DNA from: a phage
Sequence record: PZ445551.1
Strand: one strand, 5' to 3'
Length of the DNA stretch: 64,000 nt
Both the position numbers and the translations under genes were made by a program. This document shows positions 1-64,000 of this stretch, one piece after another. The number at the start of each line of letters is the position of its first letter. Position 1 is the first letter of the stretch. Under the pieces are notes generated by a model, which saw only the letters and a list, made by a program, of their open reading frames with translations, made no database searches and was not told the origin of the DNA.

Positions 1-115
1 AACAAGCAAAGAAACAACCGTTACCCGTGAGCGGGAAAATTATTGGTTATATATTGCAAGCATGATCGTAATCCTGGCAAAACAGCATAACGTGGCGTAA
101 TTAAGAGGAAGAAAC

Positions 116-253
116 ATGAACGCATCACAGCAGATCGAAAAATTCAACCGCAGCAAGGCGCGTAAAGATTGGAACGAAGAGATCACCAAAAAAGGCGACA
201 AGCGGAACAAAACAAAGAGAGATCGCAGCACAAAAAGATACTGGAACGAATAA
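116..253 (+). CDS. small basic protein (45 aa), not in ORF track
   Basis: ATG 116 after RBS aagaggaag; Lys/Arg-rich; followed by terminator hairpin. Confidence 0.4.
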   Translation: MNASQQIEKFNRSKARKDWNEEITKKGDKRNKTKRDRSTKRYWNE

Positions 254-259
254 CAAAAA

Positions 260-280
260 GGGCGCAATAAGCGCCCTTTT
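260..280 (+). terminator. rho-independent terminator
   Basis: gggcgc-aataa-gcgccc stem-loop followed by TTTT. Confidence 0.55.
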
Positions 281-370
281 AGCTTATATAGAGGCTTGTT
301 ACCCATAGGCAATGGTAACGCCAGGATAAGCCTATAAACCACGTTAGACAGCTTTACAGGAGCTTTAAAA

Positions 371-553
371 ATGAAATTAGACGAAATAAGCAAGGCACTA
401 GCCCAGGGGCAAAGGTTATGCGCCCGATATCGTGATCAATATGGCTTCATAACTAGCGGCGTGATCCTGGGGATTGAAGGCAATAAGATTTTTATTGACA
501 CGTTGAAAAACGTTGTATATAGTGACAATATAATCTCAATAAAACATATATGA
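371..553 (+). CDS. hypothetical protein (60 aa)
   Basis: track ORF; RBS caggag upstream. Confidence 0.5.
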   Translation: MKLDEISKALAQGQRLCARYRDQYGFITSGVILGIEGNKIFIDTLKNVVYSDNIISIKHI

Positions 554-561
554 GGCAAGAA

Positions 562-963
562 ATGAAAAAATTATTGATCGCTGGTTTAATCTCTTTTGGC
601 ATGGTTGGAACATCTAGCGCGGCGATATCCTCCACAGTAGCAGAATTAAGCGCCGTTGATGCAATGGAAAACGTCATGCTTATTAATAACGCGATCCCCG
701 ATGAAATCATGGAGGATTCACACATGATCGCTTATGGTGCTGTTACACAACTAACGGCAAAAATAGATAAATCTATTGTTAACGGCTTAAATGAAGATGT
801 GCCATGTGAAATTATTACCAGTGTGCTGACTACTCAAAATTTTACGCCGTGGTTAAAAAGTATTCAAAAAGTACACAGTACAGCCGCAGATCGTAGCAAT
901 GAAAAACTAGTGTCAGCACTTGCAACGTATACCCTAGCAAAATGCACCGAGATAAAAGATTGA
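562..963 (+). CDS. secreted/periplasmic hypothetical protein with signal peptide
   Basis: track ORF trimmed to MKKLLIAGLISFGMVGTSSA (signal-peptide-like); RBS gaggcaag. Confidence 0.55.
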   Translation: MKKLLIAGLISFGMVGTSSAAISSTVAELSAVDAMENVMLINNAIPDEIMEDSHMIAYGAVTQLTAKIDKSIVNGLNEDVPCEIITSVLTTQNFTPWLKSIQKVHSTAADRSNEKLVSALATYTLAKCTEIKD

Positions 964-1010
964 CAACATAGAAAGCACGTTATAAGATACACACAACAAA
1001 GGAGAACTAC

Positions 1011-1313
1011 ATGAACGGCATAGCTAAAACGTTTTTTCTTTTTTCTGGTGTAAATGATCCATCAATAAAAGTCGATAGTGTAAAAGAAAACAATACTATC
1101 ACCGCTAAATTGTTTCAAGATGAAACAAATAACGTGCTAATCATTAATCTTAAAGAAGTAACTAAAGGTTATTATACTATTGCTTACCATGCGATTTATC
1201 ATGCTGGTACTAGTGAGGAAGTGCAAACAAGCAACAACGAAAGCGCGGCGCTACCTGGTGATCTGGTGCTGGGCGTTATCAGTTTAATTGTCAATGATTT
1301 TTTTAAGGAGTAA
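1011..1313 (+). CDS. hypothetical protein (100 aa)
   Basis: track ORF; RBS aaggag 7 nt upstream. Confidence 0.55.
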   Translation: MNGIAKTFFLFSGVNDPSIKVDSVKENNTITAKLFQDETNNVLIINLKEVTKGYYTIAYHAIYHAGTSEEVQTSNNESAALPGDLVLGVISLIVNDFFKE

Positions 1314-1317
1314 AACC

Positions 1318-1413
1318 ATGCCCTATTTACATTTATTTTTCGGTATCTTATTGACAGGATCTTTTTTCTTCTGTATGCTTGTTTCTATTGTAAACCACGT
1401 TTTAAGACATTAA
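1318..1413 (+). CDS. small hydrophobic peptide (31 aa), not in track
   Basis: ATG 1318 after RBS aaggag; single predicted TM segment. Confidence 0.3.
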   Translation: MPYLHLFFGILLTGSFFFCMLVSIVNHVLRH

Positions 1414-1422
1414 GGAAACAGC

Positions 1423-1542
1423 ATGAAAATTATTCCCGTACAATATAGCGTAATAAATCCAGCATACGAGGAAGGAAGGAAAACAAGCATGGCTTTATGT
1501 TGTATTGCTACTATAGCCATGTTGTTATATATTGTGTTTTAA
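1423..1542 (+). CDS. small membrane peptide (39 aa), not in track
   Basis: ATG 1423 after RBS aaggaaac; hydrophobic C-terminus. Confidence 0.3.
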   Translation: MKIIPVQYSVINPAYEEGRKTSMALCCIATIAMLLYIVF

Positions 1543-1571
1543 TAGGTTTTATAGTTGTACGCTTTAAGGGC

Positions 1572-1627
1572 TTGACAATTTTTTGTTATGCTTTAAACTA
1601 TATCTTGAAAACGGCAAAGGCCGCAAA
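1572..1627 (+). promoter_or_regulatory. sigma70-like promoter (TTGACA-16-TAAACT) plus 5'-UTR hairpin cggc-aaag-gccg
   Basis: TTGACA at 1572-1577, -10 at 1594-1599, hairpin 1611-1627 upstream of ATG 1643. Confidence 0.4.
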
Positions 1628-1642
1628 CAAAAGGGTAAAATT

Positions 1643-1966
1643 ATGAAATCTGTGATCGGTGTTTATTTGGATAACTCTGATTTTTTCTATCATCGCGCTC
1701 GTTTCCTTGATGCGATTGAAATGATAGAATCAGGCTTTAAAGAGTATCGCCTTGCACATGATGACCTGGAAGCATTACAGGGCAATAGTGTTTTTACATT
1801 GCAAGCTAAAGCACTATGCAAAAGCCGGATCGACATTGCGAGCAAAAAGATAGAACGCGGCATGTCCTGGTTGCGCACCGCAGAAATCAACATGGGGCAA
1901 TGGTACGGCGAAAACTTAGAAAATAAACATACTTTTGTCAATGTAGAAAATATTGAAGATTATTGA
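1643..1966 (+). CDS. hypothetical protein (107 aa)
   Basis: track ORF 1583..1966 trimmed to Met with RBS aaaagggtaaaattATG. Confidence 0.5.
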   Translation: MKSVIGVYLDNSDFFYHRARFLDAIEMIESGFKEYRLAHDDLEALQGNSVFTLQAKALCKSRIDIASKKIERGMSWLRTAEINMGQWYGENLENKHTFVNVENIEDY

Positions 1967-2028
1967 TTGACAGCACACCTAACGGGTAGTATATTGTATC
2001 TCATAGAGCGGGGAAATGGTTTCCCCGC
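1967..2028 (+). promoter_or_regulatory. promoter + conserved 5'-UTR stem-loop cassette (PeSL-like), copy 1
   Basis: TTGACA 1967-1972, 17 nt spacer, TATATT 1990-1995; hairpin GCGGGGAAA-TGG-TTTCCCCGC 2008-2028. Confidence 0.6.
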
Positions 2029-2048
2029 CTTAAAAGAAGAGATAAGCT

Positions 2049-2333
2049 ATGAAGATCACAAAAGCACTTTCCAACTATGCAGCACGTCGCGGATTATGTT
2101 TAACCGTTGAAAATTTAGGGAAAGAAGATTTTTTGTGCTTTTGGGAGCTTGAGAATGATAATGAGTGGATCTTCTCTTATTCTATCTGCGAAGATCAAAA
2201 CGGTTGTTTATTAACCTGGCGCGGTAATATCTATTTACCGGAAGAAATCAAAGAAGAATTACCAGGCACGATCATGACTGAGAAACAGCTTAAGGAAGTG
2301 ATCAATTTTGTAGGGCAAAACATTAAAAAATAA
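2049..2333 (+). CDS. hypothetical protein (94 aa)
   Basis: track ORF downstream of promoter/hairpin cassette. Confidence 0.55.
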   Translation: MKITKALSNYAARRGLCLTVENLGKEDFLCFWELENDNEWIFSYSICEDQNGCLLTWRGNIYLPEEIKEELPGTIMTEKQLKEVINFVGQNIKK

Positions 2334-2334
2334 T

Positions 2335-2392
2335 TTGACACTAGGCAAACAACGTAGTAAAGTTTATCACATAGGGCGGCAATAGTGCCGCT
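2335..2392 (+). promoter_or_regulatory. promoter + conserved 5'-UTR stem-loop cassette, copy 2
   Basis: TTGACA 2335-2340, -10 TAAAGT 2358-2363, hairpin GGGCGGCAATAGTGCCGCTC 2374-2392. Confidence 0.55.
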
Positions 2393-2414
2393 CATAACAG
2401 AAGAGAAACAAATC

Positions 2415-2585
2415 ATGATCCCGACTATGTTTTATGTATCGCGCAAAGGTCACAATATTTTTTGGTCTGAAGATTTAAATGAAGCTATGACGTTTGCCCG
2501 TGATCGTGTCGCTATCGGTGGCGTTAACATCACTGTAACCGATGAAAACGGCATTGAATACTATAACGGCGACGATGAAGAGTAA
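2415..2585 (+). CDS. hypothetical protein (56 aa)
   Basis: track ORF 2385..2585 begins at GTG inside the hairpin; trimmed to ATG 2415 with RBS gaagag. Confidence 0.45.
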   Translation: MIPTMFYVSRKGHNIFWSEDLNEAMTFARDRVAIGGVNITVTDENGIEYYNGDDEE

Positions 2586-2592
2586 TCAACAA

Positions 2593-2610
2593 GGCGGGAT
2601 TAATCCCGCC
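2593..2610 (+). terminator. GC hairpin GGCGGGA-ttaa-TCCCGCC, terminator-like
   Basis: perfect 7-bp stem after stop of 2415..2585; weak T tract; stem sequence echoes the cassette hairpins. Confidence 0.35.
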
Positions 2611-2629
2611 TGTATTAAAGGGTAATATA

Positions 2630-2767
2630 ATGAAAACTTTCAACGCAACAGCCTCGACAATTGGTTATATTATTACAGTGCAAGCCGTTGACCTGGTAGC
2701 GGCAGCAAACAAGATTAAAAAGATGATCCCAACAGGCAGCGAATTTTCCGTTTGGGAAGTAAAATAA
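2630..2767 (+). CDS. small hypothetical protein (45 aa), not in track
   Basis: ATG 2630, in-frame stop 2765-2767; lies between two cassette units. Confidence 0.3.
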   Translation: MKTFNATASTIGYIITVQAVDLVAAANKIKKMIPTGSEFSVWEVK

Positions 2768-2770
2768 ATC

Positions 2771-2828
2771 TTGACAATAGTTTATTACTTGATAGAATGT
2801 ATTTCGTAGGGCGGCAATAGTGCCGCTC
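2771..2828 (+). promoter_or_regulatory. promoter + conserved 5'-UTR stem-loop cassette, copy 3
   Basis: TTGACA 2771-2776, -10 TAGAAT 2793-2798, hairpin GGGCGGCAATAGTGCCGCTC 2809-2828 (identical to copy 2). Confidence 0.6.
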
Positions 2829-2849
2829 ACAACTAAAAGAGAAATCATC

Positions 2850-3044
2850 ATGGCGCTTAAAAAATTAACAAGCAATACTCGTTGGGATGAAATCGACGGG
2901 GAAGTATACATTTTCGCCCGTAAACCAGGTGATCAAAAATGGTCAAAGGCTTTTACTTGCCACCCTGCAACAATAGATCTAATAAAAAGTAAAGGTTTAC
3001 GTGAAGCAGTAGCGAGAAGTTTACTGATCCCTTATAAAAAATAG
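2850..3044 (+). CDS. hypothetical protein (64 aa)
   Basis: track ORF trimmed to ATG 2850 after RBS aaaagagaaatc. Confidence 0.5.
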   Translation: MALKKLTSNTRWDEIDGEVYIFARKPGDQKWSKAFTCHPATIDLIKSKGLREAVARSLLIPYKK

Positions 3045-3107
3045 TTTGACAATATGCTGTTATCTGGTAAAGTGTACGACATAGGGCGGGGCAATAAGGC
3101 AACGCCC
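3045..3107 (+). promoter_or_regulatory. promoter + degenerate stem-loop cassette, copy 4
   Basis: TTGACA 3045-3050, -10 TAAAGT 3067-3072, GGGCGGGGCAATAAGGCAACGCCC variant hairpin. Confidence 0.45.
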
Positions 3108-3125
3108 ATTAATGAGGGTAGAATC

Positions 3126-3230
3126 ATGTTAGAGAAAATTTTCACGGTTGTAGTAGTTGGCCTGGCGTTATCGGTTGGATTGGTTGCAACTATGGCTAAC
3201 ATGATCCTATCTTCCCACGGTATTGGATAA
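3126..3230 (+). CDS. small membrane peptide (34 aa), not in track
   Basis: ATG 3126 after RBS gagggtagaatc; hydrophobic core VVVVGLALSVGLVATMA. Confidence 0.35.
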   Translation: MLEKIFTVVVVGLALSVGLVATMANMILSSHGIG

Positions 3231-3240
3231 GGTGAATCAA

Positions 3241-3456
3241 ATGATCACGAATAAGACAGGTAAAACAGAATTTTTACGCGGCTTGCAAATAGGTAAACCT
3301 GAGATCTGGCATTGCACTAAATCCGCGCATAATGAAATGAAAGATTTTACCGCTACTTTACAACGTGTTAAAATATCTATCACGCAGAAAAAAGCCTTGT
3401 TAGTAGTAGAAAACGAGATACCGCAAACCATTATTATTGTCGAGCGTACAGCATGA
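3241..3456 (+). CDS. hypothetical protein (71 aa)
   Basis: track ORF 3223..3456 trimmed to ATG 3241 with RBS aaggtg. Confidence 0.5.
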   Translation: MITNKTGKTEFLRGLQIGKPEIWHCTKSAHNEMKDFTATLQRVKISITQKKALLVVENEIPQTIIIVERTA

Positions 3457-3839
3457 AAACTGAAATCATTATTGAAATCATCAACGGTTATAAAGAAGCC
3501 TTTATTTTTGCTGAATCAGCCAGGGATCATGAAGGCTATTTTATTGATAACTTAGACGATTATGATTTTTCAGATCAAGCCCATCAGCGGATCATTCATG
3601 ACGTAGCGGCTTATTGTGATGCCAATGATGCTGCTATCTCTGAGGCAATGAGCGACGGCGCTACAGCAAACCAGATCGGGAATGATTTACATTTTACCCG
3701 TAACGGTCACGGCGTAGGCTTTTGGGATCGCCCTGAAATATACACTACTAACACCGCCAACCGCCTAACAAATGCAGCTAAATTAATGCCATCGGTGCAT
3801 GCTTACATTGGTGAAGATAATTTGATTTATATTGAATAA
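3453..3839 (+). CDS. hypothetical protein (128 aa)
   Basis: track ORF; ATGA start/stop overlap with upstream gene. Confidence 0.55.
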   Translation: MKTEIIIEIINGYKEAFIFAESARDHEGYFIDNLDDYDFSDQAHQRIIHDVAAYCDANDAAISEAMSDGATANQIGNDLHFTRNGHGVGFWDRPEIYTTNTANRLTNAAKLMPSVHAYIGEDNLIYIE

Positions 3840-3845
3840 AAAGTA

Positions 3846-3904
3846 TTGACACCGATCCCCCATATGGTATTATTTACCACGTAGGCGGGAAATGGTTTCC
3901 CGCC
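3846..3904 (+). promoter_or_regulatory. promoter + conserved 5'-UTR stem-loop cassette, copy 5
   Basis: TTGACA 3846-3851, -10 TATTAT 3868-3873, hairpin GGCGGGAAA-TGG-TTTCCCGCC 3884-3904. Confidence 0.6.
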
Positions 3905-3927
3905 AGGTAATCAAAAAGGTAAATACT

Positions 3928-4317
3928 ATGCGCAACCTGGTTTCTGTTTCTAACGTTGAAAAATTTCAATCCTTGCAGGGTATCGTTAACAACGTAGCGC
4001 CTTTTTTAGTCAATGGCTTGATTGCAAAGATGAAAAATAAACATCATGCGGCATGGTCTGCTTACTGCTTTGATAATGATGAAAAAGCGGCTGAAATGAT
4101 GTTAGATATGCTGTTAAATAGTGTAGAAACATCTTTACCGGAAAACATCGCAGAAGAGATCACCTATCGTTATAATATGGCGATCACTTACCAGGAGGTT
4201 GCGCAATTTAATATGATGGATGATGACGAACAACAGGATCAGGAAATGTTTTGGGAGTATGCAGATCGTCAATCGGCTTTTGATGAAAAGTTAGCGATGT
4301 ATTATAACGAATATTAA
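3928..4317 (+). CDS. hypothetical acidic protein (129 aa)
   Basis: track ORF 3892..4317 starts inside the hairpin loop; trimmed to ATG 3928. Confidence 0.5.
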   Translation: MRNLVSVSNVEKFQSLQGIVNNVAPFLVNGLIAKMKNKHHAAWSAYCFDNDEKAAEMMLDMLLNSVETSLPENIAEEITYRYNMAITYQEVAQFNMMDDDEQQDQEMFWEYADRQSAFDEKLAMYYNEY

Positions 4318-4333
4318 TACACGGTAAAAGAAA

Positions 4334-4357
4334 GGGGCGCACTAAGCGCCCTTTTTT
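4334..4357 (+). terminator. rho-independent terminator
   Basis: ggggcgc-actaa-gcgccc hairpin followed by TTTTTT. Confidence 0.65.
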
Positions 4358-4703
4358 GTATTCTTTTTTCACGATGGAAGTAACACGTAAAGAATAAACG
4401 TAAAAGGTGGTGTAAAACAGCCTAAAACCGATTATAACCGCTTAAACAAGGTAGTAATGACTAATCACCTTGCCAGGATGAAAAAGCTGTTATAAAGCTA
4501 TTTAGAGCGTTTAAAGCACATAGGAAATAATTTGCTTTTTATCTTGCCTTTTATCCTGCTTTTGATTATTATTATGGAACGGGCGGCACCTGGGGACAGG
4601 GGAAGGTAATCACCGGAAGATCCCGCTATATATTGATAGCTAATATCTATTAAACAACAAAACATCAAAGGAATAAACTATCAAATCTTTACAATTCTAC
4701 CTA

Positions 4704-4763
4704 TTGACACAGGATCACCCTTATAATAAGATGTATCCAGTAGGGCGGGAAATGGTTTCCCGC
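4704..4763 (+). promoter_or_regulatory. promoter + conserved 5'-UTR stem-loop cassette, copy 6
   Basis: TTGACA 4704-4709, 17 nt, TAAGAT 4727-4732; hairpin GCGGGAAATGGTTTCCCGC 4745-4763. Confidence 0.6.
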
Positions 4764-4782
4764 TTGATATAGGAATCATACC

Positions 4783-5016
4783 ATGATCGAACAAATTAAA
4801 AGCACTACACCAAATGTTAACGGCAATGTTTCACACTTTATCGGGGATAATGAAAGGGGTACACCATACGCCGCCGTAACCGTGCAACCTAATGGCGATT
4901 ATTGGTTTACCGTGTACGGATCATATTCTTTCGGACGCCCGGCACATGATAAGATCTTGCAAGCGGTTAAGCCTACTGGGAAGAATATCACAGCAGAAAA
5001 ATTTTATAAAAAATAG
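4783..5016 (+). CDS. hypothetical protein (77 aa)
   Basis: track ORF; RBS taggaatc. Confidence 0.55.
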   Translation: MIEQIKSTTPNVNGNVSHFIGDNERGTPYAAVTVQPNGDYWFTVYGSYSFGRPAHDKILQAVKPTGKNITAEKFYKK

Positions 5017-5091
5017 CTTGCTTTATAGTCTCTGTTAATTTATAGTTATCGTGTAGGGCAAACAATTTTAAACGGTAAACGAGGAATCACC

Positions 5092-5475
5092 ATGAGCAAT
5101 ATCAGCAACCTGGCGGCTACTGTAAACGGTAAAGATTTTAACGGCGCTGTAGATCGTGATCCTATGTGGTGCTTATCAGTGTTTAAAGGCGATCTGGTTG
5201 AAGTTAGAACAACCGAAGGGTATAGCGATGATTATAAATGCGAGATCCATTTACACAACTGGTACACGGGTAAAACTTATGCGCTGAATCATGCGTTTAT
5301 CGGCAAGGTTGAATATAGAGAAATGATCGACGAAGAAACGGGGCAAGATTTTAGCGAGCATGTTTATATTCGTTCCGAGACATTAGCCGAACGTTTGATC
5401 GAGAAAATGAAAGCAAAAAATAAAATTAATTTATCTCATTGGATTGATATAACAAACGATCCAGCTTATCAGTAA
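5092..5475 (+). CDS. hypothetical protein (127 aa)
   Basis: track ORF; RBS acgaggaatc. Confidence 0.55.
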   Translation: MSNISNLAATVNGKDFNGAVDRDPMWCLSVFKGDLVEVRTTEGYSDDYKCEIHLHNWYTGKTYALNHAFIGKVEYREMIDEETGQDFSEHVYIRSETLAERLIEKMKAKNKINLSHWIDITNDPAYQ

Positions 5476-5490
5476 ATAACATTTCATACC

Positions 5491-5516
5491 AGGGCGCACA
5501 AAGCGCCCTTTCTTTT
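5491..5516 (+). terminator. rho-independent terminator
   Basis: agggcgc-acaa-gcgccct hairpin followed by T-rich run. Confidence 0.6.
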
Positions 5517-5722
5517 TACCTAAATAAAGATGATAGCTTTTACCTATCAAAAACGTTCACCGAAAAAAGTGAATAGATCGCGGTATCGAGCTAATCAAGG
5601 AGCAGATGAACAACCATACCATGAAGATCATAAGGCGCTTACAACGTGTTTTAGACCGCTTATTTTTAATTTCTCAATGTAACTATCTGGCAAAAACAGC
5701 CTTTTTCTTGTCTTTCCTCTTA

Positions 5723-5740
5723 AATGATAATCATTCTTAT
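5723..5740. promoter_or_regulatory. Fur-box-like site AATGATAATCATTCTTAT
   Basis: near match to the enterobacterial Fur box GATAATGATAATCATTATC. Confidence 0.35.
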
Positions 5741-5780
5741 TTATAGCTGATTATTTATGCAATAAACTGAATAATGCAAT

Positions 5781-5797
5781 AATGATAATCATTCTTA
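5781..5797. promoter_or_regulatory. Fur-box-like site AATGATAATCATTCTTA
   Basis: second copy, preceded by ATAATGCAAT. Confidence 0.35.
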
Positions 5798-6090
5798 ACT
5801 TATGACCATCTAACCTATAAAATAATAAGTTATCTAACTAAATTAAAACTAATTATCTCACCTTTATTTATAACTTACTGTTACTATCTCATTGATAACC
5901 TTATATTAAACAACAATAACCAATATAAATCATTACTAAGCTAAATATAATCTATCTAACCTTTAAAACTATAACTATAATCTATCGAATTGTTGCACAA
6001 AGTAACTATTAAATTGTTAGTAACATTACTAAATAATTAATATCCTATCTATTTATGATCTAATCTTTATCTTCCTATCTATTACCTAAA

Positions 6091-6121
6091 TAATCATTTC
6101 ATACAGTAATCATTTCATACA
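6091..6121. repeat. tandem direct repeat AATCATTTCATACA x2
   Basis: two adjacent near-identical 15-16 bp units. Confidence 0.5.
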
Positions 6122-6157
6122 ATAATTATAACAAGAAATATAATTCGCAAGCGTATC

Positions 6158-6192
6158 ATTAGCAGCCTATGCCGGACACATAGGCGGCTAAT
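6158..6192. repeat. 14-bp inverted repeat ATTAGCAGCCTATG / CATAGGCGGCTAAT around 7-nt spacer
   Basis: one mismatch; GC-rich island in AT-rich context. Confidence 0.5.
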
Positions 6193-6663
6193 AATAACGC
6201 AACTACACACCCCACATAATAACCATCACCGATAGTTATTATTTGTGCTTATGTAGCTTGCAACAATTGCAAGCGCAACAATATACATGGTATATTGTAT
6301 CCCTTACATTGTTGCGGTGCGTTATTATTAGCTAATGTTTAGAACATTGGCTATAATATAAGCTAAGTAATAAGCTATGCAATAATAAACATGGTGAATA
6401 ATGACATTGATGATCATAATGCGCCACCTTCCAGGGGGCGCTATGTGAACACAAAGAAATCTTTCTTGTCAAGAAAAAATATTGCCATTATTGCGCAAAA
6501 TTATTTATATCTGAATAGATGATTTTTCATACTATTGCCCCATATAACATACCTCATTTGTTGAGCATAGTTATAGCCTATTTGTTGAGCCTACTTTCTT
6601 AAAAGCGCAATAAATCAGAATTATCTTGATTTTTAGTCTGTTTTATAGTATAGAAAGTATGCA

Positions 6664-6679
6664 AATGATAATCATTATC
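6664..6679. promoter_or_regulatory. Fur-box-like site AATGATAATCATTATC
   Basis: 16/16 identity to the 3' 16 nt of the Fur-box consensus. Confidence 0.4.
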
Positions 6680-6849
6680 AGCTATCTTCCACGGGTAGCA
6701 CTATTTCACGCCAGATCATTTCATTTGGCAAGGTGTATATAGATGTTTAGACTTGCCAAGCCATTGATTTACTTAGAATTTATCTGTTTTGTTGTGAGTA
6801 GAGCCTTTCTTGCTCAGAAAATAATCAAAAGTCTTATAAGTCATTGAAT

Positions 6850-6874
6850 GATAATGCAAATGATAATTATTCTC
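6850..6874. promoter_or_regulatory. Fur-box-like site GATAATGCAAATGATAATTATTCTC
   Basis: repeat of the ATAATGCAA-ATGATAAT unit seen at 5771-5797. Confidence 0.35.
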
Positions 6875-7236
6875 ATTGATATTTGAGGGGGACGGTCGGC
6901 AGAAATCGGGGGGCGCTGAAAATCGCGTTAAGCACCTCTCGCAAGCGAGCAGTATTTTGCGGCAAGTTATTGATATTATTGGCTTTACGCTTATGAAAAG
7001 GGGGTGTGTCGAAATAAATCGGGTATACCGGAAAATTTTTGTGGCATAGATATTTATTTGTCTATATTATGTACAAAAGGGTGTGTTAAAAATATTAGGT
7101 ATATATAGAATAATTGATAGGGAAATCCTATACTAATTCCTCCATTAATGATGTTTCTATGTTACTGTTCTTGTAACAGATGAAAAGACGCTGTATGATG
7201 TGTGGCATGAAACGTAAATTTATAAAGGAGTCTGAT

Positions 7237-7596
7237 ATGTGTGTTCCTCTTAGCAGTCCACTGCTGTTAGAATTTTACAAAGCATGGATGGAAGATCATT
7301 CCTCAATGCATCGTGAGAATGTTGGTTTGTGTAATTGCCTTATGGATTACCTGGCAACCACTATGTCAAAGAAAAAACCTACGGAAGAAGATATAGAATA
7401 TTTCAAGATGGTTCGTAGCAAAACGCTGGAAGAGATGAAACTGCAATTCACGTGTGCTGGGCTATCCTCCTTTCTACCCTTTAATTATGATCTTCTGTGT
7501 TATGAAGATGAAGGTAAGACACATTCTTGCCATACCAACCCAAAGAGATTGCAGTGGGTGAAAGATCGTATTGCCGATTCATGCAAGGGTGTGTAG
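7237..7596 (+). CDS. paralog family member 1 (LLxFYxxW...GLCxCL...QFxxAGL...LPFN...RxQWVxDRI)
   Basis: track ORF 7180..7596 trimmed to ATG 7237 after RBS aaggag; shares motif with 7743, 10034 and 11312 genes. Confidence 0.55.
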   Translation: MCVPLSSPLLLEFYKAWMEDHSSMHRENVGLCNCLMDYLATTMSKKKPTEEDIEYFKMVRSKTLEEMKLQFTCAGLSSFLPFNYDLLCYEDEGKTHSCHTNPKRLQWVKDRIADSCKGV

Positions 7597-7597
7597 A

Positions 7598-7753
7598 ATG
7601 TTGGAATTGATTGGGATAGTTTGGTTAATGATAAAAGCAGGTTTCGTCGGTTTCGGACTTCTTATAATTTTGTGTATGTTCCTTAGTGCAATACAGGCAT
7701 TCTTTTATCTGCTAGGTAGAATACTTAAGTTGGGAGGTGATAATGAAAAGTAA
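7598..7753 (+). CDS. small membrane protein (51 aa)
   Basis: track ORF 7571..7753 trimmed to ATG 7598; two hydrophobic segments. Confidence 0.4.
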   Translation: MLELIGIVWLMIKAGFVGFGLLIILCMFLSAIQAFFYLLGRILKLGGDNEK

Positions 7754-8111
7754 TATTCCGTTGAGTAGTGCAGCTTTAATACGATTCTATAAAGCATGGA
7801 TTGCCAACCATCCTGCAATGAATCGCACAACGAGTGGCTTATGTGGTTGTCTGGTAGATTATGTAGATGATTTTGTTGGTGAGATAACTAGAGAAGAAGA
7901 TAAAAGATGGCGTGATCGTTTGTTGGATAGTTTGAAATACGAAATGAGGAAACAATTTACATGTGCAGGACTGGACTACAATCTTCCGTTCAATGCAGAT
8001 TGCATGGATTACCTTTCAGAGTGTATAGACTTGGCGTGTCATACCAACACGTTACGTCTTCAATGGGTGAAAGACAGAATCGAAGATGCAAATAATGCTT
8101 GCATTGAATAG
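7743..8111 (+). CDS. paralog family member 2
   Basis: track ORF (GTG 7737) trimmed to ATG 7743 after RBS gggaggtg; conserved GLCGCL, QFTCAGL, LPFN, LQWVKDRI. Confidence 0.55.
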   Translation: MKSNIPLSSAALIRFYKAWIANHPAMNRTTSGLCGCLVDYVDDFVGEITREEDKRWRDRLLDSLKYEMRKQFTCAGLDYNLPFNADCMDYLSECIDLACHTNTLRLQWVKDRIEDANNACIE

Positions 8112-8181
8112 AAATGTCTGTACACTGTGTTCCATAAGATATACAATATCGCGCATAACAAACTACTAATGAGAGGTGTAA

Positions 8182-8640
8182 ATGAAAACTGTATCTTTGT
8201 ATCTTGCTAACACGGAGCGTGTACATAATCTTGTAAAAGAATGCGGTGTGAGTGTTCAATTTAATACAGGAAAGCCTTCCGTGGTGACAGGCAGTGAGAT
8301 ATGTGTTATTGATTTCCTCAATGAATATTTTCGTGGAAAACCTATTGCTCGTCACTTCATTCAAGAAATGCGAGATGTACTACAGGCTTATGAATTCTAC
8401 CCTGAAGTTTGTGAACGCTATGAAACGATTCTTAGCTCTGTAGAAGATCCAGATACTAGTGAAACAGGTGCTTCCCACTTGCTGTGGATGTTGAATGAAA
8501 TTCAGGATGGGTGTAATGGTATGTCTGAAACCAAACGCCATCGTTGGCTAGGCTATATTCAGGGTGTTATGGTTATGAAAAACCTTATTACAGTGAATGA
8601 TGAACGTAACGCTACACGCCCAGTCTTTAATGGAGCATAA
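8182..8640 (+). CDS. hypothetical protein (152 aa)
   Basis: track ORF; RBS gagaggtg. Confidence 0.55.
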   Translation: MKTVSLYLANTERVHNLVKECGVSVQFNTGKPSVVTGSEICVIDFLNEYFRGKPIARHFIQEMRDVLQAYEFYPEVCERYETILSSVEDPDTSETGASHLLWMLNEIQDGCNGMSETKRHRWLGYIQGVMVMKNLITVNDERNATRPVFNGA

Positions 8641-8641
8641 C

Positions 8642-8857
8642 ATGAAAAGCATTAGGGTGTGTATCGAAAATAATTGTGGTTATCTGGGGTTGACACACGT
8701 CGCTTTCCCTCTTATATTGGATGCCGATATAGCTTACAGCGGAGTTGCTTATGTGTCATTCAAAACAATGAGCCAAGTACCTGGCTGGAATTGGGAAGTG
8801 GTTGATGTTGTTGAAGGAGAAGACTATGTTTTCCTTCCACACGAATATACAGTTTAA
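8642..8857 (+). CDS. hypothetical protein (71 aa)
   Basis: track ORF 8597..8857 trimmed to ATG 8642 immediately after upstream stop. Confidence 0.45.
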   Translation: MKSIRVCIENNCGYLGLTHVAFPLILDADIAYSGVAYVSFKTMSQVPGWNWEVVDVVEGEDYVFLPHEYTV

Positions 8858-8871
8858 AAGAGGAAAAGAAG

Positions 8872-9048
8872 ATGGATAAACAAACTACTATGTACTTAGT
8901 AACAAAGAATACCCCAGGCTGGAGCCAATGCAGCACTGTTCCTTATAAGATCTGTGCAACATTAGAACTAGCACAACGTGCAGAAGCAGAAGTGAATGCC
9001 ATGCAATACAGCTATGGTGAAATCATTCCTTTTACTCTTGAACAATAA
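8872..9048 (+). CDS. small hypothetical protein (58 aa), not in track
   Basis: ATG 8872 after RBS aagaggaaaag; fills gap between track ORFs. Confidence 0.4.
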   Translation: MDKQTTMYLVTKNTPGWSQCSTVPYKICATLELAQRAEAEVNAMQYSYGEIIPFTLEQ

Positions 9049-9059
9049 GGATTTGTGTA

Positions 9060-9512
9060 ATGTTTGAAATTGGTAAAGTGTATCGTTTTAAGAACCCATC
9101 TTATATCCGTAAGTTTGCTAACGTGTCTGAGTGCAATAGCAGGATTGCTTCTTTCTTAGGTGATTCTTATTTTCGTGTATTAGATGTGGATGATTGGTAT
9201 GGTGTCACTGCTTTGCAATCCTTGGCAGGAGAACAAGAAATTATCGCTCAAAATGAAGGAGACTTTCTTCAGTGTTACACGTTGCTTGCAAAAAGTGAGT
9301 TTGAGTATTTTGTAGAAGTCTTAGAGGAAGCACCAAAAAGTAAACACGAAGAGAAATACCTGCTTGTAGTGGATGGAGTTCCGATCATGGAAACCATCTC
9401 CCGTGAGGAAGTTGAAAAAGAGGCGAAACGTTACAAACTGGATCGTACACAGAGTGTAGTTGAAATCTATTCTCTTGTTGGTGTTGCAGATATTAGTGTG
9501 AACATCGTATAA
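9060..9512 (+). CDS. hypothetical protein (150 aa)
   Basis: track ORF. Confidence 0.55.
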   Translation: MFEIGKVYRFKNPSYIRKFANVSECNSRIASFLGDSYFRVLDVDDWYGVTALQSLAGEQEIIAQNEGDFLQCYTLLAKSEFEYFVEVLEEAPKSKHEEKYLLVVDGVPIMETISREEVEKEAKRYKLDRTQSVVEIYSLVGVADISVNIV

Positions 9513-9515
9513 TAT

Positions 9516-9728
9516 ATGTGTAATGACAGATACATTCTCCGTGTATCTGATAAGTCTCCTATGTTTGACTGGCGGGGCTGGTGGCTACTAGCTCCGATGC
9601 AAGGTCTGACAGACGTGGAAAAGGAGGCTTATGTGTATACAAAAGAAGAGATAGAAGATAGCCTTTATTTGACAGATAACATTAAGAATGGTATCTTTGA
9701 GTGTAAATTGAAAGGAGAGGAAGAATGA
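9516..9728 (+). CDS. hypothetical protein (70 aa)
   Basis: track ORF; tight spacing. Confidence 0.5.
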   Translation: MCNDRYILRVSDKSPMFDWRGWWLLAPMQGLTDVEKEAYVYTKEEIEDSLYLTDNIKNGIFECKLKGEEE

Positions 9729-10024
9729 CTATTACAGAAAAACTGCGCTGTATTGCAAAGCAAAGTGGAGAAGGTTTATGGTTTCCTATTGAGGAAATTA
9801 TTCAGGACTGTTATGATCAGGCTAAGACTGGCAAATACTCCAAAGCATTTAAACCGTCTGTTTTCGGTTTGGATGACTATCCAAAAAATGAACAAGCAAA
9901 GAAACGACAAGTTGATTTGATTGATCTTGCTATGGAAGCACTACGAGAGCATGGGCTTAGTAAGGTGTATGCTTTAAACACCAAAGAGGGCTTTGTAGAT
10001 TCAGTGATCGTAGACTGGTATTAA
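9725..10024 (+). CDS. hypothetical protein (99 aa)
   Basis: track ORF; start overlaps upstream stop. Confidence 0.55.
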   Translation: MTITEKLRCIAKQSGEGLWFPIEEIIQDCYDQAKTGKYSKAFKPSVFGLDDYPKNEQAKKRQVDLIDLAMEALREHGLSKVYALNTKEGFVDSVIVDWY

Positions 10025-10033
10025 GGAGAAGCC

Positions 10034-10402
10034 ATGCAAGAAAATAATAAAGTGTGTAACATGAAAAGCAGCCCCTATTTGCTACAATTTTATGAGTGGT
10101 GGTTAGAACAAGAAGATACAAACTTTAGCAAAAAGCATTATGGTCTTTGCACGTGTCTTGTAGACTTCTTATACAATATTGCTTGGATAAAAGATGTTGA
10201 GAATGTAGCAAACCTCCAGTCCTCTGTACGAGAGGAAATGAAGGAACAGTTTAAGAAAGCAGGTTTGAACCATTTACACCCATTTAATACAGATTTCTCA
10301 CATTACTTTACGGAAACAGAGTTAGGCATTGCACACCTTAACAAAGAACGTGTACAATGGGTGATTGATCGTATTCGTGATATGGAGGAATATAATGGTT
10401 AA
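10034..10402 (+). CDS. paralog family member 3
   Basis: track ORF; LLQFYEWW, GLCTCL, QFKKAGL, HPFN, VQWVIDRI. Confidence 0.55.
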   Translation: MQENNKVCNMKSSPYLLQFYEWWLEQEDTNFSKKHYGLCTCLVDFLYNIAWIKDVENVANLQSSVREEMKEQFKKAGLNHLHPFNTDFSHYFTETELGIAHLNKERVQWVIDRIRDMEEYNG

Positions 10403-10604
10403 GTTTAAAACTTTCTGTGCAATCTCTGTTTGTCTTATTCTTGCATACGTGTTATTCTCTAGTATCATTCGTTTAGGTGAGTATATGGCAAGAGAAGCTC
10501 GTGAAAGTGAAGCTAAAAAAGAACAGTGCATCGTGTTAAAGCACCAAAGGGATGCTGAAAAATTTCTTGAACAGGATTGTGGGCGCTATGTGAATTATAA
10601 TTAG
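10395..10604 (+). CDS. small membrane protein; paralog of the 15393 gene
   Basis: track ORF 10365..10604 trimmed to ATG 10395 after RBS ggagg; N-terminal TM helix then KEQCIVLKHQRDAEKFLEQDC. Confidence 0.5.
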   Translation: MVKFKTFCAISVCLILAYVLFSSIIRLGEYMAREARESEAKKEQCIVLKHQRDAEKFLEQDCGRYVNYN

Positions 10605-10613
10605 GAGGGAAGT

Positions 10614-10862
10614 ATGTTAGATATTTTTACCTTTGATCGTGTTGGTACACCGATTACCGAAGAAGAACGTACCAAAATTGAACAAGAATTGGATGCTTTA
10701 CGTGCGTCTCTTACAGACACAGCCTCACTACAACGTGAAGCTGCACATCTCACAGAGATCACTGGTATTCAGTGGAGCACGGAGTGGGTTGTAATTACAA
10801 TTGAAGCGGATATTTGGGGACATGAAGAGACGCTACGTACCGGAGTAGTAACGGTTTGGTGA
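10614..10862 (+). CDS. hypothetical protein (82 aa)
   Basis: track ORF; RBS taggaggg. Confidence 0.55.
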   Translation: MLDIFTFDRVGTPITEEERTKIEQELDALRASLTDTASLQREAAHLTEITGIQWSTEWVVITIEADIWGHEETLRTGVVTVW

Positions 10863-10908
10863 TAGATGTTATTCTTTTGTGTTTCTTGATATATAAATAG
10901 GAGGGTTT

Positions 10909-11133
10909 ATGGTAAAACGTCTGGAATGGGATGCGTGTACTGCTCACGCTTGTCACTGTAATATTGTGGAAGATCCTAATGGAGAAATGGTGTATTATGA
11001 GGATTACGAAGCATTGCATAATGCTGTGATCGCTTTACTGGATGATATTAGCTCACGCTATCCAGGACAACAGTTTACGTGTCCACATATCCAACTATTA
11101 GCCAAACTTACGGAGTATCCAAGTGTTTCATAA
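10909..11133 (+). CDS. hypothetical protein (74 aa)
   Basis: track ORF; RBS taggaggg. Confidence 0.55.
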   Translation: MVKRLEWDACTAHACHCNIVEDPNGEMVYYEDYEALHNAVIALLDDISSRYPGQQFTCPHIQLLAKLTEYPSVS

Positions 11134-11134
11134 T

Positions 11135-11302
11135 ATGGGTGTCCCTGAACAACTCCTCTTTATTGTAGGATTAGTGGGCTTATTAGCGGCTGGAGCCAAA
11201 GCCGCTTCTCACACGCATCACATAATGTTAAGATTTCTGTTCCTACTCCCTTCTATCCTTGTATTATTAGTCATATTGATTGATAACATTTTTCACAATT
11301 AA
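11135..11302 (+). CDS. small membrane protein (55 aa), not in track
   Basis: ATG 11135; hydrophobic segments; weak RBS. Confidence 0.3.
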   Translation: MGVPEQLLFIVGLVGLLAAGAKAASHTHHIMLRFLFLLPSILVLLVILIDNIFHN

Positions 11303-11311
11303 GGAGAGGTT

Positions 11312-11896
11312 ATGAGTAAAATTATACCAAGCAGTTATGAATTATTGCAGTTTTATGTATATTACTTAGACTGGGTTAATAGATCGAATGTTAAAGACAA
11401 TGCGATGTTTAGTAAAAACATCTGTTTAACAGAAAGTATCTTCCGTTATTGGCACACAGGCAGAAAGTGTACACACAGTGAAGCTATGCGTATTGTAGGT
11501 GAATACCTGGAGCAATTGCAAAAAGCAGAACTTCCTGTCCTTCACCCATTCAACGAATCTAAAGAAGAATTAGAACAAGAGTGTAGAGAAGGTAAGTGCC
11601 ATTTAAATGAAAAACGTATCGAATGGGTGAGGCAACGTTTAGCCGATGCAGGAAAGACTCCTAGTGACTCTGACTATACGTGGTATGATGTAGAGGGTTT
11701 AGTTCAAGGTTTTGAGGCTTGTGCTATAGATAATACCAACTTTGCCAAAGTTTTATGTGAGGCTTATGATCTGGCAGATAAAATCCGAAATCACGGATGG
11801 AAACAAGAGCATAAAGAATCATATGAACGCCTTGACAAGATTTTCAAACAGATCTATTCTAACCACAAGAAGATGTTCCAAATGGAGGATGTGTAA
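11312..11896 (+). CDS. paralog family member 4 (extended C-terminus)
   Basis: track ORF; RBS aaggagagg; LLQFYVYYLDW, HPFN, IEWVRQRL. Confidence 0.55.
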   Translation: MSKIIPSSYELLQFYVYYLDWVNRSNVKDNAMFSKNICLTESIFRYWHTGRKCTHSEAMRIVGEYLEQLQKAELPVLHPFNESKEELEQECREGKCHLNEKRIEWVRQRLADAGKTPSDSDYTWYDVEGLVQGFEACAIDNTNFAKVLCEAYDLADKIRNHGWKQEHKESYERLDKIFKQIYSNHKKMFQMEDV

Positions 11897-12582
11897 TGAA
11901 AGAGATTATGTTTGAAGGGCATTGTTACGAAGTTCCAGACAATGCAAATTTCATGGCTCGTGATATCACTGGAGATGTGTTCTGGTTTGAAGATGAACCT
12001 ATGTTTTCTTCGAACAAACACTGGTTTTCACAACAATCTTCTTCGGAAAATATGACTTTTGGCTACGTAGAGTCTAAAGTACGTTGCAAAGCAGCTTCTT
12101 CTTTGGTAAAAATTTCCCAAGATGACCAAGAAAATACTCAAGATGTTGTTAGTGCGCTACTGAAGTACATTGCAGAACTTGAGAAGAAAATTAAAGAAGC
12201 AGAAACTAAGGTGAAAGCACGATCAGCAATCATCGAAACTATGTCTGAACGTATTTTAGAACTAGAAGATTTGTGTGGAGAGGCTTATCAAGTGGTTGGT
12301 GCGCTGGCGTGTGAAGCACAAATGTTTGAAACTTCAGAACAAGTTTCGCATATGTTAGATAATTTGAGTGAATGTAAAATGATTCATGATGATGTATTGC
12401 CATTTTGTTGCAATGTTAACAAAACAGAGCAAACACAAGATTCAGAAACAGTTTATGTTCCGCTAATGTGTGTTCCAGATCATCTAAAAGGTGTATTCTC
12501 TTGTAAATGGTCGCTGTTGAGCGTTACTAATTGTGGTGAAAACTATTCTGCCAACATTGAATTGCTAAAACACGTTAAATAA
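11896..12582 (+). CDS. hypothetical protein with central coiled-coil (228 aa)
   Basis: track ORF; ATGA overlap with upstream gene. Confidence 0.55.
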   Translation: MKEIMFEGHCYEVPDNANFMARDITGDVFWFEDEPMFSSNKHWFSQQSSSENMTFGYVESKVRCKAASSLVKISQDDQENTQDVVSALLKYIAELEKKIKEAETKVKARSAIIETMSERILELEDLCGEAYQVVGALACEAQMFETSEQVSHMLDNLSECKMIHDDVLPFCCNVNKTEQTQDSETVYVPLMCVPDHLKGVFSCKWSLLSVTNCGENYSANIELLKHVK

Positions 12583-12592
12583 GGAGAGTAAT

Positions 12593-12997
12593 ATGTGGTC
12601 TGTTAAAATCAAATATAATGCGCAGTATTATGGTGGAAAGCCTTACGAAGTTGTTATTTGTGATTGTATCTCTAAAGAAGTTGCACAGCTTTGTGGCGCT
12701 GGTGTTAGTGAAGCTATGAACAAAATGCATAACTCTACTGTGCGTTACTTGGATCAAGATATTCCAGAAGATGTAAATGACTATGCTTACGAAGTTATTT
12801 ACAGTGAAGGTAAGAAGCTCTCTATTGAAGATGCACTTAAAGCACTACCTGCTATGTGCAGCCCAACACCAAAAGCAGTTAAAGAGATTTTACCAGAATC
12901 CAACCCCGATGAATATGCTGCTATGGTTGCTTCGGACATGTGGAATCTCTGTCGAGAAACTATGATTAAAAATCTGGTGGAAATGGCGCATGAGTAA
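12593..12997 (+). CDS. hypothetical protein (134 aa)
   Basis: track ORF; RBS aaggagag. Confidence 0.55.
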   Translation: MWSVKIKYNAQYYGGKPYEVVICDCISKEVAQLCGAGVSEAMNKMHNSTVRYLDQDIPEDVNDYAYEVIYSEGKKLSIEDALKALPAMCSPTPKAVKEILPESNPDEYAAMVASDMWNLCRETMIKNLVEMAHE

Positions 12998-13208
12998 AAC
13001 GCACTTTATACATCCGTTTGATCCAAAGAACAAGGCGGTTATACACCGCCGTTGGACTGAAACGCGCATTACAAAATGTCCTGTGCCAGCAGCACAGGAA
13101 TATAACAAAACATATAAAGCAGAATTTGTGGAGTACACCTTTGTAAATAACAAAGGGAAGGAGGTTTATGTTCCAGAATACTGCCTTTGGATAAAATGGG
13201 AGGAATAA
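12990..13208 (+). CDS. hypothetical protein (72 aa)
   Basis: track ORF. Confidence 0.5.
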   Translation: MSKTHFIHPFDPKNKAVIHRRWTETRITKCPVPAAQEYNKTYKAEFVEYTFVNNKGKEVYVPEYCLWIKWEE

Positions 13209-13375
13209 TGCAAACATTTTTTATCGACAAGTTCAATAAAAGTATGAACACGTGGATGGCAACATTCACTATGCAATTTGCGTCATTTAAAGAAGCTCAA
13301 GAATGGTGCGATCAACACAAGGATTTTGATTTTTACTATCAAGTTAATGCAAACCTTTCTCCAGAGGAGAAATAA
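13208..13375 (+). CDS. hypothetical protein (55 aa)
   Basis: track ORF 13187..13375 trimmed to ATG 13208 after RBS gggagg. Confidence 0.45.
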   Translation: MQTFFIDKFNKSMNTWMATFTMQFASFKEAQEWCDQHKDFDFYYQVNANLSPEEK

Positions 13376-13376
13376 T

Positions 13377-13721
13377 ATGTTGGCTGATATTGAAATCCTT
13401 ATGTACCGACAAGGTATGATCAAAATGTGGCTAGATTCTTTTAGCAACATATACTGCACAGTACGATCAGCAGACGAGCGTAAAACGCTTATTTTATCTG
13501 CTATTGTTGATAAACAACGTTTCTTCAAAGAAATTTTGCAAACAGGCTTCTCCGATGCAGGAGTAGAGATTGCAACGCTTAGTCTTGGAGTGCTGTCTTA
13601 CTTGGAATCCGTTGTTTTATATGTCTTCTCTTTAGAAGAACACTTGCAATTTGAAGCATTAAAACTTATCTTAGATGCTGCAATTGACATAGAACAAAAT
13701 CGAATTGATTCTTTTGAATAA
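13377..13721 (+). CDS. hypothetical protein (114 aa)
   Basis: track ORF 13278..13721 trimmed to ATG 13377 after RBS gaggagaaa. Confidence 0.5.
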   Translation: MLADIEILMYRQGMIKMWLDSFSNIYCTVRSADERKTLILSAIVDKQRFFKEILQTGFSDAGVEIATLSLGVLSYLESVVLYVFSLEEHLQFEALKLILDAAIDIEQNRIDSFE

Positions 13722-13737
13722 AAATAAGGAGGAAACT

Positions 13738-14196
13738 ATGCAAGAGGTTAAACATTATCCACATGGTCGTAGTTTTGTAGCTGTATGGCATGTTCCTGCT
13801 CGTAATGAACTATTTTGCGCATCTTTTCATTACAAAGATGGACAATATTTCACCTATGACGAGACGATGGATGATTTCATCCCAGAGTGCGATCATGGGT
13901 ATACACCAATGTTCTTTAAACGTATGAAAGCTCGTTTCTTCGTTACAGATGTTGATGGTGAACCTACTTGGCACATCGAAGAAGATTGGCAAGATTCTGT
14001 GGATATTAAAGAAGCCCCAGAATGGGCTACATTACTGGTACACGTCAAAACCCCTACTCTTGACGTTATGGCGTGGGTTAATCATGATGATACCCATTAC
14101 CAATACATAAATGGTAGCACAGAGATTTCTGGTGAGATTATTGGTCGTTGGAAGCCTACGAATCAGGTTGCTATTGTCGGGTATAAGACAGTATAA
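13738..14196 (+). CDS. hypothetical protein (152 aa)
   Basis: track ORF 13705..14196 trimmed to ATG 13738 after RBS aaggagg. Confidence 0.55.
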   Translation: MQEVKHYPHGRSFVAVWHVPARNELFCASFHYKDGQYFTYDETMDDFIPECDHGYTPMFFKRMKARFFVTDVDGEPTWHIEEDWQDSVDIKEAPEWATLLVHVKTPTLDVMAWVNHDDTHYQYINGSTEISGEIIGRWKPTNQVAIVGYKTV

Positions 14197-14197
14197 T

Positions 14198-14392
14198 ATG
14201 AAAAATAGTGTAGATTGGGATGATTTATCCGATTTTGAAAAATGGTTCTTAGGTAGTGGTTGTTATGCAGATGGGGATCTCGAAAGAGATCCTTCTGGAA
14301 ACTACACTATGCCATTAACCCAAGGTTTTTATGAGTGCTGGTGCGCAGCACAAAACAACGTACTGAATAAGGAGACAACACAATGCAATTAA
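14198..14392 (+). CDS. hypothetical protein (64 aa)
   Basis: track ORF 14111..14392 trimmed to first non-overlapping ATG. Confidence 0.45.
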   Translation: MKNSVDWDDLSDFEKWFLGSGCYADGDLERDPSGNYTMPLTQGFYECWCAAQNNVLNKETTQCN

Positions 14393-14622
14393 ACATCGGA
14401 CAACCAATTTTTGATGCAGATACTGGTCAATATGCAGTGATTGTTGCTCGTATGAGCGGTGATGACCTTATTGTTTCAGAACTACTCGGATCAGATCCGC
14501 AACTGCGCGTAGTATGTGACCTATATCTTCGAGACGAAAGTGATCGCATTGCACTGAAAGAAGATGGTATGCTCTACTATACCTGGACTAGAGATCCTGG
14601 GGTAACGGAGGTAGAGGTATAA
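14383..14622 (+). CDS. hypothetical protein (79 aa)
   Basis: track ORF; RBS aaggagac. Confidence 0.55.
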   Translation: MQLNIGQPIFDADTGQYAVIVARMSGDDLIVSELLGSDPQLRVVCDLYLRDESDRIALKEDGMLYYTWTRDPGVTEVEV

Positions 14623-14921
14623 TGGTAAGGAATAGGGGTTTACATAAAAGAAGACACCTTACTTACTGGCATCGTAAAGTACATGAACCTGTATCAAAGA
14701 AAGAATGGCAATATCTGCCTTATGGGAAGGAGCGAAGAAAGTACCTGTTAGCTCACTTAAGGGTACATGGTTCTCTTCCTGTTAACAGTAAGTGGCAATT
14801 GCAAACAGCTTATGACGAAGATATGAAATATCTGTTAAAGAGAGGCATTATTTGCCTTGTTAAGATAGGACGATGGAAATCTCGTCAATCTTATATCGTA
14901 CTTAAACAGGAGAAACGATGA
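14622..14921 (+). CDS. basic hypothetical protein (99 aa)
   Basis: track ORF; Lys/Arg-rich. Confidence 0.5.
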   Translation: MVRNRGLHKRRHLTYWHRKVHEPVSKKEWQYLPYGKERRKYLLAHLRVHGSLPVNSKWQLQTAYDEDMKYLLKRGIICLVKIGRWKSRQSYIVLKQEKR

Positions 14922-15169
14922 ATATCAAAGATGTTGTAGCATACGTAGAAGATGAAGTTAAAAACCATACAAGTTTACTGAAAGTAATGGTTGTGGTTAA
15001 AGATGGTATTGGACAAGTAAACGTACAACATGTCTTATCTGACACTGTATATAATGTGTTTGAATGTAAAGAAACACCTCATGGAGTACGTGTGGTTTAT
15101 ATTGATAACAATTTCAAAGAATGTGTGAGACATACCTTAGAAAATGAACTAAGGATCACAATCTTATGA
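14918..15169 (+). CDS. hypothetical protein (83 aa)
   Basis: track ORF. Confidence 0.5.
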   Translation: MNIKDVVAYVEDEVKNHTSLLKVMVVVKDGIGQVNVQHVLSDTVYNVFECKETPHGVRVVYIDNNFKECVRHTLENELRITIL

Positions 15170-15339
15170 GTTATTATGTTGTACCTTATGCCAATAAGTG
15201 GAGAGTAAGAGAAACTTGTTTTCTATTCTCTTGGTGGGCTACGTTCGGAGATGGTTGTGGAAATGATACAGGAAAGCCTGTAGAGTACGACACAAAAGAA
15301 GAATGTGAACAGTGGATAAAATTAACACAAAGATGTTGA
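15166..15339 (+). CDS. small Cys/Trp-rich protein (57 aa), not in track
   Basis: ATG 15166 overlapping upstream stop (ATGA); in-frame TGA 15337-15339. Confidence 0.4.
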   Translation: MSYYVVPYANKWRVRETCFLFSWWATFGDGCGNDTGKPVEYDTKEECEQWIKLTQRC

Positions 15340-15392
15340 CACGATCTTAACTTCTTGTTAGTATCAATGTGTACTAACGATAAGGAGGGTTT

Positions 15393-15617
15393 ATGAAGTC
15401 TGTAAACAAGTTGCAACAATTTTTGTTATCAACAGCAATCTTTTTGCTTTTGTTAATTGGTATTCTGTATGGTGCATCTAACTTATACAATCTACATAAT
15501 GATGTAGAACAGAATAAAGAGAAGTGCATCATTCTAAAACACAAGAAACAAGCAGAAGATTTCTTAAAGAATAAGTGTTACAACTACATTGATTATGAGG
15601 AGACAAACAATGATTAA
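15393..15617 (+). CDS. small membrane protein; paralog of the 10395 gene
   Basis: track ORF; RBS aaggaggg; TM helix then KEKCIILKHKKQAEDFLKNKC. Confidence 0.55.
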   Translation: MKSVNKLQQFLLSTAIFLLLLIGILYGASNLYNLHNDVEQNKEKCIILKHKKQAEDFLKNKCYNYIDYEETNND

Positions 15618-15852
15618 AGAATTAGGTATGCGAGTATACAGTGAGTGGACTCCAAGCAATGGCCCAGGAGTTGTTGCAGCTAAATGTATCAATGGTCGTA
15701 TTGAGTACCTGGAAGGGTATGAAGATAATGAAGAGTTAGTAGATTATGCTAAATCTTTTATTGAAGATGATACAGACTTTATTGTATTATATGATACAGG
15801 AGAGTTAGAGTATGGGTATGATGGAGATGGGGATATCTTTGAACTTCAATAA
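15610..15852 (+). CDS. acidic hypothetical protein (80 aa)
   Basis: track ORF 15589..15852 trimmed to ATG 15610 after RBS gaggag. Confidence 0.5.
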   Translation: MIKELGMRVYSEWTPSNGPGVVAAKCINGRIEYLEGYEDNEELVDYAKSFIEDDTDFIVLYDTGELEYGYDGDGDIFELQ

Positions 15853-15872
15853 GAGTAGTAAGTAAGGTATAA

Positions 15873-15919
15873 AGAGTATATAGTTAGTTATAGAGTTAGT
15901 AACATTACATATACTCTTT
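15873..15919. repeat. perfect 11-bp inverted repeat AAAGAGTATAT / ATATACTCTTT flanking 25 nt
   Basis: read directly; loop contains AGTTAGT direct repeats. Confidence 0.55.
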
Positions 15920-16059
15920 CCATGTATAACATGGAATATTCTCTACCTCGCTATCGCTCGGTATATAAGATTAGGGTAGCATGTTTTTTACGAAAAGTAA
16001 AACTGTTTATACCGATTGATAGCAGGTTTTTAATAGATTCTATCTATGAGGAGTAGAAA

Positions 16060-16278
16060 GTGTACAAATTATATAAAGGAAAAGATAAGTTTACGGGTAA
16101 TACATCTGGTTTCTATGTAACACCACGTGGCGTTGCCGTATTTGATTGGATTCCTGGTACTCCAGATCGTGAAATGATCTCTCTTGTAAAACTGTCGGAA
16201 CAAGAGTACACTTACGGTGACATTACAACATTCTATTCTCGTGCAGAAAATCCAAAACTGATTGCGGAGTGGGAATAA
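16060..16278 (+). CDS. hypothetical protein (72 aa), GTG start
   Basis: track ORF; RBS gaggag 6 nt upstream of GTG 16060. Confidence 0.45.
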   Translation: MYKLYKGKDKFTGNTSGFYVTPRGVAVFDWIPGTPDREMISLVKLSEQEYTYGDITTFYSRAENPKLIAEWE

Positions 16279-16541
16279 TGGTTACACGATATGATTTAGA
16301 GGTGTACAGCCAAGGTGCTGCTGGTCAATGTGATATTGTACCAGATCCAGAAGGAGACTATGTTCTTCTTGCTGATTACAACAAGCTAGAAGAAAGACTT
16401 CTGGCTGTGTATGCTAAAGAGAACAAAACAATCTGTCCTTATTGCAATGGAATGGGTTGGGTGGTTGCAGATGTTGGACAAATGTATGAGTGTGTACCTT
16501 GTAAAACCACAGGCTTTATTGAAAAGGATACTGACAAATGA
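16269..16541 (+). CDS. hypothetical protein with CxxC...CxxC zinc-ribbon motif (90 aa)
   Basis: track ORF; CPYCNG ... CVPCKTTG. Confidence 0.5.
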   Translation: MGIMVTRYDLEVYSQGAAGQCDIVPDPEGDYVLLADYNKLEERLLAVYAKENKTICPYCNGMGWVVADVGQMYECVPCKTTGFIEKDTDK

Positions 16542-16786
16542 CTGTAGCAGATAAAATGAGAGAACTGGCAGAAAACGCAGAACTTAACAAAGCAAAGGAG
16601 AGTTTACAAAACATCTACGCGTATATTGAAAGAGCAGCTAAAGATGGAGACAGAGAAGCCGCTATATACACGCTTTATCCAACTTTTGTAAAAGTTAGTT
16701 TGGATGCTGAAGGTTTTTCAACTTTTATTGATACAGAAACATCTCATTACGATGAAAACTTTACTCGAATAGTTATTCGATGGTAA
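16538..16786 (+). CDS. hypothetical protein (82 aa)
   Basis: track ORF; ATGA overlap. Confidence 0.5.
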   Translation: MTVADKMRELAENAELNKAKESLQNIYAYIERAAKDGDREAAIYTLYPTFVKVSLDAEGFSTFIDTETSHYDENFTRIVIRW

Positions 16787-16891
16787 ATTTCTGATATTTA
16801 TGCGCCCTGGTTACCTGGGCGTAATAAATTCAGCTTATATTTGATCCGCGCCTTCGGCGCTTAGGCAAAGCCACGCCACACAGGAGAGTTT

Positions 16892-17302
16892 ATGTTCAAA
16901 TGGTTAAAAGAGTTTCTAACATCTTTGGTAGAACCTAAGCAAGACGTTATTAAAAGCTCTATCACAGGAAAACCGCTTGTTATAGTTACAGGCGGCTTTG
17001 GTCATGGGTTTTCTCTTAAACAAACAGATATAGGTTTACAGGGATCTTTGATTAGTTTTAGAATCACTCAATTAGGAGATAATAGACAAACAATCTTAGA
17101 CCTTTTCAATGGGGAATTTGATGACTATTTATCCAAGAGTGGTAAAGAACGTCTGATCGAGCATATAAAACACCGCTATGAGCATGGTGGTTACTACTTA
17201 GATACAAAACGTAATGCACAAGGTGATCTTGACATAGTTCGTATAGCGTGGGATAATGAATTTAAAACTAAACTTGGTAAACTTCTGGAGGAGTTATGGT
17301 AA
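16892..17302 (+). CDS. hypothetical protein (136 aa)
   Basis: track ORF; RBS caggagag. Confidence 0.55.
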   Translation: MFKWLKEFLTSLVEPKQDVIKSSITGKPLVIVTGGFGHGFSLKQTDIGLQGSLISFRITQLGDNRQTILDLFNGEFDDYLSKSGKERLIEHIKHRYEHGGYYLDTKRNAQGDLDIVRIAWDNEFKTKLGKLLEELW

Positions 17303-17478
17303 ATATTAAAACAGGTGATATTGTACGTCTTGCTAGTGAAGAAATGTTAATGACTGTAATGGTATCTACCTACGATACTTGCGAAGTGGTATGGTTTGAT
17401 GTTAATGAACAACTACAGAAAGCTACATTTGATAAACGTATGCTTCGTAAAGTTGAAGAAGTGAAGGAGGAAGAATAA
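17296..17478 (+). CDS. hypothetical protein (60 aa)
   Basis: track ORF. Confidence 0.45.
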   Translation: MVNIKTGDIVRLASEEMLMTVMVSTYDTCEVVWFDVNEQLQKATFDKRMLRKVEEVKEEE

Positions 17479-17479
17479 T

Positions 17480-17692
17480 ATGACAATGTTGCTTCGTATG
17501 TTTGTGTTTCTTATGTTCTGGATTATCGTTGGTAACGGTATTGTGTTTTTGATTTTTCCTGAAGTAATGACAGGTAATGAAAATAAGGCAGTGCCTTACA
17601 TTATGCTTATCGGTTACGGTATTGGTACACTCGGATTACTGTTTGCTGACTGGTTAGTCAATACTTTGTTCTCTAAGTACAGGAACAACTAA
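17480..17692 (+). CDS. two-TM membrane protein (70 aa)
   Basis: track ORF; hydrophobic segments. Confidence 0.5.
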   Translation: MTMLLRMFVFLMFWIIVGNGIVFLIFPEVMTGNENKAVPYIMLIGYGIGTLGLLFADWLVNTLFSKYRNN

Positions 17693-17693
17693 T

Positions 17694-17966
17694 ATGTCGG
17701 AAAAATTACCTAATGTTTTCTTTTGTTTTGTAGATTGTGTTACACAAGAAATTATAGTTGACGAAGAAGGTATGTTTACTTATTTTGCATCTGAAGAAGA
17801 GGCAAAACTGTCAGCTATGAAATGTATAAGCCAATTGTCAGTACCTGCTGTCAACAGGTTCGGTATTGCACAGGTGTATAAAACAGTAACAGAGTTTACA
17901 CCAGATCGAAAACTAACTTTTCTTAACGTTCACTTTGTTTGTAAGTTTAGTGAACTACGACATTAA
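17694..17966 (+). CDS. hypothetical protein (90 aa)
   Basis: track ORF. Confidence 0.5.
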   Translation: MSEKLPNVFFCFVDCVTQEIIVDEEGMFTYFASEEEAKLSAMKCISQLSVPAVNRFGIAQVYKTVTEFTPDRKLTFLNVHFVCKFSELRH

Positions 17967-17979
17967 ATCAGGAGTGAAA

Positions 17980-18579
17980 ATGAAAGAATATTGGAGTGGT
18001 GAGAAGGGCTTACTAAAGCCAGGAATGCTTTTGCGAGTGAAGAACATGTTGATCACACAAGATTACATAATGCCTAATCCTGGAGCATTAGTAGAATTCC
18101 TTACTGCGCGAGATCAACCTGGGGTTGGTGAAATGTGGATTGTAACGTGGATATCTCTCGATGGTAAATTGCGCGTTGCTCCTATTGACCCAAAACACCT
18201 AGAATCTCCTTACGCCAGTATTGATCCTCGGATCATAGATTTGGCTAGAGTTTATAAAGCTCGGACTGGTGTAGAATTAAATGTGGAAATTTTAAATCAA
18301 TGTATTGACTTCTTACCGGAAAAAGTGCATAATGCTCAACAAGAAGGTAACGGTTTAGAAGTTGTTCTTCTTAATGATGGGATGTTCTCTGGTTTGGCAT
18401 CCGTAGATTTTCCAATAACATTAAGATTGTTACCTGGAGAATATGTACTGGATGAAGATACTATTGCTATATCCTCTAAAATTTTAGAACTCATTCCAGG
18501 TGCAAGGTGTGTTGGTGATACATCTTCCTTGCTGTTTACTCTGAATGAAGAAGCCATTATAGTTAAAAAGGAGAAGTAA
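17980..18579 (+). CDS. hypothetical protein (199 aa)
   Basis: track ORF 17935..18579 trimmed to ATG 17980 after RBS caggagtg. Confidence 0.55.
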   Translation: MKEYWSGEKGLLKPGMLLRVKNMLITQDYIMPNPGALVEFLTARDQPGVGEMWIVTWISLDGKLRVAPIDPKHLESPYASIDPRIIDLARVYKARTGVELNVEILNQCIDFLPEKVHNAQQEGNGLEVVLLNDGMFSGLASVDFPITLRLLPGEYVLDEDTIAISSKILELIPGARCVGDTSSLLFTLNEEAIIVKKEK

Positions 18580-18684
18580 ATGATGACGTTTATTGTTGGT
18601 GTTGTTGTTGGTTATTTTGGTCACAAGTACCAGGATGTTATCATCGCTAAAGTTGACGAAGTAATCGAAAAATTTAAACACTAA
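18580..18684 (+). CDS. small membrane peptide (34 aa), not in track
   Basis: ATG 18580 after RBS aaggagaag. Confidence 0.3.
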   Translation: MMTFIVGVVVGYFGHKYQDVIIAKVDEVIEKFKH

Positions 18685-18735
18685 TTTTTTAAAAGGCTGT
18701 ACTGCTGTGCAGCCTATCTTTCAAAGGAGAGTAAA

Positions 18736-18909
18736 ATGTTCAAAGATACCAATTATAAATGTGTACATTGTGGTAAATCTTTTGGTGATCACAAAGCTAA
18801 AACATTCAATTGTCCACGAAAAGGGCGAGGTAGCTTTAAAGGTTTTAATCCATCCCACGTTTATTCTCCCAACTACGAGAAACCAGAAGAAGAAAAATTT
18901 GTAATCTGA
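18736..18909 (+). CDS. small zinc-ribbon-like protein (57 aa), not in track
   Basis: ATG 18736 after strong RBS aaaggagag; CVHCGK...CPRKG; preferred over track ORF 18707..18904 in another frame. Confidence 0.45.
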   Translation: MFKDTNYKCVHCGKSFGDHKAKTFNCPRKGRGSFKGFNPSHVYSPNYEKPEEEKFVI

Positions 18910-18918
18910 GGAGGCAAT

Positions 18919-19206
18919 ATGGAACTAGTGCAAGAAGTTTATGAAAAACTGAAAGAAGAGAATCTTGATTGGCCTGAACATGCTCTTATTGTCGTCAAAG
19001 ATACTAATGGTGAAATAAAATTCTCAAGTGTAAGTGAAGATGATGTTGTTTTAAGTCCTACAGGATATTATATGAGAGGTGTTACGTGTCTATTCAACAC
19101 CAAAGTGTATCCTGAAATTAAACTTAGTTACGGTGAACCTGATCATCCAGAAATCGTTACACGTAATGAATATGAAAATTATTATTTTGCTCGTGAAAGC
19201 AAATAA
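18919..19206 (+). CDS. hypothetical protein (95 aa)
   Basis: track ORF; RBS gaggagg. Confidence 0.55.
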   Translation: MELVQEVYEKLKEENLDWPEHALIVVKDTNGEIKFSSVSEDDVVLSPTGYYMRGVTCLFNTKVYPEIKLSYGEPDHPEIVTRNEYENYYFARESK

Positions 19207-19214
19207 GGAAAACT

Positions 19215-19538
19215 ATGCAAAAAATAAACACTGGTTCTCGTCCTAAACAGAAGCAAACAAAAGCAAGGGTATCTTATGTTGACAACTCTTGTTATAATTT
19301 CAAAAATGTTAAAGAAGTTATCATTGATGAAAAAGAAGGTTTGATTCACATTTCATCTGAACGTTTGAAAGGTAGTGTTACTCTTCGTGAGAATGTATCT
19401 ATACCTATGAAAGTTGTGGCTACACTCTGTGTTGATAAACCAGATGTTGTTAACTACTATGTGTTCCGTGATAGTTGTATTTCATTACATAATAAGATTT
19501 TTAAATCTTCGCACGTTAAAACAAAACACATTGTATAA
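19215..19538 (+). CDS. hypothetical protein (107 aa)
   Basis: track ORF. Confidence 0.55.
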   Translation: MQKINTGSRPKQKQTKARVSYVDNSCYNFKNVKEVIIDEKEGLIHISSERLKGSVTLRENVSIPMKVVATLCVDKPDVVNYYVFRDSCISLHNKIFKSSHVKTKHIV

Positions 19539-19544
19539 CACATA

Positions 19545-19567
19545 AACCCGCTTCGGCGGGTTTTCTT
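19545..19567 (+). terminator. rho-independent terminator
   Basis: cccgc-ttcg-gcggg hairpin followed by TTTTCTT. Confidence 0.6.
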
Positions 19568-19612
19568 GTATGTGTGTTTTTATTTGTCTTAGCATAAACA
19601 ATAGGAGGTATT

Positions 19613-19834
19613 ATGTCTGTAGTTGTAGAAGGTAGTATTGGCTTCTTAGTAGATAACCCTCACCCTTTCGTGGTTAAGGTTCATATTCAAGAAAAGGTAA
19701 GCAACAATACGTGGTTGTGCTTGTTAGATAGTAAGATACACTCTTACACAGAGGTTTATCTTCATACTTGGCAAATTGGTACGATAACAGCAGAGGATGA
19801 ATTGATAATTGAATTATATGAACGAGATCTATAG
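19613..19834 (+). CDS. hypothetical protein (73 aa)
   Basis: track ORF; RBS taggaggt. Confidence 0.55.
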   Translation: MSVVVEGSIGFLVDNPHPFVVKVHIQEKVSNNTWLCLLDSKIHSYTEVYLHTWQIGTITAEDELIIELYERDL

Positions 19835-19915
19835 ATGACTTTACTAGAGAGTATCGTAGTGTTAATCATCTTTATCATTGTTGTCATAGGATATTTTACA
19901 GAAGACTAAAATAAA

Positions 19916-19948
19916 GCCCCCTAGAAGCGATTCTAGGGGCTTTTGTTT
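19916..19948 (+). terminator. rho-independent terminator at end of plus-strand module
   Basis: gcccctagaa-gcga-ttctaggggc followed by TTTTGTTT. Confidence 0.6.
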
Positions 19949-20010
19949 GCATTAGATAGGGAAACGTATTACTAAAATAAAAAGTGCGTTAGAATGCGTT
20001 ACAGGAGGTT

Positions 20011-20268
20011 TTAGGAATGCATAAAATCTTCTTCAGGGCAGGTTGAGAGATAAGAGATGCACGTTGGGACAACAACAACATTATCTTTAAGGTTTGCAAC
20101 CAAGCCTTTTGTAATTCCAGCCACTGCCCCGTTAATATCTGCTTGACGGATACCAAAACCTTGTTGTGCGGATAGATAACAAAATCCCTCACCTTTCTGT
20201 TGATTATTATTGAAGTAATAAACGTAGTGCATCATAAAATGGTCTTTAACGATTTGTTCTGTGGTCAT
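20011..20268 (-). CDS. hypothetical protein (85 aa)
   Basis: track ORF; RBS aggag upstream on minus strand. Confidence 0.5.
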   Translation of the reverse strand: MTTEQIVKDHFMMHYVYYFNNNQQKGEGFCYLSAQQGFGIRQADINGAVAGITKGLVANLKDNVVVVPTCISYLSTCPEEDFMHS

Positions 20269-20283
20269 AATATTCTCCTATAA

Positions 20284-20306
20284 GAAAAAAGGGGCTTTCG
20301 CCCCTT
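20284..20306 (-). terminator. rho-independent terminator after Sir2-like gene
   Basis: minus strand reads GGGGC-gaaa-GCCCC then TTTTTT; same hairpin sequence recurs at 31572 and 45005. Confidence 0.6.
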
Positions 20307-20313
20307 GGTCAAG

Positions 20314-21126
20314 TTACTTAGTCAAATGATCTTCTATCATTTTTATGAAAGCAGGATTGCTAAAAGCATCTGCTGCCTTTTCTCTATAAACAAAGACTCC
20401 TCTATCTTCGTAAAGAAGAGTTTCTTCGTAATTAATTCCTGGGTTAACAACAATCATTTTTATACCCATAGTAAGTGCAGGGAATAATTCCCAATTAAAA
20501 TTGATAACTTGGTTTGAACATCCTACTACAACAACCAAATCTTGCATGGTCAAAGTATCAAACAAGTGAGCCATATCTGCATACAAAGGTGCAGCCTCAC
20601 CAAAAAATACAACATTAGGCTTCACCCAGTTATAATCATCTATGTTTATACTATTGTAACCAATGTCTACCAGTGTTTTGTAATCTCCAGGGTGCATACG
20701 GTAAACTACTTCAGGAAGATACCCGTGCACGTGAATAACAGAATCCCTGTCCACACCTGCTCGCTCTAGTAGATCATCAACGTTTGTTGTCAAGTTTACT
20801 ACTTGGTTAGGATATTCCTTAAACCACTTTGCTATTTGAATATGTGCAGCATTAGGTTGTACATCTTTAAGCTCAACACGTCTTTTGTTATAAAATTCGT
20901 GTGTTTTGGCATACAAGTCCATACCGTTCTCGTCTACACCACCGACCACTGGAAGATCTGGAGATGTTCTCACACGATAACCTGCTTGGAAAGCTCCAAT
21001 ATCGCAGACCTCTTCTAAATCATATTCTTCCCACAAGGCACGACCACTATCTGTGTCTGTTCGGAATGTTCGAATCCCACTGTCTGCACTTAAACCTGCG
21101 CCACTAACAAAAATTACTCTTCGCAT
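20314..21126 (-). CDS. Sir2-family (sirtuin-like) NAD+-dependent protein, no zinc-ribbon cysteines
   Basis: N-terminal GAGLSADSGIRTFR matches sirtuin GAGxSxxxGIPxFR; VIHVHG catalytic His; 270 aa. Confidence 0.7.
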   Translation of the reverse strand: MRRVIFVSGAGLSADSGIRTFRTDTDSGRALWEEYDLEEVCDIGAFQAGYRVRTSPDLPVVGGVDENGMDLYAKTHEFYNKRRVELKDVQPNAAHIQIAKWFKEYPNQVVNLTTNVDDLLERAGVDRDSVIHVHGYLPEVVYRMHPGDYKTLVDIGYNSINIDDYNWVKPNVVFFGEAAPLYADMAHLFDTLTMQDLVVVVGCSNQVINFNWELFPALTMGIKMIVVNPGINYEETLLYEDRGVFVYREKAADAFSNPAFIKMIEDHLTK

Positions 21127-21683
21127 TCAATATCCTCTTCGTAATCATCATCCCAAGAAGATGCGTCGTAACGCTCTTCCTCTTCGAAATCCCAATTAAT
21201 TTCTACTCCAAAATCTAAAAACAATTTAACAATGTTTTCTGTAGAGTAGTATTTATCATAAGCGTCAGCTAGTTCCCAATACTTGTCACTCAATTTTTTA
21301 TATTTAGGATCATTATAGTCATAATCTACTTTATAACCATAATCATACATCTCTTGTTCAGCTTTAAGCATAGCTTCTGGTGTAAGAAGATTAGGGAACG
21401 GACGATTTCTTTCTTTTAACTTAGAAACAATCCAGTTTGCAACATTTGCCACTTCACCATCTTGATTATCACCTAAACAACTTGCATAATCTCCATCTTC
21501 GTAAGTGCCTAAATCCCCACAGACCACATGTACAATACTTGAATACGATCCACACGTTTCACAATCTGAAAAAGTGTCTACTGTTGTAATATCAATAGAT
21601 AAAACTGGTAAAGCCATAGCTTCTTTCACACAAGCCTCCTCATATAATAACATATCATCAAAACCCATATATCCTCCACACAA
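21114..21683 (-). CDS. acidic hypothetical protein co-transcribed with Sir2-like gene
   Basis: track ORF; 13-nt overlap with Sir2-like start; very acidic C-terminus. Confidence 0.5.
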   Translation of the reverse strand: MCGGYMGFDDMLLYEEACVKEAMALPVLSIDITTVDTFSDCETCGSYSSIVHVVCGDLGTYEDGDYASCLGDNQDGEVANVANWIVSKLKERNRPFPNLLTPEAMLKAEQEMYDYGYKVDYDYNDPKYKKLSDKYWELADAYDKYYSTENIVKLFLDFGVEINWDFEEEERYDASSWDDDYEEDIECEE

Positions 21684-21687
21684 ATAA

Positions 21688-21708
21688 AGCCCCTGATTGG
21701 GGCTTTGG
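21688..21708 (-). terminator. hairpin terminator (agcccc/ggggct)
   Basis: GC hairpin between the 21723 and 21683 genes; moderate T tract. Confidence 0.35.
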
Positions 21709-21722
21709 TTAAGTTTTACGGA

Positions 21723-22331
21723 TTATACCAGACTTTTAAGGTACTTGTCAAGGGCTTCTTGATCACCTTGACAAACATAGCAACGGAAGTCTTGAGCAGA
21801 AGGTTCTTTGTCCTCGTCCCAATCCCAATAGACAGTACCTTTATAACGTGAGCCTGGGAACTCGAAATATGCTGTATGAGTAATATGATGTGGGCCACCC
21901 CAAAACTGTGTAAAAGTAAATTGAGGATACGCTGCTTTAACTGTATTTTCAAACCAAGTTTTACGATCTAATGCTTCGTTTATAAAATAAGCATGGCGTT
22001 CCATTTCATCCCAGTTTTTCCAAACGCATTTTTCATCCAGAGAAAAAACAAAATCTTCACTGTTGAATTCATCTGTATCTTCCAAAATATCATAATCATG
22101 TGCACTAGGTATCCACCATCCAGCTTCTAATAGTGCTTTCACGGGTACAAAACCTTTTTCAGCATATTGATCAAATTCTTTTACTCTACGTACAGTGCAG
22201 TATTCATCTTCACCACCAATGTCCAGTAGAAAAGCACCTTTGCGTCTTGCTGCAAGACCATGTGTATCAAAAACTACAACACTACCTTCACCATCTTCAC
22301 GATCTACTTGATATGCAACTTTTTGAGTCAT
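21723..22331 (-). CDS. hypothetical protein (202 aa)
   Basis: track ORF 21723..22487 trimmed to ATG 22331 so it no longer overlaps the methyltransferase gene. Confidence 0.45.
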   Translation of the reverse strand: MTQKVAYQVDREDGEGSVVVFDTHGLAARRKGAFLLDIGGEDEYCTVRRVKEFDQYAEKGFVPVKALLEAGWWIPSAHDYDILEDTDEFNSEDFVFSLDEKCVWKNWDEMERHAYFINEALDRKTWFENTVKAAYPQFTFTQFWGGPHHITHTAYFEFPGSRYKGTVYWDWDEDKEPSAQDFRCYVCQGDQEALDKYLKSLV

Positions 22332-22455
22332 ATTACCCCCCAATGTACATGGGAAATTAACCAAAAGATAAATTCCCAAAAACACCAACCAAGAAAAGTT
22401 AATGGAATTATAAAAGCTATCAGAGCAGTCTTCCAGCCTTTCCACAATGTTTCCA

Positions 22456-23445
22456 CTATTCCTCCATACATTTAAGAATATGTGCAATGACAGGTATAGT
22501 CCAACCGTTACCTAACATCTTATATGCTTGTGTGTTACTACTCACTTTAAAGTAATCATCTGGAACACCTTGTAAGCGGCAACACTCTTTAACCGTTAAC
22601 TTTCTATAATGTACGCCTTCACTCAATTTTTCAAAGGCATCTAGATATCTTCCAGGTGGAATGTAGGCTAATAGTACGTCTTTAGGCACAGTCGTGAGGC
22701 AACGAGTTTTTTCACTGTCCTGAACTTCCAAACAATGTACCAAACGATCAGTTTTAGATGTACTACGTTTGCCATTTTCATTAATTCTACGCCCATATAT
22801 TGCTGCCGGATAAAAAACCAGTTGTCTGCGACTCTTTTCAAAATACTGTTCTATATTACCACCTTTGGCATAATTTGCATCTATGCAATAAGCCTTATCT
22901 CTGTCTACAATACTATCATCTTCAATTATATCTTGCAACACTTCATTGGTAATCTCCCAGGGTTTTATTTCCCAGTTGCACCAGTATAAACGTTGTCTAT
23001 TCTGTGCCGTGAAATCTGCGGAGTTAATGAATACGGGATCAACACCTAAGTAACTTGTGATCACGTTTTCCCACTCCATTTTCATCTTAACGTTTTCAAG
23101 CATGAACTTAACATTAGGATTAAACTTTTTAATATGTTCAAGAATTTCAACATATTCGAAGAATAGCTTAGATCGTGGATCTTGAAAGTTCAAACCCTTA
23201 CCAGAAGAAGAGAAGCCTTGACACGGACTACCACCTAACAAAAGATCAATTTCTCCCCACGGGATATCCCATTCTCTCCATTTTGTAACATCACCTAACT
23301 GAATAATATCTGGAAAATTTGCTTGGCTTTCAGCTACGGCAAATTTGTCTAATTCTGAAGCGTAATATGTATCTACTTCAATACCTGCACTTTTTAGCGC
23401 AAGCATTCCTCCTGACATACCATCAAAAAGACTTAAAACTTTCAT
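22456..23445 (-). CDS. dcm: DNA (cytosine-5)-methyltransferase
   Basis: motif I LFDGMSGG, motif IV GGSPCQGFS, motif VI ENV; 329 aa. Confidence 0.85.
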   Translation of the reverse strand: MKVLSLFDGMSGGMLALKSAGIEVDTYYASELDKFAVAESQANFPDIIQLGDVTKWREWDIPWGEIDLLLGGSPCQGFSSSGKGLNFQDPRSKLFFEYVEILEHIKKFNPNVKFMLENVKMKMEWENVITSYLGVDPVFINSADFTAQNRQRLYWCNWEIKPWEITNEVLQDIIEDDSIVDRDKAYCIDANYAKGGNIEQYFEKSRRQLVFYPAAIYGRRINENGKRSTSKTDRLVHCLEVQDSEKTRCLTTVPKDVLLAYIPPGRYLDAFEKLSEGVHYRKLTVKECCRLQGVPDDYFKVSSNTQAYKMLGNGWTIPVIAHILKCMEE

Positions 23446-23447
23446 TA

Positions 23448-23858
23448 TTACTTCTTCTCCTTAACACTAGCTGGTAATTCTGCCTTGAGGCAGAAGTTTA
23501 AACGGTAAGCCTCATTCTCATTTAAAAGTACAGATTCACACGATAACCAGAACAAGAGATCCTCAATACCAGGACTGTTAAGCCAACAGTGCAGAAGAGA
23601 ATGTTGTTCTATATCAATGTAATTTAGTAACAAGGCTTGTAAGGCGTAACTAGTTCCTGTCGTTTTTGCTTTTTCAAGGATGATATTGTGTTTACTAACA
23701 ACTTTCTTCCTAAGACCAAACCATTTATTAACAACAACAGTCTCTTCTTGTAGTTGTTTTCTTATTTTCTCACATTCTTTAACTACAATCTGCATCTTAT
23801 CCACTGCTGATTGAAGTTGTTCTTTTGTTGGGTTTACAAAATAATCACTATAATACAT
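23448..23858 (-). CDS. hypothetical protein (136 aa)
   Basis: track ORF. Confidence 0.5.
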   Translation of the reverse strand: MYYSDYFVNPTKEQLQSAVDKMQIVVKECEKIRKQLQEETVVVNKWFGLRKKVVSKHNIILEKAKTTGTSYALQALLLNYIDIEQHSLLHCWLNSPGIEDLLFWLSCESVLLNENEAYRLNFCLKAELPASVKEKK

Positions 23859-23914
23859 GCTAAACTCCTCTTCTGTTTTTCTGTAGTCTATTCGAAAAAA
23901 CTGGTGTTGTCAAC

Positions 23915-23936
23915 AAAAAACCCGCCGAAGCGGGTT
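23915..23936 (-). terminator. bidirectional hairpin terminator
   Basis: cccgc-cgaa-gcggg flanked by A-run and T-run. Confidence 0.55.
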
Positions 23937-23940
23937 TATA

Positions 23941-24198
23941 TTATTCTACAGGAACTTCTTCACCAAGAGAAACTTCTAAACGGAATGCTTTACTTTCAAT
24001 ACATTCACTACCTTTTAGAAAATCAAATTGCACTATAGACTGACTTAATAGGATAGATAGAATCACATCACAATCTTCACTAGGAGCTAGATGTTTGTAT
24101 TCTTCCTTCAAGGTAACATCATAAAAACATAAATCCCCTACTCCTAGTTCATCCCATCCTTCCCACGCATCTACAAAGTTAAACTCTAAACCTTTCAT
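23941..24198 (-). CDS. hypothetical acidic protein (85 aa)
   Basis: track ORF. Confidence 0.5.
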   Translation of the reverse strand: MKGLEFNFVDAWEGWDELGVGDLCFYDVTLKEEYKHLAPSEDCDVILSILLSQSIVQFDFLKGSECIESKAFRLEVSLGEEVPVE

Positions 24199-24719
24199 AC
24201 AACCTCCTCGTAATTGTTATTGTGTTTTACTGTCTCAACATACAATAAAGATTCCATCTGTAATACATTACCAGAAATAATAAACCCATAAGCCATTTCA
24301 GATGTGTCTATATCATATGCCCCGTCTTCCGGTTTAGCAAAGTGTAAAACTATTTCATCTGGGTTTTCTTCATCCCATAGTTTAGAAATTTTCCGAACCA
24401 GAATGTTAGCTAAAATAGTTGACATTCGGGATAAAGCTGTATCCTCATATCTTTTAAAACCTAGCCAATAGAGGTTAAGAATTTCTACTTCTTCTTGTGT
24501 TAAGTTTTTGTCTAAAGTAATCAGATCTGTAGAGCACGGCGTTTTTGTTGAACCTACGGTTACAAAACCTGGAGTGTTATGAAAAACAATCTTAACTTTA
24601 TCACGTATAAAGTTTAAACCTTGTGCCTCAACTATATATTGTATTGTAGGTACAATATCGTTTGTTACATCAATAAAACTATCTTTAATGACGCTTATAT
24701 TATTTCTGGACAAGACCAT
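24195..24719 (-). CDS. hypothetical protein (174 aa)
   Basis: track ORF. Confidence 0.5.
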   Translation of the reverse strand: MVLSRNNISVIKDSFIDVTNDIVPTIQYIVEAQGLNFIRDKVKIVFHNTPGFVTVGSTKTPCSTDLITLDKNLTQEEVEILNLYWLGFKRYEDTALSRMSTILANILVRKISKLWDEENPDEIVLHFAKPEDGAYDIDTSEMAYGFIISGNVLQMESLLYVETVKHNNNYEEVV

Positions 24720-25278
24720 TCTCCTCTAAAATAGGCTTAATAAACTCGAAAATTTGTTTTTTACTTTTACCTCGAATATTAAAACAAGGAACATTAAACT
24801 TTTTAGCCAACATCCAAGCTGTTCTTGTACCACCTAAAGGATCTCCATTTTTATCTGTATTTGCACAAGCTAAAAGAAAACAAGATGGTTTTGGATTCTC
24901 AAGATCTCTTCCAAGAACTTGGTGAATATTTCTTTGATGTAATTTTTTAGAACCTTGAGATAATCTGTCCCAAGCTGGATGCAATTCTTTTGCATATTGC
25001 AAGGTTAGAGCATAGTTTACACTATCTGGTCTGTCAAGAACAATAACCTCTCCCTCTATTTCATTACCTTTAAACGAGAGCCAAGGGATGTATATTTCTT
25101 TCTTTGTATTGTTCCCACTATCATATACCCCGCATTCAAATGCGGAATCTGCACCTGCTGCTTTACCAGATCGCAAAATGAACCATGTAGATAACCATTT
25201 TGCAACAGATACCATAGTATCCCATTCTTCGTCTGTAATATCTCTGCTACCAACACCTGTGTAGAATAAATCGCTCAT
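24700..25278 (-). CDS. Rossmann-fold SLOG/DprA-like protein (192 aa)
   Basis: track ORF trimmed to MSDLF after RBS aaggag; YTGVGSR...RSGKAAGADSAFECG resembles the DprA/LOG/SLOG core. Confidence 0.4.
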   Translation of the reverse strand: MSDLFYTGVGSRDITDEEWDTMVSVAKWLSTWFILRSGKAAGADSAFECGVYDSGNNTKKEIYIPWLSFKGNEIEGEVIVLDRPDSVNYALTLQYAKELHPAWDRLSQGSKKLHQRNIHQVLGRDLENPKPSCFLLACANTDKNGDPLGGTRTAWMLAKKFNVPCFNIRGKSKKQIFEFIKPILEENGLVQK

Positions 25279-25288
25279 GGTTTTCTCC

Positions 25289-25609
25289 TTAACAAGTAAT
25301 ATTGGGAGTAACAATTGGATTAACAATTGGAGTAATAGGGTACGTAAACCAAGGGCTTCCAATTTCCCAAGGATTATAAGGTCTACGAGGATCAAATGGA
25401 GGAGTTACTTCAGGCTTTTTCCAAATCTCCGCTAGTTGTTTCTTCCATTTATCCCTTGCTGTCTCATTATCTTCATCCAACTGTTCATCATTATCTTTTA
25501 TTTCTGGTTTTGGAAATAAAAGCTCTTTGACTAACTCAACATCTTCCGTCTCAATAGTAGTTTCTTTCGTAAGTTCTCCTACTGTTTCTTTAATTGTGAT
25601 TTTATACAT
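25289..25609 (-). CDS. hypothetical protein (106 aa), Pro/Trp-rich C-terminus
   Basis: track ORF; RBS gaggagg; TAATG overlap. Confidence 0.5.
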   Translation of the reverse strand: MYKITIKETVGELTKETTIETEDVELVKELLFPKPEIKDNDEQLDEDNETARDKWKKQLAEIWKKPEVTPPFDPRRPYNPWEIGSPWFTYPITPIVNPIVTPNITC

Positions 25610-26355
25610 TAGTCCTCCTCTAAAGTAGAATAAAATTGTAACGTATTTGAATCATCAAAATATGCAAAGGTTAAATTACCATTGAAGCAAGATCCTGTGT
25701 CCATATATACCCTATTACTGCTAATCACAGGTTTAGGAACATAAGAATGCCCGTGAAATACATAATCTACTCCTGAAACCCTAGGGAGAAGAATTCCTTC
25801 AAGTGCGCAATCTATCATATCACGATCCCACATTAAAGATTCTGTGAATCGAGAAACTTGCTCTTTATTCATATTCAAACAAAATGGCAAAACTTCTGTC
25901 ACTGGTAAATGTTTCAAAACTGAAGGATACCCACCGTGAATAAAGCCTAGTTTCATATTACGATAATTGACAACAAGTACAACAGGTAAATCTTCTAGCA
26001 TCAAAGCAAGAGCAGTTGCACCCTCTTCTCCACACTCGTCTAGAACTGTATGGCCTCCGTTCTGAAACCAACATTCGTAATATCGTCTATCACCTTCTAG
26101 CAACCCTTTAATCATCATATCTTCATGATTTCCACGAATACCATAACGATTTAGCTTTCTGGTGAATTCAACAACACAACGAAAATTCTGCTTGCCGCGA
26201 TCTGTAAGATCTCCTAAAGATACAACAACATCTTGATCTCGGATACCTAAAGTATTAACACCTTTCTGGTACAAATCAAAGCAACCATGTAAATCACCAA
26301 TAATAAACAGGTCTTGATCATCTTTTACACTAATTTCTTGATATACTAGCATCAA
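25609..26355 (-). CDS. Ser/Thr protein phosphatase (PPP/lambda-phosphatase-like metallophosphoesterase)
   Basis: GDLHGC, GDLTDRG, GNHE motifs. Confidence 0.8.
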   Translation of the reverse strand: MMLVYQEISVKDDQDLFIIGDLHGCFDLYQKGVNTLGIRDQDVVVSLGDLTDRGKQNFRCVVEFTRKLNRYGIRGNHEDMMIKGLLEGDRRYYECWFQNGGHTVLDECGEEGATALALMLEDLPVVLVVNYRNMKLGFIHGGYPSVLKHLPVTEVLPFCLNMNKEQVSRFTESLMWDRDMIDCALEGILLPRVSGVDYVFHGHSYVPKPVISSNRVYMDTGSCFNGNLTFAYFDDSNTLQFYSTLEED

Positions 26356-26678
26356 CTCTCCTCAAAATCCATAAGTATAAAGATATTAACTTTACCTTCT
26401 ATATTATGTTCTACAACAAGATCTGCAAATTCTTTGTAGGCTTTTTCTTCTATTTGTTCAATGTGAGACGCTACATCTTTGTATATAGCGTCACCATCTA
26501 CTTTAACAAGGAGGAATAGAGATCTTACTTCAATCTCTTTATTTTTACGGGGTAGAAAATCGACGGCTTCTTGTATACGCCAGCCGAGATACCCTGGAGT
26601 CCTTTGAATATCCTCCAAATGACTTTCTAAGATTTCCCTTCCTTTGTCTATTAAAGCCTGTTCTGTCGTTATTTTCAT
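26352..26678 (-). CDS. hypothetical protein (108 aa)
   Basis: track ORF. Confidence 0.5.
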   Translation of the reverse strand: MKITTEQALIDKGREILESHLEDIQRTPGYLGWRIQEAVDFLPRKNKEIEVRSLFLLVKVDGDAIYKDVASHIEQIEEKAYKEFADLVVEHNIEGKVNIFILMDFEES

Positions 26679-26688
26679 CCCCTTCTCC

Positions 26689-27261
26689 TTAATGTGTTAA
26701 TGAAACTGCGTAACTAAACACAGGTTCAGATATTACATCGGCTACAGTAATAAAAACGTCTTCGTCTTGAGTTGTTTCTACACGACATACAGTTACACCA
26801 TTCACCACGAATTCAACGCAATGTGGAATATCTTCACAAACGAAGGTAGTGTAAGTAACACCCAAAGCATCATACAAAGATTTAACAGTGTTTGCAAGTG
26901 CCGCAGTTTCTTCTTTTTCTGAGACAATGAATGCTGTAACAACAAGATTGTTTGCATAGTTTAGACTGTCCTCTATAGCCAATGATTTACAAGGTAGTAA
27001 TGCAAAATATTTACCTGGTTTAATCAGACCTGCTTCCCATTGATTCAAAATTGCTTGGGATGGTTTAGTAATATAAAACAGATTTTCACTTGGGTTATCA
27101 ATATTACTTCTGGCGATACAACGTGAAGGATTATTAATATCAAACACATGATCAAAATCTACACAAACTGGTAAACTGAAAGGTGTGAATTTTTTACCTA
27201 ATAATCCTACTGCTGACAATATGTTTGCTGTGCTTATCTTCCCGTTAAAAGCTAAACGCAT
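26689..27261 (-). CDS. hypothetical protein (190 aa)
   Basis: track ORF. Confidence 0.5.
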   Translation of the reverse strand: MRLAFNGKISTANILSAVGLLGKKFTPFSLPVCVDFDHVFDINNPSRCIARSNIDNPSENLFYITKPSQAILNQWEAGLIKPGKYFALLPCKSLAIEDSLNYANNLVVTAFIVSEKEETAALANTVKSLYDALGVTYTTFVCEDIPHCVEFVVNGVTVCRVETTQDEDVFITVADVISEPVFSYAVSLTH

Positions 27262-27272
27262 ATTTAACTCCT

Positions 27273-27476
27273 TTAACTAGCAACCGTAACTTCCGAACTT
27301 TCTTCTTTCGTACTGTCTACGATATGCCTGGTGGCAATATACGAGACTTGCCAGTTACCATCTGGTGTAGTCTCAATAAGTACCCTATCTACTTCGAGAA
27401 AATGCAAAAATTCAACCATCGCTCGCTTCGATAGGAATTGTTTTTTAACAGTCTCCTCAAAAGATTGAACTGCCAT
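27273..27476 (-). CDS. hypothetical protein (67 aa)
   Basis: track ORF. Confidence 0.45.
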   Translation of the reverse strand: MAVQSFEETVKKQFLSKRAMVEFLHFLEVDRVLIETTPDGNWQVSYIATRHIVDSTKEESSEVTVAS

Positions 27477-27485
27477 GTTTCCTCC

Positions 27486-28148
27486 TTATTTAATATTCAA
27501 TTTTGCACAAAGACGTTGTACCGCTTTGGCATCGAACAAACTCCCACGAATAGTTCTCTTTCCTGATTCATTCAGATGTTTTGCAATCGTCATATATGGC
27601 GTTTTACAAGCTCTGTATGCAACTAAAGAATCTTTTAAAGAAAGCGCAAACTCTTTTGAGCGTTTTGCTTCTTCCGTTTTCGTATAATCTGTTCTTTTGT
27701 ATTTAGGGTTTGCTGCACCAAGAAGCGTTCCCTTCGCTTTTGCTACTTTAAGGCTCTTCTTAACACGATCAGATATTGCACGAGCCTCTTCTTCTGCCAG
27801 AACTGCTAAAATATTTATTATCATATTTTCAGCGGAGGGCATAGTTGCTATTCGTACATTAATCATCTCTAACAAGGTTGCAACAGAAGCTGTGTTACGT
27901 CCAAGACGGTCAACCTTAGCAACAACAAGTGTAGCACCTGTTTCTTTGCAAAGATTAACAGCTTTTACAAGCTCTCTACGTTGCTTCCAATCGCCTTTAC
28001 CCGAATAAAACTCTGCAAAGCTACCTACAATAGTATAATTTTCTTGTGAATCCAGGAAGCGTTGGATATCTGCTTCCTGTGATTCTATACCATACTGGTT
28101 GCCTTGTTGTTTCTTCTTAGAAAGTCGATGATACAGTACAAACTTCAT
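27486..28148 (-). CDS. serine recombinase (resolvase/invertase family)
   Basis: RLSKKKQ catalytic-Ser region, VVAKVDRLGRNTASVATLLE, AVLAEEEARAISDRVKKSLKVAKAKG, C-terminal HTH. Confidence 0.8.
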   Translation of the reverse strand: MKFVLYHRLSKKKQQGNQYGIESQEADIQRFLDSQENYTIVGSFAEFYSGKGDWKQRRELVKAVNLCKETGATLVVAKVDRLGRNTASVATLLEMINVRIATMPSAENMIINILAVLAEEEARAISDRVKKSLKVAKAKGTLLGAANPKYKRTDYTKTEEAKRSKEFALSLKDSLVAYRACKTPYMTIAKHLNESGKRTIRGSLFDAKAVQRLCAKLNIK

Positions 28149-28205
28149 AATACCCTCCTGTTCTGTTACAGGAAGTATGCACTACCTTAACGTTAAAGTC
28201 AACAG

Positions 28206-28421
28206 TTAAGTAGTGGTAATATCATCTTCTTGAATATCAGGATCAACTTCTGCAAAGATAGCTTCTACAGGAATTTCTTCACCTGCTATTCTAGAAAGAA
28301 GCACTGAACCAATAGCTTTTGCGTGTTCTTCGGATTCCGCATAAACATTAGTCCCTGTGTCTTTTTTCTTAGTTTCGTTAAAATATACCAGATAGTAATT
28401 GTATGCCATTATTCTTCCCAA
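28206..28421 (-). CDS. hypothetical protein (71 aa)
   Basis: track ORF. Confidence 0.45.
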   Translation of the reverse strand: MGRIMAYNYYLVYFNETKKKDTGTNVYAESEEHAKAIGSVLLSRIAGEEIPVEAIFAEVDPDIQEDDITTT

Positions 28422-28660
28422 TCGTTGTTACGAGCATTTTCAAGAACCTTGACAACTTCTGCATACTCTACAGCTAAACCAGCACACACTTCAGCTTGTT
28501 TTGCAATTGCTTGTTTAAAGAACATAGCGATTGCAACACTCTGTGTTGTGTGAATGTTATCTGCTTTAGTTGATACGTGAAGATCAAAATCTTCTTCATC
28601 AAAGGTGAGTTCCATAGTAACAATAAATTTCTCGGTCATAAAAATGCTCCTCTTAAACAA
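28409..28660 (-). CDS. hypothetical protein (83 aa)
   Basis: track ORF. Confidence 0.45.
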   Translation of the reverse strand: MFKRSIFMTEKFIVTMELTFDEEDFDLHVSTKADNIHTTQSVAIAMFFKQAIAKQAEVCAGLAVEYAEVVKVLENARNNDWEE

Positions 28661-29162
28661 AATAGAAAGGTTGAGTTAAACCCAGCCTGTTTTTTGGGTC
28701 GTAGACGTACCAAGCATATGCTGTCTTATCAGTACCACCTGCAACAAAAGATGGTCGTTCAGAAAGAACAATCAAATTTGTTGGTGGATTCTGTTTATGG
28801 AATTCCCTTCGTTTAATAGACTCTAGGAAACCAAGACGCAACAAGTATATGCAAACGTCTGCTTCTTTTAAGCTCTTTTGCAAGAACTCAAGTGCAAGTT
28901 TGAATGGGGGATTTGTGATTATAATATCCGGCTTAGTATGCCATTCGTGGTTAAAATAATCTTTCCCTTCTTCTAACTCACAATATTCTGATCCTTCTGG
29001 AAAATGTTGATAAATTGCAGCAGCAGCGCCTTTACACGGTTCTGCAAAAATAAAACCTTCTTCTTTAAGGTTATTAAAATCTATTACACTAAATAATGCA
29101 TTTATACATTTTTGTGGAGTAGGATAGTAATCAGTTGGTGGACGATCATACTTATTTGCCAC
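28653..29162 (-). CDS. putative N6-adenine methyltransferase (phage Dam-like, NPPF motif)
   Basis: DYYPTP and IIITNPPF motifs; 169 aa. Confidence 0.55.
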   Translation of the reverse strand: MANKYDRPPTDYYPTPQKCINALFSVIDFNNLKEEGFIFAEPCKGAAAAIYQHFPEGSEYCELEEGKDYFNHEWHTKPDIIITNPPFKLALEFLQKSLKEADVCIYLLRLGFLESIKRREFHKQNPPTNLIVLSERPSFVAGGTDKTAYAWYVYDPKNRLGLTQPFYFV

Positions 29163-29580
29163 TACTTAAAATCTCCTCTTTTGTGATTTCAGGGTCTTCT
29201 TCAAAAACCATAATATCTCTTAAGAACGTTAATTCTTCCATAGATACTGGTATTGTATCTTCTTCTGTTTTTCGTTTACATAAATCGTCAAGAAAGTTTT
29301 TAAAGTTTTCTGACAAATCGTAAAATTTCAACAGTTGATAATCACAGGAGGAGATCCTATCTAGTTCTAACATTCTTTCTAAGATATTTTCTGTGTTGCC
29401 ATACAGCACACGAACTTCTCCGAAAGGGTTGACTGAGTATTGTGAAGTTCTGAACCATCCCTTTTTAGATACAGTGTAACGCTGTTCTGCTAAACTTTCA
29501 ATAAAATTTTTAGCTCTTTTACAGTTTTGTTCTAAAGAGTAGTAGGCTTTTTCTACAAAGGTTACAGGTACTGGTAACAT
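29152..29580 (-). CDS. hypothetical protein (142 aa)
   Basis: track ORF. Confidence 0.5.
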   Translation of the reverse strand: MLPVPVTFVEKAYYSLEQNCKRAKNFIESLAEQRYTVSKKGWFRTSQYSVNPFGEVRVLYGNTENILERMLELDRISSCDYQLLKFYDLSENFKNFLDDLCKRKTEEDTIPVSMEELTFLRDIMVFEEDPEITKEEILSSGK

Positions 29581-29620
29581 ATCTCCTCCTAATAACCCCC
29601 TTGCGGGGGTTTATACTAGA

Positions 29621-30274
29621 TTAATTATCAGAGGACACTTTATCAAGTTTTTCAGAGACTGTCAATACTTTTTCTTGTGATTCTTTCATTTCTGCTAAAA
29701 TACTTTCAGCTTCATCACTATCAGGATCACCAGTCAACAGCATACTAATTAGTTGCTCCTTGCTGAAGTTCAGAATATCTTCCGCTGTTAGCTCCAGTTG
29801 TTCTTCGATCTCTTCAATAAAAGTTTCACCGCCGGAAAAAGCATCTCGTAGTTTTGCAACTTCCATCGCTTCTTCTGGAGTTGCCCCTGCATCTAAAGCT
29901 GCTAAAGCAAAATCTGCCCCACTACCAACAGCATAATAATCTTCAGTTAAAGGATATGCTCGCGTGGGATTATTACCCTCGTGCATATAAATTTTACCGT
30001 CTGGGTGAACAACCAATGCCACAAATTCTTCATCTTCTTTATCAGGATCTGACTGGATCACCAAACCTGGGATTGTCTCTTGTGCTGCTTGGCATTGTAA
30101 GTTTTGTTCGAACCAAGAAAAGAAAGTCAGGATAGAAGACAGACGTCCTGCACCACCAACAAGGTAGTCCCCAATTTTACGCACTTTCTTGAAATTTAAA
30201 GTGTCTACACGACTACCTACTGTTACTTTACCGTCAGACAGAATTTTGTTACGTGTTGCAATAATTGTTGTCAT
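29621..30274 (-). CDS. HslV-like Ntn-hydrolase (proteasome beta-type) protease subunit
   Basis: MTTIIATRN (Thr2), KVRKIGD, GGAG, AVGSGADFALAAL resemble HslV; acidic C-terminal extension. Confidence 0.6.
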   Translation of the reverse strand: MTTIIATRNKILSDGKVTVGSRVDTLNFKKVRKIGDYLVGGAGRLSSILTFFSWFEQNLQCQAAQETIPGLVIQSDPDKEDEEFVALVVHPDGKIYMHEGNNPTRAYPLTEDYYAVGSGADFALAALDAGATPEEAMEVAKLRDAFSGGETFIEEIEEQLELTAEDILNFSKEQLISMLLTGDPDSDEAESILAEMKESQEKVLTVSEKLDKVSSDN

Positions 30275-30765
30275 TGTACTTCCTCCTGTAGTGTTTTAAG
30301 GACTGCTTTACCACCGCTTACATATTTACGGAGGTAATCAATAGCTCTTAGTGTTTCTTTATCCACAAGAATTTTATTAGTTCTTGTTAGTGGATGATTT
30401 AGTAAATCACTGCAATTTCTTACTAACATAGATTTCTTGTGAAAGATACTGCTAAGAAAAAGAAGTTTAGAATCTTCTTCATCAATCAGGAGTAATTCTG
30501 AATTAGACCCAGCTATATTTATTATACACTCAAACAAGCCTTCTTGACTATCAGATAATTCCTGGTAATATTTAGTTAGCCAATCCTCGCCTTTTAACCA
30601 ACTAAAAAACATCTGAACTTTTTGCAAAGTTGTCATGTTCTCTAAACGAAGAGATATTTCTTTTTCAATCTTGTCAATATAAATCTGTCTAAACTCATTC
30701 GGCTTAACTAAGCCAGCTTGATAGCATTCATCAATACCATTGCGATCAATCTCAATTAGCGTCAT
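30271..30765 (-). CDS. hypothetical protein (164 aa)
   Basis: track ORF. Confidence 0.5.
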   Translation of the reverse strand: MTLIEIDRNGIDECYQAGLVKPNEFRQIYIDKIEKEISLRLENMTTLQKVQMFFSWLKGEDWLTKYYQELSDSQEGLFECIINIAGSNSELLLIDEEDSKLLFLSSIFHKKSMLVRNCSDLLNHPLTRTNKILVDKETLRAIDYLRKYVSGGKAVLKTLQEEVQ

Positions 30766-30801
30766 TTAACCTCCATAACAGGCATCCTTGCCTTGTAATT
30801 A

Positions 30802-31554
30802 TTAATATACTTCCGTGATGAACTGAGACAAACGGGAACGTTGGTTATCAGCAGTTGTCATTTCAACATAACCAATAAAATCCACAATAGCTTCCCTTTC
30901 TCCTTCTTCATTAATAGGAACAACACGATCTAACAAATCACCTAACCCGTTAGCTCTTCGTTTAATTGCATATGTTTGATTAACATCACCCATAATGACA
31001 ATACGTGTATTAAGACCTGCTCGCTCAAGGAGAAGTTTTACTGTATTTGGTGACATAAGTTGAACTTCATCAATAAGAATAATGCTGTTATCCCACGTAG
31101 CACCTAGTGCATAGTTTGGAATATTAAGTTCAATTTTGCCACTTGCAATATCGTTTTCCAATTTATTTGCAGTCATAAACTGTTGGAAAATTCTTTTAGT
31201 TGATTCGTAGTGTGCTGCTAGTTTATCAGTCTTATCTCCAGATAAGAAACCAATTTGATCATCACCTACTTCTGTCGGGTTTTTAAGGAAAATCAACTTT
31301 CTGAAATCACCAGCTTTAAGCATTTGCAATGCTTTCCACAGTGCTGTTGTCGTTTTTCCTGTTCCTGCTGGGGCATTAACAATGGTTAAATCATTCCAAA
31401 CCATGCTTCTTACAATAGCTTCTTGATTCCCAACAGGGGTAAATTCATCAAGACGGTAATCATCATTTCCTACTGCTTTAGCCGCATAACGACTGGCACG
31501 TTTGTCATCATTGGCTGCTGATTGACGACGAGCCTTTGCGGTTTTATTTCCCAT
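30802..31554 (-). CDS. phoH: PhoH-like ATPase
   Basis: Walker A NAPAGTGKTT and PhoH-like downstream region. Confidence 0.8.
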   Translation of the reverse strand: MGNKTAKARRQSAANDDKRASRYAAKAVGNDDYRLDEFTPVGNQEAIVRSMVWNDLTIVNAPAGTGKTTTALWKALQMLKAGDFRKLIFLKNPTEVGDDQIGFLSGDKTDKLAAHYESTKRIFQQFMTANKLENDIASGKIELNIPNYALGATWDNSIILIDEVQLMSPNTVKLLLERAGLNTRIVIMGDVNQTYAIKRRANGLGDLLDRVVPINEEGEREAIVDFIGYVEMTTADNQRSRLSQFITEVY

Positions 31555-31571
31555 GTTTGCACTCCTTATAA

Positions 31572-31590
31572 AAGGGGCTTTCGCCCCTTT
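31572..31590 (-). terminator. rho-independent terminator after lysozyme gene
   Basis: GGGGC-gaaa-GCCCC then TTTT on minus strand. Confidence 0.6.
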
Positions 31591-31592
31591 GT

Positions 31593-32093
31593 TTAGTTAT
31601 AAGCGTCTAATGTTCCAGTTTTAAGTACCTGAATTACACGCTCTGCGCGATTAGGCGTTTGGCGATACCATTTACTTTTACGTAAATTTATAGAGGCTTG
31701 AGTATAATATGAATTACTCACTAAAGTCAAGCTATTTTTGAAAGATTCTGCACCTTTCAATCCCATTTGAAATACCATATTGATAATAGCCATTTTACGA
31801 TTAGGACTTACTTTATCGTAAATAGGAGATAATATGGTACTTGAATGGATTTGTTGTATCGCTTTCTTTACGTCACTTTCAAAGATTCTTCTAGCTTCCG
31901 CTTCAGTAATAACTCCATTGGTTTTTCTACCTACTAAGTTATCAAGAATGCGTATAGCTTCTGCTTTATCTTTGAGTTTTGTCAGAAGGTGTCCAATACC
32001 AACTGTCCAATACCCTTCGGTATCAGGATATACAGTTAGCTTTAGTCCTTCATCAAAACGTAACATATCAAACACATCAACTACTTTAGCCAT
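31593..32093 (-). CDS. T4-type lysozyme (endolysin, GH24)
   Basis: MLRFDEGLKLTVYPDTEGYWTVGIGHLLTK matches the T4 e catalytic E/D/T region. Confidence 0.9.
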   Translation of the reverse strand: MAKVVDVFDMLRFDEGLKLTVYPDTEGYWTVGIGHLLTKLKDKAEAIRILDNLVGRKTNGVITEAEARRIFESDVKKAIQQIHSSTILSPIYDKVSPNRKMAIINMVFQMGLKGAESFKNSLTLVSNSYYTQASINLRKSKWYRQTPNRAERVIQVLKTGTLDAYN

Positions 32094-32105
32094 GTTTTCC
32101 TTATA

Positions 32106-32249
32106 TTAGTCGCCCTCCCCATGATCTAGCTCTTGAAACAGTAGGTGTTCAGGAGACATTTCACGTTTAGGCTTCGTCTTTTTAGTTTGGGACTTAAGCT
32201 CTGTTGCCAAAGCACGAGAAAAGATTTTACGTTTCTGTTTACCTTTCAT
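32106..32249 (-). CDS. small basic protein (47 aa), not in track
   Basis: ATG 32249 after RBS ggag; Lys-rich. Confidence 0.3.
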   Translation of the reverse strand: MKGKQKRKIFSRALATELKSQTKKTKPKREMSPEHLLFQELDHGEGD

Positions 32250-32253
32250 ATTG

Positions 32254-32520
32254 TTACTCCGCAATCTGAGCCATGAATTCACGTAGTTCAGAAAAACCTC
32301 CTACGTGGGTTAGCTGTTCACCATCTTCCACAAAAATCTGAGGAAATGTGCGTGGTAGAACACCTGTTTTCTCTAAAACCAGATTCTGAATCTGATCTAA
32401 AGAATAGTCTTCATCTAAGGTAAGGTATTTAAAATCCTGTTCACGCTGTTCTAGTAGAATCTTAGCGTTAGTGCAGAAAGGACAATTTGGTTTACCGTAG
32501 ATAATAAAATTCATTTTCAC
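32254..32520 (-). CDS. glutaredoxin/thioredoxin-like (NrdC/NrdH-type)
   Basis: CPFC active-site motif near N-terminus; 88 aa. Confidence 0.75.
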   Translation of the reverse strand: MKMNFIIYGKPNCPFCTNAKILLEQREQDFKYLTLDEDYSLDQIQNLVLEKTGVLPRTFPQIFVEDGEQLTHVGGFSELREFMAQIAE

Positions 32521-33347
32521 TCCTTGTTTAAAAGTATAGTTAAAGTTCTTACAATACCGCTATCAACACTTCGCGGATTTAAAGTAGGATCTGTTTTTAA
32601 ATAAGATGTTGCTGGTCTGACTGCTTTTGAATTATAGGTTGAAGCAGATACAGGATTAACTGTAACAGATAAATCTATAACAAGAAATATCTTTCGTGCA
32701 AAATCATACCAAGAAATATAATCTGCACCTGCATAGTGTACAATTTTACTATTTACACCATCTTTTACAAGTTTAAAAATTGTTTCTGCAAGATCAGGTG
32801 CATAAGTAGGACATGATAAATGATCACATACTACATTAAATTCTTTTTGACCACCGTTGTAGCGTTCCAACATAGTTTTCAAAAAGTTATGTCCAAATTC
32901 ACTATAAACAGAAGCTGTTCGGATAATAAGTGCTGTAGGACAAACTGTTTGTACTAAAGTTTCACCTAATTGTTTACTATAACCGTAGGTGTTCAAGGGG
33001 TTTGTTTTACTATCTTCTGTACCAGCAACATGCCCATCAAAAACATAGTCTGTTGAAATATGTACAAACTGTATCAGTAAATCATTACATGCTTTGGCAA
33101 TGTTTGTTGCACCGTATGCATTAACATTTATACAGGTGTTAACATCTTCTTCAGCTTTATCTACTGCCGTGTAAGCCGCACAATTCACAACAACATCAGG
33201 CACATGCTGTACAAGACTATTCATAACATCTTTAAAGTTGGTAATGTCTACATCACTTGCTTCAATCAAAATAACATCTTCGGGCGCAACTTTTGCCAAA
33301 GACTGTCCTAATTGACCTTTTGAACCAAAGACTAAAAATTTTGTCAA
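32517..33347 (-). CDS. rmlD: dTDP-4-dehydrorhamnose reductase
   Basis: N-terminal GxxGQLG Rossmann motif; position after rmlC. Confidence 0.75.
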   Translation of the reverse strand: MTKFLVFGSKGQLGQSLAKVAPEDVILIEASDVDITNFKDVMNSLVQHVPDVVVNCAAYTAVDKAEEDVNTCINVNAYGATNIAKACNDLLIQFVHISTDYVFDGHVAGTEDSKTNPLNTYGYSKQLGETLVQTVCPTALIIRTASVYSEFGHNFLKTMLERYNGGQKEFNVVCDHLSCPTYAPDLAETIFKLVKDGVNSKIVHYAGADYISWYDFARKIFLVIDLSVTVNPVSASTYNSKAVRPATSYLKTDPTLNPRSVDSGIVRTLTILLNKE

Positions 33348-33898
33348 AATATGATCTCCTTTAGTGTTTTGGCTTCCTGATCTTTTTGTGACAAGATAGG
33401 TTTAAAATTAATATCATTAAAGATTAAATCAAAACCCCAATCTATATTGATATCTGGATCATTCCACGCAAGACTACACTCTGAAGTCGGATCGTAATAT
33501 TCTGTACATTTGTATTCAAAATCAGCAATATCACTAATCACAACAAAGCCATGAGCGAAACCAGGAGGAATCCAAAATTGTGTTTTATTCTTTTCAGATA
33601 AGAGAACACCTACCCATTCTCCAAATGTTGGACTACCAACCCTAATATCTACAGCAACATCATAAACTTCACCACGAACACAGCGTACTAACTTCCCTTG
33701 TGGGTTTTTCTTTTGAAAATGAAGCCCACGTAGAACTCCTCGGATAGAACGTGAATGGTTATCTTGGACAAAGTTTTGTTTACCTATGTATTGATCATAT
33801 AAAGCCTGATTAAAACTTTCTAAGAAAAAGCCACGTTCATCTCCATAAACGTCAGGTTGAATGATCAACAAGTCTTCGATTTTTGTTGCTTGAATCAT
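33344..33898 (-). CDS. rmlC: dTDP-4-dehydrorhamnose 3,5-epimerase
   Basis: cupin-type RGLHFQ region; 184 aa. Confidence 0.8.
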   Translation of the reverse strand: MIQATKIEDLLIIQPDVYGDERGFFLESFNQALYDQYIGKQNFVQDNHSRSIRGVLRGLHFQKKNPQGKLVRCVRGEVYDVAVDIRVGSPTFGEWVGVLLSEKNKTQFWIPPGFAHGFVVISDIADFEYKCTEYYDPTSECSLAWNDPDINIDWGFDLIFNDINFKPILSQKDQEAKTLKEIIF

Positions 33899-33910
33899 TT
33901 AATTCCCCTT

Positions 33911-34780
33911 TTATTTTAATTTAAGTAAATACTTACCGTAGTCTGTTTTACTTAAAACCTCTCCAGAACTTTTTACAGAGTCTAAAGTAATCCATTCATT
34001 TTTAAAAGCAATCTCTTCCAGGCATGCAACCTTCATACCTTGTTGCTTCTCTATTGCATGAACAAATTGAGATGCTTCCATAAGACTTTCATGTGTTCCT
34101 GTATCCAGCCAAGTGAAACCTCTTCCTAGCTTACAGACACGTAAAGCCTTTTCTTTCCAGTACATCTCATTTATATCTGTGATCTCTAACTCCCCTCTAG
34201 CAGAAGGCTTAACGCTTTTAGCTTTCTGTATAACAGAATTATCGTAAAAGTACAAGCCTGTAATTGCATAGTTGCTTTTTGGTGCTTTTGGTTTTTCTTC
34301 AATACTTACCACTGTACCTTCAGAATCAAACTCAACAACACCAAATCTTTCAGGATCATTTACGTGATACCCAAAAATATTAGCTCCACCATTCTTTTCA
34401 ATATGTTCTTTAGCAGAATCTAAAATGCTACCAAAACTCTGACCAAAGAATAAATTATCACCTAGCACAAGTGCTACAGAATCTTCACCAATAAAGTTCT
34501 CACCAATAATAAACGCTTCTGCTAAACCTTTTGGGCTATCCTGTACTGCATACTGTAGGGAAATACCAAAAGAAGAACCGTCACCTAGAAGATTTACAAA
34601 ATTAATTTGATCTTCTGGTGTTGTAATTATTAGTATTTCCCTAATTCCAGAAAGCATTAGGACAGAGAGTGGATAATAAATCATAGGTTTATCGTAAATT
34701 GGTAATAGTTGTTTACTAACCCCTTTAGTAACTGGGTAAAGTCTTGTTCCACTACCACCTGCTAAGATAATACCTTTCAT
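33911..34780 (-). CDS. rmlA: glucose-1-phosphate thymidylyltransferase
   Basis: [19 protein letters not shown]-terminal signature. Confidence 0.85.
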
Positions 34781-34788
34781 ACTCCTCC

Positions 34789-35778
34789 TTAAACTTTATT
34801 TTCCCACCACTCTTTGTTATCTACATACCAATCAATGGTTGAATAAAGTTTTTCTTCAAATGTGCCTTTAGCTTTCCACCCTAATTCCTTTTCAATCTTA
34901 TAAGGATTCACTTCATATCTTAGATCATGCCCAGGCCTATCTGTAACCATCTCAATGAGGCTACAAGCATCTGTTTCAGATGGATATACCGCATCCATAT
35001 AATCACAAATCATATAGATTACATCAATATTAGTTCTAGGGTTTCTGCTCCCAATATTATATGTTTCTCCAGATTTGCCTTTAGTTACTACTAGGTGTAA
35101 TGCTTCTGCGTGATCGTCAACGTATAGCCAGTCTCTTACTTGAAGACCATTACCATAAACAGGGATTGGTTTATTCATTAAGATATTTGTTATCGTCTTA
35201 GGTATTAGTTTTTCTGGATGATGATATGCTCCAAAATTATTTGAACAATTTGTTATAACTGTCGGAATACCATAAGTACGATGCCACGCTCTTACCAAAT
35301 GATCGCTTGCAGCTTTAGATGCAGCATATGGACTACTTGGTTTATAAGGATTCTGTTCTGTAAACGGATAATCCCCTTCTTCCAGATCACCATACACTTC
35401 ATCTGTTGAAATATGATGGAACATTTTAAGATTTGATTTATCTCCCATTAAACGAACAGCTTCTAGAAGATTAAATGTCCCAACAATATTTGAATTTATA
35501 AAAACACTCGGTGATGCTATTGAATTATCTACGTGACTCTCTGCTGCAAGATGCATTATATAATCTGGATTAACATCTGCCACAATCTTAGCAGTTAACT
35601 GCGCATTTGTCAAGTCAACACGACAAAACTTTACATTAGGTGTTTCTGATAAATTCCTAGGGTCTGAAGCGTAACCCCATTTATCTATAACGTAAATATC
35701 ATTCTTAGTATTTTTAGCTAGGAAACGAACTACCGCACTTCCAATAAAGCCTAAACCACCTGTTACTAAGTATTTCAT
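34789..35778 (-). CDS. rmlB: dTDP-glucose 4,6-dehydratase
   Basis: TGGLGFIGS Rossmann motif, SDR YxxxK region. Confidence 0.85.
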
Positions 35779-35972
35779 TTAGTCTCCTTCCAATTATTCC
35801 CTTCAGTAAAAATAATACCTTCATAAAACAACCATCTGGAACCTTTTTCAACAGGAACAGGAAGCTCTTCTTCAGTAAAGTTATAAACCTCTCTAGCATC
35901 TTCTAAAAGTGATGCAAATGTTTTTGGACTTACTGTTACGCGAGGAGCATTGATCAGTTGATCTAGCATCAT
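35775..35972 (-). CDS. hypothetical protein (65 aa)
   Basis: track ORF 35775..36065 trimmed to MMLDQ after strong RBS aaggagg. Confidence 0.45.
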   Translation of the reverse strand: MMLDQLINAPRVTVSPKTFASLLEDAREVYNFTEEELPVPVEKGSRWLFYEGIIFTEGNNWKETK

Positions 35973-35985
35973 TCTACTATCCTCC

Positions 35986-36312
35986 TTACCAAACGTGTTG
36001 AGAAATAATAGTTTCCGTTTCAATGTTATATTTTTCAAGAAGTTGTGCATAGGCTTCTTTTGCATTTTTATTTAGTTGCTCAAGATCTACAGCTACACTT
36101 CCTTCGCCACCTTCTAAATAAATGCCATATATGCAATAAGATTCATCAGCATCATAGAAAGGAGAGATACGACTTAAATCAAGACCTTCTTGTAAGAACC
36201 AGTTAAAGTCTCCATCAAATTCTTCTTCAATTCTAGGATCTTCTCCTACAGCTTCTTCCCATTTATTAAAAGGTGCGCCCTGTAACATACGCCATTCAAT
36301 ATTAGTCCCCAT
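35986..36312 (-). CDS. hypothetical acidic protein (108 aa)
   Basis: track ORF. Confidence 0.5.
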   Translation of the reverse strand: MGTNIEWRMLQGAPFNKWEEAVGEDPRIEEEFDGDFNWFLQEGLDLSRISPFYDADESYCIYGIYLEGGEGSVAVDLEQLNKNAKEAYAQLLEKYNIETETIISQHVW

Positions 36313-36442
36313 TATCTTCCTCTTCTTCTTCAGTATGAACGAAACCTAAACCGTTACAATTCCAACAAGGAATAAATTGTTCCATACTAACAATAAAATT
36401 CCCAGTACCACCGCAGATAGGACAAATACTTACATCATCCAT
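36302..36442 (-). CDS. small zinc-ribbon protein (46 aa), not in track
   Basis: ATG 36442 after RBS gaggag; CPICGG ... CWNCNG. Confidence 0.35.
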   Translation of the reverse strand: MDDVSICPICGGTGNFIVSMEQFIPCWNCNGLGFVHTEEEEEDNGD

Positions 36443-36444
36443 TA

Positions 36445-36651
36445 TTAAAGCTCCTCAATCTTTTCTAACATCTGTTTTAACTCATTCTCTGTTAACAGAA
36501 TTTCTGTGATACCATCATAAGTTTCTACCATCAGAGTAAAACATTTCTCTCCATCTGAACACACAAAAGCACCACCTTCATCTTCTGTTAAGTCAGAATT
36601 AATATCTACATCAACAAAATCAATCATCTTTTTCTCCTTTGATAATTTCAA
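36445..36651 (-). CDS. hypothetical acidic protein (68 aa)
   Basis: track ORF; start uncertain. Confidence 0.4.
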   Translation of the reverse strand: MKLSKEKKMIDFVDVDINSDLTEDEGGAFVCSDGEKCFTLMVETYDGITEILLTENELKQMLEKIEEL

Positions 36652-36838
36652 ACTTGGCTACACCATTAACTATAATGTGACCGCAAGACATAACTCCTAG
36701 CCAATGATCACCATTCTTTTTTAAACGTTTACCGTAAACATCACAGAAACCATTCTGTAATTCGGAAGCCTCATAAGAGGCTCCCTTTTCGAAAACGTCT
36801 TTGAAGTCAGAAATTAATCCAACACAAAGTAGTTTCAT
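36620..36838 (-). CDS. hypothetical protein (72 aa)
   Basis: track ORF. Confidence 0.45.
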   Translation of the reverse strand: MKLLCVGLISDFKDVFEKGASYEASELQNGFCDVYGKRLKKNGDHWLGVMSCGHIIVNGVAKFEIIKGEKDD

Positions 36839-37923
36839 TAAAAGTCTAACTCCTCGTCATCACTTACATCTTTATTTGCTGAATTCAGTTTGTAAGCTGT
36901 AATTTGGATCTCCTGTGCTGCTGCTTGAATTTGATCTGGATTTAACCAAACATCCATCCAAGGCAGTGGACTTTTCTTCGGTGCACGGAATTTGTGTTTC
37001 ATTTTCAGTCTGCGATAGATAGGCGCAGCATTGAAGTAAACCCAAAGTTTGAACAACTCTGCGTTACCACCAACGATAATCCTTCCTTCACTAAACAGAT
37101 AGTCACACCAATCTTCCTCTTGTCCAACTACCGTGTCAAGAATTTCTGTCAGAACGTCGATATTATCTTCGTATACTTTTCTCCAGACAGGATCTTTCAG
37201 CAGTGCATCAATAATAGCATAATCCATTTTAACGTGCAATAGTTCATCCAACATAATTTTTTGAATGAGTTTAGCTGCACCTACAAACAGTTGCTGCTCT
37301 GCTAAGGCAAATGTTGCAGCAAAAGATGATATGAATTGAATGCCTTCCAGACCGATAAGTGCAATCATTCCTTTCAGAATCAGTAGACGAAGGTTATCAT
37401 CCTTCTCAATCAGACCTAGAGCATATTTATGCCCTGCCTCTGCCAGATCACTCATTATCTCTTCAACTATACCCATCCTCTGGAAGATTCTTTCGTTCTC
37501 CATAATCTGATCGATAACTTCATTTGGATTAGGGATACACTGACGAATAATTTCAGAATATGTCAAAGCGTGTAAAACTTCCATTTCTGATTGCTTCATC
37601 ATCATTGCACATGCTTCGTTGTTGCTTAAAAATGGTGCAAACAAAGTGATGATTGATTTAGCAAGTGAATCATTTTCCCACTGGAAAGATAGGTTTTTGA
37701 TCATAACATCATAGTTGCTTTTAGAACAAGCTACGAAATCTTTTCGTGTCTGATCTAAGTTTACTTCGTTTTCATCCCAGTCTTGCTGTTTTTGTAGTTT
37801 GTACAGACGATGCATTTCTGGGTATGTTACATTAATAGAATCAAAAATACCTAACTGTTCTCCCAAAAACACAGGGTAGAAACCTTCTTTGTAAGTGTCG
37901 TTGTATAAGTTAATTGCTGCCAT
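36838..37923 (-). CDS. nrdB: ribonucleotide reductase class Ia beta subunit
   Basis: ferritin-like di-iron protein of the right size (361 aa), adjacent to nrdA. Confidence 0.85.
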   Translation of the reverse strand: MAAINLYNDTYKEGFYPVFLGEQLGIFDSINVTYPEMHRLYKLQKQQDWDENEVNLDQTRKDFVACSKSNYDVMIKNLSFQWENDSLAKSIITLFAPFLSNNEACAMMMKQSEMEVLHALTYSEIIRQCIPNPNEVIDQIMENERIFQRMGIVEEIMSDLAEAGHKYALGLIEKDDNLRLLILKGMIALIGLEGIQFISSFAATFALAEQQLFVGAAKLIQKIMLDELLHVKMDYAIIDALLKDPVWRKVYEDNIDVLTEILDTVVGQEEDWCDYLFSEGRIIVGGNAELFKLWVYFNAAPIYRRLKMKHKFRAPKKSPLPWMDVWLNPDQIQAAAQEIQITAYKLNSANKDVSDDEELDF

Positions 37924-37945
37924 TTAAAAATTCTCCTCAATAAAA

Positions 37946-37965
37946 AGGGGCCGAAACCCCTTGAT
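37946..37965 (-). terminator. rho-independent terminator
   Basis: GGGG-tttcgg-CCCC then TTTTT on minus strand. Confidence 0.5.
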
Positions 37966-37967
37966 GT

Positions 37968-38624
37968 TTAGCCTTGGAACACTGTTTTTGTTTCTGCCAA
38001 GTGATAGTATAAATCTGCCTTGTTTATAAGAGTGTTGTATACCTCTTGACAAAAATGTTCTTCCTCTTTGTAACGATTCGCTGTTTCCCTGATCGACTTG
38101 GCTTTATCTTTTAACCAAGCGAAGTGTGCCTCTTCCTCTGTAGCGAAATAGCCTAAATGCTTGCTTTTGCTTCCAGAAGTTTTGGCATAAATCTTGCCAT
38201 CTTTCCTAATATGCGCTCCGAGTAAGTATTTCCTTTTATGTCTCTTGGCATAACTTAAAAGTGTATTGATATAGGGAGGAACAAACCTACAATATTCAGG
38301 ACAATAGACAGTATTTCCCTCAAGAACAAGATCTTTGTCTAAAACAAAACCTTCGACATTGTGTTCTTGATACCAATTATCAAAATTTGAAAAAGTAAAC
38401 CAAGCATCACAGACGGTAACATCTTTATACCCTGGTCTAATATCTTCCATCTTATATGCACGATGAAACATGCCTTTCCAAGCTGCATAGGAAGGGTCTA
38501 TGAATGTGTTAACCCTTTTCCCGTTGACAACGCCACCTTCCCACAATCTACGTTCAACATCCACAATCAAGGGGATTTCTCCCCTCTCTGTGAGAACAGT
38601 AACTTTACGTTTACCCTTCTTCAC
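37968..38624 (-). CDS. putative homing endonuclease with AP2-like DNA-binding domain
   Basis: HLGYFATEEEAHFAW AP2-like motif; free-standing between nrdA and nrdB. Confidence 0.55.
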   Translation of the reverse strand: MKKGKRKVTVLTERGEIPLIVDVERRLWEGGVVNGKRVNTFIDPSYAAWKGMFHRAYKMEDIRPGYKDVTVCDAWFTFSNFDNWYQEHNVEGFVLDKDLVLEGNTVYCPEYCRFVPPYINTLLSYAKRHKRKYLLGAHIRKDGKIYAKTSGSKSKHLGYFATEEEAHFAWLKDKAKSIRETANRYKEEEHFCQEVYNTLINKADLYYHLAETKTVFQG

Positions 38625-38632
38625 CTGTCCTC

Positions 38633-40897
38633 CTACATTTTACAGGCGCTACACCCCTCGTCTTCAGAATCTTCTTGAGCGAGTGAGGATGCCGATTTTG
38701 TTCTGCTATTTAGATAGTACAAAGATTTACCACCAAGTTTTGCAAACTGAAGAATATATTGCATTTCTGATTTAATGGATAAACGACCACCTTCCATCTT
38801 AGAGTAGTCAATCCACTTATCACATGATGCACCTTGATCTAAGAATTTAGTCAACAGGCCATATGCTTCAGCCATATCTTTATCTGGCGTATCCCAAGCC
38901 GATTGGTAAATATCTTTTAGTTTATCGTAATCTGGCACAATAAACAGAACATTACCTTTTTGGCTTTGTTTATAAACTATAGTATCACGTACAGGATACA
39001 CAGAGTTAGTCGTATTACTTACAAGACTACTGGACTCATTTGGAGCAATAGCTGCTAATACGCTATTTCGGATACCACCTTGTGCAATGATATCTTGTCG
39101 TAAACCTTCCCAATCCATTTTAAGTTTAAAATTGCCAATATCGTCTACAGCTTTAGCGTAGGTGTCAATAGGCAACCATCCTTCAGGCCATTTGGTTTTA
39201 TGCATCCATTCTGCATTACCTTTCTCTTTTGCCAAACGAAGAGAAGCTCTTGCTAACCAATAATAATGTCTTTCTGCTAATTCGTGAATTAGTTTTTTGC
39301 CGTAAGGATCTGAATAAGTAACAAAATTACTTGCCAGATAATGTGCAAGGTTTGTAATACCTACACCGATAGACCTACGTGCTTTAGCAGTGATTTCGTT
39401 ATGTTTAAACGGATACTGCATTGTTTCAATAACATTATCAATAGTCAGAACGGTATAATATGCAACATCTTCATATTCTTCTGGTGTAACACGACCAGCT
39501 ACAATAGAAGACAGGAAGCATAATGCCAATTCTTGATCTTCTGTATTCTCACCTGTGAAAAGATCAGTCATATTGTGAAATGCTTTCGTAGGTAAGAAAA
39601 TTTCTTGGCACAAGTTTGACTGGTAAATAACATCCTTAAACGGAGTATGTTTATTAGCATTATCCGCAAAGAACATATAAATACGTCCTGTCTCTGCTCT
39701 TTGTGTAATAATTTCTGCCAGAAGATCTCGTGCTTTTACAAACTTCTTCTTAATTCGTTTGCGACTAACTTTTTCATATACTTCTTCAAACTCTTCCTCG
39801 CTTTTATAAAGCGCCTCATAGAGTTCTGGTGCTTCGTCATAACTGACTAGCATCCAATCTTTACCTTTTGCTGCACGGCGCAGGAAAGCATTGTTTACTA
39901 CAATAGAGTAATCAAGTTTATCTACTCGTTTTTCACTAACAGTAGTTGGGTTTTTCAAACGTACCAGATCTTCAAAATCAGGTTCTAGTATTGTAAACGT
40001 TACTGTTGCACTTCCACCACGGCTTGCTTGTTTTGATGCTCCAACACTTGTTTCCATCCATTTCAGATATGGTAAAAGACCACCGTGAACGATACGGTTG
40101 TTCTTAACACCTTGTCCTGTAGCACGGGTTTGGAGGTTAACACCAATACCTGCATTATTCAATGTATATTCATGAGCAAGATAGTTAGCAATTGCTAAAG
40201 ATTCTGCTGTATCATCTGCTCTAAACAGGCAACAAGAAGCACTACCTTTAATCTTAGTACGCAAAGTTGTTAAATAAGGTGATGGTAAGTTAATCTTAAG
40301 ATCACTTACGTAGGTATATAGACGTTTAATGTCTTCTACTCTGCGATCTTTTGGTTGAATTTCCATTACCTTCATTGCTACACCAATGAATAAAAACTGT
40401 GGTGATTCAAAAACAACATCATTGATCGCATCTTTCACAAGATACTTATCAACCATCTGGCGCAGTACGGAATAACCATAAGTTAGGTTTTTATCGTGAT
40501 TGACAATTTTACCAATCTCAATAATTTCTTCTTCTGTATAATCCATTTTTCCCCAATAGCCTTTACTTACAGCCATATTGTAGAAATCCAGGAGGGAGGG
40601 GATATTATGATATCCCCCATGAGCCTGTTTATAAATCATACCAAGAAGTAACCGACCTGCCATATCACTATATGCCTGATCTTTCTTATCAATACATGCT
40701 GCTATCATAGCTTTATGTAAATCACGAGTAGGCACACCGTCGTAACAACGTTTAACAGCTTCAAGTTCAATTTCAGACCAATTTAATTTACCAGCAGCAA
40801 ACTCTGACCATTTACGAAGTTTTTCTGGATTAAATTCTTCTTTCTTGCCGTTTGTTTTTGTTACATAACGGATAGATTTGCTTAGATACTGAGTCAC
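38633..40897 (-). CDS. nrdA: ribonucleotide reductase class Ia alpha subunit
   Basis: 754 aa; conserved RNR large-subunit core with catalytic Cys and C-terminal CSAC. Confidence 0.9.
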   Translation of the reverse strand: MTQYLSKSIRYVTKTNGKKEEFNPEKLRKWSEFAAGKLNWSEIELEAVKRCYDGVPTRDLHKAMIAACIDKKDQAYSDMAGRLLLGMIYKQAHGGYHNIPSLLDFYNMAVSKGYWGKMDYTEEEIIEIGKIVNHDKNLTYGYSVLRQMVDKYLVKDAINDVVFESPQFLFIGVAMKVMEIQPKDRRVEDIKRLYTYVSDLKINLPSPYLTTLRTKIKGSASCCLFRADDTAESLAIANYLAHEYTLNNAGIGVNLQTRATGQGVKNNRIVHGGLLPYLKWMETSVGASKQASRGGSATVTFTILEPDFEDLVRLKNPTTVSEKRVDKLDYSIVVNNAFLRRAAKGKDWMLVSYDEAPELYEALYKSEEEFEEVYEKVSRKRIKKKFVKARDLLAEIITQRAETGRIYMFFADNANKHTPFKDVIYQSNLCQEIFLPTKAFHNMTDLFTGENTEDQELALCFLSSIVAGRVTPEEYEDVAYYTVLTIDNVIETMQYPFKHNEITAKARRSIGVGITNLAHYLASNFVTYSDPYGKKLIHELAERHYYWLARASLRLAKEKGNAEWMHKTKWPEGWLPIDTYAKAVDDIGNFKLKMDWEGLRQDIIAQGGIRNSVLAAIAPNESSSLVSNTTNSVYPVRDTIVYKQSQKGNVLFIVPDYDKLKDIYQSAWDTPDKDMAEAYGLLTKFLDQGASCDKWIDYSKMEGGRLSIKSEMQYILQFAKLGGKSLYYLNSRTKSASSLAQEDSEDEGCSACKM

Positions 40898-40908
40898 TTC
40901 CTCTCCTA

Positions 40909-41169
40909 TTAATTATGCATATTTAGAACATCTACATCATAACCGCCACGCATCTCGTTATATAAGCCATTTGCGTATAGAAAACCTTCAAAATGATCTA
41001 TACCTTCAAAACCTTTTGCCTTTGCTTTGCGGTCTGCTTCTTGTCTTTTTGGAGATAATCTTTTAGATGTATCAAGGATAACTGTTACATTGCAACCTAA
41101 TGTTTCATCAAAATAGACTTCAATTTCACAGCCTTCATATTTATTACTTTCTGTCATTTGGCCTCTCAA
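40909..41169 (-). CDS. hypothetical protein (86 aa)
   Basis: track ORF. Confidence 0.5.
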   Translation of the reverse strand: MRGQMTESNKYEGCEIEVYFDETLGCNVTVILDTSKRLSPKRQEADRKAKAKGFEGIDHFEGFLYANGLYNEMRGGYDVDVLNMHN

Positions 41170-41580
41170 TTAGAATTCAGAATCATCATCTCGTGATGGA
41201 TCATGTTCATTTCCGAAGTCTTCCATTTTGATATGAGAGCTACCCCAACCTGTAAAATCTTCTTCTCCAAAGTGCAAAATATCCACACCTTGATAGATTC
41301 GTTTATATTTATAGTCTTGACGAACTGGGAAAGTATACAATGTAGTATTTGCAAACACCACACGTCGATTGTTGTTACTACGAATATTAACACCACGTTC
41401 TACTGTATAATGTCCATCGGTAGACATACCAAGCATTACTAATGCTGCTCGCAATGTAGTGTTATGATACTCGTGAGGAATTTTTCCTCCGTGCTTTTTA
41501 GCCATTTCTTTCCAGATCGGTGTAGCCTTAATGGTAGACATACTTACGGTCGCCCAAATGGTTGTATTAATTAGTGACAT
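41170..41580 (-). CDS. hypothetical protein (136 aa)
   Basis: track ORF. Confidence 0.5.
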   Translation of the reverse strand: MSLINTTIWATVSMSTIKATPIWKEMAKKHGGKIPHEYHNTTLRAALVMLGMSTDGHYTVERGVNIRSNNNRRVVFANTTLYTFPVRQDYKYKRIYQGVDILHFGEEDFTGWGSSHIKMEDFGNEHDPSRDDDSEF

Positions 41581-41677
41581 AAATTCTCCTTCTCTCTTTT
41601 AAGGAGAGCATAGCTCTCCTAACGTTAGCCTATACTACACGAATCTCAATTAAAAGTCAACTATAATTTTAAGTTGA

Positions 41678-42649
41678 TCACCATTTTGTATGGTTAGTCA
41701 AAAGTTGACGATGTTGAATCCAACCACAGAAGTTTCCACTCCACAAACGATGTTTACGATCCATATGTGTAATACCTTCTTCCCAAGAGGAAGGGAACGG
41801 AGGAATATTAATACCACCTTTCTGTTGTTTTAATCCTGACAAATCCATTTCTTTCATTGGCGTTGCCTGGTGTTCAAACGGAGATGCATGTACCTTTTGT
41901 CCAGACAGCAAACGAGAATAGATATCCAATGCTTTATCTTTAGTATCATTCAACTTACGATAACTTACCTGAGCGCAACAAGAAGCTGAAATAGCTTTTG
42001 CTTCATCTTCTGTCAACATTTTCTCGTTGGAGAAGGTTTCACCCAAGAAATAACGGATCATACCAGTTTCTGGATCTCGATCACGATTAACGTAAGGTGT
42101 ATGCCACTCCCCTGGGAAAAGAAGATATGGTTCAGAAGATTCATACAGTTTTTTAATTTCTTTAGCAAGAGCCTCAATAGTAGGATCTGCATCAGCATCT
42201 ACGCGCAACCACAAGAAGTTTTCTAATTCTGTAGTGGTTACTACAGTCTTCATACGCTGGAATGGTTCTAGTAGTCGGTTTGCAACCTGTTTATGATAAC
42301 CAGCAAGGGCAAACTCTTCTGCAAAACGTGCAGCACTTAGTGCAGCCAAGTCCCACCATTCTTTTGCAGTGTAACCTGCATCAATCAGGGCATCGTGATC
42401 TGTGCCTTTATCTTGCATACCTGGTTGGTTAGCACCAAAACGATAAGGACGTGCTGGAGATTGCCGTACCATTTCAATCAGGGTTTTAACAGGGATAGCT
42501 CGACTTGATGCGGCATTACGAGAAAACAAACGATGCGTCATCAACTCAGAGTGAATGATTCGAGGATATTCAAGTTCAAAGGTAACAATATCCTTACCTT
42601 CAGATGTTTGAGAGTGTGCAATAATTTTTGCTGAAATAGAATCTGTCAT
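41678..42649 (-). CDS. thyX: flavin-dependent thymidylate synthase
   Basis: ThyX signature HRLFSRNAASSRAIP (RHR...S motif). Confidence 0.85.
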   Translation of the reverse strand: MTDSISAKIIAHSQTSEGKDIVTFELEYPRIIHSELMTHRLFSRNAASSRAIPVKTLIEMVRQSPARPYRFGANQPGMQDKGTDHDALIDAGYTAKEWWDLAALSAARFAEEFALAGYHKQVANRLLEPFQRMKTVVTTTELENFLWLRVDADADPTIEALAKEIKKLYESSEPYLLFPGEWHTPYVNRDRDPETGMIRYFLGETFSNEKMLTEDEAKAISASCCAQVSYRKLNDTKDKALDIYSRLLSGQKVHASPFEHQATPMKEMDLSGLKQQKGGINIPPFPSSWEEGITHMDRKHRLWSGNFCGWIQHRQLLTNHTKW

Positions 42650-42658
42650 TGTTTCTCC

Positions 42659-43249
42659 TTAAGGTAGTAAAATACTTTCAATTTCTTCCCACTGATTATC
42701 TAAACCAGTGATAATTACATTAGGAAGTTTCTTTAACTCTTCCAAATATGGATCTTCGTAAATAGTGTTGAAATATATTTTCAACGTTTCATCTGGAAAC
42801 AGGACAAGATTTTCAGCCCTATCATCAATAGTTACGTCGCAAGGCAATAAGTATTTTTCTTTTGTTGCGAAAAAACCATTACCAGATGTTCTACTAAAAT
42901 CCACTTTATCTAAAGACCGTGTTACGTGTCTATATTTAGAACTAAGGTGTCCACCCTTAGTGTGGCTTGCTATAGATATATTAGCTCCATTTGCAATTAT
43001 ACGATGAACAACATCTGTACTATTAGGTACTACTCCCATAGTATCATATAGATGTTGGTTATCCCAAAAAGAGTAAGGATCAACACCAAATTGCTTTTTA
43101 AAATCAGGGAAATATTTCGTAATATCATAATGCACAGTTTTATGTGTATTATCAAATTTGATATTAGATCTACTTACCGCATTTAACCAATTTAACCACT
43201 CTATATCCGCAGGAGCTATTACTAAATCCCAATCACATACTAGACGCAT
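42659..43249 (-). CDS. HAD-family 5'(3')-deoxyribonucleotidase-like protein
   Basis: track ORF trimmed to MRLVCDWDLV after RBS aggag; DxDxV-like motif I and IDDR motif. Confidence 0.45.
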   Translation of the reverse strand: MRLVCDWDLVIAPADIEWLNWLNAVSRSNIKFDNTHKTVHYDITKYFPDFKKQFGVDPYSFWDNQHLYDTMGVVPNSTDVVHRIIANGANISIASHTKGGHLSSKYRHVTRSLDKVDFSRTSGNGFFATKEKYLLPCDVTIDDRAENLVLFPDETLKIYFNTIYEDPYLEELKKLPNVIITGLDNQWEEIESILLP

Positions 43250-43796
43250 TATTTCTCCTGTTATAACATTTTCTACACATTGTTTCGTAAATGTCTTCTC
43301 CCCCAATAACAATCTGTTCTTTAGAGTCGATAAGTCTAGCATTGAAAATAGCTTTTCTTCCACATTTACAAATGCTTTTCAATTCTGTAATTGAATCTGC
43401 TATGGCTAATAACCGTTCAGAACCTTCAAACAATTCTGTAGCAAAATCTGTTTTAAGTCCATAACAGAATACAGGAATATCGTAATTATCTACCACATCT
43501 CCAAGAATGTCAACCATATCTTTAGTTAGGAATTGTGATTCGTCCACAAATACTGCATCTACTGGATTTTCTTTAAGCTGTGTATAAATTTCCAGCATAT
43601 CTTCTTTTGTTTTAACTGGTTTTGCTTCCTCTTTAATACCTATCCTAGAAGCAATAGCACTACCAGATCTGGTATCTAAAGCTGAAGTTAAAAGAAGAAC
43701 TTTCATATTTCTTTCTTTATAGTTCCAAGCTGTTTGTAGAAGATGTGTGCTTTTACCACTGTTCATTGGACTATATCGGAAATAAAGTTTAGCCAT
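43233..43796 (-). CDS. tdk: thymidine kinase
   Basis: Walker A SPMNSGKST, CxxC zinc pairs in C-terminus. Confidence 0.85.
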   Translation of the reverse strand: MAKLYFRYSPMNSGKSTHLLQTAWNYKERNMKVLLLTSALDTRSGSAIASRIGIKEEAKPVKTKEDMLEIYTQLKENPVDAVFVDESQFLTKDMVDILGDVVDNYDIPVFCYGLKTDFATELFEGSERLLAIADSITELKSICKCGRKAIFNARLIDSKEQIVIGGEDIYETMCRKCYNRRNNASSM

Positions 43797-43841
43797 ATTT
43801 TCTCCTCTAACGCTCCCATTTGTGGGAGCGATAATACTTTA

Positions 43842-44417
43842 TTATTTCTCTTCGTCAAGAAGAATTTTTACTATCTGTTTTCTTCGCTTATTTACTGTAC
43901 TTTCTGGTGAAATTCCGCGCTTCGTTAGCCAATTTTTATCCTTTTTAGACTGGCACAAAGCTATCGCTTCCTTCTCCGCTTTTGCTTCCCTGAATGTCAT
44001 ATCGTGCTTGTCAGCATAAGCCAGGATAGCGTTACACTGCTTACAAACTACACGCAGGTCGTCTTCTGTTACATACAATAGGCGTAAAACAAAACTTGGG
44101 ATATCTTCATAACAGGTTAATGTACCTGCTGCATTAATATGGTCTACTTGAAAGTCTTTCATACCTCCTGTGTGTCCACACAATTCACATTTACAATTCC
44201 AAACCTGTTTCGGTTTGCCTGTTTTCTTATCTAAAACTATATTGCCATCTTTATCCAATCTATCGGCTTTAAATCGTACAGATTGGATCTTTTTTATCTT
44301 ATTCGGGTGTCTCACCCATGCTTTCCTTAAGCAACCCCTTAAATATGTATAAAAGGCTGCTTGAGTTTTCCAAGGTGTTCCATCTCCCCAAATAACTTTA
44401 GGTTCTTTATTTTCCAA
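43842..44417 (-). CDS. HNH endonuclease
   Basis: CKCELCGH...DHINA...CKQCN HNH/zinc motif. Confidence 0.65.
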   Translation of the reverse strand: MENKEPKVIWGDGTPWKTQAAFYTYLRGCLRKAWVRHPNKIKKIQSVRFKADRLDKDGNIVLDKKTGKPKQVWNCKCELCGHTGGMKDFQVDHINAAGTLTCYEDIPSFVLRLLYVTEDDLRVVCKQCNAILAYADKHDMTFREAKAEKEAIALCQSKKDKNWLTKRGISPESTVNKRRKQIVKILLDEEK

Positions 44418-44601
44418 TAGTGCTCACCTTTTTAGCTACATAATCTCCAGGTGGAATGTTATACTTAAAGAAAAGCATACGGTCTAAACCAGCCTTACAC
44501 ATGTTTTCTGGGATTGTGATTGTATATAAGAGTTTATCTCCACGTTTATTGTATATTTTATATACTTCACCCTCTCCGTATTGTTTACCGTGAGAAGCCA
44601 T
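44407..44601 (-). CDS. hypothetical protein (64 aa)
   Basis: track ORF. Confidence 0.45.
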   Translation of the reverse strand: MASHGKQYGEGEVYKIYNKRGDKLLYTITIPENMCKAGLDRMLFFKYNIPPGDYVAKKVSTIGK

Positions 44602-44986
44602 CTACACTCTCCTTCAATTGTTCAATAGCATCTGCTGCTTCAATGTACTTACCTTTATACATTGCTTTTAAAGCCTTACGAACAAGATCATCGTCTGTGT
44701 ATAAATCAATTAGCTGGTTAGCTAACTCAATTTTTACAGGGTTTTTTAGATTAGGGTAGGCTTCATACAACATATTGTAATACTTATCACTTAATTCTTT
44801 TTCAATATGAATAACGTGAATCGCTTTGTTTAGGTTGATCACACGATCACCTTTGTTTCGACAAGCATACTTAGCTAACTTAGTGAAACAAGGAGTTGCA
44901 CCAATTAGATATGCAAGTTCCAAAGGTTGCATACGCATACGTTTGTAGTGATCACCATCAATTTGAATATCCAGTGCTGTAGTCAT
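44585..44986 (-). CDS. hypothetical protein (133 aa)
   Basis: track ORF. Confidence 0.5.
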   Translation of the reverse strand: MTTALDIQIDGDHYKRMRMQPLELAYLIGATPCFTKLAKYACRNKGDRVINLNKAIHVIHIEKELSDKYYNMLYEAYPNLKNPVKIELANQLIDLYTDDDLVRKALKAMYKGKYIEAADAIEQLKESVDGFSR

Positions 44987-45004
44987 AAATCCTCCAAAAA
45001 TAAA

Positions 45005-45024
45005 GGGGCTTTCGCCCCTTTTTA
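45005..45024 (-). terminator. bidirectional rho-independent terminator
   Basis: GGGGC-tttc-GCCCC flanked by A-run and T-run. Confidence 0.6.
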
Positions 45025-45987
45025 TTAAATTCCAATAACAGTGTTTACACGCTTCTCTTTGCTACGCAAATTAACACGTCCACGAGACAGGCTATTACAT
45101 GATGTGCATCTTAGCACTTGGAATGTACTAACCGCTGTTGTGTAAACCTTACCAGGAACAACTTCAAGGTGCTCTTTACCGCAACGAGGACAACGAAGTT
45201 TTTCATCGTCATAGAATGCAGATACGTTAGGATGTTGTGGAATCCATGCACGAAGTTTGATGTAAAGATCTCTAAGAGAAACAACATCACCATCATTGTA
45301 TGTTTGCATACGGAAGAAGGCATGTCTATCTCCTTCACAACATGCTTTCCACAAAGGAAAACCTTCATTATCAAGTTTAAAGTTTTCTGTATCAAAATAC
45401 AAACACATTTCTTTAAGCGCATTAGAAGGTAGTGCAAACTGCTTCTTAGCTGCCTTGAGTGTATCAATTACAACATAATGTGATGGTGGCTCCATACCGT
45501 GAAAAGCAAAACGTTGGTTAATATAAGCCTTATCAAACTTAATACCATTGTGCGCGATCACAATATCTGCATCGTCAAGTAAGTGCCAGAGATCTTGACA
45601 TAATTCCCAATCATCTGTATGATCTATGTCAAACAAAGGGTAATTGCTAAGGTTCTTACCTTCTACTTCCCCTGTTTCTAAATCAGCAGATGAATAGGAA
45701 AGCAAGTAACCTCGACGAATAACTTGTTCAGGTGCAATAAAGGCTTTGAAACGTGAGAAGCTATACACAATCTCCGGTGCTGTCTCTACGTCAATAATTT
45801 TAATTACTGGCCCACCTTTATCTTGCGGAGCACCGCGATGTGGTGAATTTACACGAGCTAAGTAATCATTTACTGTGCTCTTCTTAGTAGAACTTCCCAA
45901 CACCTCTTGTGCAATCTTACGCGAAGAATAACCTTGTGCTTTCATAGATACAATCAAGGCTTTCTGTTCGTCTGTTAATTTACTCAA
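45025..45987 (-). CDS. DnaQ-like 3'-5' exonuclease with N-terminal HTH and C-terminal zinc ribbon
   Basis: IIDVETA and AHNGIKFD exonuclease motifs; CPRCG...CTSCN. Confidence 0.6.
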   Translation of the reverse strand: MSKLTDEQKALIVSMKAQGYSSRKIAQEVLGSSTKKSTVNDYLARVNSPHRGAPQDKGGPVIKIIDVETAPEIVYSFSRFKAFIAPEQVIRRGYLLSYSSADLETGEVEGKNLSNYPLFDIDHTDDWELCQDLWHLLDDADIVIAHNGIKFDKAYINQRFAFHGMEPPSHYVVIDTLKAAKKQFALPSNALKEMCLYFDTENFKLDNEGFPLWKACCEGDRHAFFRMQTYNDGDVVSLRDLYIKLRAWIPQHPNVSAFYDDEKLRCPRCGKEHLEVVPGKVYTTAVSTFQVLRCTSCNSLSRGRVNLRSKEKRVNTVIGI

Positions 45988-47018
45988 TGTTCCTCCTGCT
46001 CTGAAATATATGCTTGTAGCATACTTTCAAAAGTTGTTTCATCATTCGCCCAACGTTTCATATATACCAACTGAAAAATTGTCTCTATCCATTCATCAGT
46101 TGTCATTTCTACTTCTTCACCATCCCAAGAAGTAAATTTAACGCCATCTGGGAACCATTCATAATACTGATCTTTAACTGTCTGAAAAAGTTCAGCCTGT
46201 GTTTTACATTTGGAAATAAGATTAAAGCAAGTAATATCTCCAAACTTAACATCGAAATCTTGGTAAGGTCGAATACTATCTGTCTTATCGCCCATTAGCA
46301 TTTGATAAGCTAACCAGTAACTACCCCAACCCTTAATTTCTTTTTTCTTACCTTTTTCTACGATCCAGATATCACCGATAGATTCATCAATCAGAATAAT
46401 ACAAGGATTTTTATAAACACCATCCTCTTTATAAAAGTTAAAGAGTAAACTTGGTGTGTGCAAGCTATCTTTGTCGATAGATGCTACAATATGAGAAAAC
46501 TTACCAGTTTCCTTGTAGGCTTTATACCCTGCATATCCATAGATTTCTAAAGCATCATCTGCCTCAATACCAGTAACAACGTCACCGTTATGTTTTTCAA
46601 CTAGATAATCTTTAGTATCTGATAAATGGATTGGTCTTAAATCTGATCGTTCTGATTTATATTCTTTTGGCATTTTGAAAGAATGCCGGAAGGTTTTTCC
46701 TACCCCAATGACACCGCAATACTTTTGAAGTTTTAGGTGATCCATCATCTGGGTTATTTTTGTCTTTGCAGCTTGAAACGTAAAAGAAATATTATCTGGG
46801 ACTATTTGAACATCTTTTATTTCAAAATCTTCTCTAGAGAACAACTTCTTACCAGCAGCTTCGCGTTGCGCGTTAAGTGCTCCTAACCATCCTCCAATAT
46901 TTTTTGAAGATTTACCCCAAAAATCTGTTCTTGTTTCAAACTCTTTTACATTACCGGAAGCCTTGTGTACAGCGTGGATTTTTCTTTGTTCTAAAGCTGA
47001 AGACGCTTGGAACGCCAC
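45984..47018 (-). CDS. FEN-family 5'-3' exonuclease / RNase H-like
   Basis: GIEADDAL, SIDKDSLH, LMGDKTDSI motifs; divergent N-terminus. Confidence 0.55.
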   Translation of the reverse strand: MAFQASSALEQRKIHAVHKASGNVKEFETRTDFWGKSSKNIGGWLGALNAQREAAGKKLFSREDFEIKDVQIVPDNISFTFQAAKTKITQMMDHLKLQKYCGVIGVGKTFRHSFKMPKEYKSERSDLRPIHLSDTKDYLVEKHNGDVVTGIEADDALEIYGYAGYKAYKETGKFSHIVASIDKDSLHTPSLLFNFYKEDGVYKNPCIILIDESIGDIWIVEKGKKKEIKGWGSYWLAYQMLMGDKTDSIRPYQDFDVKFGDITCFNLISKCKTQAELFQTVKDQYYEWFPDGVKFTSWDGEEVEMTTDEWIETIFQLVYMKRWANDETTFESMLQAYISEQEEH

Positions 47019-47110
47019 TTGATCGTAGTCTATTGCAAGAATTGTGTTCTCGTCAACATATTTGTGCAGGTCTTCCGGTTGGATTAAAATGTAACCGCTA
47101 ATATTACCTC

Positions 47111-47323
47111 CTATTCATCATCTGAACTCTCTGTTGAGAATGTTCGTGTATAGGGACACTGACGACTTGCAGAAACCTCTATAACCTTGTCGTACATACC
47201 GTTAGAGTAAAAACAGTATTTTGTACTTCCAGAAACTTGTTCTCCAGAATTAATTAAAGTTATTTGACCAGCATAAGAATAAGAACTGATTACTAAAAGT
47301 AAACCGACAAGAAGTTTTTTCAT
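47111..47323 (-). CDS. small secreted protein with signal peptide (70 aa)
   Basis: MKKLLVGLLLVISSYSYA signal-peptide-like N-terminus. Confidence 0.5.
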   Translation of the reverse strand: MKKLLVGLLLVISSYSYAGQITLINSGEQVSGSTKYCFYSNGMYDKVIEVSASRQCPYTRTFSTESSDDE

Positions 47324-47397
47324 GGTGTGTCTCCTTAAAAGCCCACCTAACTAAGTAGGTAGGCATATTAACACATATTAAATTAGTAAGTCAAGTA

Positions 47398-48282
47398 TTA
47401 TTTTTGAATAGTTGACTTAATAAGGTCTTGCATAATACCACGGATTTCATTAAAGCACAGAAGAACAGATGCTTCAAAAGATCCTTCTTCATCGTTAAAG
47501 TATTTAGGGAATTTAATACCACTCAACTTAAATTCTTTATCAACAATAAAGTTAACGAAACCGTCATATTCCAGGCCAATGGCAACAACGTGCTTACCAT
47601 CTTCCATAAGTTCTACTGCACGAGATTCATAAAGGGATTCTTTACTCCATACAACCACACCTTCCGAATCTTCAAGTTTAATATAATTACCAAGGGTCAG
47701 TCGTTCAGCCTCATGTTCTTCTAAGATGGTGTCAAAACCTTTAATAATGGCTTCTTCGTGTACACTAAACGGCAGAACTGGGAAAGTACCCAACACCTCA
47801 CGAAGAAACACAGCAATATCTTCACTAATTTTCTTAGAACCATTAAGAACGTAGGTAATACTGTTTTCAGTGTCTACAACAACATAGTTATAGAAATCAT
47901 CTGCCTCTGTTTCTGGGAGCAGAGAAAACACGATATCAGCCTCAATTGCTTTTTTACTTTCTTTGTCCAGGAAGAATTCTTTAGTAGGGTTTGCAGCAAT
48001 AAACTCTTGTTCCATCTCCTGGAGTTTTTCATTAAGAATGCGTTTAACTTTTTTCTTGTTAACTTTCTTAACAGATTGCCCTACTTTAATAACCTCTAAA
48101 CCAGAGAACACTTTTACATAGGAGCCATCATCTTCAAAACGAACAAGACCAATGGTATGTGCTTGTTGCCCCTGTGCCACAACAAAATCCAGCGGTTTGT
48201 CTGTTACTGTGTTCAGTGCTGAAATAGACAGACCATCACCAGAAATCAGGGTTACGCAAGATTTGAAATTTTTAGCAAACAT
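47398..48282 (-). CDS. hypothetical protein (294 aa)
   Basis: track ORF. Confidence 0.55.
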   Translation of the reverse strand: MFAKNFKSCVTLISGDGLSISALNTVTDKPLDFVVAQGQQAHTIGLVRFEDDGSYVKVFSGLEVIKVGQSVKKVNKKKVKRILNEKLQEMEQEFIAANPTKEFFLDKESKKAIEADIVFSLLPETEADDFYNYVVVDTENSITYVLNGSKKISEDIAVFLREVLGTFPVLPFSVHEEAIIKGFDTILEEHEAERLTLGNYIKLEDSEGVVVWSKESLYESRAVELMEDGKHVVAIGLEYDGFVNFIVDKEFKLSGIKFPKYFNDEEGSFEASVLLCFNEIRGIMQDLIKSTIQK

Positions 48283-48292
48283 AGTTTTCTCC

Positions 48293-48571
48293 TCAAATAA
48301 TAACTACAAAATATTTTACACCATCATATTCGACAATATGATCAGGATATTTAAATCCTTTATAAGATTTACCAAACAGACTAACAGCTTCATTAGCTTT
48401 GTTTTGCGGATTACTCAACCACTGTTCTTCTGTGTAAAACTTAAACTCTGTTCTCTTACCTTCTTTTTCTAAACCAACAATTTCCTGTGTGATATCTTCA
48501 ATACCTGCATTCTTCAAGGATTTGATTACCTGACGCAAACCGTGTTTAAAGATATCTTCTGCTGTTAACAT
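48293..48571 (-). CDS. hypothetical protein (92 aa)
   Basis: track ORF. Confidence 0.5.
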   Translation of the reverse strand: MLTAEDIFKHGLRQVIKSLKNAGIEDITQEIVGLEKEGKRTEFKFYTEEQWLSNPQNKANEAVSLFGKSYKGFKYPDHIVEYDGVKYFVVII

Positions 48572-48607
48572 AATACCTCCAATAAGCCCCCGAAGGGGCT
48601 TTATTTC

Positions 48608-49330
48608 TTAAGCAATGATTGCTGCGATATTAGGTTTAACAAAGGTAGATGGTTTCATAATTTTACCTTTGTCATCAAAGAATACGTACACCTTTTGAAC
48701 TTCGTTATATACAGCATGTACCCCAGTATAAGAACCTTCTGCACGATCTTTGCTTCGCATCTCGATAGCATCGCATTCTTTTTCAAGAGCTTCAATAATA
48801 TCCTTAGTTTCCCAAATAGCCAGGATTTGCTTCTTGGTAGGATACTTGGACTCATTGCTATTCAACACTTCACGCATAACCTTCTTCTCGTTATAGACAG
48901 AACGTACCAAAGTATCTCGTGCCATACGTGTAAGTGTAAGAGACATTAGGGCAAATTGCAAGTCATTTTCTACCATTTTATCAAATTCAATGATAACATC
49001 GTAAATGTTTTCTGCCAGAACATCCCCTGTCGGCATTTCCAGAGCTTTATCAACACCTTCTTTACCAAAGAACATAAATGCCAGGTAGGAGGCTACCACA
49101 AAAATATCTGCTGCTGCATCAAGTAATTCAACGTGATCATTTTCCTGTGCTGCTGCTTGGAACTCTTTAAGTTCTTCTCGTACAAAAGAAAGTTGAGCTT
49201 CAAACATCTCTTGAGTAAATTCTGGAGTTACTCCACCACGTGCCTTAGCATTCCAAGCAACAATTTGATCGGCAGCTTTGATAAAGAAGCTATTGTCCAC
49301 TTTTACTTGTTTGAAAAAATTCTCGATCAT
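48608..49330 (-). CDS. MazG-like nucleoside triphosphate pyrophosphohydrolase
   Basis: EExxE...ELLDAAADIFVV metal-binding region. Confidence 0.55.
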   Translation of the reverse strand: MIENFFKQVKVDNSFFIKAADQIVAWNAKARGGVTPEFTQEMFEAQLSFVREELKEFQAAAQENDHVELLDAAADIFVVASYLAFMFFGKEGVDKALEMPTGDVLAENIYDVIIEFDKMVENDLQFALMSLTLTRMARDTLVRSVYNEKKVMREVLNSNESKYPTKKQILAIWETKDIIEALEKECDAIEMRSKDRAEGSYTGVHAVYNEVQKVYVFFDDKGKIMKPSTFVKPNIAAIIA

Positions 49331-49339
49331 TGTTTCTCC

Positions 49340-49546
49340 TTATTTAAAATATTGTTCTAACAAAACACTAATGCGAACTACAGATTCGCCCATATACGCC
49401 CCAGCACAGAGGAAAACAACAAATCTACAAAAATTGCAGTACCATTTGTCCACTGGAAACGACGCTAACATTATAATTGCAATAGCAATTAACATCATAA
49501 GAACTGTTACTAATACCATATTACCTCTTACTCTGCTGGTTCCCAA
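49340..49546 (-). CDS. small membrane protein (68 aa)
   Basis: track ORF; hydrophobic. Confidence 0.45.
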   Translation of the reverse strand: MGTSRVRGNMVLVTVLMMLIAIAIIMLASFPVDKWYCNFCRFVVFLCAGAYMGESVVRISVLLEQYFK

Positions 49547-50643
49547 GTACCTGGAATCATCTTACGTACACGTACCCCAACAGGCTTGGTAGGAATACCT
49601 TCATCTGAAAATTCTTCGTACTCAATTTCAACAAATTGACCAATAAGTGTCAAAGCATTTTCTTCTTTACGATAGTTAATGGTTTCATCTGAATCCTTAC
49701 GCATCAGGAATTCGACTACTTTACCATTTTCCATCTCGCCTGTCAATACCCCGTCACCATTTTTATCACGCTTTGCACTTACCACTTTAACTTCAAGCGT
49801 CTGCCGTGGTTTACGTTTAATAACATCATAAGAACGTTTATCAAACTCGTAAACACCTTGTGCATTACGATACACAACACCTTCCGCTTTCTCACGCAGA
49901 GCTTTTGCATAGAATTCATCAAACTGCTCTTGGTTTTCAATGTACTCTGTATGTACTACACAAATAAGTTCATCTAAACCTTTATCTTCAACAACGTCTT
50001 TTAGAGCAGCCAAAACTTCAACCCTCTTCTCAAATGGTACAGATGGCACAGGAACATCATATACATAGTATTTAAGAAGCGGAGTGTTAGCATTATGCTT
50101 TTTCCACGCACTATTAATTTGTTGAAGGCTAAGGACACCCAAACCAGCAAAAACTTCACCGTCAAGAGGATGACCAACTACTTCTTTAATGAAGGTTGGA
50201 ATTTCTTTCCAGTGAGGTGGAAGTTTATATACTTCCCCAGCTTTAGATAAACATTCACCTTGCATGTTAATCATTGAACGTAGACCATTCAATTTATATT
50301 GTGCATAACCTGGGAACAAAACACGATCAGCATAATCTTTATAATCCTGACATTTCATGGGTGTGGAAGGAACATGGTTTTCAGCTTCCTCTTTTGTTTT
50401 ATAATACCCATTCTTAAGTTGTTTTGTCCATTTGGCAAGAGCTTCTATTTCAGCTTGTTCTTCTGCTGTTGTTTCATTTGAGCGACCAATATTTTTAGGT
50501 TCTGCTGTATAAGATTTGCTAGTGATCTTTCCACCTAATTGACCATGAGCAACAGTTACAACACTACCTTCGGTATAGACTGACCACTGTTTAATTTTAC
50601 CTGTAGAAGTTTTACCATACAATGTAGGATTAGTTTGTTTCAT
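49528..50643 (-). CDS. ATP-dependent polynucleotide ligase-like nucleotidyltransferase (DNA ligase candidate)
   Basis: track ORF trimmed to MKQTNP after RBS ggagg; motif I KLNGLR, LDGEVF, EGVVYR, KRKP. Confidence 0.55.
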   Translation of the reverse strand: MKQTNPTLYGKTSTGKIKQWSVYTEGSVVTVAHGQLGGKITSKSYTAEPKNIGRSNETTAEEQAEIEALAKWTKQLKNGYYKTKEEAENHVPSTPMKCQDYKDYADRVLFPGYAQYKLNGLRSMINMQGECLSKAGEVYKLPPHWKEIPTFIKEVVGHPLDGEVFAGLGVLSLQQINSAWKKHNANTPLLKYYVYDVPVPSVPFEKRVEVLAALKDVVEDKGLDELICVVHTEYIENQEQFDEFYAKALREKAEGVVYRNAQGVYEFDKRSYDVIKRKPRQTLEVKVVSAKRDKNGDGVLTGEMENGKVVEFLMRKDSDETINYRKEENALTLIGQFVEIEYEEFSDEGIPTKPVGVRVRKMIPGTWEPAE

Positions 50644-50833
50644 CTTTAACCTCCAGTTGCGAAAGAACCCATTTAGCCATTTCAATTTCACCGTGTAGTC
50701 TGCCTAGTTCATAGGCATCATCAATATTACCACCAGTGTAATCATCCACCATAAAGTAAGGATCTTCACTACTGTTAGGCGCGTTTGCAATTCTCGTTAG
50801 TTCTTCAATAAATGTCATAGTTAACCTTACCAA
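50630..50833 (-). CDS. hypothetical protein (67 aa)
   Basis: track ORF. Confidence 0.45.
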   Translation of the reverse strand: MVRLTMTFIEELTRIANAPNSSEDPYFMVDDYTGGNIDDAYELGRLHGEIEMAKWVLSQLEVKDETN

Positions 50834-51051
50834 TTATACACAAGAGTTTGAATTTCTTCCATCAAGTCTTCAAGATCTGTATCAACATATTCAGAAGATG
50901 TTGCCATAAAGTATGTAATCATTGTGAACCCTTCAGAAGAAAGGGCATCAAGGATATCATTAAACATATCTTCCATTTCAGTATTCTCACCAAATGAAAA
51001 TAACATTTGTTGATCTTCGCTTACACCTTTAACATAGATAGCTGTACTCAT
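50827..51051 (-). CDS. hypothetical acidic protein (74 aa)
   Basis: track ORF. Confidence 0.45.
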   Translation of the reverse strand: MSTAIYVKGVSEDQQMLFSFGENTEMEDMFNDILDALSSEGFTMITYFMATSSEYVDTDLEDLMEEIQTLVYNW

Positions 51052-51054
51052 ATA

Positions 51055-51375
51055 TTAATCCTTAAGACGTTCATTTAAATCTGCAATAACATCACCTAAA
51101 TCTTCACATTCTAGGGTTAACTCTGAAACTTGTCCATTCAAATAACAAACTTCTTCATTTAGATCTGAAATAATGTTTTCTAATGAATCTACTTGGTCAT
51201 CATATGAACGTTTTGTTTCTTCAAGGTCTTCCATAAGACTATCAATCAAATGCAGCAAAGATAAGATATAGCCGTCTCCTGTCTCGTTCCTCCACTCACT
51301 TCCGTAGCGATAAATAATAATTTCACCATTATCGACTACTGTAAAATACTTACCTTCACCAGAATAAATTTCCAT
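51055..51375 (-). CDS. hypothetical coiled-coil protein (106 aa)
   Basis: track ORF. Confidence 0.5.
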   Translation of the reverse strand: MEIYSGEGKYFTVVDNGEIIIYRYGSEWRNETGDGYILSLLHLIDSLMEDLEETKRSYDDQVDSLENIISDLNEEVCYLNGQVSELTLECEDLGDVIADLNERLKD

Positions 51376-51384
51376 ACACTCTCC

Positions 51385-51789
51385 TTATTGTAGCTTAAGT
51401 GAACTGCGAAGACGTTTTTCTTGCTGATCACGAATATGTTTTGGAACCTCATGAATTGAATCGTTACCGTGCCTATTTTCAACTACTAAAGAGATAACTT
51501 GATAACCAAACTCTTCAGCAAGAGTTAAATAAGGTTTAAGTTCTTTCTCTGTGGTTGAAGTGTTAGAGACAATAATCTTTTTAATATTAGATGCCATAGC
51601 ATCACGAACAATACTCTGACACCATGCGTGTGCTTTACCTACATTCTCTGGCTTCCAATCGTAAACACCACTTTCTGTGTAATGATATTGATCTGCCTCA
51701 CAGATAGGCCAATAACCTTCAGAAATAATTTCTGCTACTGTAGATTTACCTGCACCTGAAACACCACGTAAGATGATAAGTTGTTTCAT
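51385..51789 (-). CDS. P-loop polynucleotide kinase-like protein
   Basis: Walker A GVSGAGKST; 134 aa; directly upstream-adjacent to the RNA ligase-like gene. Confidence 0.55.
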   Translation of the reverse strand: MKQLIILRGVSGAGKSTVAEIISEGYWPICEADQYHYTESGVYDWKPENVGKAHAWCQSIVRDAMASNIKKIIVSNTSTTEKELKPYLTLAEEFGYQVISLVVENRHGNDSIHEVPKHIRDQQEKRLRSSLKLQ

Positions 51790-52722
51790 TTAGCCTCCAA
51801 AGAAGTTTTCTATTTCTTTACGTCTCTCTTGTGGATCGAGAGCAGCCCATTGAGCCTTCGTAAATTTATTTCGAAGCCATTCTAGCAAAGTATAATATTC
51901 TTCGTCAACAATTTGTTTAGCATTGTTTGGGTTGTCCCAAATCATATCCCACTTCTTATTGCCACCACGCATAAGGAATTTCTTAGCAAGATAGTATGGT
52001 GACTTAATCTTTAACAGTAAGTTAAACGGGTAGTTTGTTTCACGAACAACAAACCCTTCGTGTTTACAATGTTTAGACATTTCAACAACATCTGAAAATT
52101 TAATCATCGGATAAACTTCAGGACGTTTAAACTTTGTAATAGATGCAATCCCATCAAGAACACCTTCAGGTAACATGAAACTTGTCCCATCAAGATTTTG
52201 AATTCTTGCTCCAATTAAGTATGCGCCTGGTTCTTCTTCGACAATATGTGGATCAGAAGGATCACAGATTTCAAAAAGAAAAGTTGCTTTTGCACTTTCT
52301 GTCCACTTAATGAAATACTCTATGTCGTCACACTCGGAAACAATACGGTTCTTTGCCATAATTGCAAAATCTGATTCTAGACTCCCTGTTGTTGATACAA
52401 CAAGTTTCCCTTTGTACACACCTACAGATGCCATAAAACCGTTTACTTTACGGACAGCATCTACAATTTCGTCTGCTGGAAGATCTGTACCATTTTCAAA
52501 ACGATTAAAGATTTTAGTAAAAGGCCAAATAACAACATTGTCTTCTGAGTCAACAACCAACCCACGACAATCTAAAAGTCGTTTGTCAACGTTCCACAAG
52601 TTATCCCAGAATACATTGTTTTTGTATTTAAGTACAGCAAGACCAGCATACTCTCCAGATTTAACTTCTTTTTTATGCACTAAACCTTTTGCAATCAGGT
52701 CATCACAATTGAACTTAGCCAC
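51790..52722 (-). CDS. RNA ligase-like nucleotidyltransferase (Rnl2-type candidate)
   Basis: motif I KVNGFM, EGFVVRE, KIKSPYY. Confidence 0.55.
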   Translation of the reverse strand: MAKFNCDDLIAKGLVHKKEVKSGEYAGLAVLKYKNNVFWDNLWNVDKRLLDCRGLVVDSEDNVVIWPFTKIFNRFENGTDLPADEIVDAVRKVNGFMASVGVYKGKLVVSTTGSLESDFAIMAKNRIVSECDDIEYFIKWTESAKATFLFEICDPSDPHIVEEEPGAYLIGARIQNLDGTSFMLPEGVLDGIASITKFKRPEVYPMIKFSDVVEMSKHCKHEGFVVRETNYPFNLLLKIKSPYYLAKKFLMRGGNKKWDMIWDNPNNAKQIVDEEYYTLLEWLRNKFTKAQWAALDPQERRKEIENFFGG

Positions 52723-52723
52723 C

Positions 52724-53275
52724 TTAATCTCCTTTGATTATCTTATGATGATCTACAACAATAATATCACGCTTATCCATAATAGAAATGATTTCGTCAA
52801 AATGCAAGATTTTCCCGTGTGCATCCCAACCAACATCCAACATTTTCCCATACAAATGATCAGGGAATGATCCGTGAGAGTGTCCGTGTAGCATGATTGA
52901 TCCATGCCCTTGTTTATTCCAGGCAGCCATAGGGTAATGACTTAAGACGAAGAACAGCTTCTGATATTTCACTTCGTCATAATACACAACTTCTCCATAC
53001 TCTGCAAGCACTTTTCTGTGTTTACTATAATCATGGTTCCCAACACAGTAAGTAATATCCCCTTGGAGACGGGAAGCAATCTTACGGGTATCTTCTTCAG
53101 TCCCGAAACAGAAGTCCCCAAGATGGTACATCTTTACTCCTGGTGTTGTGGCACATTTATTCCATGCTTCGATCAGTGCTTCTGTCATATGCTCCATATC
53201 TTCCCACGGACGATATTCAGGAGCAAACTCTCGGATACGTTTGTGCATAAAATGCAAATCACTTGTAATAAACAT
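52724..53275 (-). CDS. calcineurin-like metallophosphoesterase (candidate 2',3'-phosphatase)
   Basis: SDLHF, HLGDFCFG, VGNHDY motifs. Confidence 0.65.
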   Translation of the reverse strand: MFITSDLHFMHKRIREFAPEYRPWEDMEHMTEALIEAWNKCATTPGVKMYHLGDFCFGTEEDTRKIASRLQGDITYCVGNHDYSKHRKVLAEYGEVVYYDEVKYQKLFFVLSHYPMAAWNKQGHGSIMLHGHSHGSFPDHLYGKMLDVGWDAHGKILHFDEIISIMDKRDIIVVDHHKIIKGD

Positions 53276-53634
53276 TAGTATAATCCCTCGCTGAATAGTT
53301 CACTGTTGTGACCATTTCTTTCGTAGTTAATTTGTTTGGCGTTATCTGCAATGATATAAGCATCTTTGCGACTCCACCAGTTATAATACTGATCAATAAA
53401 CCCTTGATTATCAGGTAAGCAAAACAGTTTATCAATCAATCCTGCATCTTTTAAAACATTAAGTTGTGCAGATAGTACAGGATTTGCATGCCTAACACAA
53501 GGAATAATTAACTCTTCGCCATTATTGAGAATATACTTATTCGCAGCGCAGACTATAACACGTTGAGCATAGTGATCCTCACCAAGCCAAGTAAGAGGTT
53601 GGTAACAAATATCATGTTGATTAGTAGCGCACAT
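53275..53634 (-). CDS. hypothetical protein (119 aa)
   Basis: track ORF (TTG 53637) trimmed to ATG 53634. Confidence 0.5.
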   Translation of the reverse strand: MCATNQHDICYQPLTWLGEDHYAQRVIVCAANKYILNNGEELIIPCVRHANPVLSAQLNVLKDAGLIDKLFCLPDNQGFIDQYYNWWSRKDAYIIADNAKQINYERNGHNSELFSEGLY

Positions 53635-53792
53635 CAATTTTCCCCATACTCTTTTAATCTATCAGCGAAAAAACTGTAATCAGGAAGTAAAAGATCATTA
53701 CTCGTATCGCTACAGTTTTCTTCCTCTTTATAGATAAAATGCCCTTCATCCTCTTCTTGCTCTGACCAAACTGAGTAATGCATAATACCTAC

Positions 53793-54134
53793 TTAATAGT
53801 TAACACGTTTAATTTCAACACCATAGGATGAAATAAAATTTTCCTTAGCTAACATATATTTACCAGCAGCAGAAGGATTTGATGTATGAACATAGATAGT
53901 TTTAAGAGCATCCCATTCACCCGCGTACAACATACATTCTACGTCTAAGAACGCATGATATCCTTCTTGATCTTCTCCAAGATCATTATCGAAGTGTATC
54001 TCTGAGATATTATTGAAATTATCTTCATCTGAAACAAAAGATAACCAATCCTCAAAAGATTTTAACCAAATGGCATCCTCATAACCATAATCTTTAGGAT
54101 CTCTTAAATCGTCTAACCAAAGAATTTTAGCCAC
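53793..54134 (-). CDS. hypothetical acidic protein (113 aa)
   Basis: track ORF. Confidence 0.5.
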   Translation of the reverse strand: MAKILWLDDLRDPKDYGYEDAIWLKSFEDWLSFVSDEDNFNNISEIHFDNDLGEDQEGYHAFLDVECMLYAGEWDALKTIYVHTSNPSAAGKYMLAKENFISSYGVEIKRVNY

Positions 54135-54137
54135 TAT

Positions 54138-54329
54138 CTACCCCCCTTCCTGTTTCTCTTCTTTCCAAGTTTTACCATTATCTACCAACTTCTTAGAAAC
54201 AGCAAATCTTTCTCCATTGATATAAAACAAATAAAGAATAAAGGATTTTCCTATAGTTACAGTATCTGCTACTTCTACACGCTTTACACCTTGCATGTAT
54301 TTGGCTTTACCTGAATAAATAAGAAACAT
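54138..54329 (-). CDS. hypothetical protein (63 aa)
   Basis: track ORF. Confidence 0.45.
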   Translation of the reverse strand: MFLIYSGKAKYMQGVKRVEVADTVTIGKSFILYLFYINGERFAVSKKLVDNGKTWKEEKQEGG

Positions 54330-54607
54330 TACTTATTCCTTTTGTTGTTGATCACATCTAAAGCTGTGTAAGGTTTGTTTGTACCGCTGTATTCAAGAAT
54401 AATTGGTACATATTCATAGACCAACTCAAAAGTGCCATACACAGAATCTGCAACTGAAATAAGCATTTCAGTGCCTTCGTCGTTCTTAATTAATGAAAAT
54501 CTTGCCCCTGGTTTATTGAGCACTTCATATTTCTTACCTGCTGTCAGCAAACCTGAATACCATTCATTTTGCACAACAGACAAACACTTCAGATAAGTTT
54601 TTCTCAT
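54329..54607 (-). CDS. hypothetical protein (92 aa)
   Basis: track ORF. Confidence 0.5.
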   Translation of the reverse strand: MRKTYLKCLSVVQNEWYSGLLTAGKKYEVLNKPGARFSLIKNDEGTEMLISVADSVYGTFELVYEYVPIILEYSGTNKPYTALDVINNKRNK

Positions 54608-54945
54608 TTCTTTTTGCTCCTTCTTTTAGGCTTCTCGTATAAACCTAACACAGCCGATTCTTTTGCACAAATAGGAACTGACTTCATTCCTCGTTTTTTA
54701 GCTTCTGGTAGATTCAAAACCCACCAGCCAAACCAGTACAATTCATCTTCTGTGAAAGGATCTGCCATAGGATCTGCATCACGTGCTTCAAATTTAGCAA
54801 GAGCTTCTTCTATCTTTTCTATTGGAGTATCAAAGACAAAAGCCTCTGTGTCAAATTTTTGTTTCTTAGGAGCGGCTTTTGCCGCCCCATCTTTAGATGC
54901 GCGCTTTGTTACGGATCGCTTCTTCGGTGTTTTCGCCATCAACAA
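54604..54945 (-). CDS. hypothetical protein with Lys-rich N-terminus (113 aa)
   Basis: track ORF; KKRSVTKRASKDGAAKAAPKKQK tail. Confidence 0.5.
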   Translation of the reverse strand: MLMAKTPKKRSVTKRASKDGAAKAAPKKQKFDTEAFVFDTPIEKIEEALAKFEARDADPMADPFTEDELYWFGWWVLNLPEAKKRGMKSVPICAKESAVLGLYEKPKRRSKKK

Positions 54946-55132
54946 CCTCCATGCGGTGTAAGAAATCTTGCTGGAATCGCCAATACTGTTGACCAGTCCT
55001 TACATCTTCGTAGATCACAACAGGATCAAATACTTTAGATACACCCGCTGGTTTAGGAAAGCCAACTACACGATATAAACCGCCTTTGCTAATACAAGAA
55101 TATGTTACATCAGTTAAAATTTCTTTTTTCAT
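54893..55132 (-). CDS. hypothetical protein (79 aa)
   Basis: track ORF; overlaps downstream gene by about 50 nt. Confidence 0.4.
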   Translation of the reverse strand: MKKEILTDVTYSCISKGGLYRVVGFPKPAGVSKVFDPVVIYEDVRTGQQYWRFQQDFLHRMEVVDGENTEEAIRNKARI

Positions 55133-55326
55133 TTCTTAATAAACTCCAATACAGGTACGTGATCAGCAGTTAAAGTTACACAATTGTAACTCACCTTTTC
55201 AACTTCAGAGAATGCTTCAACCCAAAGCAAGAAATTCTCTTTAGCTTCTTCATAATTCAATGTTGACTTAACAACATGGAACTCACCAAGGATGACTCTA
55301 TAGATTGTTTGCATAGTTTGATTCAT
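55129..55326 (-). CDS. hypothetical protein (65 aa)
   Basis: track ORF. Confidence 0.45.
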   Translation of the reverse strand: MNQTMQTIYRVILGEFHVVKSTLNYEEAKENFLLWVEAFSEVEKVSYNCVTLTADHVPVLEFIKK

Positions 55327-55392
55327 TTATTTTTCCTTTGTTTAAAATGTGTTAAACAATCGCAAATGCTTGTGACGCACTTTGTGATCCCA

Positions 55393-55761
55393 CTAATTAA
55401 TGTCAGCACTATGATTGTTGAGAGTATAGGATACTCCATCGCCCAAGTCAACATGAATCTCAACTCCTAACTGTCTTTCTAATGGTAAACGTTTTGAGAA
55501 TTGATAATTACAAAGTTTACAGTCTAAGTCAAGCAATTCATGTTTGCTTAAACCTAGGATGATAACTTTGCTTCCCACTGTCCACTCAATACCTTCAAAG
55601 TTATCTCTTCTTTTCAAAATGTCAAGTAAGAAGATGATTTGTTGCCATTCCGTAGACAAGTCTTCTTCATAGAACGCAGAACAAAAAGTTTTATCATCGT
55701 AGAAAGCATACATTATGCCTCCATCTATTGTTTCACTTCTAACGTAACGTGTGACCCTCAT
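55393..55761 (-). CDS. hypothetical protein (122 aa), first gene of the minus-strand module
   Basis: track ORF; RBS aggagg upstream. Confidence 0.5.
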   Translation of the reverse strand: MRVTRYVRSETIDGGIMYAFYDDKTFCSAFYEEDLSTEWQQIIFLLDILKRRDNFEGIEWTVGSKVIILGLSKHELLDLDCKLCNYQFSKRLPLERQLGVEIHVDLGDGVSYTLNNHSADIN

Positions 55762-56102
55762 TATTTCCTCCTGTACGGCTCTGTAACGAGCTAATAGCCT
55801 CTAAGATATGCAATCACCTTACCTCACAGTAAAACTCGTTACAATCGTTTTTAGGAGGTTTAGGTTGTACTTAAAAATAATCTAAAAAGGTGTTGACAAA
55901 CGCAAAAAAGTATGCTACCCTAACCCCCGAAAAACGCCGAGCGCAGCGAGGGGGTGTTATCTAATCTTGTGATACATGATCTAACAGACAACTGAGTAGT
56001 CTACATATAGCACTATGTTATGTCTATAATACTAACATACATACTCTATACTAACAATAGATTCTTTATTAATTTTATTATTAATTAAATAATAAATATC
56101 TA

Positions 56103-56131
56103 TTGACTTTAGATCTATCTGTATGTAGAGT
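56103..56131 (+). promoter_or_regulatory. sigma70-like promoter TTGACT-17-TAGAGT
   Basis: read directly upstream of the Prs-like gene. Confidence 0.5.
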
Positions 56132-56170
56132 AGAGAACATAAAGTCCTAACTCAACTAAGGAGATAAACA

Positions 56171-57064
56171 ATGAAAGTTAGTATTCTACATGGTGTTGAC
56201 TGTTATGTTACTGATGTAGACGTTAAAGTCTTTACATTCTCTGGTGGAGAACAACATGTTCAACTAGATACGAATCTATCAGGTTTCAATCATGCTACAG
56301 ACAGAATCTTACTCTCTTTAGAAGTAAGATCTGCTAAAGACTTGATGACTTTGGTTATGACTAAGAATGCATTGGACAATATGCTATATCATAAACCATA
56401 TTGTGTTGATTTACTCATGCTGTATGTGCCATATGCACGACAAGACAGAGTGTGTGAACCTGGGGAAGCATTCGGAGTTAAAGCATTTGCTTCTATAATT
56501 AATTCATTAAATTTCTCACGTGTTATCGTTGCTGATCCACATAGTGATGTTACTCCAGCAGTGTTTGACAGACTCTGTGTAATACCTCAAGAAGAGATTG
56601 CTTACGAAACTTTAAAATGGAAGTTACGTATGGAGAATTTTGCTCTTGTTAGCCCTGATGGTGGTGCTCTTAAGAAAATATTTAAATTATCTAAGAAAAT
56701 GTCTTTAGATGTGTTCTGTGCAGAGAAGGTTAGAGATACCGCAACAGGTGCTATTGTTCGTACAGACATTTCTGTACAGGATTTCAATAAGCGTAACCTG
56801 ATGATCGTAGATGATATCTGTGATGGTGGTAGAACTTTTATCGAATTGGCTAAAGTGCTACGTGCTCGTAACGCAGGTAAGATTGAGTTATATGTTACAC
56901 ACGGTATCTTTTCTAAAGGTCTTAAAGAGTTAAGTGAGCACTTTGACTGCATTCATTCTCTTAATGTGTGGGAAGATAACATCCAAGAAGATTCCGGTGT
57001 TCTTGTTAAGAATCAGTCAGATTTGCAACAACAAATTGTATCTCCATACGTGTGGAATTTTTAA
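56171..57064 (+). CDS. ribose-phosphate pyrophosphokinase (Prs) family protein; candidate ADP-ribose pyrophosphate synthetase (Adps-like)
   Basis: VPYARQDR, VSPDGGA, MIVDDICDGGRT, VTHGIFS motifs of the PRPP synthetase fold. Confidence 0.75.
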   Translation: MKVSILHGVDCYVTDVDVKVFTFSGGEQHVQLDTNLSGFNHATDRILLSLEVRSAKDLMTLVMTKNALDNMLYHKPYCVDLLMLYVPYARQDRVCEPGEAFGVKAFASIINSLNFSRVIVADPHSDVTPAVFDRLCVIPQEEIAYETLKWKLRMENFALVSPDGGALKKIFKLSKKMSLDVFCAEKVRDTATGAIVRTDISVQDFNKRNLMIVDDICDGGRTFIELAKVLRARNAGKIELYVTHGIFSKGLKELSEHFDCIHSLNVWEDNIQEDSGVLVKNQSDLQQQIVSPYVWNF

Positions 57065-57074
57065 ATAATAAGTG

Positions 57075-57103
57075 TTGACAACAGGGAGTATGCTTAGTAA
57101 GAT
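57075..57103 (+). promoter_or_regulatory. sigma70-like promoter TTGACA-17-TAAGAT overlapped by 7-bp inverted repeat GGGAGTA/TACTCCC
   Basis: read directly upstream of the NAMPT-like gene. Confidence 0.5.
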
Positions 57104-57135
57104 ACTCCCACACTAACAAACAAGGAGACATAACT

Positions 57136-58884
57136 ATGAATATTTTTGCACCTTTTGCTACTGATTGGTATAAACCTGGTCACAAGCAGATGTACAACCA
57201 AAATACAAAACTCATTTTCTCTAATTTAACTCCTCGTAATGATAAAAACTTTGCACACTATGCAGATCGTGAAGCACGTGGTGTGATTGTTTTAGGTATT
57301 CGTCGAGCAGTCACCGATGCCCTTGTAACTATGTGGGACAGCTTCTTTAAAATGTCTCGTAGTGCAGCAGTAAATAAATTTTATCGTATGTCTAAAAATG
57401 CATTAGGTGCTTCTGCTCCTTCTGCTGAATGTTGGGGAGAATTGCACGATTTAGGTTATCTTCCGCTAGAAGTTCGATCTCTGCCAGAAGGTGTTTTGTG
57501 TCCTATTGGTGTTCCTGTGTTTACTGTGCATAACACTTTAGAAAAATTCTTTTGGTTAACTAACTATGTGGAAACACTATTGTCAGATGAAACTTGGAAG
57601 ACAATGACTAACGCCACAGCAGCTTTTCAGTATAAGCGTATCGCTATGGCGTATGCGATGGCAACGTGTGATAACATTGATCACGTTAATTTCCAGTGTC
57701 ATGACTTTAGTCTACGTGGCTTAAGCAATATCGAAGATGGTTATAAGAGTGGTATCGCTCATTTGGCATCTTTCACAGGAACAGATAATATTCTGGCTAT
57801 TGAAACTGTGCATGATTACTATGGTATTGATTATGATCAATTTGTTGCAGGTTCTATTCCGGCAACAGAACATTCAGTAGCAACGACTAACATTGGAGCT
57901 ATTGTTGAAGATCTGAAGAAACATTTCCCACATCTTAAAGATGATGTTGATGGGCTTCGTTATGTAGCAGAGAAAGAGTTTCTTCGCCGCTATATTGAAG
58001 AAATTGTCCCAGAAGGTTTTTGTTCATATGTAGCAGATTCTTATGATTACTGGGCTGTCTTGACTCGCATTCTGGTAGAATTGAAAGAGTCCATTATGTC
58101 ACGAAATGGTCGTCTTGTTATTCGTCCAGATTCAGGAGATCCGGTTAAAGTTGTTGCAGGATACAATGTTGAATCTTTTGATAACTATGAAGACCTTTTA
58201 AATAATGGTATTGCTACAGCCACTGAAGTAGTACATTTGGCTGATGTTAATAAGTATTACAATGTTCTTCAGGATTGCAGTGTTGCTGATTGTATCGATG
58301 AAACTTATGAGATTCCTTATTGTGAAGCAGTAGGTTCTATTCAAATCCTTTGGGAAGTGTTTGGCGGTACTATCAACCGAAAAGGCTACAAGGTTCTTGA
58401 TCAGCACATCGGTATGATTTATGGTGATTCTATTACTGTTGAACGAGAACACGAAATCTTACGCCGACTGAAGAAGAAAGGCTTTGCTGCTTCCAATATT
58501 GTATTTGGTGTTGGTAGTTATACTTATCAGTTCAATACACGAGATACTTTTGGTTTTGCTGTTAAAGCAACAGGTAGTATCATCGGTGAACACGAAATTT
58601 TGGTAAGTAAGGAGCCTAAAACTGATCCTGGTAAACGCTCTGCAAAAGGTTTTATTAAGGTTGTTAAGGATACAAATGGTAAACTTTCTCTTGTGGATAA
58701 TCTTTCTTTTAAAGATATCCAAGATGAAGACAATGAGTTAAAAGTTATCTTCAGGGATGGTACGGTTATTACACCACAAGTAGAAGGACGTGATGAAACA
58801 TTTACTGATATCCGTAACCGTGTTGATGTAGAGGTTCTTCGTACTATGGGAACCATCCAGGTTGACTACATAAAAACTTCGTGA
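57136..58884 (+). CDS. nicotinamide phosphoribosyltransferase (NAMPT/NadV) family protein; candidate nicotinamide ADPR transferase (Namat-like)
   Basis: N-terminal TDWYKPGHKQMY matches the NAMPT TDSYK.TH motif; 582 aa. Confidence 0.75.
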   Translation: MNIFAPFATDWYKPGHKQMYNQNTKLIFSNLTPRNDKNFAHYADREARGVIVLGIRRAVTDALVTMWDSFFKMSRSAAVNKFYRMSKNALGASAPSAECWGELHDLGYLPLEVRSLPEGVLCPIGVPVFTVHNTLEKFFWLTNYVETLLSDETWKTMTNATAAFQYKRIAMAYAMATCDNIDHVNFQCHDFSLRGLSNIEDGYKSGIAHLASFTGTDNILAIETVHDYYGIDYDQFVAGSIPATEHSVATTNIGAIVEDLKKHFPHLKDDVDGLRYVAEKEFLRRYIEEIVPEGFCSYVADSYDYWAVLTRILVELKESIMSRNGRLVIRPDSGDPVKVVAGYNVESFDNYEDLLNNGIATATEVVHLADVNKYYNVLQDCSVADCIDETYEIPYCEAVGSIQILWEVFGGTINRKGYKVLDQHIGMIYGDSITVEREHEILRRLKKKGFAASNIVFGVGSYTYQFNTRDTFGFAVKATGSIIGEHEILVSKEPKTDPGKRSAKGFIKVVKDTNGKLSLVDNLSFKDIQDEDNELKVIFRDGTVITPQVEGRDETFTDIRNRVDVEVLRTMGTIQVDYIKTS

Positions 58885-58940
58885 TAAGATTAAGGTAAGG
58901 AGAGCCTGCAACTGCCCTGGATGGGCTTCACGAAGGATTT

Positions 58941-59162
58941 ATGAAACAACATAATTTTTATTTTCGTTGCCGAGCCTGTAACAGACACTTGACTAATCAC
59001 TCCCGTAGAGACAGGAATGGTAATATTCAAGAGTCGGATCTATGCTCGATTTGTACAAGTTTGGCATTCGACGACAGTCCCGAAAGGGTTTATCAACATC
59101 AAAGTGTAACTGATCTTCTTCTAAATTACACAGCACCAGAGGAGGAATTAGATTTCACATAA
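58941..59162 (+). CDS. small zinc-ribbon protein (73 aa)
   Basis: track ORF; CRACN ... CSIC. Confidence 0.5.
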   Translation: MKQHNFYFRCRACNRHLTNHSRRDRNGNIQESDLCSICTSLAFDDSPERVYQHQSVTDLLLNYTAPEEELDFT

Positions 59163-59175
59163 TTAAGGAAACAGT

Positions 59176-59286
59176 ATGTCTACAGAAATTATTTTTGGCT
59201 TATCTGTTTTTATTGCTCTTGTATCTTTTGTATGCGGTTATACACTAGGTTACAGATCAAGAAAAAATATTGTAAAAACTAGTTGA
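59176..59286 (+). CDS. small membrane peptide (36 aa), not in track
   Basis: ATG 59176 after RBS aaggaaacag; one TM segment. Confidence 0.35.
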   Translation: MSTEIIFGLSVFIALVSFVCGYTLGYRSRKNIVKTS

Positions 59287-59342
59287 CAACATAGCTAGTT
59301 ATTTGCTAAGATAAGCCCAAGTTAAACAAAAAGGAGAAAACT

Positions 59343-59609
59343 ATGACAGAACGTACTTATGGTAAAGAATTGATTGAGAAGCACGTATTGATTGATAATA
59401 AAGGTGGAGCAATCTTTATTTTTGAACCTGAATCAGTTCTTACTGAAAACGAAAATGGTAGCGTTAGCCTTAAAACAGAAAGTTTGGTAATTGACTTCCT
59501 TGCTCTTCTGGATGAAATGGGGCTTCCTCACGAAGAAGAAGCAGCTATTGCTTTGATTGCAGTTCTTCTGGAGAAACGCGAAGCTGGTGAAATGACCCAG
59601 TATGCTTAA
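59343..59609 (+). CDS. hypothetical protein (88 aa)
   Basis: track ORF; RBS aaggagaaa. Confidence 0.55.
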   Translation: MTERTYGKELIEKHVLIDNKGGAIFIFEPESVLTENENGSVSLKTESLVIDFLALLDEMGLPHEEEAAIALIAVLLEKREAGEMTQYA

Positions 59610-59616
59610 TATTCAA

Positions 59617-59692
59617 GGTTCCATAGCTCACTGACGAGAGCGCACACCTCATAAGTGTCGAGGGCAGGGATTGTAACCCTGGGGAACCTCCA
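59617..59692 (+). tRNA. tRNA-Met(CAT) (or Ile2), atypical T-loop ATTGTAA
   Basis: manual cloverleaf: acceptor GGTTCCA/GGGAACC, D-arm GCTC..GAGC, anticodon loop CTCATAA, CCA encoded. Confidence 0.6.
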
Positions 59693-59723
59693 TTTAAAAG
59701 GAGGTGCTATGCATCTCCTATAT

Positions 59724-59809
59724 GCAAGTGTGGTGGAATTGGTGATACACATTGTGCTTAAAACGCAACGCTTAAATGCTTGAGGGTTCGAATCCCTCCA
59801 CTTGCACCA
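59724..59809 (+). tRNA. tRNA-Leu(TAA), type II
   Basis: acceptor GCAAGTG/CACTTGC, anticodon loop CTTAAAA, long variable arm, T-arm GAGGG-TTCGAAT-CCCTC. Confidence 0.75.
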
Positions 59810-59824
59810 ACACCTAAAAATATC

Positions 59825-59853
59825 TTGACATTTACTTAGTTTTTTGTTATAGT
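59825..59853 (+). promoter_or_regulatory. sigma70-like promoter TTGACA-17-TATAGT
   Basis: read directly; 11 nt upstream of the tRNA-like element. Confidence 0.5.
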
Positions 59854-59864
59854 TACTATGAAAA

Positions 59865-59946
59865 CGGGGTGTATCTCACCTGACTTCTAATCAGGCGTTA
59901 ACCGAGTAATTGGAGTATGCAGGTTCGAATCCTGTCACCCCGGCCA
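59865..59946 (+). tRNA. atypical tRNA-Arg(TCT)-like element lacking a D-arm
   Basis: perfect acceptor CGGGGTG/CACCCCG, T-arm GCAGG-TTCGAAT-CCTGT, anticodon hairpin CCTGA-CTTCTAA-TCAGG, but only 7 nt between acceptor and anticodon stem and a 23-nt insert before the T-arm. Confidence 0.4.
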
Positions 59947-60009
59947 AAAAGTTTTAAAAACTACTTGACAAGCAAGATAGTTTTATGTTAGATTTAAAGT
60001 ATAATAACT

Positions 60010-60099
60010 GGAAGGTAGGGCGCAGCGGTGCGCAACCAGGTTTGAACCCTGGCCCATTGTAGCGATACGGTGATGGTTCGACTCCATTATCTTCCTCCA
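60010..60099 (+). tRNA. tRNA-Ser(TGA), type II
   Basis: acceptor GGAAGGT/ATCTTCC, anticodon loop TTTGAAC, long variable arm, CCA encoded. Confidence 0.75.
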
Positions 60100-60117
60100 A
60101 ATTCTCTTAGGAGCTTT

Positions 60118-60270
60118 ATGAATTATAAAACTATTGGACAGGTTGTTACCGGAGTTAAGATTGTAAATAATAAAGTTGTTTATGAGTATTCTAATCTTCA
60201 ACAATCTGAAGATGGTAAGAATATTCGTATGGTAAAAACAGAACAAAAAGATTCCGGTTGTTTTGAATAA
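60118..60270 (+). CDS. small hypothetical protein (50 aa) embedded in tRNA array
   Basis: track ORF 60070..60270 trimmed to ATG 60118 after RBS aggag so it no longer overlaps tRNA-Ser. Confidence 0.45.
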   Translation: MNYKTIGQVVTGVKIVNNKVVYEYSNLQQSEDGKNIRMVKTEQKDSGCFE

Positions 60271-60278
60271 TTAAAAAC

Positions 60279-60364
60279 GGTAGATTGGTGAAATGGTAGC
60301 CACAACAGTTTGCTAAACTGTCGTCGGAAACGGCGTGTAGGTTCAAGTCCTACATCTACCGCCA
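60279..60364 (+). tRNA. tRNA-Ser(GCT), type II
   Basis: acceptor GGTAGAT/ATCTACC, anticodon loop TTGCTAA, long variable arm, T-arm GTAGG-TTCAAGT-CCTAC. Confidence 0.8.
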
Positions 60365-60498
60365 AGTTATCTTTAATGTAGCTTGTAATCTTACTTTAGC
60401 AGAGTAAATCTTCGGCAAGTGGCGGTAACCACTTTACCGATACCCCAATACTTCATAGCTAAGTGCCGCAAACACTGGCTATTTTAAAGATAATTTAT

Positions 60499-60574
60499 AC
60501 ATCGTTAGCTTAGTTGGTAGAGCAAGGGGCTTTTAACTCCAAGGTCGAAGGTTCGAATCCTTCACGATGTACCA
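60499..60574 (+). tRNA. tRNA-Lys(TTT)
   Basis: acceptor ACATCGT/ACGATGT, D-arm GCTT..GAGC, anticodon loop CTTTTAA, T-arm GAAGG-TTCGAAT-CCTTC. Confidence 0.85.
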
Positions 60575-60579
60575 AACAC

Positions 60580-60666
60580 GTAGGTATCGCATAGCGGCAA
60601 TTGCTGGAGACTGTAAATCTCCTGCCCTTCGGGGCTTCGTTGGTTCGAGTCCAACTACCTGCACCA
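60580..60666 (+). tRNA. tRNA-Tyr(GTA), type II
   Basis: anticodon arm GGAGA-CTGTAAA-TCTCC, variable-arm hairpin GCCCC-TTCG-GGGC, T-arm GTTGG-TTCGAGT-CCAAC. Confidence 0.8.
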
Positions 60667-60673
60667 AATTAAA

Positions 60674-60758
60674 GATGGATTGGCCTAGTGGTTGGGCGAC
60701 GGACTGTTAATCCGTGAACGAAAGTTCTAGCAAGGTTCAAATCCTTGATCCATCGCCA
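60674..60758 (+). tRNA. tRNA-Asn(GTT) with unusually long (15-nt) variable arm
   Basis: acceptor GATGGAT/ATCCATC, anticodon arm ACGGA-CTGTTAA-TCCGT, variable hairpin GAAC-GAAA-GTTC, T-arm CAAGG-TTCAAAT-CCTTG. Confidence 0.7.
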
Positions 60759-60837
60759 AATAGTGCTTGTAGAGTTAATAGAAACCTCTAGAATTTTCTA
60801 GAATTGTAGGTATCAAATCCTACCAAGCAAATATTTT

Positions 60838-60912
60838 GCTCCTATCGTATAACGGCTATTACGGTTGCCTTGTAAGCAACTTATCAGGGTTCGAGTCCTT
60901 GTGGGAGCACCA
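60838..60912 (+). tRNA. tRNA-Thr(TGT)
   Basis: acceptor GCTCCTA/TGGGAGC, anticodon arm GTTGC-CTTGTAA-GCAAC, T-arm CAGGG-TTCGAGT-CCTTG. Confidence 0.8.
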
Positions 60913-60935
60913 ATTTTAACTCTAAAGGAGTGTAT

Positions 60936-61259
60936 GTGACAGAAAAAGAGTTAGAGAAATATTTTAATATCAATGTTTTCGATGGTTTTGATGATATTGA
61001 AGATGTTGAAAGATATTATGAAGTAGAGTTAGATAAGGATAACATTGTAATTCTTTCTGCCACTTATGATTGTGCATATTATGAAGGCGAATCTCACGTT
61101 TATTTTTATGATATGAAAACATCTTTGTTTTATGAAGTACACGCATATCATTGTTCTTGTTATGGCTTAGAAGGTCAGTGGGAACCTGAAGAAATAGGTG
61201 ATTTGGACTTTACTATTGCATATCTAAACAGACGTGGTTCATCTACTATTTTAAAATAA
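60936..61259 (+). CDS. hypothetical acidic protein (about 107 aa) embedded in tRNA array
   Basis: track ORF 60930..61259; likely GTG start at 60936, 5 nt after RBS aaggag. Confidence 0.5.
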   Translation: MTEKELEKYFNINVFDGFDDIEDVERYYEVELDKDNIVILSATYDCAYYEGESHVYFYDMKTSLFYEVHAYHCSCYGLEGQWEPEEIGDLDFTIAYLNRRGSSTILK

Positions 61260-61273
61260 ATATCAAAAGCCTC

Positions 61274-61303
61274 TTGACAAAGGGGCTAATAATATGTTAG
61301 AGT
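61274..61303 (+). promoter_or_regulatory. sigma70-like promoter TTGACA-18-TAGAGT
   Basis: read directly; about 12 nt upstream of tRNA-Gly. Confidence 0.5.
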
Positions 61304-61314
61304 AATATTATTAA

Positions 61315-61389
61315 GCGGGTATAGTGTTAATGGTAGCATATGAGGTTTCCACCCTCCAGGTGCAGGTTCAAGTCCTGTTACTCGCTCCA
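61315..61389 (+). tRNA. tRNA-Gly(TCC)
   Basis: acceptor GCGGGTA/TACTCGC, anticodon loop TTTCCAC, T-arm GCAGG-TTCAAGT-CCTGT. Confidence 0.8.
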
Positions 61390-61488
61390 AGATTATTTAA
61401 ATGGAATCGTTAGAGAAAATTTCTCTTTTCGCTCATGGTTTTCTCCTTCAAACTCTAGCGGTTCTTTTTAAGTGATTTTTTAGTTTAT

Positions 61489-61563
61489 TGGAGATTAGCC
61501 TAGTGGGAAGGCAACGGCCTTTGAAGTCGTGATGACTAGGTTCGATTCCTAGATCTCCAGCCA
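61489..61563 (+). tRNA. tRNA-Gln(TTG)
   Basis: acceptor TGGAGAT/ATCTCCA, anticodon arm ACGGC-CTTTGAA-GTCGT, T-arm CTAGG-TTCGATT-CCTAG. Confidence 0.8.
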
Positions 61564-61570
61564 ATATTTA

Positions 61571-61646
61571 CAGTGCGTAGCGCAGTTGGTAGCGTGGGAG
61601 CCTTGGACGCTTCAGGTCGCAGGTTCGAGTCCTGCCGCACTGACCA
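61571..61646 (+). tRNA. tRNA-Pro(TGG)
   Basis: acceptor CAGTGCG/CGCACTG, D-arm GCGC-AGTTGGTA-GCGT, anticodon loop CTTGGAC, T-arm GCAGG-TTCGAGT-CCTGC. Confidence 0.85.
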
Positions 61647-61651
61647 AATTT

Positions 61652-61726
61652 GCAGAGATAGCTGAGACGGATTAGTGCTACCCTGAAAAGGTAGAAAGGA
61701 TGGATCGTTACCATCTCTCTGCACCA
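61652..61726 (+). tRNA. tRNA-Phe(GAA), atypical T-loop ATCGTTA
   Basis: acceptor GCAGAGA/TCTCTGC, anticodon arm CTACC-CTGAAAA-GGTAG, T-stem GATGG/CCATC. Confidence 0.75.
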
Positions 61727-61803
61727 AATAACACCATCCAAGGAGTAGACTTGGTTAACTGTCAATAGCACATTGAGGCTTCTTACAGTGGTGTACTTAT
61801 TAT

Positions 61804-61888
61804 GGCTAAGTGGTGGAATGGTATACACGATACGCTTAGAACGTATTGCCCCAAGGGATTGTGAGTTCGAGTCTCACCTTAGCTACCA
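61804..61888 (+). tRNA. tRNA-Leu(TAG), type II
   Basis: acceptor GGCTAAG/CTTAGCT, anticodon arm ATACG-CTTAGAA-CGTAT, long variable arm, T-arm GTGAG-TTCGAGT-CTCAC. Confidence 0.8.
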
Positions 61889-61903
61889 AATTATTACAGA
61901 TTG

Positions 61904-61982
61904 TGCGGGATAGAGGAGTCTGGTCGTCCTCGCCAGTTTCATATGCTGGAGATCATCGGTTCGAATCCGATTCCCGCCTCCA
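61904..61982 (+). tRNA. tRNA-Met(CAT) (second CAT tRNA; elongator Met, initiator or Ile2)
   Basis: anticodon arm CCAGT-TTCATAT-GCTGG, T-arm ATCGG-TTCGAAT-CCGAT, acceptor with mismatched 1-72 pair. Confidence 0.7.
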
Positions 61983-62040
61983 ATAAATACCTCCCTTCTG
62001 GTGTAATGATTAAGTTACATTGACACTTCAAGGAACTCAT

Positions 62041-62123
62041 AGCCGGGTAGATTTAAAAGAGTATGGTACTCAATATGGCTCCAAACCATAGATCAAGGGG
62101 TTCGATTCCTCACCTTGCTGCCA
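62041..62123 (+). tRNA. atypical tRNA-Trp(CCA)-like element (possible pseudo-tRNA)
   Basis: anticodon arm TATGG-CTCCAAA-CCATA and T-loop TTCGATT present, but 11-nt insert between acceptor 5' strand and D-arm and imperfect acceptor/T stems. Confidence 0.3.
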
Positions 62124-62128
62124 ATTAT

Positions 62129-62204
62129 TGTGGTATCGTACAGATGGTTAGTACACTCGACCGATAATCGAGAAACAACGGTTCGACTCCGTTTACCACG
62201 ACCA
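62129..62204 (+). tRNA. tRNA-Ile(GAT)
   Basis: acceptor TGTGGTA/TACCACG, D-arm GTAC-AGATGGTTA-GTAC, anticodon arm CTCGA-CCGATAA-TCGAG, T-arm AACGG-TTCGACT-CCGTT. Confidence 0.8.
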
Positions 62205-62312
62205 AACTCCGTGCCAGCGGTGTCTTCGAAGAACAAGCCTAGTTCCTTCTGAGATGGAGGGGTGCGACTCCTTAACGCACATACTACTACTAAATACTTA
62301 TCAGGAGATATT

Positions 62313-62582
62313 ATGTATACTTTAAAAGTAATTCGCAAGTTTCCTCAAGAAGAGGAAGTAAGAATTTATAACACTGTCCCATTCGTAGTAAATGAAGAAG
62401 AATTCTTTTATTGCTTAGAAGATGAAGTGATTATTCAATATCATTGGGAAGGTTATGACAGACCAGATGGTGTTGTAGCTTCTGTGATTGCTGGTGAAAG
62501 AGTGTTATTCATTCACAAAACTGAATCAGCATATTTAATGAATGATAAAGGACAAACTGTTAAAGTAATTAACAGACCATAA
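62313..62582 (+). CDS. hypothetical protein (89 aa)
   Basis: track ORF 62262..62582 trimmed to ATG 62313 after RBS caggag. Confidence 0.5.
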   Translation: MYTLKVIRKFPQEEEVRIYNTVPFVVNEEEFFYCLEDEVIIQYHWEGYDRPDGVVASVIAGERVLFIHKTESAYLMNDKGQTVKVINRP

Positions 62583-62595
62583 AGAATTTTATAAA

Positions 62596-62619
62596 AGCCT
62601 CCTTTTTGGAGGTTTTTTA
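62596..62619 (+). terminator. rho-independent terminator
   Basis: agcctcc-ttttt-ggaggtt followed by TTTTTT. Confidence 0.65.
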
Positions 62620-62688
62620 TTATCTATAAAATAAAGATCTTTACAAAACGTATAAAATATGTTATCCTTAAGTAAGGAGGTGCATATT

Positions 62689-62979
62689 ATGCCTAAATTG
62701 AAAAGAGGTCGAGGTAGACCTACAGCCGAAATGCAACAGATTTATGCTATGGATGCTGCACAGGCGCAAGTAAAAGAAATTTTTGCTGGTCGTTATTTAG
62801 ATGCTATGCGTTACATTGCAGATCTTGTTGTAGATGAAAAGGCTTCTGCTAATATTAAGTTGACTGCTTCTAAGATCATCAAAGAACAAGTAGAAGAATG
62901 GCTGGAAGAACATTATGAATCTATGGAAGAAGAAGATATTCTTCCAGAAAATTCTCCCCCTCAAAAAATCGTTATCTAA
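62689..62979 (+). CDS. small protein with N-terminal AT-hook (KRGRGRP) and acidic C-terminus
   Basis: track ORF 62659..62979 trimmed to ATG 62689 after RBS aaggagg. Confidence 0.5.
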   Translation: MPKLKRGRGRPTAEMQQIYAMDAAQAQVKEIFAGRYLDAMRYIADLVVDEKASANIKLTASKIIKEQVEEWLEEHYESMEEEDILPENSPPQKIVI

Positions 62980-63026
62980 TTCTCCTCTCTTGGGAACTTT
63001 GTTCCCCCTCTCCTTGTTAATTAACA

Positions 63027-63056
63027 CCCCTTTCCGAAAGGTTAGGGGGTTTTTTA
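63027..63056 (+). terminator. rho-independent terminator
   Basis: cccc...ggggg hairpin followed by TTTTTT. Confidence 0.5.
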
Positions 63057-63116
63057 TTTATACCTATTGCTTTTATATATGTTTTTATGATATGATTAAT
63101 ACAGGAGGATTATAAA

Positions 63117-63290
63117 ATGAGAAACTATGTAGCTAAACACGATTTCAATAGGGCTTCTTATCACAGAGATAAGAAGAACAGTTATTCGCGTAAATGGGAT
63201 CTGGAGGAAGAGTTAGACTATGATTACAGAAGAACAATGGAAGGAGATTTTGGAGAATGCACAACCGATGGTAGTGAAGAAGATAGTTAA
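63117..63290 (+). CDS. small hypothetical protein (57 aa), not in track
   Basis: ATG 63117 after strong RBS caggagga. Confidence 0.45.
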   Translation: MRNYVAKHDFNRASYHRDKKNSYSRKWDLEEELDYDYRRTMEGDFGECTTDGSEEDS

Positions 63291-63325
63291 TAATTCACCA
63301 AGTCTCCCTAAAGTAAAATTTAAAG

Positions 63326-63757
63326 ATGATGATACTGACTATGTTAATAAACCTACTGAAGAATAAATGGGTTAGGTATTTTGTTCTTATTATAGCACTG
63401 TTTGGTGGTTTGTATGTTGGTTTAAACAAATTACACGATGACGTGTATGCACAAGGCTACAACGCAGGTGTTGCTAAACAAGAACAAATATTACAACAAA
63501 ACCAAATTAAAGCAAAACAGCAATTCGATATCTTACAAGCAAAAGCAGATGCAGAAAGATCTAAATTGAATGAAAAAATTCATTCATTAACGAAAGAAAG
63601 AAATGATCTTCTTACACAACTGGATAAGAAGAGTAATAACATAACACAAGAGAGAATAGATTATGCGAAAACATCTTCTGGCGCTATGTCTTGTTTTAGC
63701 CCTAATGATGACGGGTTGCGCATCATCAACAACAGCTTCCCAGCCTCTACTGATTGA
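63326..63757 (+). CDS. i-spanin (Rz-like): N-terminal TM anchor plus periplasmic coiled-coil
   Basis: hydrophobic VRYFVLIIALFGGLYVGL then Gln/Lys/Glu-rich helical region; o-spanin gene overlaps its 3' end. Confidence 0.55.
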   Translation: MMILTMLINLLKNKWVRYFVLIIALFGGLYVGLNKLHDDVYAQGYNAGVAKQEQILQQNQIKAKQQFDILQAKADAERSKLNEKIHSLTKERNDLLTQLDKKSNNITQERIDYAKTSSGAMSCFSPNDDGLRIINNSFPASTD

Positions 63758-63992
63758 GCAGTGTAAAGCTGTAGCAACACAACAAATAAAAGCCCCTGAT
63801 TCTGTCAGTATGGAAAAACCATCTACCCCTGTTTTATATACCCCTAATCAAATAAAAAAAGGAGTTACAAGATCAGAGGTAGTTGATAATCAAACTTTAA
63901 ATAACGCTTTGTGGGAGAAGGATAGGATAAAACTTATCAGTTTACAAAATTATATTAAAACATTACAAAGCGAAGGAATAATTTCTAATTAG
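63663..63992 (+). CDS. o-spanin (Rz1-like outer-membrane lipoprotein)
   Basis: lipoprotein signal MRKHLLALCLVLALMMTGC (lipobox MTGC); starts inside the i-spanin gene in another frame. Confidence 0.55.
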   Translation: MRKHLLALCLVLALMMTGCASSTTASQPLLIEQCKAVATQQIKAPDSVSMEKPSTPVLYTPNQIKKGVTRSEVVDNQTLNNALWEKDRIKLISLQNYIKTLQSEGIISN

Positions 63993-64000
63993 GAGGAGAT

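Follow-up and report, generated by a model that had tools for sequence, protein, structure and literature searches.

The gene-free hub of a phi92-like phage genome as a probable genome terminus with predicted Fur operators, a conserved fold and look-alike blocks in Escherichia coli islands

The window analyzed in this study, i.e. a 64,000-nucleotide stretch of the sequence record PZ445551.1, is part of a Justusliebigvirus (phi92-like) genome, which shows 100% identity to Escherichia phage VivaForever and 93–97% identity to other Justusliebigvirus genomes. Between positions 5517 and 7179 it contains a stretch (hereafter the hub) in which, as already seen in a preceding sequence-only reading, no open reading frame (ORF) of 60 or more codons occurs; the longest ones encode 57 aa (6876–7049, with a TTG start codon) and 50 aa (5530–5682). 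The GC content of this region is 31.4%, and a gene-free gap of 1.5–2 kb is present in the same syntenic place in relatives. Of the seven features listed in that reading, six were recovered here, and most of these are conserved. On the left side, the hub adjoins the right-end gene block of the Phi92_gp248 homologue (5092–5475), which is closed by an intrinsic terminator (5491–5519, + strand). Its stem and T-run show no change among 7 genomes from 3 lineages, and it was the only one found in a terminator scan of the hub.

A direct terminal repeat of 343 bp is located at 6588–6930 (+ strand) and is present there in one collapsed copy. Its assignment in this phage, including both boundaries, is shown by homology: window positions 6588–6930 align base for base with features PHI92_DTR-L (1–343) and PHI92_DTR-R (148270–148612), annotated at both genome ends of phi92 (GenBank FR775895.2). 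The two phi92 copies do not differ from one another and show ca. 98% identity to the window, while the window and its GenBank record each have a single copy. Independent records stop exactly at positions corresponding to window 6587 (VEcB) or 6930 (phi92 and UAB_1). A repeat of 342 bp was called by PhageTerm in phage BME3 (PMC12210895), and genomes of the subfamily were reported to end in direct terminal repeats (PMC12695924). Since the collapsed copy sits at 6588–6930, both cut sites lie inside the gene-free stretch.

One motif, GTTR|AGC (with the bar marking the cut), was found at both boundaries of the repeat. It is kept in 13 genomes of several genera, in which the boundary motifs predict repeats of 329–480 bp. 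The left cut, between 6587 and 6588 (TGTTG|AGC), is spanned by the second copy of a duplicated ATTTGTTGAGC (6555–6592, + strand; repeat search and phi92 alignment). This duplication had been noticed previously and was recovered here as (C/T)ATTTGTTGAGC, with copies at 6549–6572 and 6573–6596 sharing 79% identity. The sequence AT-TGTTGAGC at the left boundary is invariant in the 7 genomes of the alignment, and the TGTTGAGC core was found in all 13 genomes scanned. The right cut falls between 6930 and 6931 (CGCGTTA|AGCAC). One terminase cut site is therefore placed within the duplicated TTTGTTGAGC repeat and the other within the GC island, whose unusual composition was also confirmed (55.6% GC at 6880–6960 vs 31.4% regionally). 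The island corresponds to block 3 (6872–6950, + strand; see below), which is the best-conserved part of the hub across phage genera.

The left half of the hub contains an AT-rich, G-depleted tract of 346 bp (5800–6145), with 20.5% GC and 4% G on the + strand. The ATCTAAC/CTATCTA words, previously described from this zone as repeated, occur 3 times each, and the commonest 6-mers occur 4 times vs a mean maximum of 4.65 in shuffled sequences. They were rejected as iterons, because these counts are within the expectation from composition; the real feature of the zone is the tract itself, of which the composition (5–11% G), not the sequence, is kept in relatives. A tandem repeat reported at the same time was reproduced by TRF (6089–6126, period 16, 2.4 copies, 90% matches), and phage inny has it with one extra unit.

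Next to the tract, two inverted repeats, both verified, belong to a folded element of ca. 170 nt (6165–6332). Hairpin 1 (GCCTATG - CCGGACA - CATAGGC, 6165–6185; 7 pairs, 100% paired across 12 sequences and with compensatory changes at 3 of them) is extended by TTAGC/GCTAA, and is followed by a multi-branch domain (6187–6332, supported by covariation) with inner hairpins and a 15-bp closing stem, the arms of which (6187–6201 and 6318–6332) are 100% complementary over 15 nt. In total, 45 pairs were recognized, with 98.5% of cells paired and compensatory changes in 12 pairs; none of 500 shuffles was as good and slid controls reached at most 47%. The fold z-score was -5.4 for the + strand and -7.2 for the - strand, and the wobble cells comprise 3 G-U and 8 A-C on the + strand (reversed on the - strand). 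A conserved version of the element is present in 133 phage records. A covariance model found no copy in the distant relatives (L014–L017) or in the E. coli islands described below, and a search of Rfam 15 with permissive E-values (5300–7400) gave two chance-level matches only (E of at least 0.6). That the element is a structure kept by compensatory substitutions, either as RNA or as single-strand DNA, is well supported by this covariation, and it would represent a new structure without an Rfam family. A candidate -10 hexamer, TATAAT (6139–6144, + strand), with CATACA 17 nt upstream, was read from the sequence ahead of it; in other genera the same place is occupied by a -10-like hexamer (AATCAT or AATAAT).

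The strongest repeat of the hub, overlooked in the sequence-only reading, is the 13-mer AATGATAATCATT. It is present in three exact copies and one copy with 1 mismatch, and was found nowhere else in the 64 kb at up to 1 mismatch. The hub carries predicted Fur operators, to which Fur may bind, as judged from their likeness to the 19-bp consensus GATAATGATAATCATTATC. Box 1 (5720–5738, 14/19) has AATGATAATCATT as its core at 5723–5735, within which AATGATAAnCAnT is invariant across Escherichia and Klebsiella phage genera. Box 2 (5778–5796, 16/19) is partly conserved as TGAnAATnnTT, and box 3 (6661–6679, 17/19), the best of the window, would cover about +1 to +19 of a candidate promoter. In box 4 (6844–6880), Fur-type hexamers form an array (14, 15 and 14 of 19) after a conserved TTGAAT; GATAAT-like hexamers are retained by the variants of this box in other genera, with 17/19 reached in phiWec188. 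Five Fur-like sites of at least 14/19 (17, 16, 15, 14 and 14) were found vs 0.33 expected from 2000 dinucleotide shuffles, none of which matched this enrichment, and three sites of at least 15/19 vs 0.04 expected, with only two more in the other 62 kb. The score was calibrated on the 26-kb ent-fep cluster of E. coli K-12, where matches of at least 15/19 occurred only in the fepD-entS and fepB-entC intergenic regions, both of which are Fur-regulated. The Fur operators of this cluster reach 13–16 of 19 by the same measure, and the 13-mer of the phage is also part of the entC site. Despite sequence drift, box positions and the character of the hexamers persist across genera: in most of the Escherichia-phage genomes scanned, a Fur-like site is located ca. 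72–74 nt inside the repeat, and in TSP7_1, Citrobacter Tr1, IMGVR L034 and the Klebsiella phages it is located further in, at 100–236 nt. The hub boxes thus resemble E. coli Fur operators in score (14–17/19), in the exact entC core and in the GATAAT-type hexamer arrays, whereas the latter operators are found at iron-uptake genes and the former at the terminus of a virulent phage, with a presumed promoter overlap. In the literature searched, Fur boxes in phages were encountered only in temperate lambdoid phages, where they belong to the sit operon, and in Stx phages, and a search on Fur boxes in Stephanstirmvirinae gave nothing relevant.

The candidate promoter within the repeat, TTGATT-16-TATAGA (6627–6654, + strand; spacing read from the sequence), contains TCTTGATTT, which is invariant in all genera. 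Together with TTGAAT-18-TATTCT, the spacing of which is changed in phAPEC8, it would place boxes 3 and 4 fittingly, with promoter-like sites being at chance level in the AT-rich hub (13 calls in a sigma-70 scan vs 13.3 expected). Two candidate IHF sites, matching the core consensus WATCAANNNNTTR, were predicted vs 0.27 expected. One of them (6757–6769, - strand) lies inside the repeat and is kept in phage genera and in E. coli islands, and the other (6963–6975, - strand), 33 nt outside the repeat, is only partly conserved.

Parts of the hub are copied in bacterial genomes. Some match to 6840–6965 was found in 523 of 5426 E. coli genomes, and islands with such copies are present in roughly one in ten complete E. 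coli genomes. Three co-linear blocks, right cut site included, recur in these integrase-bearing islands: block 1, TTTAGACCSCTTATTTTTAATT (5650–5681, + strand), with 84–91% identity in three islands by local blastn; block 2 (6725–6771, co-linear match), composed of the inverted repeat TTGGCAAG...CTTGCCAA and the IHF core; and block 3, with a 46-nt alignment over the right cut site at 95.7% identity (ca. 41 nt near-exact by eye). The TTGCCAAnCCnTTGAT sequence of block 2 is conserved although the 34-aa ORF overlapping it is frame-shifted in phAPEC8. The copying of hub blocks together with the right cut site argues for a cis-acting importance of the hub, and, as the cut-site block is kept by the islands without the Fur array, the Fur boxes can be argued to lie outside the packaging signal.

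Because the capsid, tape-measure and Dit homologues encoded by the islands are closest to those of this phage group, the islands are regarded as candidate phage satellites of it. An integrase, an O-like initiator beside iterons and a partial virion gene set fit this view, and neither terminase nor portal was present among the annotated features or family matches of the island proteins scanned. A left-cut-like motif is absent beside the right-cut block of the islands. Among metagenome island contigs, 14 of 25 were inspected at full length, and these showed no terminal overlap and none ended at the cut site. The island matches in IMG/VR are apparently prophage predictions from isolate genomes and not viromes (judging by UViG identifiers), a second island type was absent from that database, and GTDB species representatives contained islands only on 3 mis-binned MAG contigs. 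A literature search on satellites in Stephanstirmvirinae yielded nothing relevant. To our knowledge, the island gene set fits no defined satellite family (P4-like, PICI, cfPICI, PLE or PICMI).

The sequence-only reading had proposed an origin of replication or a major regulatory or packaging region, and the latter part of the proposal is supported, with a 343-bp repeat and both cut sites inside the hub, while the origin is not supported. Very probably, a linear phi92-type genome has its terminus in this gap, and a mechanism linking packaging, Fur and the folded element may be put forward for it. The linear genome would have been assembled as a circle and opened elsewhere, with the termini collapsed into one copy of the repeat. 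In that case, the unique sequence would end on the right with non-coding DNA (5517–6587), followed by the 343-bp direct terminal repeat, retained in a single copy (6588–6930), and by the leader of the left-end early genes (6931–7179). In concatemers, the terminase may recognize the G-rich block at the right boundary and cut two directly repeated GTTR|AGC(A/C)C sites, possibly aided by DNA bending at the host IHF site within the repeat, which would then be duplicated in the style of T7-type phages. The folded element, ca. 250 nt left of the repeat, could act as a small non-coding RNA, or as a single-strand DNA structure for end processing or replication. After injection, host RNA polymerase would start at promoters inside or beside the repeat, overlapped by the Fur operators. 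Early transcription might thus be gated by iron status, or Fur might be soaked up by replicating genomes, whose sites would be numerous (4–5 boxes per collapsed genome plus two in the second copy of the repeat).

Against this terminus reading, a replication origin at the hub is not supported. It is unlikely that the hub, or its left half, initiates replication by unwinding of the AT-rich tract, with the folded element serving as a single-strand structure for initiation or priming, which transcription starting in the Fur-box region might activate. An AT-rich element of the unwinding type is indeed present (5800–6145, 20.5% GC over 346 bp, with a strand asymmetry kept in relatives), the strongly conserved fold fits either strand or DNA, and an AT-rich region with iterons of their own occupies the corresponding position in the islands that copy hub sequence. 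However, DnaA boxes (0 matches to TTWTNCACA) and iterons are absent from the hub, the sole repeat families of which are the Fur-like boxes, and no initiator gene lies beside it. The islands do carry an O-like initiator and TGTGTAAT iterons of their own and lack the folded element, i.e. they do not borrow the folded part. The cumulative GC skew, suggested earlier as a check and computed over 143,999 of 146,096 bp, is a weak test in phages; its extrema lie ca. 13, 50, 90 and 126 kb away from the repeat, with no inflection at the hub, on both sides of which the skew rises, and the turns at 13 and 50 kb correspond to skew-sign changes near 20 and 56 kb of the window. Far less probable still is a gap filled with small protein-coding genes, an outcome which the earlier reading had named as speaking against its own proposal. 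The annotation of VivaForever (PP925843, PHANOTATE-style gene calls) has 8 tiny ORFs here, and the 34-aa ORF (6743–6847) has an AAGGTG Shine-Dalgarno sequence, but other annotators called zero genes in the gap. None of the 6 gap ORFs tested had a PHROG match, while both flanking genes did, and the gap ORFs appear shortened or frame-shifted by indels in relatives, in which the underlying DNA motifs are kept.

Two further explanations concern parts of the hub. The region 6146–6340 may be a gene for a structured non-coding RNA of ca. 185 nt on the + strand, starting ca. 7 nt after TATAAT (6139–6144) and ending with the 15-bp closing stem and a U-rich tail. This is a serious possibility, if somewhat short of probable, and one compatible with the terminus explanation. 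It accounts well for the 45 pairs (98.5% paired, 12 with compensatory changes), the + strand z-score of -5.4, the occurrence in 133 phage records and the perfect -10 hexamer close upstream, with a -10-like hexamer kept in other genera. Nevertheless, no canonical terminator was obtained in the terminator scan, the wobble pattern slightly favours the opposite strand, no Rfam relative was found, and Watson-Crick covariation is equally expected of a DNA hairpin or cruciform. As for the AATGATAATCATT-type palindromes, they could be operators of a dimeric phage protein or small-terminase repeats, with their likeness to Fur sites coincidental in AT-rich DNA. In favour of this, two of them are symmetric, ca. 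70 nt inside each end of the repeat. We consider this improbable, given matches of up to 17/19 with the exact entC core, where known Fur operators score 13–16 on the same measure, and GATAAT-type hexamers preserved despite drift in other genera; moreover, the islands speak against a role in terminase binding, since they copy the packaging block without the array.

Several known systems are comparable with the terminus proposed here. In T7 and T3, pac sites are located at the concatemer junction, and a hairpin intermediate reportedly arises left of the right-end repeat. As in the terminus proposed here, their terminal repeat is short and non-permuted, early promoters for the host polymerase lie at the left end, and a strong inverted-repeat structure is found some hundreds of bp to the left of the repeat at the right end. 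The sequences are unrelated, and the present phage is a 146-kb myophage with one motif at both boundaries, for which the mechanism is a proposed one. The cos region of lambda has the IHF site I1 in cosB, and P4 and PICI are satellites copying the cos packaging site of the helper. The hub similarly has a predicted site of a host bending protein beside a terminase cut site, and look-alikes of its presumed packaging signal in parasitic islands. In contrast to lambda, P4 and PICI, its ends form a direct repeat and are not cohesive, the presumed helpers are virulent myophages and the E. coli islands carry capsid, tape-measure and Dit homologues. With the first-step-transfer (injection-stop) region of T5, the hub shares a large extent free of genes, a position close to a terminal repeat and a wealth of direct and inverted repeats; the T5 region is situated within a 10-kb repeat and contains DnaA boxes, whereas the hub has none and no sign of two-step injection. 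Closest are the short repeats of the related myophages phi92, BME3 (342 bp) and rV5-like LL12 (459 bp), the phi92 repeat being homologous, of the same length (343 bp), non-coding and in the same syntenic position, with the gp248 homologue on one side and the first left-end genes on the other. Finally, according to a published report (PMC2731898), Spo0A boxes are present in Bacillus phages phi29 and Nf, with binding and effect shown experimentally for phi29. These are also sites of a host global regulator at early promoters and genome ends of a lytic phage, reading host physiology; the regulator, host and phage type are different, and the Fur sites of the hub are predicted.

It is possible, though doubtful as a joint claim, that the terminus hub constitutes a compact cis-acting module which combines Fur/iron wiring with a packaging block mimicked by undescribed E. 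coli satellites. Both of these proposed properties are unreported; in the literature searched, the repeat is recorded as a feature only, and the boundary motif, Fur-like boxes, IHF site, fold and island mimicry are undescribed. If the former is true, a virulent coliphage family connects the DNA that it exposes first, and at a later stage its genome copies in their hundreds, with the iron regulator of the host, so that early transcription would be gated on iron starvation, or Fur titrated, which would derepress iron uptake for the iron-dependent ribonucleotide reductases of the phage. If the latter is true, satellites of virulent phi92/phAPEC8-type myophages, with their own capsid, tape-measure and Dit proteins, reside in ca. 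10% of complete E. coli genomes, a rare case of the exploitation of virulent coliphages. The phi92-like and phAPEC8-like phages are broad-host-range therapy candidates, and real Fur operators at their terminus would couple infection to iron, which is limiting in gut, urine and blood, i.e. at sites of phage use. Likewise, should the islands prove to be satellites, a parasite and potential defence directed specifically at this phage group would be present in many E. coli strains, and host range and therapeutic efficacy would be affected. The exact ends and cut motif also allow correct genome orientation and engineering in these phages, whose genome ends have so far been treated as an annotation detail.

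Some minor observations concern words and palindromes of the hub. Chi sites were not found in it and the frequency of GATC is ordinary. TGTTTAGA was tried as a shared recognition word and rejected, as it showed no enrichment (5 found window-wide vs 4.9 expected). Both edges of the hub carry a similar palindrome: TGATAG-N7-CTATCA (5531–5549) is situated on the left in a conserved block (about 5530–5600), and TGATAGG-N5-CCTAT (7115–7131) on the right, directly after the conserved TATATAGAAT and with the first left-end gene (7180) lying 3' of it. In the whole 64 kb, this pattern occurs at 4634, 5531 and 7115 only, vs 0.77 occurrences expected.

Megablast of the region 5400-7300 matched 86 phage records, with Escherichia phage VivaForever as the best match (100%) and Justusliebigvirus (phi92-like) phages as the next ones (93-97%). 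The base composition of the window (37% GC), its 15 clustered + strand tRNA genes (59617-62204) and its gene-strand blocks are consistent with this group. In related records the gene-free gap, hereafter the hub (5517-7179), is flanked by a homologue of Phi92_gp248 (5092-5475) on one side and by the genes that open the phi92 map on the other, and both the start and the end of the phi92 reference sequence fall at this position. Four "Campylobacter phage" records (MG065639, MG065645, MG065656 and MG065689; host C. jejuni) share 95.5% identity with the hub region; these are likely mislabelled or contaminant coliphage genomes.

In the annotation of phi92 (FR775895.2), 343-bp direct terminal repeats are placed at 1-343 and 148270-148612. 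Alignment of both phi92 ends with the window revealed no difference between the two copies and placed their counterpart at 6588-6930. The repeat starts with AGCCTACTTTCTT, within the second copy of the duplicated TTTGTTG|AGC, and ends with GAAAATCGCGTTA|AGCACC, within the GC island. Independent records terminate at these boundaries: that of VEcB at window position 6587, and those of Salmonella phage UAB_1 and phi92 at 6930. A 342-bp repeat was determined by PhageTerm for BME3 (Justusliebigvirus; PMC12210895), direct terminal repeats are reported for the genome ends of the subfamily (PMC12695924), and the repeat of an rV5-like phage, 459 bp long, likewise lies in non-coding DNA (PMC6658697). 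The window holds a single copy of the repeat and so derives from an assembly that merged both copies and whose circle was opened elsewhere. Judged by homology, 6588-6930 is probably the direct terminal repeat of this phage, and the hub is, with high confidence, where the genome ends of a phi92-type phage lie. In 13 genomes the junctions read (A/T)TGTTG|AGCAC and CGCGTTA|AGCAC, a direct repeat of GTTR|AGC(A/C)C, which we infer to be the terminase cleavage motif; the predicted repeat length is 329-480 bp. Annotations of relatives already include the terminal repeat, and the cut motif, Fur-type operators, IHF site, covarying fold and island mimicry are, as far as checked, undescribed; the mechanisms proposed for the hub are putative.

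The sequence-only reading had suggested an origin of replication among the possible functions of the hub. Neither DnaA boxes nor iterons were found there. Cumulative GC skew was calculated over 143,999 of 146,096 bp rebuilt from three pieces. Its turning points lie approximately 13, 50, 90 and 126 kb away from the repeat, the first two agreeing with skew-sign changes in the window at about 20 and 56 kb, and the curve climbs on either side of the hub. The absence of an inflection at the hub speaks against the origin, although skew in phages mostly reflects transcription; an origin would be compatible with the AT-rich tract and the fold, but the proposal is unsupported. As to small genes, no ORF of at least 60 codons is present, as originally noticed, the longest encoding 57 and 50 aa. 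None of the six longest ORFs of the gap matched a PHROG; both flanking genes did. In phAPEC8 only 7 codons are left of a 34-aa ORF that has a good Shine-Dalgarno sequence, and the underlying DNA motif is conserved.

Most of the sequence elements listed in that reading were recovered: the tandem repeat (a 16-nt unit, 6089-6126, 2.4 copies), the inverted repeat around CCGGACA (a hairpin at 6165-6185), the long-range inverted pair (6187-6201 with 6318-6332, perfect over 15 nt), the duplicated ATTTGTTGAGC (6549-6596) and the GC island (55.6% GC at 6880-6960). The ATCTAAC/CTATCTA words proved no commoner than in shuffled sequences. The stretch 5800-6145 is unusual in composition (20.5% GC, 4% G on the + strand), and this composition is common to relatives despite differing sequence. 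The most significant repeat of the hub, AATGATAATCATT, had been missed: there are three exact copies (5723, 5781 and 6664) and one with a single mismatch (6859), and no further copy with at most one mismatch in the 64 kb. The copy number of the 16-nt tandem repeat differs among close relatives; Paula also has 2.4 copies, and phage inny carries one extra unit, annotated there as a repeat_region.

The same gap was compared in Escherichia, Klebsiella and Citrobacter phages of several genera, all of which have a gene-free gap of 1.5-2 kb with conserved islands amid drifting sequence. The conserved elements in the cross-genus alignment are a terminator (5491-5519), a block with the palindrome TGATAG-N7-CTATCA (5530-5600), the first Fur-like box (5720-5738), the folded element (6165-6332), the left junction TGTTG|AGC (6587/6588), an invariant TCTTGATTT, an inverted repeat TTGGCAAG...CTTGCCAA followed by GCCATTGAT, TTGAAT with a hexamer array (within 6844-6880) and the right junction (6930/6931), which is the most conserved part of the hub. 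The palindrome is mirrored at 7115-7131 and occurs also at 4634, and at no other site. This third copy (TGATAG-N7-CTAT, 4634-4650) lies in another gene-poor gap (4317-4783), shorter than the hub and upstream of it; at the equivalent place, phage Paula has two annotated terminators.

Within the folded element, RNAalifold (8, then 12 distinct sequences) predicted the hairpin 6165-6185, followed by a domain (6187-6332) closed by the 15-bp stem and containing three inner helices. In an independent MAFFT alignment, pairing was kept in 98.5% of 540 cells, with both-sided changes in 12 of the 45 pairs; none of 500 shuffles reached the observed pairing values, and sliding the partners by 1-3 columns lowered pairing to 21-47% of cells. 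We therefore regard the fold as real with good confidence. Compared with shuffles, folding is much stronger on either strand (z = -5.4 and -7.2). The wobble evidence is thin and slightly in favour of the - strand. A + strand transcript is favoured by a perfect TATAAT (6139-6144), a position at which other genera have -10-like hexamers. A DNA hairpin would show Watson-Crick covariation as well. No similar family was found in Rfam. A covariance model matched the element in every Stephanstirmvirinae locus searched and in neither more distant relatives nor the E. coli islands described below; by blastn it is present in 133 phage records.

Fur-like sites were scored as matches to GATAATGATAATCATTATC out of 19, with 2000 dinucleotide shuffles as a control. 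The hub contains five separate sites of at least 14/19 (shuffle mean 0.33), three of at least 15/19 (0.04 expected) and one of 17/19; the other 62 kb of the window contain two sites at 15 and none higher. In a calibration scan of the K-12 ent-fep cluster (26 kb), hits of at least 15 were confined to two intergenic regions, fepD-entS and fepB-entC, both Fur-regulated (fepA-fes scored 13), and the entC site includes the phage 13-mer. Across genera, one site is kept approximately 245 nt after the gp248-type gene, another lies inside the repeat, at approximately 72 nt in most genomes of Escherichia phages and deeper in elsewhere, and a third generally 60-80 nt before the right end of the repeat (none at that position in Citrobacter Tr1). 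Cross-genus changes retain GATAAT-type hexamers, e.g. GATAATGATAATTATTCTC in phiWec188. The boxes are identified as Fur sites with good confidence, and their sequence strongly suggests binding by Fur. Box 3 (6661-6679) would cover +1 of a candidate promoter TTGATT-16-TATAGA (6627-6654), and box 4, the hexamer array, the spacer/-10 of TTGAAT-18-TATTCT (6844-6873), the usual repressor geometry. Promoter-like matches in the hub are at chance level only and the spacing of the second candidate is not kept in phAPEC8, so a regulatory consequence of Fur binding is hypothetical. The phage genome includes genes for ribonucleotide reductases of classes I and III, which are iron-dependent enzymes; this offers a possible motive for manipulating iron homeostasis. 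In the literature searched, no description of Fur sites in these phages was found; the nearest precedent there was the Spo0A boxes in phi29 and Nf. More distant relatives with a gp248 homologue (60-78% identical) have Fur-like boxes of 15-16/19 in ORF-poor DNA downstream of it (L014, 4962 and 5328; L016, 4437), without the folded element or junction motifs in the DNA examined.

Searching 5426 complete E. coli genomes by blastn revealed a 46-nt match (95.7% identity) across the right cut site, which together with more diverged versions was found in 523 genomes, always chromosomal. The matches belong to islands of approximately 8.5-13 kb (e.g. L018, 2593-12909, in E. coli AR436, NZ_CP029111; also L022, L025, L030, L031, L007, L008 and L019), inserted at tRNA-Thr (proA), tRNA-Leu or within the thiM TPP riboswitch, a copy of which then stands at each island end. 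They carry a tyrosine integrase, an O-like replication initiator beside TGTGTAAT iterons, and approximately 2 kb without ORFs. Sensitive local blastn showed three co-linear blocks common to hub and islands (5650-5681, 6722-6771 and 6872-6950); the second keeps the IHF core, and the third has retained TGATATTTG, GCGTTR|AGC and two G-runs and lacks the Fur array. The ORF-free stretch is 90-96% identical between islands at different attachment sites, leuX and the thiM riboswitch (L007 17320-18726, L019 9288-10692, L008 9523-10873), unusually conserved for DNA without annotated genes. About half of the island loci with enough flank encode homologues of phage structural proteins: a tape-measure protein (27% identity over ~476 aa, E ~1e-30), a Dit-like tail protein (50-60%, E down to 3e-81) and a major-capsid-like protein (21% over 348 aa; also phrog_29). 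The best phage matches of the Dit homologue are in Justusliebigvirus (61%) and Phapecoctavirus-like phages (56%), all others being at most 30%. With moderate confidence, the islands are candidate satellites of virulent phi92/phAPEC8-type phages, dependent on this subfamily, and the features fitting this role argue that 6872-6950 is the packaging signal. Public contigs gave no evidence of island packaging, and no paper on such satellites was found in the literature searched. Island cargo includes GmrSD, with BREX close by in one strain, and an island serine recombinase has weak similarity (28-34% over 70-118 aa) to the phage ORF 27702-28019 (- strand). The AR436 island also contains a Fur-like box (16/19, GCAAATGATTTTCATTATC; L018, 8143-8161) with the ATGCAAATGAT flank as in phage box 3, located within a 980-bp intergenic gap approximately 3.9 kb from the cut-site block.

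Follow-up and report, generated by a model that had tools for sequence, protein, structure and literature searches.

Fur-box-like sites in the terminal non-coding DNA and a second control region of the phi92-like Escherichia phage VivaForever

Iron metabolism in enterobacteria is under the master regulator Fur, and sites resembling its operators in the non-coding DNA of a lytic phage raise the question whether they are bound by the Fur protein of the host, and to what end, or whether they form a phage operator which happens to look alike in AT-rich DNA. The window analyzed here, i.e. the whole 64-kb stretch of DNA under study, derives from Escherichia phage VivaForever, a phi92-like virulent myovirus, and all four sites lie in a non-coding hub at the genome terminus. 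Literature searches found no prior description of Fur boxes in phi92-like phages, nor anything relevant on the transcriptomes of these phages or on a connection with Fur.

Four Fur-box sites in the terminal hub

As outlined in Table 1, the four sites are accompanied by a terminator, a terminal repeat, a structured element and several promoter-like pairs. Their common core, ATGATAATYATT, is found at 5724-5735, 5782-5793, 6665-6676 and 6860-6871, always on the + strand and always in the hub; four copies in 64 kb compare with 0.02 expected, and 0/100 shuffles reached four. That four sites share a core, as the sequence-only reading had it, is correct for all of them, and ATGATAATYATT is absent from the rest of the 64 kb. 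Positions 6664-6679 read AATGATAATCATTATC and are identical to the last 16 nt of the Fur box GATAATGATAATCATTATC, precisely as had been claimed for this copy, with the full 19-mer at 6661-6679 carrying two mismatches to it (17/19 matching). The window's only perfect 7-1-7 palindrome, TGATAATCATTATCA (also given as TGATAATNATTATCA), lies at 6666-6680. A longer repeat had furthermore been proposed for two of the copies: the shared flank ATAATGCAA(T)AATGATAAT is indeed present at sites 2 and 4, but with a difference of one base. At site 4 three phased 19-mer matches overlap. Both the inverted-repeat 7-1-7 core and the units in 6-bp register of an E. coli-type Fur box are present among the hub sites.

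Table 1 Features of the non-coding hub, in window positions. Scores of Fur-like sites are given in bits for the best 21-bp matrix match on the E. coli and on the AT-rich hub background.
Feature	Position	Strand	Best 21-bp match	Bits (E. coli / hub)	Basis or remark
Intrinsic terminator, closes last gene block	5491..5509	+			terminator scan
Fur box site 1, AAATGATAATCATTCTTATTT	5720..5742	.	5722-5742	28.8 / 22.4	
Fur box site 2	5774..5800	.	5780-5800	19.2 / 13.3	two overlapping units 6 bp apart, second unit 15.9 bits
Weak promoter-like pair TTAACT-17-TAAAAT	5795-5823				-35 hexamer overlapped by site 2
G-poor AT-rich tract, between sites 2 and 3	5800..6150	+			G = 4.3% of + strand
Conserved structured element, hairpin and multi-helix junction, between sites 2 and 3	6158..6326	+			RNAalifold
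Weak fifth Fur-like site	6397..6421	.		11.8 / 7.0, alone not significant	two 19-mer matches, 5 mismatches each, 6 bp apart
Direct terminal repeat	6588..6930	.			end-to-end alignment with both annotated phi92 repeats
Fur box site 3, perfect palindrome	6657..6683	.	6663-6683	19.9 / 15.0	second unit 17.1 bits; inside terminal repeat
Predicted promoter TTGGCA-17-TAGACT, strongest sigma-70-like in hub, between sites 3 and 4	6725..6753	+			score 13.0
Promoter-like pair TTGAAT-18-TATTCT	6844..6873	+			score 7.1; site 4 covers spacer and -10 hexamer
Fur box site 4	6850..6880	.	6858-6878	27.5 / 22.2	overlapping units in 6-bp phase, second unit 17.6 bits; inside terminal repeat

Scoring was carried out with a symmetrised 21-bp position weight matrix (PWM) derived from 19 ChIP-supported E. 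coli sites (Table S6, PMC10219339; entries of garbled length were left out), the training sites being MEME predictions within ChIP peaks and not footprints. Real E. coli sites reach 7.0-24.6 bits in leave-one-out scoring (median 19). Site 1 outscores all 19 training sites, and three phage boxes attain 27.5-30.4 bits versus 25.3 for the best of the 19, the matrix maximum being 31.3. The seven best matches of the window all belong to the four sites, the secondary matches at sites 2, 3 and 4 (15.9-17.6 bits) being offset by exactly 6 bp, and the remaining 62 kb hold no match above 10.8. Dinucleotide shuffling of the hub (2000 runs) gave on average 0.029 sites of at least 13 bits, with a maximum of 2, compared with the 4 observed; 22 bits were reached in 0/2000 shuffles, and a third-order Markov model of the hub never produced four sites. 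All four sites hence score at the level of supported E. coli sites and above matched background. Scores indistinguishable from AT-rich DNA had been named as grounds for abandoning the Fur assignment; since the scores are significant over AT-rich shuffles, these grounds fall away. In a scan of 144 kb of the genome (record positions 144101-146096, in a tail protein gene, lie outside it) strong boxes were confined to two non-coding regions and absent from the other ~141 kb (37% GC). For comparison, the 18-mer of site 4 matched 84 mostly unrelated contigs in IMG/VR, one of them of phage-genome size.

The direct terminal repeat (343 bp) aligns to NC_023693.1 1-343 and 148270-148612, the annotated 343-bp terminal repeats of phi92. 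By homology to phi92 only, it is assigned to the physical genome ends, which appear as a single collapsed copy in the VivaForever assembly. The last gene is followed by sites 1 and 2. Inside the repeat, site 3 starts 75 nt from the left genome end and site 4 ends 52 nt before the right repeat boundary; each of these two would thus occur once at either end of packaged DNA and precede the leftmost early genes. The last gene block ends with a Gp30.8-like gene (5092-5475, matching Pfam Phage_30_8) and the terminator, a 7-bp stem (6 of its pairs G-C) with a downstream T run, which all relatives have kept. In the interval from site 2 to site 3, the G-poor tract carries YTATCKNAY repeats and is replaced in relatives by a different but equally G-poor sequence. 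For the adjacent structured element RNAalifold predicts 47 pairs over three lineages, 9 of them with compensatory changes; its U-G pairs favour the + strand, and it is the best-conserved part of the hub in Citrobacter phage Tr1. Neither the hub nor the second control region gave anything credible in Rfam scans. A host origin of the hub was considered and rejected, only a 46-nt terminus-spanning segment, which holds no Fur box, matching E. coli chromosomes; the chromosomal element with this segment starts just past the position of site 4.

Conservation and the second array

Four lineages of the Stephanstirmvirinae, namely Justusliebigvirus, Phapecoctavirus, a Klebsiella-phage clade and Citrobacter phage Tr1, keep boxes at matching alignment columns, and the hub sites persist in them with altered sequences and some turnover. 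The box sequences differ among the lineages while their scores stay high amid flanks that are only ~50-70% identical, the changes including the uninformative central base and paired substitutions without net loss of score. In the column of site 1 the score is 19.6 in Phapecoctavirus, 18.3 in the Klebsiella clade and 28.8 in AMO3598 despite two substitutions. Site 2 scores lower in Tr1 (16.2) and in the Klebsiella clade (13.2) and is lost in Phapecoctavirus, where a new box is found elsewhere. Site 3 is kept in Phapecoctavirus (19.0-26.7) and Tr1 (22.2) and has shifted by 26 bp in the Klebsiella clade; in three lineages it stays beside a conserved terminus-proximal sequence. Site 4 scores 24.6-26.3 in Phapecoctavirus, with a 6-bp indel corresponding to one hexamer unit, and 20.8-22.5 in the Klebsiella clade, with five base changes; it is absent in Tr1, in which a gene flanked by Fur boxes received no function from Pfam or BLASTP. 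Box number is maintained while single sites turn over. Altogether, more than 30 phage boxes from seven lineages vary in the way the host matrix does (GATAAT/GAGAAT/GATAAC, ATTATC/ATTCTC, free central base).

The second Fur-rich region, with its array at PP925843.1 99270-99400, lies outside the window, 11 kb from the genome ends, and consists of four to five separate boxes spaced 23-29 bp apart in non-coding DNA, an array that is conserved into the Vequintavirinae. The four sites of the hub are part of a larger, family-wide set, with about 8-10 near-consensus boxes per genome in total. Both Fur-rich regions border iteron-like repeats and tracts, AT-rich or poor in G, of the kind usual at origins.

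Probable host Fur binding and its possible purpose

The suggestion that host Fur binds these sites is strongly supported at the level of sequence by the matrix scores, the 6-bp phased sub-sites, the conservation with turnover and the absence of a phage Fur, and we regard binding of the hub sites by host Fur as highly probable. Fur boxes at genome ends suggest that the phage may read or manipulate the iron status of its host. The explanation we prefer, to which we would give somewhat less than an even chance as a whole, is that host-Fur sites are maintained as operators or roadblocks for transcription of the terminal region. In an iron-replete cell, Fur-Fe2+ dimers would occupy the phage boxes. 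Fur sites are composed of hexamer units, and clusters of overlapping units allow at least two dimers to bind (PMC2189734); the 6-bp phased sub-sites found here accordingly point to two or more Fur dimers per site. Bound Fur would then act as operator or roadblock for transcripts starting in the terminal region, the candidate targets being the promoter-like elements at sites 2 and 4, the strong one between sites 3 and 4 and possibly the structured hub RNA. Under iron limitation Fur would be released and the terminal-region transcripts would increase, so that an early or regulatory programme might be partly coupled to the iron supply which the ribonucleotide reductases of the phage require. In E. 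coli, Fur clusters mostly overlap, and repress, promoters (PMC2189734). That transcriptional repression is the outcome of Fur binding in the phage is possible, if slightly less likely than not.

The promoter context was assessed with a rough, hand-written sigma-70 matrix, on which all promoter scores depend. In the second control region the near-consensus early promoters score 13-15, the same range as the predicted promoter between sites 3 and 4, and none of these strongest sigma-70-like promoters overlaps a Fur box; the boxes are located upstream of strong early promoters, not over them. The predicted promoter at 6725-6753 is not clearly conserved in Phapecoctavirus, and the spacing of TTGAAT-18-TATTCT at site 4 is not kept there; the same arrangement, as TTGAAT-18-NAGAAT, encloses the conserved Fur box in the phages PVP-SE1 and CR3. 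A simple scan found promoter-like sites as numerous in the hub as in shuffles, and no positionally conserved promoter-box pair across genera was found in the alignments with the rough matrix. Several observations touch on the preferred explanation. The promoter-like hexamers at sites 2 and 4 and the enclosed-box arrangement of PVP-SE1 and CR3 agree with it, and the 6-bp indel separating the genera at site 4 fits a hexamer and cluster architecture. Against repression, the box-overlapping pairs are weak, score about as shuffled AT-rich DNA does and are not conserved in position between genera; growth on iron-replete laboratory media precludes a tight Fur shut-off of essential early genes, and the 4-5 separate near-consensus boxes of the second region exceed the need of one operator.

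The boxes might soak up host Fur instead of controlling a phage promoter, a reading we consider rather unlikely. About 8-10 near-consensus boxes on every replicating genome would titrate Fur and thereby derepress iron uptake and RyhB iron sparing, and the resulting iron supply would feed the iron-dependent ribonucleotide reductases encoded by the phage (NrdA/B-like and NrdD/G). Multiplicity (8 strong boxes per genome) and near-consensus scores, both expected of such a sponge, are present, with affinity being deduced from the scores; the three boxes that surpass all 19 E. coli sites in closeness to consensus, the arrays of 4-5 non-coding boxes remote from the strongest promoters and the box count maintained despite turnover fit as well. 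Fur amounts to roughly 5,000-10,000 copies per cell, a pool comparable to ~10 boxes × 2 dimers × at least 100 genomes. In the Fur titration assay (FURTA), reportedly described by Stojiljkovic et al. in 1994, multicopy Fur boxes are said to derepress the regulon; likewise, many high-affinity boxes would sit here on a replicating molecule and derepression would be expected, although the FURTA effect arises artificially, from sites cloned in the laboratory. Titration of Fur is also to be expected from near-consensus boxes carried on a replicating genome. As the main purpose, however, titration would pay only with ongoing host transcription and translation during the lytic cycle, and a pure sponge does not need several boxes at fixed alignment columns and at a fixed distance from the genome end. 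It is more doubtful still that Fur bound close to the ends and beside repeat arrays helps to build a nucleoprotein complex for a DNA transaction, repression not being the purpose. The candidate transactions are cutting by terminase and packaging at the boundaries of the repeat, initiation of replication, entry of the DNA, and removal of H-NS from AT-rich DNA as it enters. The short distances of sites 3 and 4 to the repeat boundaries, the position of site 3 beside the terminus-proximal sequence kept in three lineages and the iteron-like repeats and origin-typical tracts next to both regions would suit such a role, and boxes upstream of strong early promoters would fit anti-silencing of the kind that Nandal et al. 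reportedly described for Fur at E. coli ftnA in 2010. Host proteins in terminal DNA transactions have a precedent in IHF, which serves lambda cos and P1 pac; however, we know of no precedent for Fur in packaging, replication or DNA entry. A packaging role furthermore cannot account for the second array, which lies 11 kb from the ends, and the E. coli element sharing the terminus without a Fur box, together with the lack of site 4 in Tr1, places the boxes outside the minimal terminus signal.

A phage operator that happens to look like a Fur box had been offered as the other possibility by the sequence-only reading and is now disfavoured by the results that speak for Fur binding. In this case a DNA-binding protein encoded by the phage would use the sites or compete with Fur at them. 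Palindromic sites would suit any dimeric helix-turn-helix protein, the phage possesses many small uncharacterised early proteins, and phi92 gp005 is annotated as a predicted transcription regulator. Nevertheless, a matrix built from host chromosomal sites only gives scores near its maximum, more than 30 boxes in seven lineages vary as this matrix does, and E. coli Fur, compared by tblastn with 50,697 phage records, gave no match in Stephanstirmvirinae or Vequintavirinae, for which reason a phage-encoded Fur-like repressor was rejected; we regard a phage operator as very improbable. Chance resemblance or functionless relics could be invoked for a hub with 31.7% GC, as GATAAT-like words are frequent in such DNA. 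Neither dinucleotide shuffles nor the third-order Markov model ever yield four sites, though, the ~141 kb elsewhere in the genome hold no boxes, and high-scoring boxes persist amid poorly conserved flanks; by the shuffle, Markov and conservation results this explanation is effectively refuted.

Relation to known systems and significance for the phage group

Like the chromosomal Fur operators at iron-uptake promoters of E. coli (fhuA, fecI, mntH, fepA, entC and others), the phage sites combine the 19/21-bp motif with a 7-1-7 inverted repeat and overlapping units in 6-bp phase; the phage sequence AATAATCATTCTC, for example, agrees with the boxes of fhuA and mntH, and GATAACCATT(A/C)TCAT with that of fecI. 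In contrast to these operators the phage sites lie in long non-coding terminal DNA and not over the -35/-10 elements of an identifiable gene promoter, and several are nearer to consensus than any host site used. Host Fur also regulates phage-borne DNA in temperate phages. In Shiga-toxin phages a Fur box stands directly upstream of the cargo gene stx1, and in lambdoid coliphages one box stands directly upstream of sitABCD, an iron-related cargo serving the lysogen (PMC6969025). VivaForever, in contrast, is lytic, and its boxes, at least 8, lie in non-coding control or terminal regions with no iron-related gene adjacent. A Fur-regulated cargo promoter of the stx1/sitABCD type was rejected, the next gene, whose product is small and uncharacterised, beginning ~300 bp downstream of site 4 and the group being virulent: the phage carries structural and replication genes, the taxonomy of its relatives is that of a virulent myovirus group, and no integrase was found among the annotated features listed. 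Cyanophage genomes bear PhoB boxes and NtcA sites at promoters of genes such as pstS and phoA and thus likewise place sites of a host nutrient sensor on a virulent phage, tying infection to nutrient status; here, by contrast, the regulator is Fur, a repressor, the nutrient is iron, and the sites lie in a terminal repeat and in non-coding arrays. Sites for abundant host proteins tens of bp from ends or cut sites are known as well, with IHF at lambda cosB and P1 pac and DnaA boxes near the injection-stop region of T5, although the protein is a different one here and the second Fur array is non-terminal.

For the family as a whole we tentatively raise the possibility, on balance unlikely, that a large group of virulent myoviruses infecting Enterobacteriaceae, the Stephanstirmvirinae and at least part of the Vequintavirinae, have kept arrays of near-consensus Fur boxes from before their divergence and deliberately capture host Fur, either as a sponge or as an iron checkpoint. 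If so, derepressed host iron acquisition and iron sparing would supply the phage ribonucleotide reductases in the former case, and in the latter iron would gate events at the genome termini and the second control region.

The sites are short, precisely mapped and conserved in many isolates, and phi92-like and phAPEC8-like phages are in therapy development against encapsulated and uropathogenic E. coli, which are iron-limited in the host. If Fur is bound, iron status may influence the early programme, the replication or the yield of these phages, and efficacy results obtained in rich medium may then fail to carry over to blood or urine. Titration of Fur by the arrays would alter the iron uptake of the infected host, and with it the TonB-dependent receptors which other phages and colicins exploit. 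A Fur sponge or an iron checkpoint, if real, would constitute a novel means by which a lytic phage reads or rewires a global regulator of its host via DNA sites alone, without a phage protein.

Probable Fur boxes in a gene-free, putative control region

Between 5400 and 7300, the window matches the reverse strand of Escherichia phage VivaForever (PP925843.1) at 100% identity and ~50 phi92-like members of Justusliebigvirus (subfamily Stephanstirmvirinae) at 90-97%. No credible gene was found in its non-coding hub at 5480-7180, and the curated records of phi92, phAPEC8, ZCKP1 and ukendt annotate zero genes at the equivalent position. Upstream, the gene-free stretch is bordered by a Gp30.8-like gene; downstream it gives way to the small early genes, the first of which has its ORF start at 7180 or 7238. 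The ten tiny 'hypothetical protein' CDSs across the hub in the VivaForever record look like over-calls. Elsewhere in the window, 15 tRNA genes form a cluster on the + strand (59617-62204).

The sequence-only reading had located four Fur-box-like sites in the hub by a shared motif, and ATGATAATYATT indeed occurs exactly four times in the 64 kb, at those places, with 0.02 occurrences expected. Sites 1, 2, 3 and 4 show 5, 3, 2 and 4 mismatches to the 19-bp Fur consensus, respectively, site 4 consisting of three overlapping consensus matches 6 bp apart; a further but weaker pair was seen at 6397-6421. Furthermore, the perfect 7-1-7 palindrome TGATAATNATTATCA at 6666-6680 is the sole one in the window. 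The ATTCT(T/C) common to the hub sites departs from the textbook ATTATC, a deviation which is frequent in genuine E. coli sites, e.g. fhuA, mntH and fecI.

For scoring, a symmetrised 21-bp position weight matrix (PWM) was derived from 19 E. coli sites (Table S6 of PMC10219339), which lie inside Fur ChIP-seq peaks at Fur-repressed genes and are MEME predictions, not footprints. As outlined in the table, the hub sites can be compared with real E. coli sites, which reach 7.0-24.6 bits on the same matrix when left out one at a time and at most 25.3 bits when included, the maximum being 31.3 bits. The top seven hits of the whole window all fall within the four hub sites and include secondary ones offset by exactly 6 bp, a displacement that marks clusters of Fur sites according to Chen et al. 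(PMC2189734). No hit above 10.8 bits was observed in the other 62 kb. The resemblance to Fur boxes also withstood comparison with shuffled sequence: four sites of at least 13 bits stand against a mean of 0.029 and a maximum of 2 in 2000 dinucleotide-preserving shuffles of the hub, and four sites were never reached under a third-order Markov model with the hub as training sequence.

Features of the hub and the second array, with Fur PWM scores (bits) in the window and at the homologous sites of relatives
Feature	Position	E. coli background	AT-rich hub background	Phapecoctavirus	Klebsiella-phage clade	Citrobacter phage Tr1	Remark
Gp30.8-like gene	5092-5475						Pfam PF06019
Terminator of Gp30.8-like gene	5491-5509
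Site 1	5722-5742	28.8	22.4	19.6	18.3	spacing variant
Site 2	5780-5800	19.2	13.3	lost; new box elsewhere, 15.9-20.0	13.2	16.2
Site 3	6663-6683	19.9	15.0	19.0-26.7	shifted by 26 bp	22.2
Strongest sigma-70-like promoter of hub	6725-6753 (+)						TTGGCA-17-TAGACT, in terminal repeat between sites 3 and 4
Site 4	6858-6878	27.5	22.2	24.6-26.3; 6-bp indel (one hexamer unit)	20.8-22.5; five base changes	absent
Second array of phi92	NC_023693.1 136990-137103 (locus L094, 2991-3104)

Conservation of the boxes and a second array

The homologous regions of other Stephanstirmvirinae lineages were scored in the same way (see table): Phapecoctavirus (phAPEC8, ZCKP1, ukendt, SF1-1 and phiWec181), with patchy ~70-80% identity across roughly a quarter to half of the hub, a Klebsiella-phage clade (KP13-26 and phi1_175008), and Citrobacter phage Tr1, whose hub is mostly unalignable and carries an extra 13.4-bit box further along. 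In the Justusliebigvirus AMO3598, two positions of site 1 are changed and the score is not lowered, and the change in site 4 is confined to the uninformative central base. Shuffle tests of the phAPEC8 and ZCKP1 hubs gave 3-4 observed sites versus 0.03-0.04 expected. Retained positions together with turnover within the host matrix are what one would expect of transcription-factor sites under selection. Tr1 also has boxes of 25.8 and 17.4 bits just upstream of its hub (OR515479.1; locus L092, 1046-1066 and 1153-1173), placed on either side of the promoter region and start codon for a 156-aa protein of unknown function, which may be the product of a Fur-controlled phage gene.

In a PWM scan that covered 144 of VivaForever's 146 kb, only one further place besides the hub held strong boxes (PP925843.1 99288-99384; locus L093, 5184-5280). 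It is ~11 kb away from the hub, beyond the limits of the window, and its four adjacent boxes score 17.4, 21.9, 30.4 and 25.2 bits. The corresponding array of phi92 comprises five boxes of 20.6-30.4 bits between gp223 and gp225; Phapecoctavirus DE16 has four boxes of different sequence with a regular 29-bp spacing, and among the Vequintavirinae a single 26.7-bit box (Salmonella phage PVP-SE1) and four boxes of 19.7-27.6 bits (Cronobacter phage CR3) occupy the homologous position. The four hub sites are thus part of an old, family-wide feature.

The second array lies in a non-coding region of roughly 1.5 kb, beside three ~60-bp tandem repeats; early promoters close to the consensus are found there too, as is a ~780-bp block with ~99% identity between Justusliebigvirus and Phapecoctavirus. 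This block contains a ~125-nt element (L093 4940-5065; PP925843.1 about 99044-99169), which closely follows a near-consensus promoter (TTGACA-17-TATACT) and shows 72-85% conservation across many myoviruses of Klebsiella, Cronobacter, Salmonella and Pectobacterium. Rfam yielded no match to the element, which may represent a widespread phage non-coding RNA.

The genome terminus and neighbouring elements

The genome ends of VivaForever were deduced from phi92 (NC_023693.1), in which the counterpart of window 5480-6930 extends to the last base of the record, the right direct terminal repeat being annotated over its final 343 bp and the identical 343 bp opening the record as the left repeat. Because the alignment with phi92 puts this repeat at window 6588-6930, sites 3 and 4 lie inside it, starting 75 nt from its left and ending 52 nt short of its right boundary, respectively; packaged DNA would thus contain two copies of each. 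The other two, sites 1 and 2, are located ~800 bp upstream of the right repeat, directly downstream of the last gene.

Between sites 2 and 3, a 350-nt tract (5800-6150) has only 4.3% G on the + strand; it contains YTATCKNAY repeats, and relatives carry a different, equally G-poor (A/C-rich) sequence there. An unstructured RNA leader, an unwinding element or iterons are possible interpretations. Conservation within the hub is highest in the adjacent segment (6158-6326, +), which holds a conserved multi-helix structure of 47 predicted pairs. Among Justusliebigvirus, Phapecoctavirus and Citrobacter phage Tr1, the three lineages compared, 9 of these pairs show compensatory changes. The structure is made up of a hairpin and a multi-helix junction closed by AATAATAACGC / GCGTTATTATT. 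Rfam gave no match; either a non-coding RNA or a structure at the DNA level is conceivable.

The segment across the right repeat boundary (window 6905-6950; GAAAATCGCGTTA before and AGCACCTCTCGCAA after it), with gapped similarity from ~6878, matches an unannotated stretch at ~96% identity in 505 of 5426 complete E. coli genomes, e.g. NZ_CP019953.1 4983139-4983184 (locus L099, 2501-2546). This stretch lies within a ~2.9-kb CDS-free region, AT-rich where read, ~1.3 kb from a tRNA-Leu gene, and may belong to a chromosomal island or satellite with a phi92-type terminus or packaging signal.

Ligand and role of the boxes

When 50,697 phage records were searched by tblastn with E. coli Fur, no Fur homologue turned up in these phage groups, and the matrix built from host sites alone gives near-maximal scores on the phage boxes. 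All recorded hosts are Enterobacterales, which as far as is known share the E. coli-type Fur specificity, except in 'Campylobacter phage' and 'Acinetobacter phage' records near-identical to the coliphages, whose host labels look wrong. For these reasons host Fur is by far the most economical ligand, and it very probably binds the predicted boxes. Several 'Campylobacter phage' records (MG065639, MG065645, MG065656, MG065689) are 95% identical to VivaForever and are probably mislabelled or contaminant assemblies.

The phage boxes share their motif with chromosomal Fur operators. PhoB and NtcA sites occur in lytic cyanophages, and in temperate phages a Fur box precedes the cargo gene stx1. Fur boxes upstream of the temperate-phage cargo genes sitABCD have been described as well (PMC6969025). 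Our literature search returned no account of virulent coliphages with Fur-box arrays in the terminal repeat and in non-coding control regions; in the rV5 genome paper a non-coding box is mentioned, but Fur is not.

Promoters were scored with a rough, hand-written sigma-70 matrix. Promoter-like pairs overlap site 2 (TTAACT-17-TAAAAT) and site 4 (TTGAAT-18-TATTCT), and a TTGAAT-18-NAGAAT frame as at site 4 surrounds the conserved box of PVP-SE1 and CR3. Both pairs are weak, their spacing is not kept in Phapecoctavirus, and promoter-like matches are no more frequent in the hub than in shuffles. No Fur box is carried by the strongest promoter-like sites, namely the near-consensus promoters in the second region and the site at 6725-6753, which is a candidate for the first early promoter of the entering DNA. 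The near-consensus strength of the boxes, their multiplicity and the missing promoter overlap would also suit a sponge that titrates Fur, as would the iron-dependent reductases encoded by the phage; ~8-10 boxes per genome, multiplied by genome copy number, approach the Fur pool as judged from FURTA and Fur abundance. We regard titration as rather unlikely. An architectural role of Fur at the genome ends, suggested by the position of sites 3 and 4 near the repeat boundaries, appears more improbable still: the second array is internal, site 4 is missing in Tr1, and the E. coli element sharing the terminus-spanning segment begins just past the position of site 4 and is without a Fur box.

The default action of Fur is classical repression, and most E. 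coli Fur clusters overlap promoters (PMC2189734). We infer that operator or roadblock function ranks ahead of titration, and titration ahead of an architectural role. Tentatively, the single most likely outcome is that Fur bound at the boxes would act as an operator or roadblock for transcription in the terminal control region.

Follow-up and report, generated by a model that had tools for sequence, protein, structure and literature searches.

Four plus-strand genes within a 64,000-nucleotide stretch of phage DNA (sequence record PZ445551.1; the whole stretch is hereafter referred to as the window) encode small proteins with a recurring set of motifs, and the question raised by this locus is whether these proteins are genuinely related to one another and, if so, what such a family might do for the phage. 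The window belongs to a phi92-like coliphage of the genus Justusliebigvirus and is 100% identical to Escherichia phage VivaForever.

Relatedness of the four proteins

Paralog 1 (7237-7596, 119 aa), paralog 2 (7743-8111, 122 aa), paralog 3 (10034-10402, 122 aa; Phi92_gp006 by PATM annotation) and paralog 4 (11312-11896, 194 aa; Phi92_gp010) each have a good Shine-Dalgarno sequence upstream of their ATG (AGGAG, GGAGG, AAGGAG and AAGGAG, respectively); an alternative, longer start for paralog 1 at position 7180 has none. Four-way alignment of the proteins yielded 23 invariant columns and reproduced the collinear motif set that a first-pass annotation had described at 7237, 7743, 10034 and 11312, namely SS..L..FY..W, GLCxCL, QF..AGL, LPFN and CH.N..R.QWV.DRI. 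The motif set of the family at large reads SS..L..FY, GLC.NL, EM..QF..AGL....PFN and (C)H.N..R..WV; paralogs 1-3 carry all of it, and copy 4 is devoid only of the G-L of GLC. The family domain of paralog 4 spans residues 1-117 (~11312-11662), followed by a lineage-specific, helical C-terminal extension of 77 residues (~11663-11893) that is absent from paralogs 1-3 and has no match in Pfam.

Paralog pairs were compared by BLASTP with SEG filtering and composition correction, which gave overall identities of 31-47% and E-values from ~1e-35 to 2e-8. Copies 1 and 2 were the closest pair (47%, E 8e-35), followed by copies 1 and 3 (40%, E 4e-26), copies 2 and 3 (38%, E 1e-20) and copies 3 and 4 (31%, E 1e-11), while copies 1 and 2 each aligned with copy 4 over the C-terminal half at 34-40% identity (E 4e-9 and 2e-8). 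For copies 1-3 (38-47%), the 25-35% identity originally quoted for the four proteins is somewhat too low. Since the similarity survived both SEG filtering and composition correction, it is not a product of low complexity. A profile built from the four proteins retrieved these four alone among all six-frame ORFs of the window (next-best E 0.46), and tblastn located four family places in the whole VivaForever genome. The alignment and the BLASTP pairs bear out the notion of a diverged four-member family, and the four ORFs, whose likeness lies far beyond chance, can be regarded as true paralogs. At the DNA level, the paralogs share no similarity except over ~20 nt; the duplications from which they arose are ancient.

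Database assignment

All four proteins matched phrog_2510, with E-values of 4.5e-22, 6e-24, 1.5e-25 and 7e-18 for paralogs 1 to 4, respectively, and phrog_27059 matched paralog 4 over its full length (residues 1-194 of 194; E 9e-140). The family as a whole is spread over PHROGs 2510, 27059 and 6418, all catalogued as being of unknown function, and three homologous genes of the muut record are tagged pVOG VOG7392. These resources thus already record the cluster, but their entries split the family into several clusters, provide neither a name nor a fold, domain boundaries or a function, and make no link to gp3 of phage N4, to multi-domain fusions or to the EaA cassette described below.

Consistent with the initial view that the proteins could not be assigned to a known family, none of the four reached any curated cut-off in Pfam-A or NCBIfam, and PADLOC-DB returned one weak partial match of copy 3 to Cas12d (E 0.007, 12 bits) and nothing for the other copies. 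When 100 diverse members were scanned against Pfam at E<=1, no Pfam family was matched by more than one member, the hits amounting to singleton noise; Crl, ATG11, DUF4995 and Cas12d, all below-threshold singletons, were dropped as identities. The literature searched for the PHROG identifiers and N4 gp3 contained nothing relevant, be it a published function for N4 gp3 or functional or expression data for other family members. The family is an unnamed, widespread, all-helical phage domain of ~105 residues that occurs solely in proteobacterial phages and prophages. Its definition as one family unites separate 'hypothetical' clusters with a portion of the puzzling EaA/Ea22 mosaics, and even a mundane function would still leave a clean new domain definition.

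Distribution and domain fusions

Upon clustering at 50% identity, a cut-off of E<=1e-3 yielded 836 representative clusters of the family, and one of E<=1e-10 yielded 206. Its members come from Stephanstirmvirinae, Vequintavirinae, Ounavirinae, Schitoviridae, Autographiviridae, Skatevirus and a Burkholderia jumbo phage. Core motifs are common to Rhizobium and Burkholderia phages and to coliphages. The classic model phage N4 also contributes a member: its gp3 matches the family profile over the whole domain (E 2e-20), carries the GLC, PFN and CHLN..R..W motifs, and is encoded beside gp1 and gp2 in the early region. In contrast to the window phage, N4 has a single copy, and its gp3 has diverged very strongly in sequence from the window proteins.

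Two- and threefold fusions of the domain were found in ~12 of the 150 top representatives, a fusion with DUF551 exists, and Citrobacter phage Tr1 harbors 10 domains across 9 genes. One variant (P0015) joins copy 4 to an unrelated ORF downstream, and in a cluster of nine sequences (P0032) the domain is naturally fused to a membrane segment. A 2115-aa protein with 15 'stretches' (P0043) was rejected as a member, its match to the LPFN motif being repetitive and spurious.

In a number of metagenomic, EaA-type proteins (P0101, P0127, P0134, P0136, P0153 and P0162), the family domain forms one 'bead' of the chain. P0153 and SEN22 EaA have a near-identical N-terminal segment (~44 residues) and common YAAPPAP and PAPVVPE linkers; the slot between these linkers is occupied by the family domain in EaA-type proteins and by a dATP/dGTP pyrophosphohydrolase module in SEN22 EaA (PF04447, E 5e-43), which also contains DUF551. 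Because SEN22 EaA itself is devoid of the family domain and the flanking modules alone are common, 'EaA protein' was not retained as a name for the domain. The EaA-like fusions that do carry it point to P22-like or lambdoid prophages as hosts of family members. Ead/Ea22 proteins are defined by an N-terminal segment and a central coiled coil (IPR025153; PMC10834534), and Ea22 C-terminal domains have been described as portable and possibly host-protein-binding (PMC10834534). The C-terminal domain of lambda Ea22, however, adopts a mixed alpha-beta fold (PMC10834534) that differs from the all-helical fold of the family domain. None of the four window proteins matched Ead_Ea22 in Pfam, and each consists of the stand-alone domain (plus the 77-aa tail in copy 4), devoid of the N-terminal module and coiled coil.

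Predicted fold and conserved residues

The AlphaFold2 model of paralog 3 consists of six helices (pLDDT 89.2, pTM 0.83). In that of paralog 4, the N-terminal domain reached a pLDDT of ~90, whereas the three helices of the C-terminal extension reached just 53-73. Structure comparison revealed no significant similarity of the predicted fold to any solved structure. Near-invariant residues are mostly hydrophobic and follow the i, i+3, i+4, i+7 spacing of helices, together with S13, G37 and N103 at helix starts; residues were assigned as buried or exposed from helical periodicity alone. Helices 3 and 4 are linked by a variable segment rich in indels.

The proteins are mildly acidic (pI 5.2-6.1; median 5.2). 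The Ocr protein (gp0.3) of phage T7 is likewise small, acidic and helical, with its gene at the genome's leading end. Compared to Ocr, the window family is much less acidic and multi-copy, and its fold has no significant match among solved structures; the window proteins do not qualify as Ocr-type DNA mimics, which are marked by a very acidic surface resembling DNA and by the Ocr fold.

In a conservation sample of 100 members with a mean column identity of 26%, the polar residues Y20, C39, E68, Q72, N103 and R106 (copy-3 numbering) were kept across very distant phages. These residues could equally mark a ligand or catalytic site, in which case all members would have a single target in common instead of diversified targets. 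The polar cluster and the AGL....PFN loop would then line a predicted pocket common to all paralogs and phages, and the proteins would be ligand-binding (for instance, sponges of a nucleotide immune signal) or small enzymes. In favor of this reading are the (near-)invariance of the same polar residues across so diverse a sample, the purifying selection reported below, which is expected from a fixed small-molecule target, and the ~105-aa size, low median pI, early position and frequent tandem fusions of the domain, all reminiscent of known phage sponges. The latter act as oligomers. We consider this ligand-binding or enzymatic reading unlikely. No catalytic-type motif is universally kept in the family, several members having Y or S in place of the His of CH.N, which, together with the helical spacing of the hydrophobic residues and the variable segment, would suit a scaffold. 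A zinc site or a Cys-His catalytic dyad was rejected because many members have other residues at the second Cys of GLCxC and at the Cys-His of CH.N.

Position in the genome

The segment of the window at 6661-7002 is 96.5% identical over 342 bp to the 342-bp direct terminal repeat (DTR-L) of BME3 and, by this homology, marks where the genome physically begins on its left side. Paralog 1 begins ~235 bp past it and is the first gene beyond the terminal-repeat region. In N4-like contigs, a family member lies between gp2 and RNAPII; in the T7-like Rhizobium phage TM38, members are genes 2-3 (genome positions 260-1511), upstream of the kinase gene; and in phiWec179, three tandem members follow ~1.5 kb devoid of annotated genes. 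Judging from the terminal-repeat map and from the N4-like and Rhizobium T7-like positions, the family genes very probably sit in the earliest-expressed part of the genome, in keeping with their first description as early genes, and would themselves be expressed early. Alternatively, the family might bind nucleic acids or regulate the transcription machinery so as to aid the switch from host or early to phage middle transcription, a role that we regard as very unlikely.

Small hydrophobic ORFs adjoin three of the four paralogs (7598-7753, 10395-10604 and 11135-11302), and the family could accordingly be viewed as a membrane-associated module working with these neighbors, for instance in superinfection exclusion or in the modulation of the envelope or of injection. 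The natural fusion in P0032 agrees with such a view, and in an exploratory set a hydrophobic segment was present in 7 of 21 neighbors versus 7 of 92 other genes (p 0.004). This enrichment failed to replicate, however, in a hold-out of eight other phages, in which membrane proteins accounted for 0/15 neighbors versus 16/145 genes elsewhere, and a membrane-protein partner was rejected as a general property of the family. Furthermore, the domain itself harbors no hydrophobic segment, and the ORF between copies 1 and 2 (7598-7753, plus strand; 51 aa, hydrophobic; found in 3/13 loci) is dispensable in several relatives, where it was lost along with recombination events, and is given here as genomic context. 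A membrane-associated role is highly improbable.

Copy number and selection

Among the 13 Justusliebigvirus genomes or loci compared, the number of copies varied from 2 to 4. Copies 3 and 4 were present in all 13 loci, which is as compatible with a core role as with an accessory role. Copy 1 was found in ~10 of them; in three of these, all that survives of it is the N-terminal portion of a copy1::copy2 chimera with a crossover at the common RLQWVKDRI motif. Copy 2 was missing from phiWec187, PD114 and SD2. Copies 1 and 2 are thus gained, lost and recombined between isolates, the variation lying in gene content.

Pooled Nei-Gojobori pN/pS values calculated on orthologs from the 13 genomes, which differ by few substitutions, were 0.20, 0.28, 0.08 and 0.11 for copies 1 to 4, respectively, and no different from those of neighboring genes (0.05-0.22). 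The family orthologs are under purifying selection, and positive selection was rejected. The arms race in which these genes were originally thought to be evolving is therefore unsupported at this timescale. It is further weakened by the age of the duplications and by the retention of core motifs from Rhizobium and Burkholderia phages to coliphages.

The ease with which the domain is rearranged raises the alternative that it has no specific host target and is a stable, easily duplicated helical 'filler' or oligomerization domain persisting by recombination in mosaic early regions. It can be exchanged as a cassette between Pro/Ala-rich linkers, is freely duplicated, fused and deleted, and can be joined to an unrelated ORF, as in P0015. 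Yet every copy is under purifying selection, all 13 genomes retain copies 3 and 4, and phages of different families keep specific polar residues; a selected function is therefore favored, and a mere filler appears highly improbable.

Candidate function

Small early genes at the leading ends of phage genomes are the source of many known immune inhibitors and takeover factors, and a role in anti-defence or host takeover would be reasonable to propose from the position of the family, which hints at an accessory task right at the onset of infection. Our preferred reading, put forward tentatively and liable to be wrong, is that the family consists of non-enzymatic early proteins binding a host factor to either of these ends. 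In its favor count the homology and breadth of the family, the genome position of its members, the scaffold-like conservation, the portability of the domain and the accessory behavior of the copies. The genes are among the first to enter the cell and would be among the first to be expressed. Each paralog would be a small binding module in which the conserved helical scaffold carries variable surfaces, namely the stretch linking helices 3 and 4 and the region of helix 5, that contact a host protein or complex. This target would be neutralized or redirected at the onset of infection, amounting to takeover or counter-defence, and different paralogs may address different targets, which would explain why 2 to 10 copies are kept, each under purifying selection. 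The low pN/pS values count against a role as an inhibitor, in that classic fast-evolving inhibitors usually look different.

A more far-reaching version, which we hold to be quite unlikely, is that the domain is a new fold defining an unrecognized, broadly distributed class of counter-defence or takeover effectors. The polar cluster would then bind one universal proteobacterial target, whether an immune signal or a conserved host machine, the multiple copies and the two- and threefold fusions would reflect obligate oligomers, and N4 gp3 and the EaA cassettes would share the same activity.

The anti-TIR protein Atd1 has been reported from Justusliebigvirus and Phapecoctavirus (PMC11724313), such that the same phage genera encode both Atd1 and the window family. 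Atd1 is a MazG-like (p)ppGpp pyrophosphatase (bioRxiv 10.1101/2022.06.09.495361); the family has no MazG or other Pfam match, is unrelated to Atd1, and was not identified as a MazG-like NTP pyrophosphatase.

With 836 clusters spread over virulent and temperate phages of Proteobacteria, a confidently predicted fold without solved relative, a representative in N4 and no entry in Pfam, the family is unusually good material for work on immune inhibitors and takeover factors. Natural isolates with 2, 3 or 4 copies are at hand, some of which are BASEL phages (Bas61, Bas62) already in use for defence-system screens.

Four diverged paralogs of one family

The four paralogous ORFs lie on the + strand at 7237-7596 (copy 1), 7743-8111 (copy 2), 10034-10402 (copy 3; gp006 in the phi92 numbering) and 11312-11896 (copy 4; gp010), each preceded by a strong Shine-Dalgarno sequence. 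Over bases 7000-12000, the sequence matches Escherichia phage VivaForever (PP925843.1) at 100% identity and many phages of the genus Justusliebigvirus (Stephanstirmvirinae, phi92-like) at 95-97.5%; in every record, the corresponding genes are labeled 'hypothetical protein'. Their neighbors in the window are all likewise dark matter. Two of these are of side interest: a 74-residue Cys-rich ORF between copies 3 and 4 (10909-11133) weakly matches phrog_3592 (Lar-like restriction alleviation proteins; E 6e-4), and a 150-residue ORF (9060-9512) has a counterpart in phage Eryne annotated as 'goF mRNA metabolism modulator'. Given that the latter matches phrog_2980 only weakly and at its N-terminus (E 3e-6), its best match being a PHROG of unknown function, this annotation looks over-stated.

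The first-pass annotation had described the four genes as a diverged family with collinear motifs, and rightly so: a collinear MAFFT alignment of the four proteins recovered the same motif set and contained 23 invariant columns. In pairwise BLASTP comparisons, SEG-filtered and corrected for composition, they share 31-47% identity at E-values of 8e-35 to 2e-8, a similarity that is due neither to chance nor to low-complexity sequence. No fifth member was detected in the six frames of the window with a profile built from copies 1-4, and tblastn matched four places in the complete genome. Copy 4 carries an extra C-terminal tail of 77 residues. Since the paralogs share no DNA similarity beyond ~20 nt at the RLQWVKDRI motif, the duplications are old.

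Distribution of the family in phages and databases

Searches of copies 1-4 against Pfam-A, NCBIfam and PADLOC returned no significant match, and 100 diverse members scanned singly against Pfam at E<=1 gave singleton noise only. PHROGs contains the family as phrog_2510, phrog_27059 and phrog_6418, all of 'unknown function', and three homologs in the record of phage muut bear the tag VOG7392. The earlier statement that the proteins could not be assigned to any family holds for curated families. Sequence searches of all PDB chains yielded no match better than E 0.27. The family is already catalogued, only as anonymous clusters, with neither a curated domain entry nor a solved relative or assigned function; though not surprising in itself, it is well suited to experimental work.

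When 1.84 billion representative proteins were searched exhaustively with HMMER, 836 clusters matched at E<=1e-3, 206 of them at E<=1e-10. Most are stand-alone proteins of 100-125 residues; copy 3 matched 178 phage records by tblastn. The lineages concerned include Stephanstirmvirinae, Vequintavirinae, Ounavirinae, Skatevirus, Schitoviridae and Rhizobium Autographiviridae, together with Delftia, Achromobacter and Burkholderia phages, jumbo phage BcepSaruman among them. Gp3 of phage N4 (NC_008720 1214-1528) is a member as well (profile search, E 2e-20). Two further points concern database records. In Escherichia phage SusanneMuster_Bas79 (locus L022, 3974-4477), tblastn placed a homolog on the + strand at 4001-4231, within an ORF at 3896-4243, over the same bases as an annotated minus-strand CDS that is probably a mis-called gene. 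Four GenBank records (MG065639, MG065645, MG065656 and MG065689) are entered as 'Campylobacter phage' with C. jejuni as host and are ~97% identical to E. coli Justusliebigvirus across the region; contamination or mislabelling probably accounts for the host label.

Conserved residues and predicted structure

When 100 diverse members were aligned, mean column identity was 26%; five residues were invariant, Y20, C39, P83, F84 and R106 in copy 3 numbering, and twelve nearly so (S13, L16, F19, G37, L38, E68, Q72, F73, L78, N103, W109 and V110). AlphaFold2, using a 27-sequence alignment, gave for copy 3 a confident model of six helices with a mean pLDDT of 89.2 and a pTM of 0.83, in which the AGL....PFN motif sits on a long ordered loop. 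The same fold was predicted for the N-domain of copy 4 (pLDDT ~90), the three C-terminal helices of which were of low confidence (pLDDT 53-73). Foldseek found no match with E<3 among all chains in the PDB to April 2026, and its hits in BFVD were solely other phage members of this family, likewise uncharacterised.

Along helices 1, 3, 4 and 6, the conserved hydrophobic residues recur with a spacing of i, i+3, i+4, i+7, and several of the conserved polar residues occupy helix starts, such that most of the conservation looks, on the predicted model, fold-determining. The most variable and indel-rich part of the domain lies between helices 3 and 4. Y20, C39, E68, Q72, N103 and R106 may either line a pocket or form a buried network. 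The main alternative to the role proposed below, which we regard as unlikely, is that the conserved polar cluster provides every member with one and the same kind of ligand-binding or catalytic site.

The domain as a portable cassette

Of the 150 best representatives, about a dozen harbor two domains in tandem and one harbors three; WNL63488 of Citrobacter phage Tr1 is an example with two domains and gp339 of BcepSaruman one with three. In rV5-like phages (Av-05), the family domain follows a DUF551 domain, and six metagenomic proteins of the EaA/Ea22 'beads on a string' type (representatives P0101, P0127, P0134, P0136, P0153 and P0162) carry it internally. P0153 and EaA of Salmonella phage SEN22 (L018 5001-5936) share a near-identical N-terminal segment of ~44 residues as well as two linkers, YAAPPAP and PAPVVPE. 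The slot between these linkers is filled in SEN22 EaA by a module matching PF04447 (dATP/dGTP pyrophosphohydrolase; E 5e-43) and in P0153 by the family domain. The C-terminus of SEN22 EaA is a DUF551 module. EaA-type proteins are assembled from interchangeable cassettes between Pro/Ala-rich linkers, and the tandem, DUF551 and EaA/Ea22-type contexts together identify the family domain as one such portable cassette, in agreement with the Ea22 literature on variable C-terminal domains (PMC10834534).

Gene turnover under purifying selection

All of the 13 Justusliebigvirus loci compared have copies 3 and 4, whereas copies 1 and 2 were both found in six, represented by a single gene in four and missing altogether from three. 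Natural isolates thus carry two (phiWec187, PD114 and SD2), three (JohannJBalmer and BME3) or four copies (EmilieFrey and VivaForever). The single gene of JohannJBalmer, AV123 and BME3 (L007, L008 and L009, about 1450-2100, corresponding to 7237-8111 here) is a clean copy1-N::copy2-C chimera resulting from unequal crossover in the shared RLQWVKDRI motif; muut has kept one gene of copy-2 type, the N-terminus of which differs. In a deletion variant, P0015, the copy 4 domain runs at a shared 'DAG' microhomology into the C-terminal end of the ORF at 13278-13721, and in Citrobacter phage Tr1 the family has expanded to nine genes and ten domains inside 12 kb.

Pooled Nei-Gojobori pN/pS ratios of 0.20, 0.28, 0.08 and 0.11 for copies 1 to 4, respectively, place all copies under purifying selection, copies 1 and 2 being slightly more relaxed than copies 3 and 4. 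The arms race invoked in the first-pass annotation is unsupported at the timescale tested, the values of 0.08-0.28 comparing with 0.05-0.22 for 14 neighboring genes; these pooled ratios revealed no gene-wide positive selection on copies 1-4, and what is visible is turnover in gene content.

Small hydrophobic ORFs of 51-69 residues are interleaved with the paralogs (7598-7753, 10395-10604 and 11135-11302). The one between copies 1 and 2 is gone in EmilieFrey and PATM, where the tail of copy 1 is fused to its remnant, and P0032 (a cluster of nine sequences) is a natural fusion of a hydrophobic segment of this type to a copy-2-like domain. A membrane-linked role together with these adjacent ORFs looked attractive from the association (p 0.004) in Tr1 and the window, but a hold-out phage set displayed none in 15 neighbors. 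A general link between the two gene types was rejected on these grounds, as the association failed to generalise to other phages.

Genome position and proposed role

The annotated 342-bp left direct terminal repeat of BME3 maps to 6661-7002 with 96.5% identity, making copy 1 the first gene to follow the physical left end, downstream of a 1.5-kb non-coding stretch (5700-7180). Family members likewise lie between gp2 and RNAPII, in the early region, of N4-like contigs; upstream of a kinase gene in the T7 relative Rhizobium phage TM38 (two members, 260-1511); and directly after ~1.5 kb devoid of annotated genes in phiWec179 (three in tandem). Such positions strongly suggest that the genes are expressed early.

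Our favored, albeit tentative, reading is that the family is an early, largely accessory and non-enzymatic module, the stable helical scaffold and variable surface segment of which would serve to bind host factors at the onset of infection. It is favored because of this scaffold and segment, the portability and multi-copy state of the domain, and its leading-end position. The earlier suggestion of a host-takeover or anti-defence function is a reasonable one in view of genome position. Atd1, the anti-TIR protein reported for the same genus, was considered and found to be MazG-like and unrelated to the family.

The non-coding stretch contains four occurrences of a 17-mer, AATGATAATCATT(C/A)T.., at 5723-5739, 5781-5797, 6664-6680 and 6859-6875, one of which sits right where the terminal-repeat homology begins (6661). 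The repeat closely resembles the E. coli Fur-box consensus, GATAATGATAATCATTATC, two sites with <=3 mismatches being found versus 0.06 expected. Judging from sequence, the repeats could be iron/Fur-responsive early promoters or a terminus-recognition element. The physical genome end falls inside the window; several records of the genus have been deposited permuted or as 'circular'. Elsewhere in the window, GC skew indicates that the strand switches at around 20 kb and again around 56 kb, and 15 tRNA genes are clustered on the + strand at 59617-62204.
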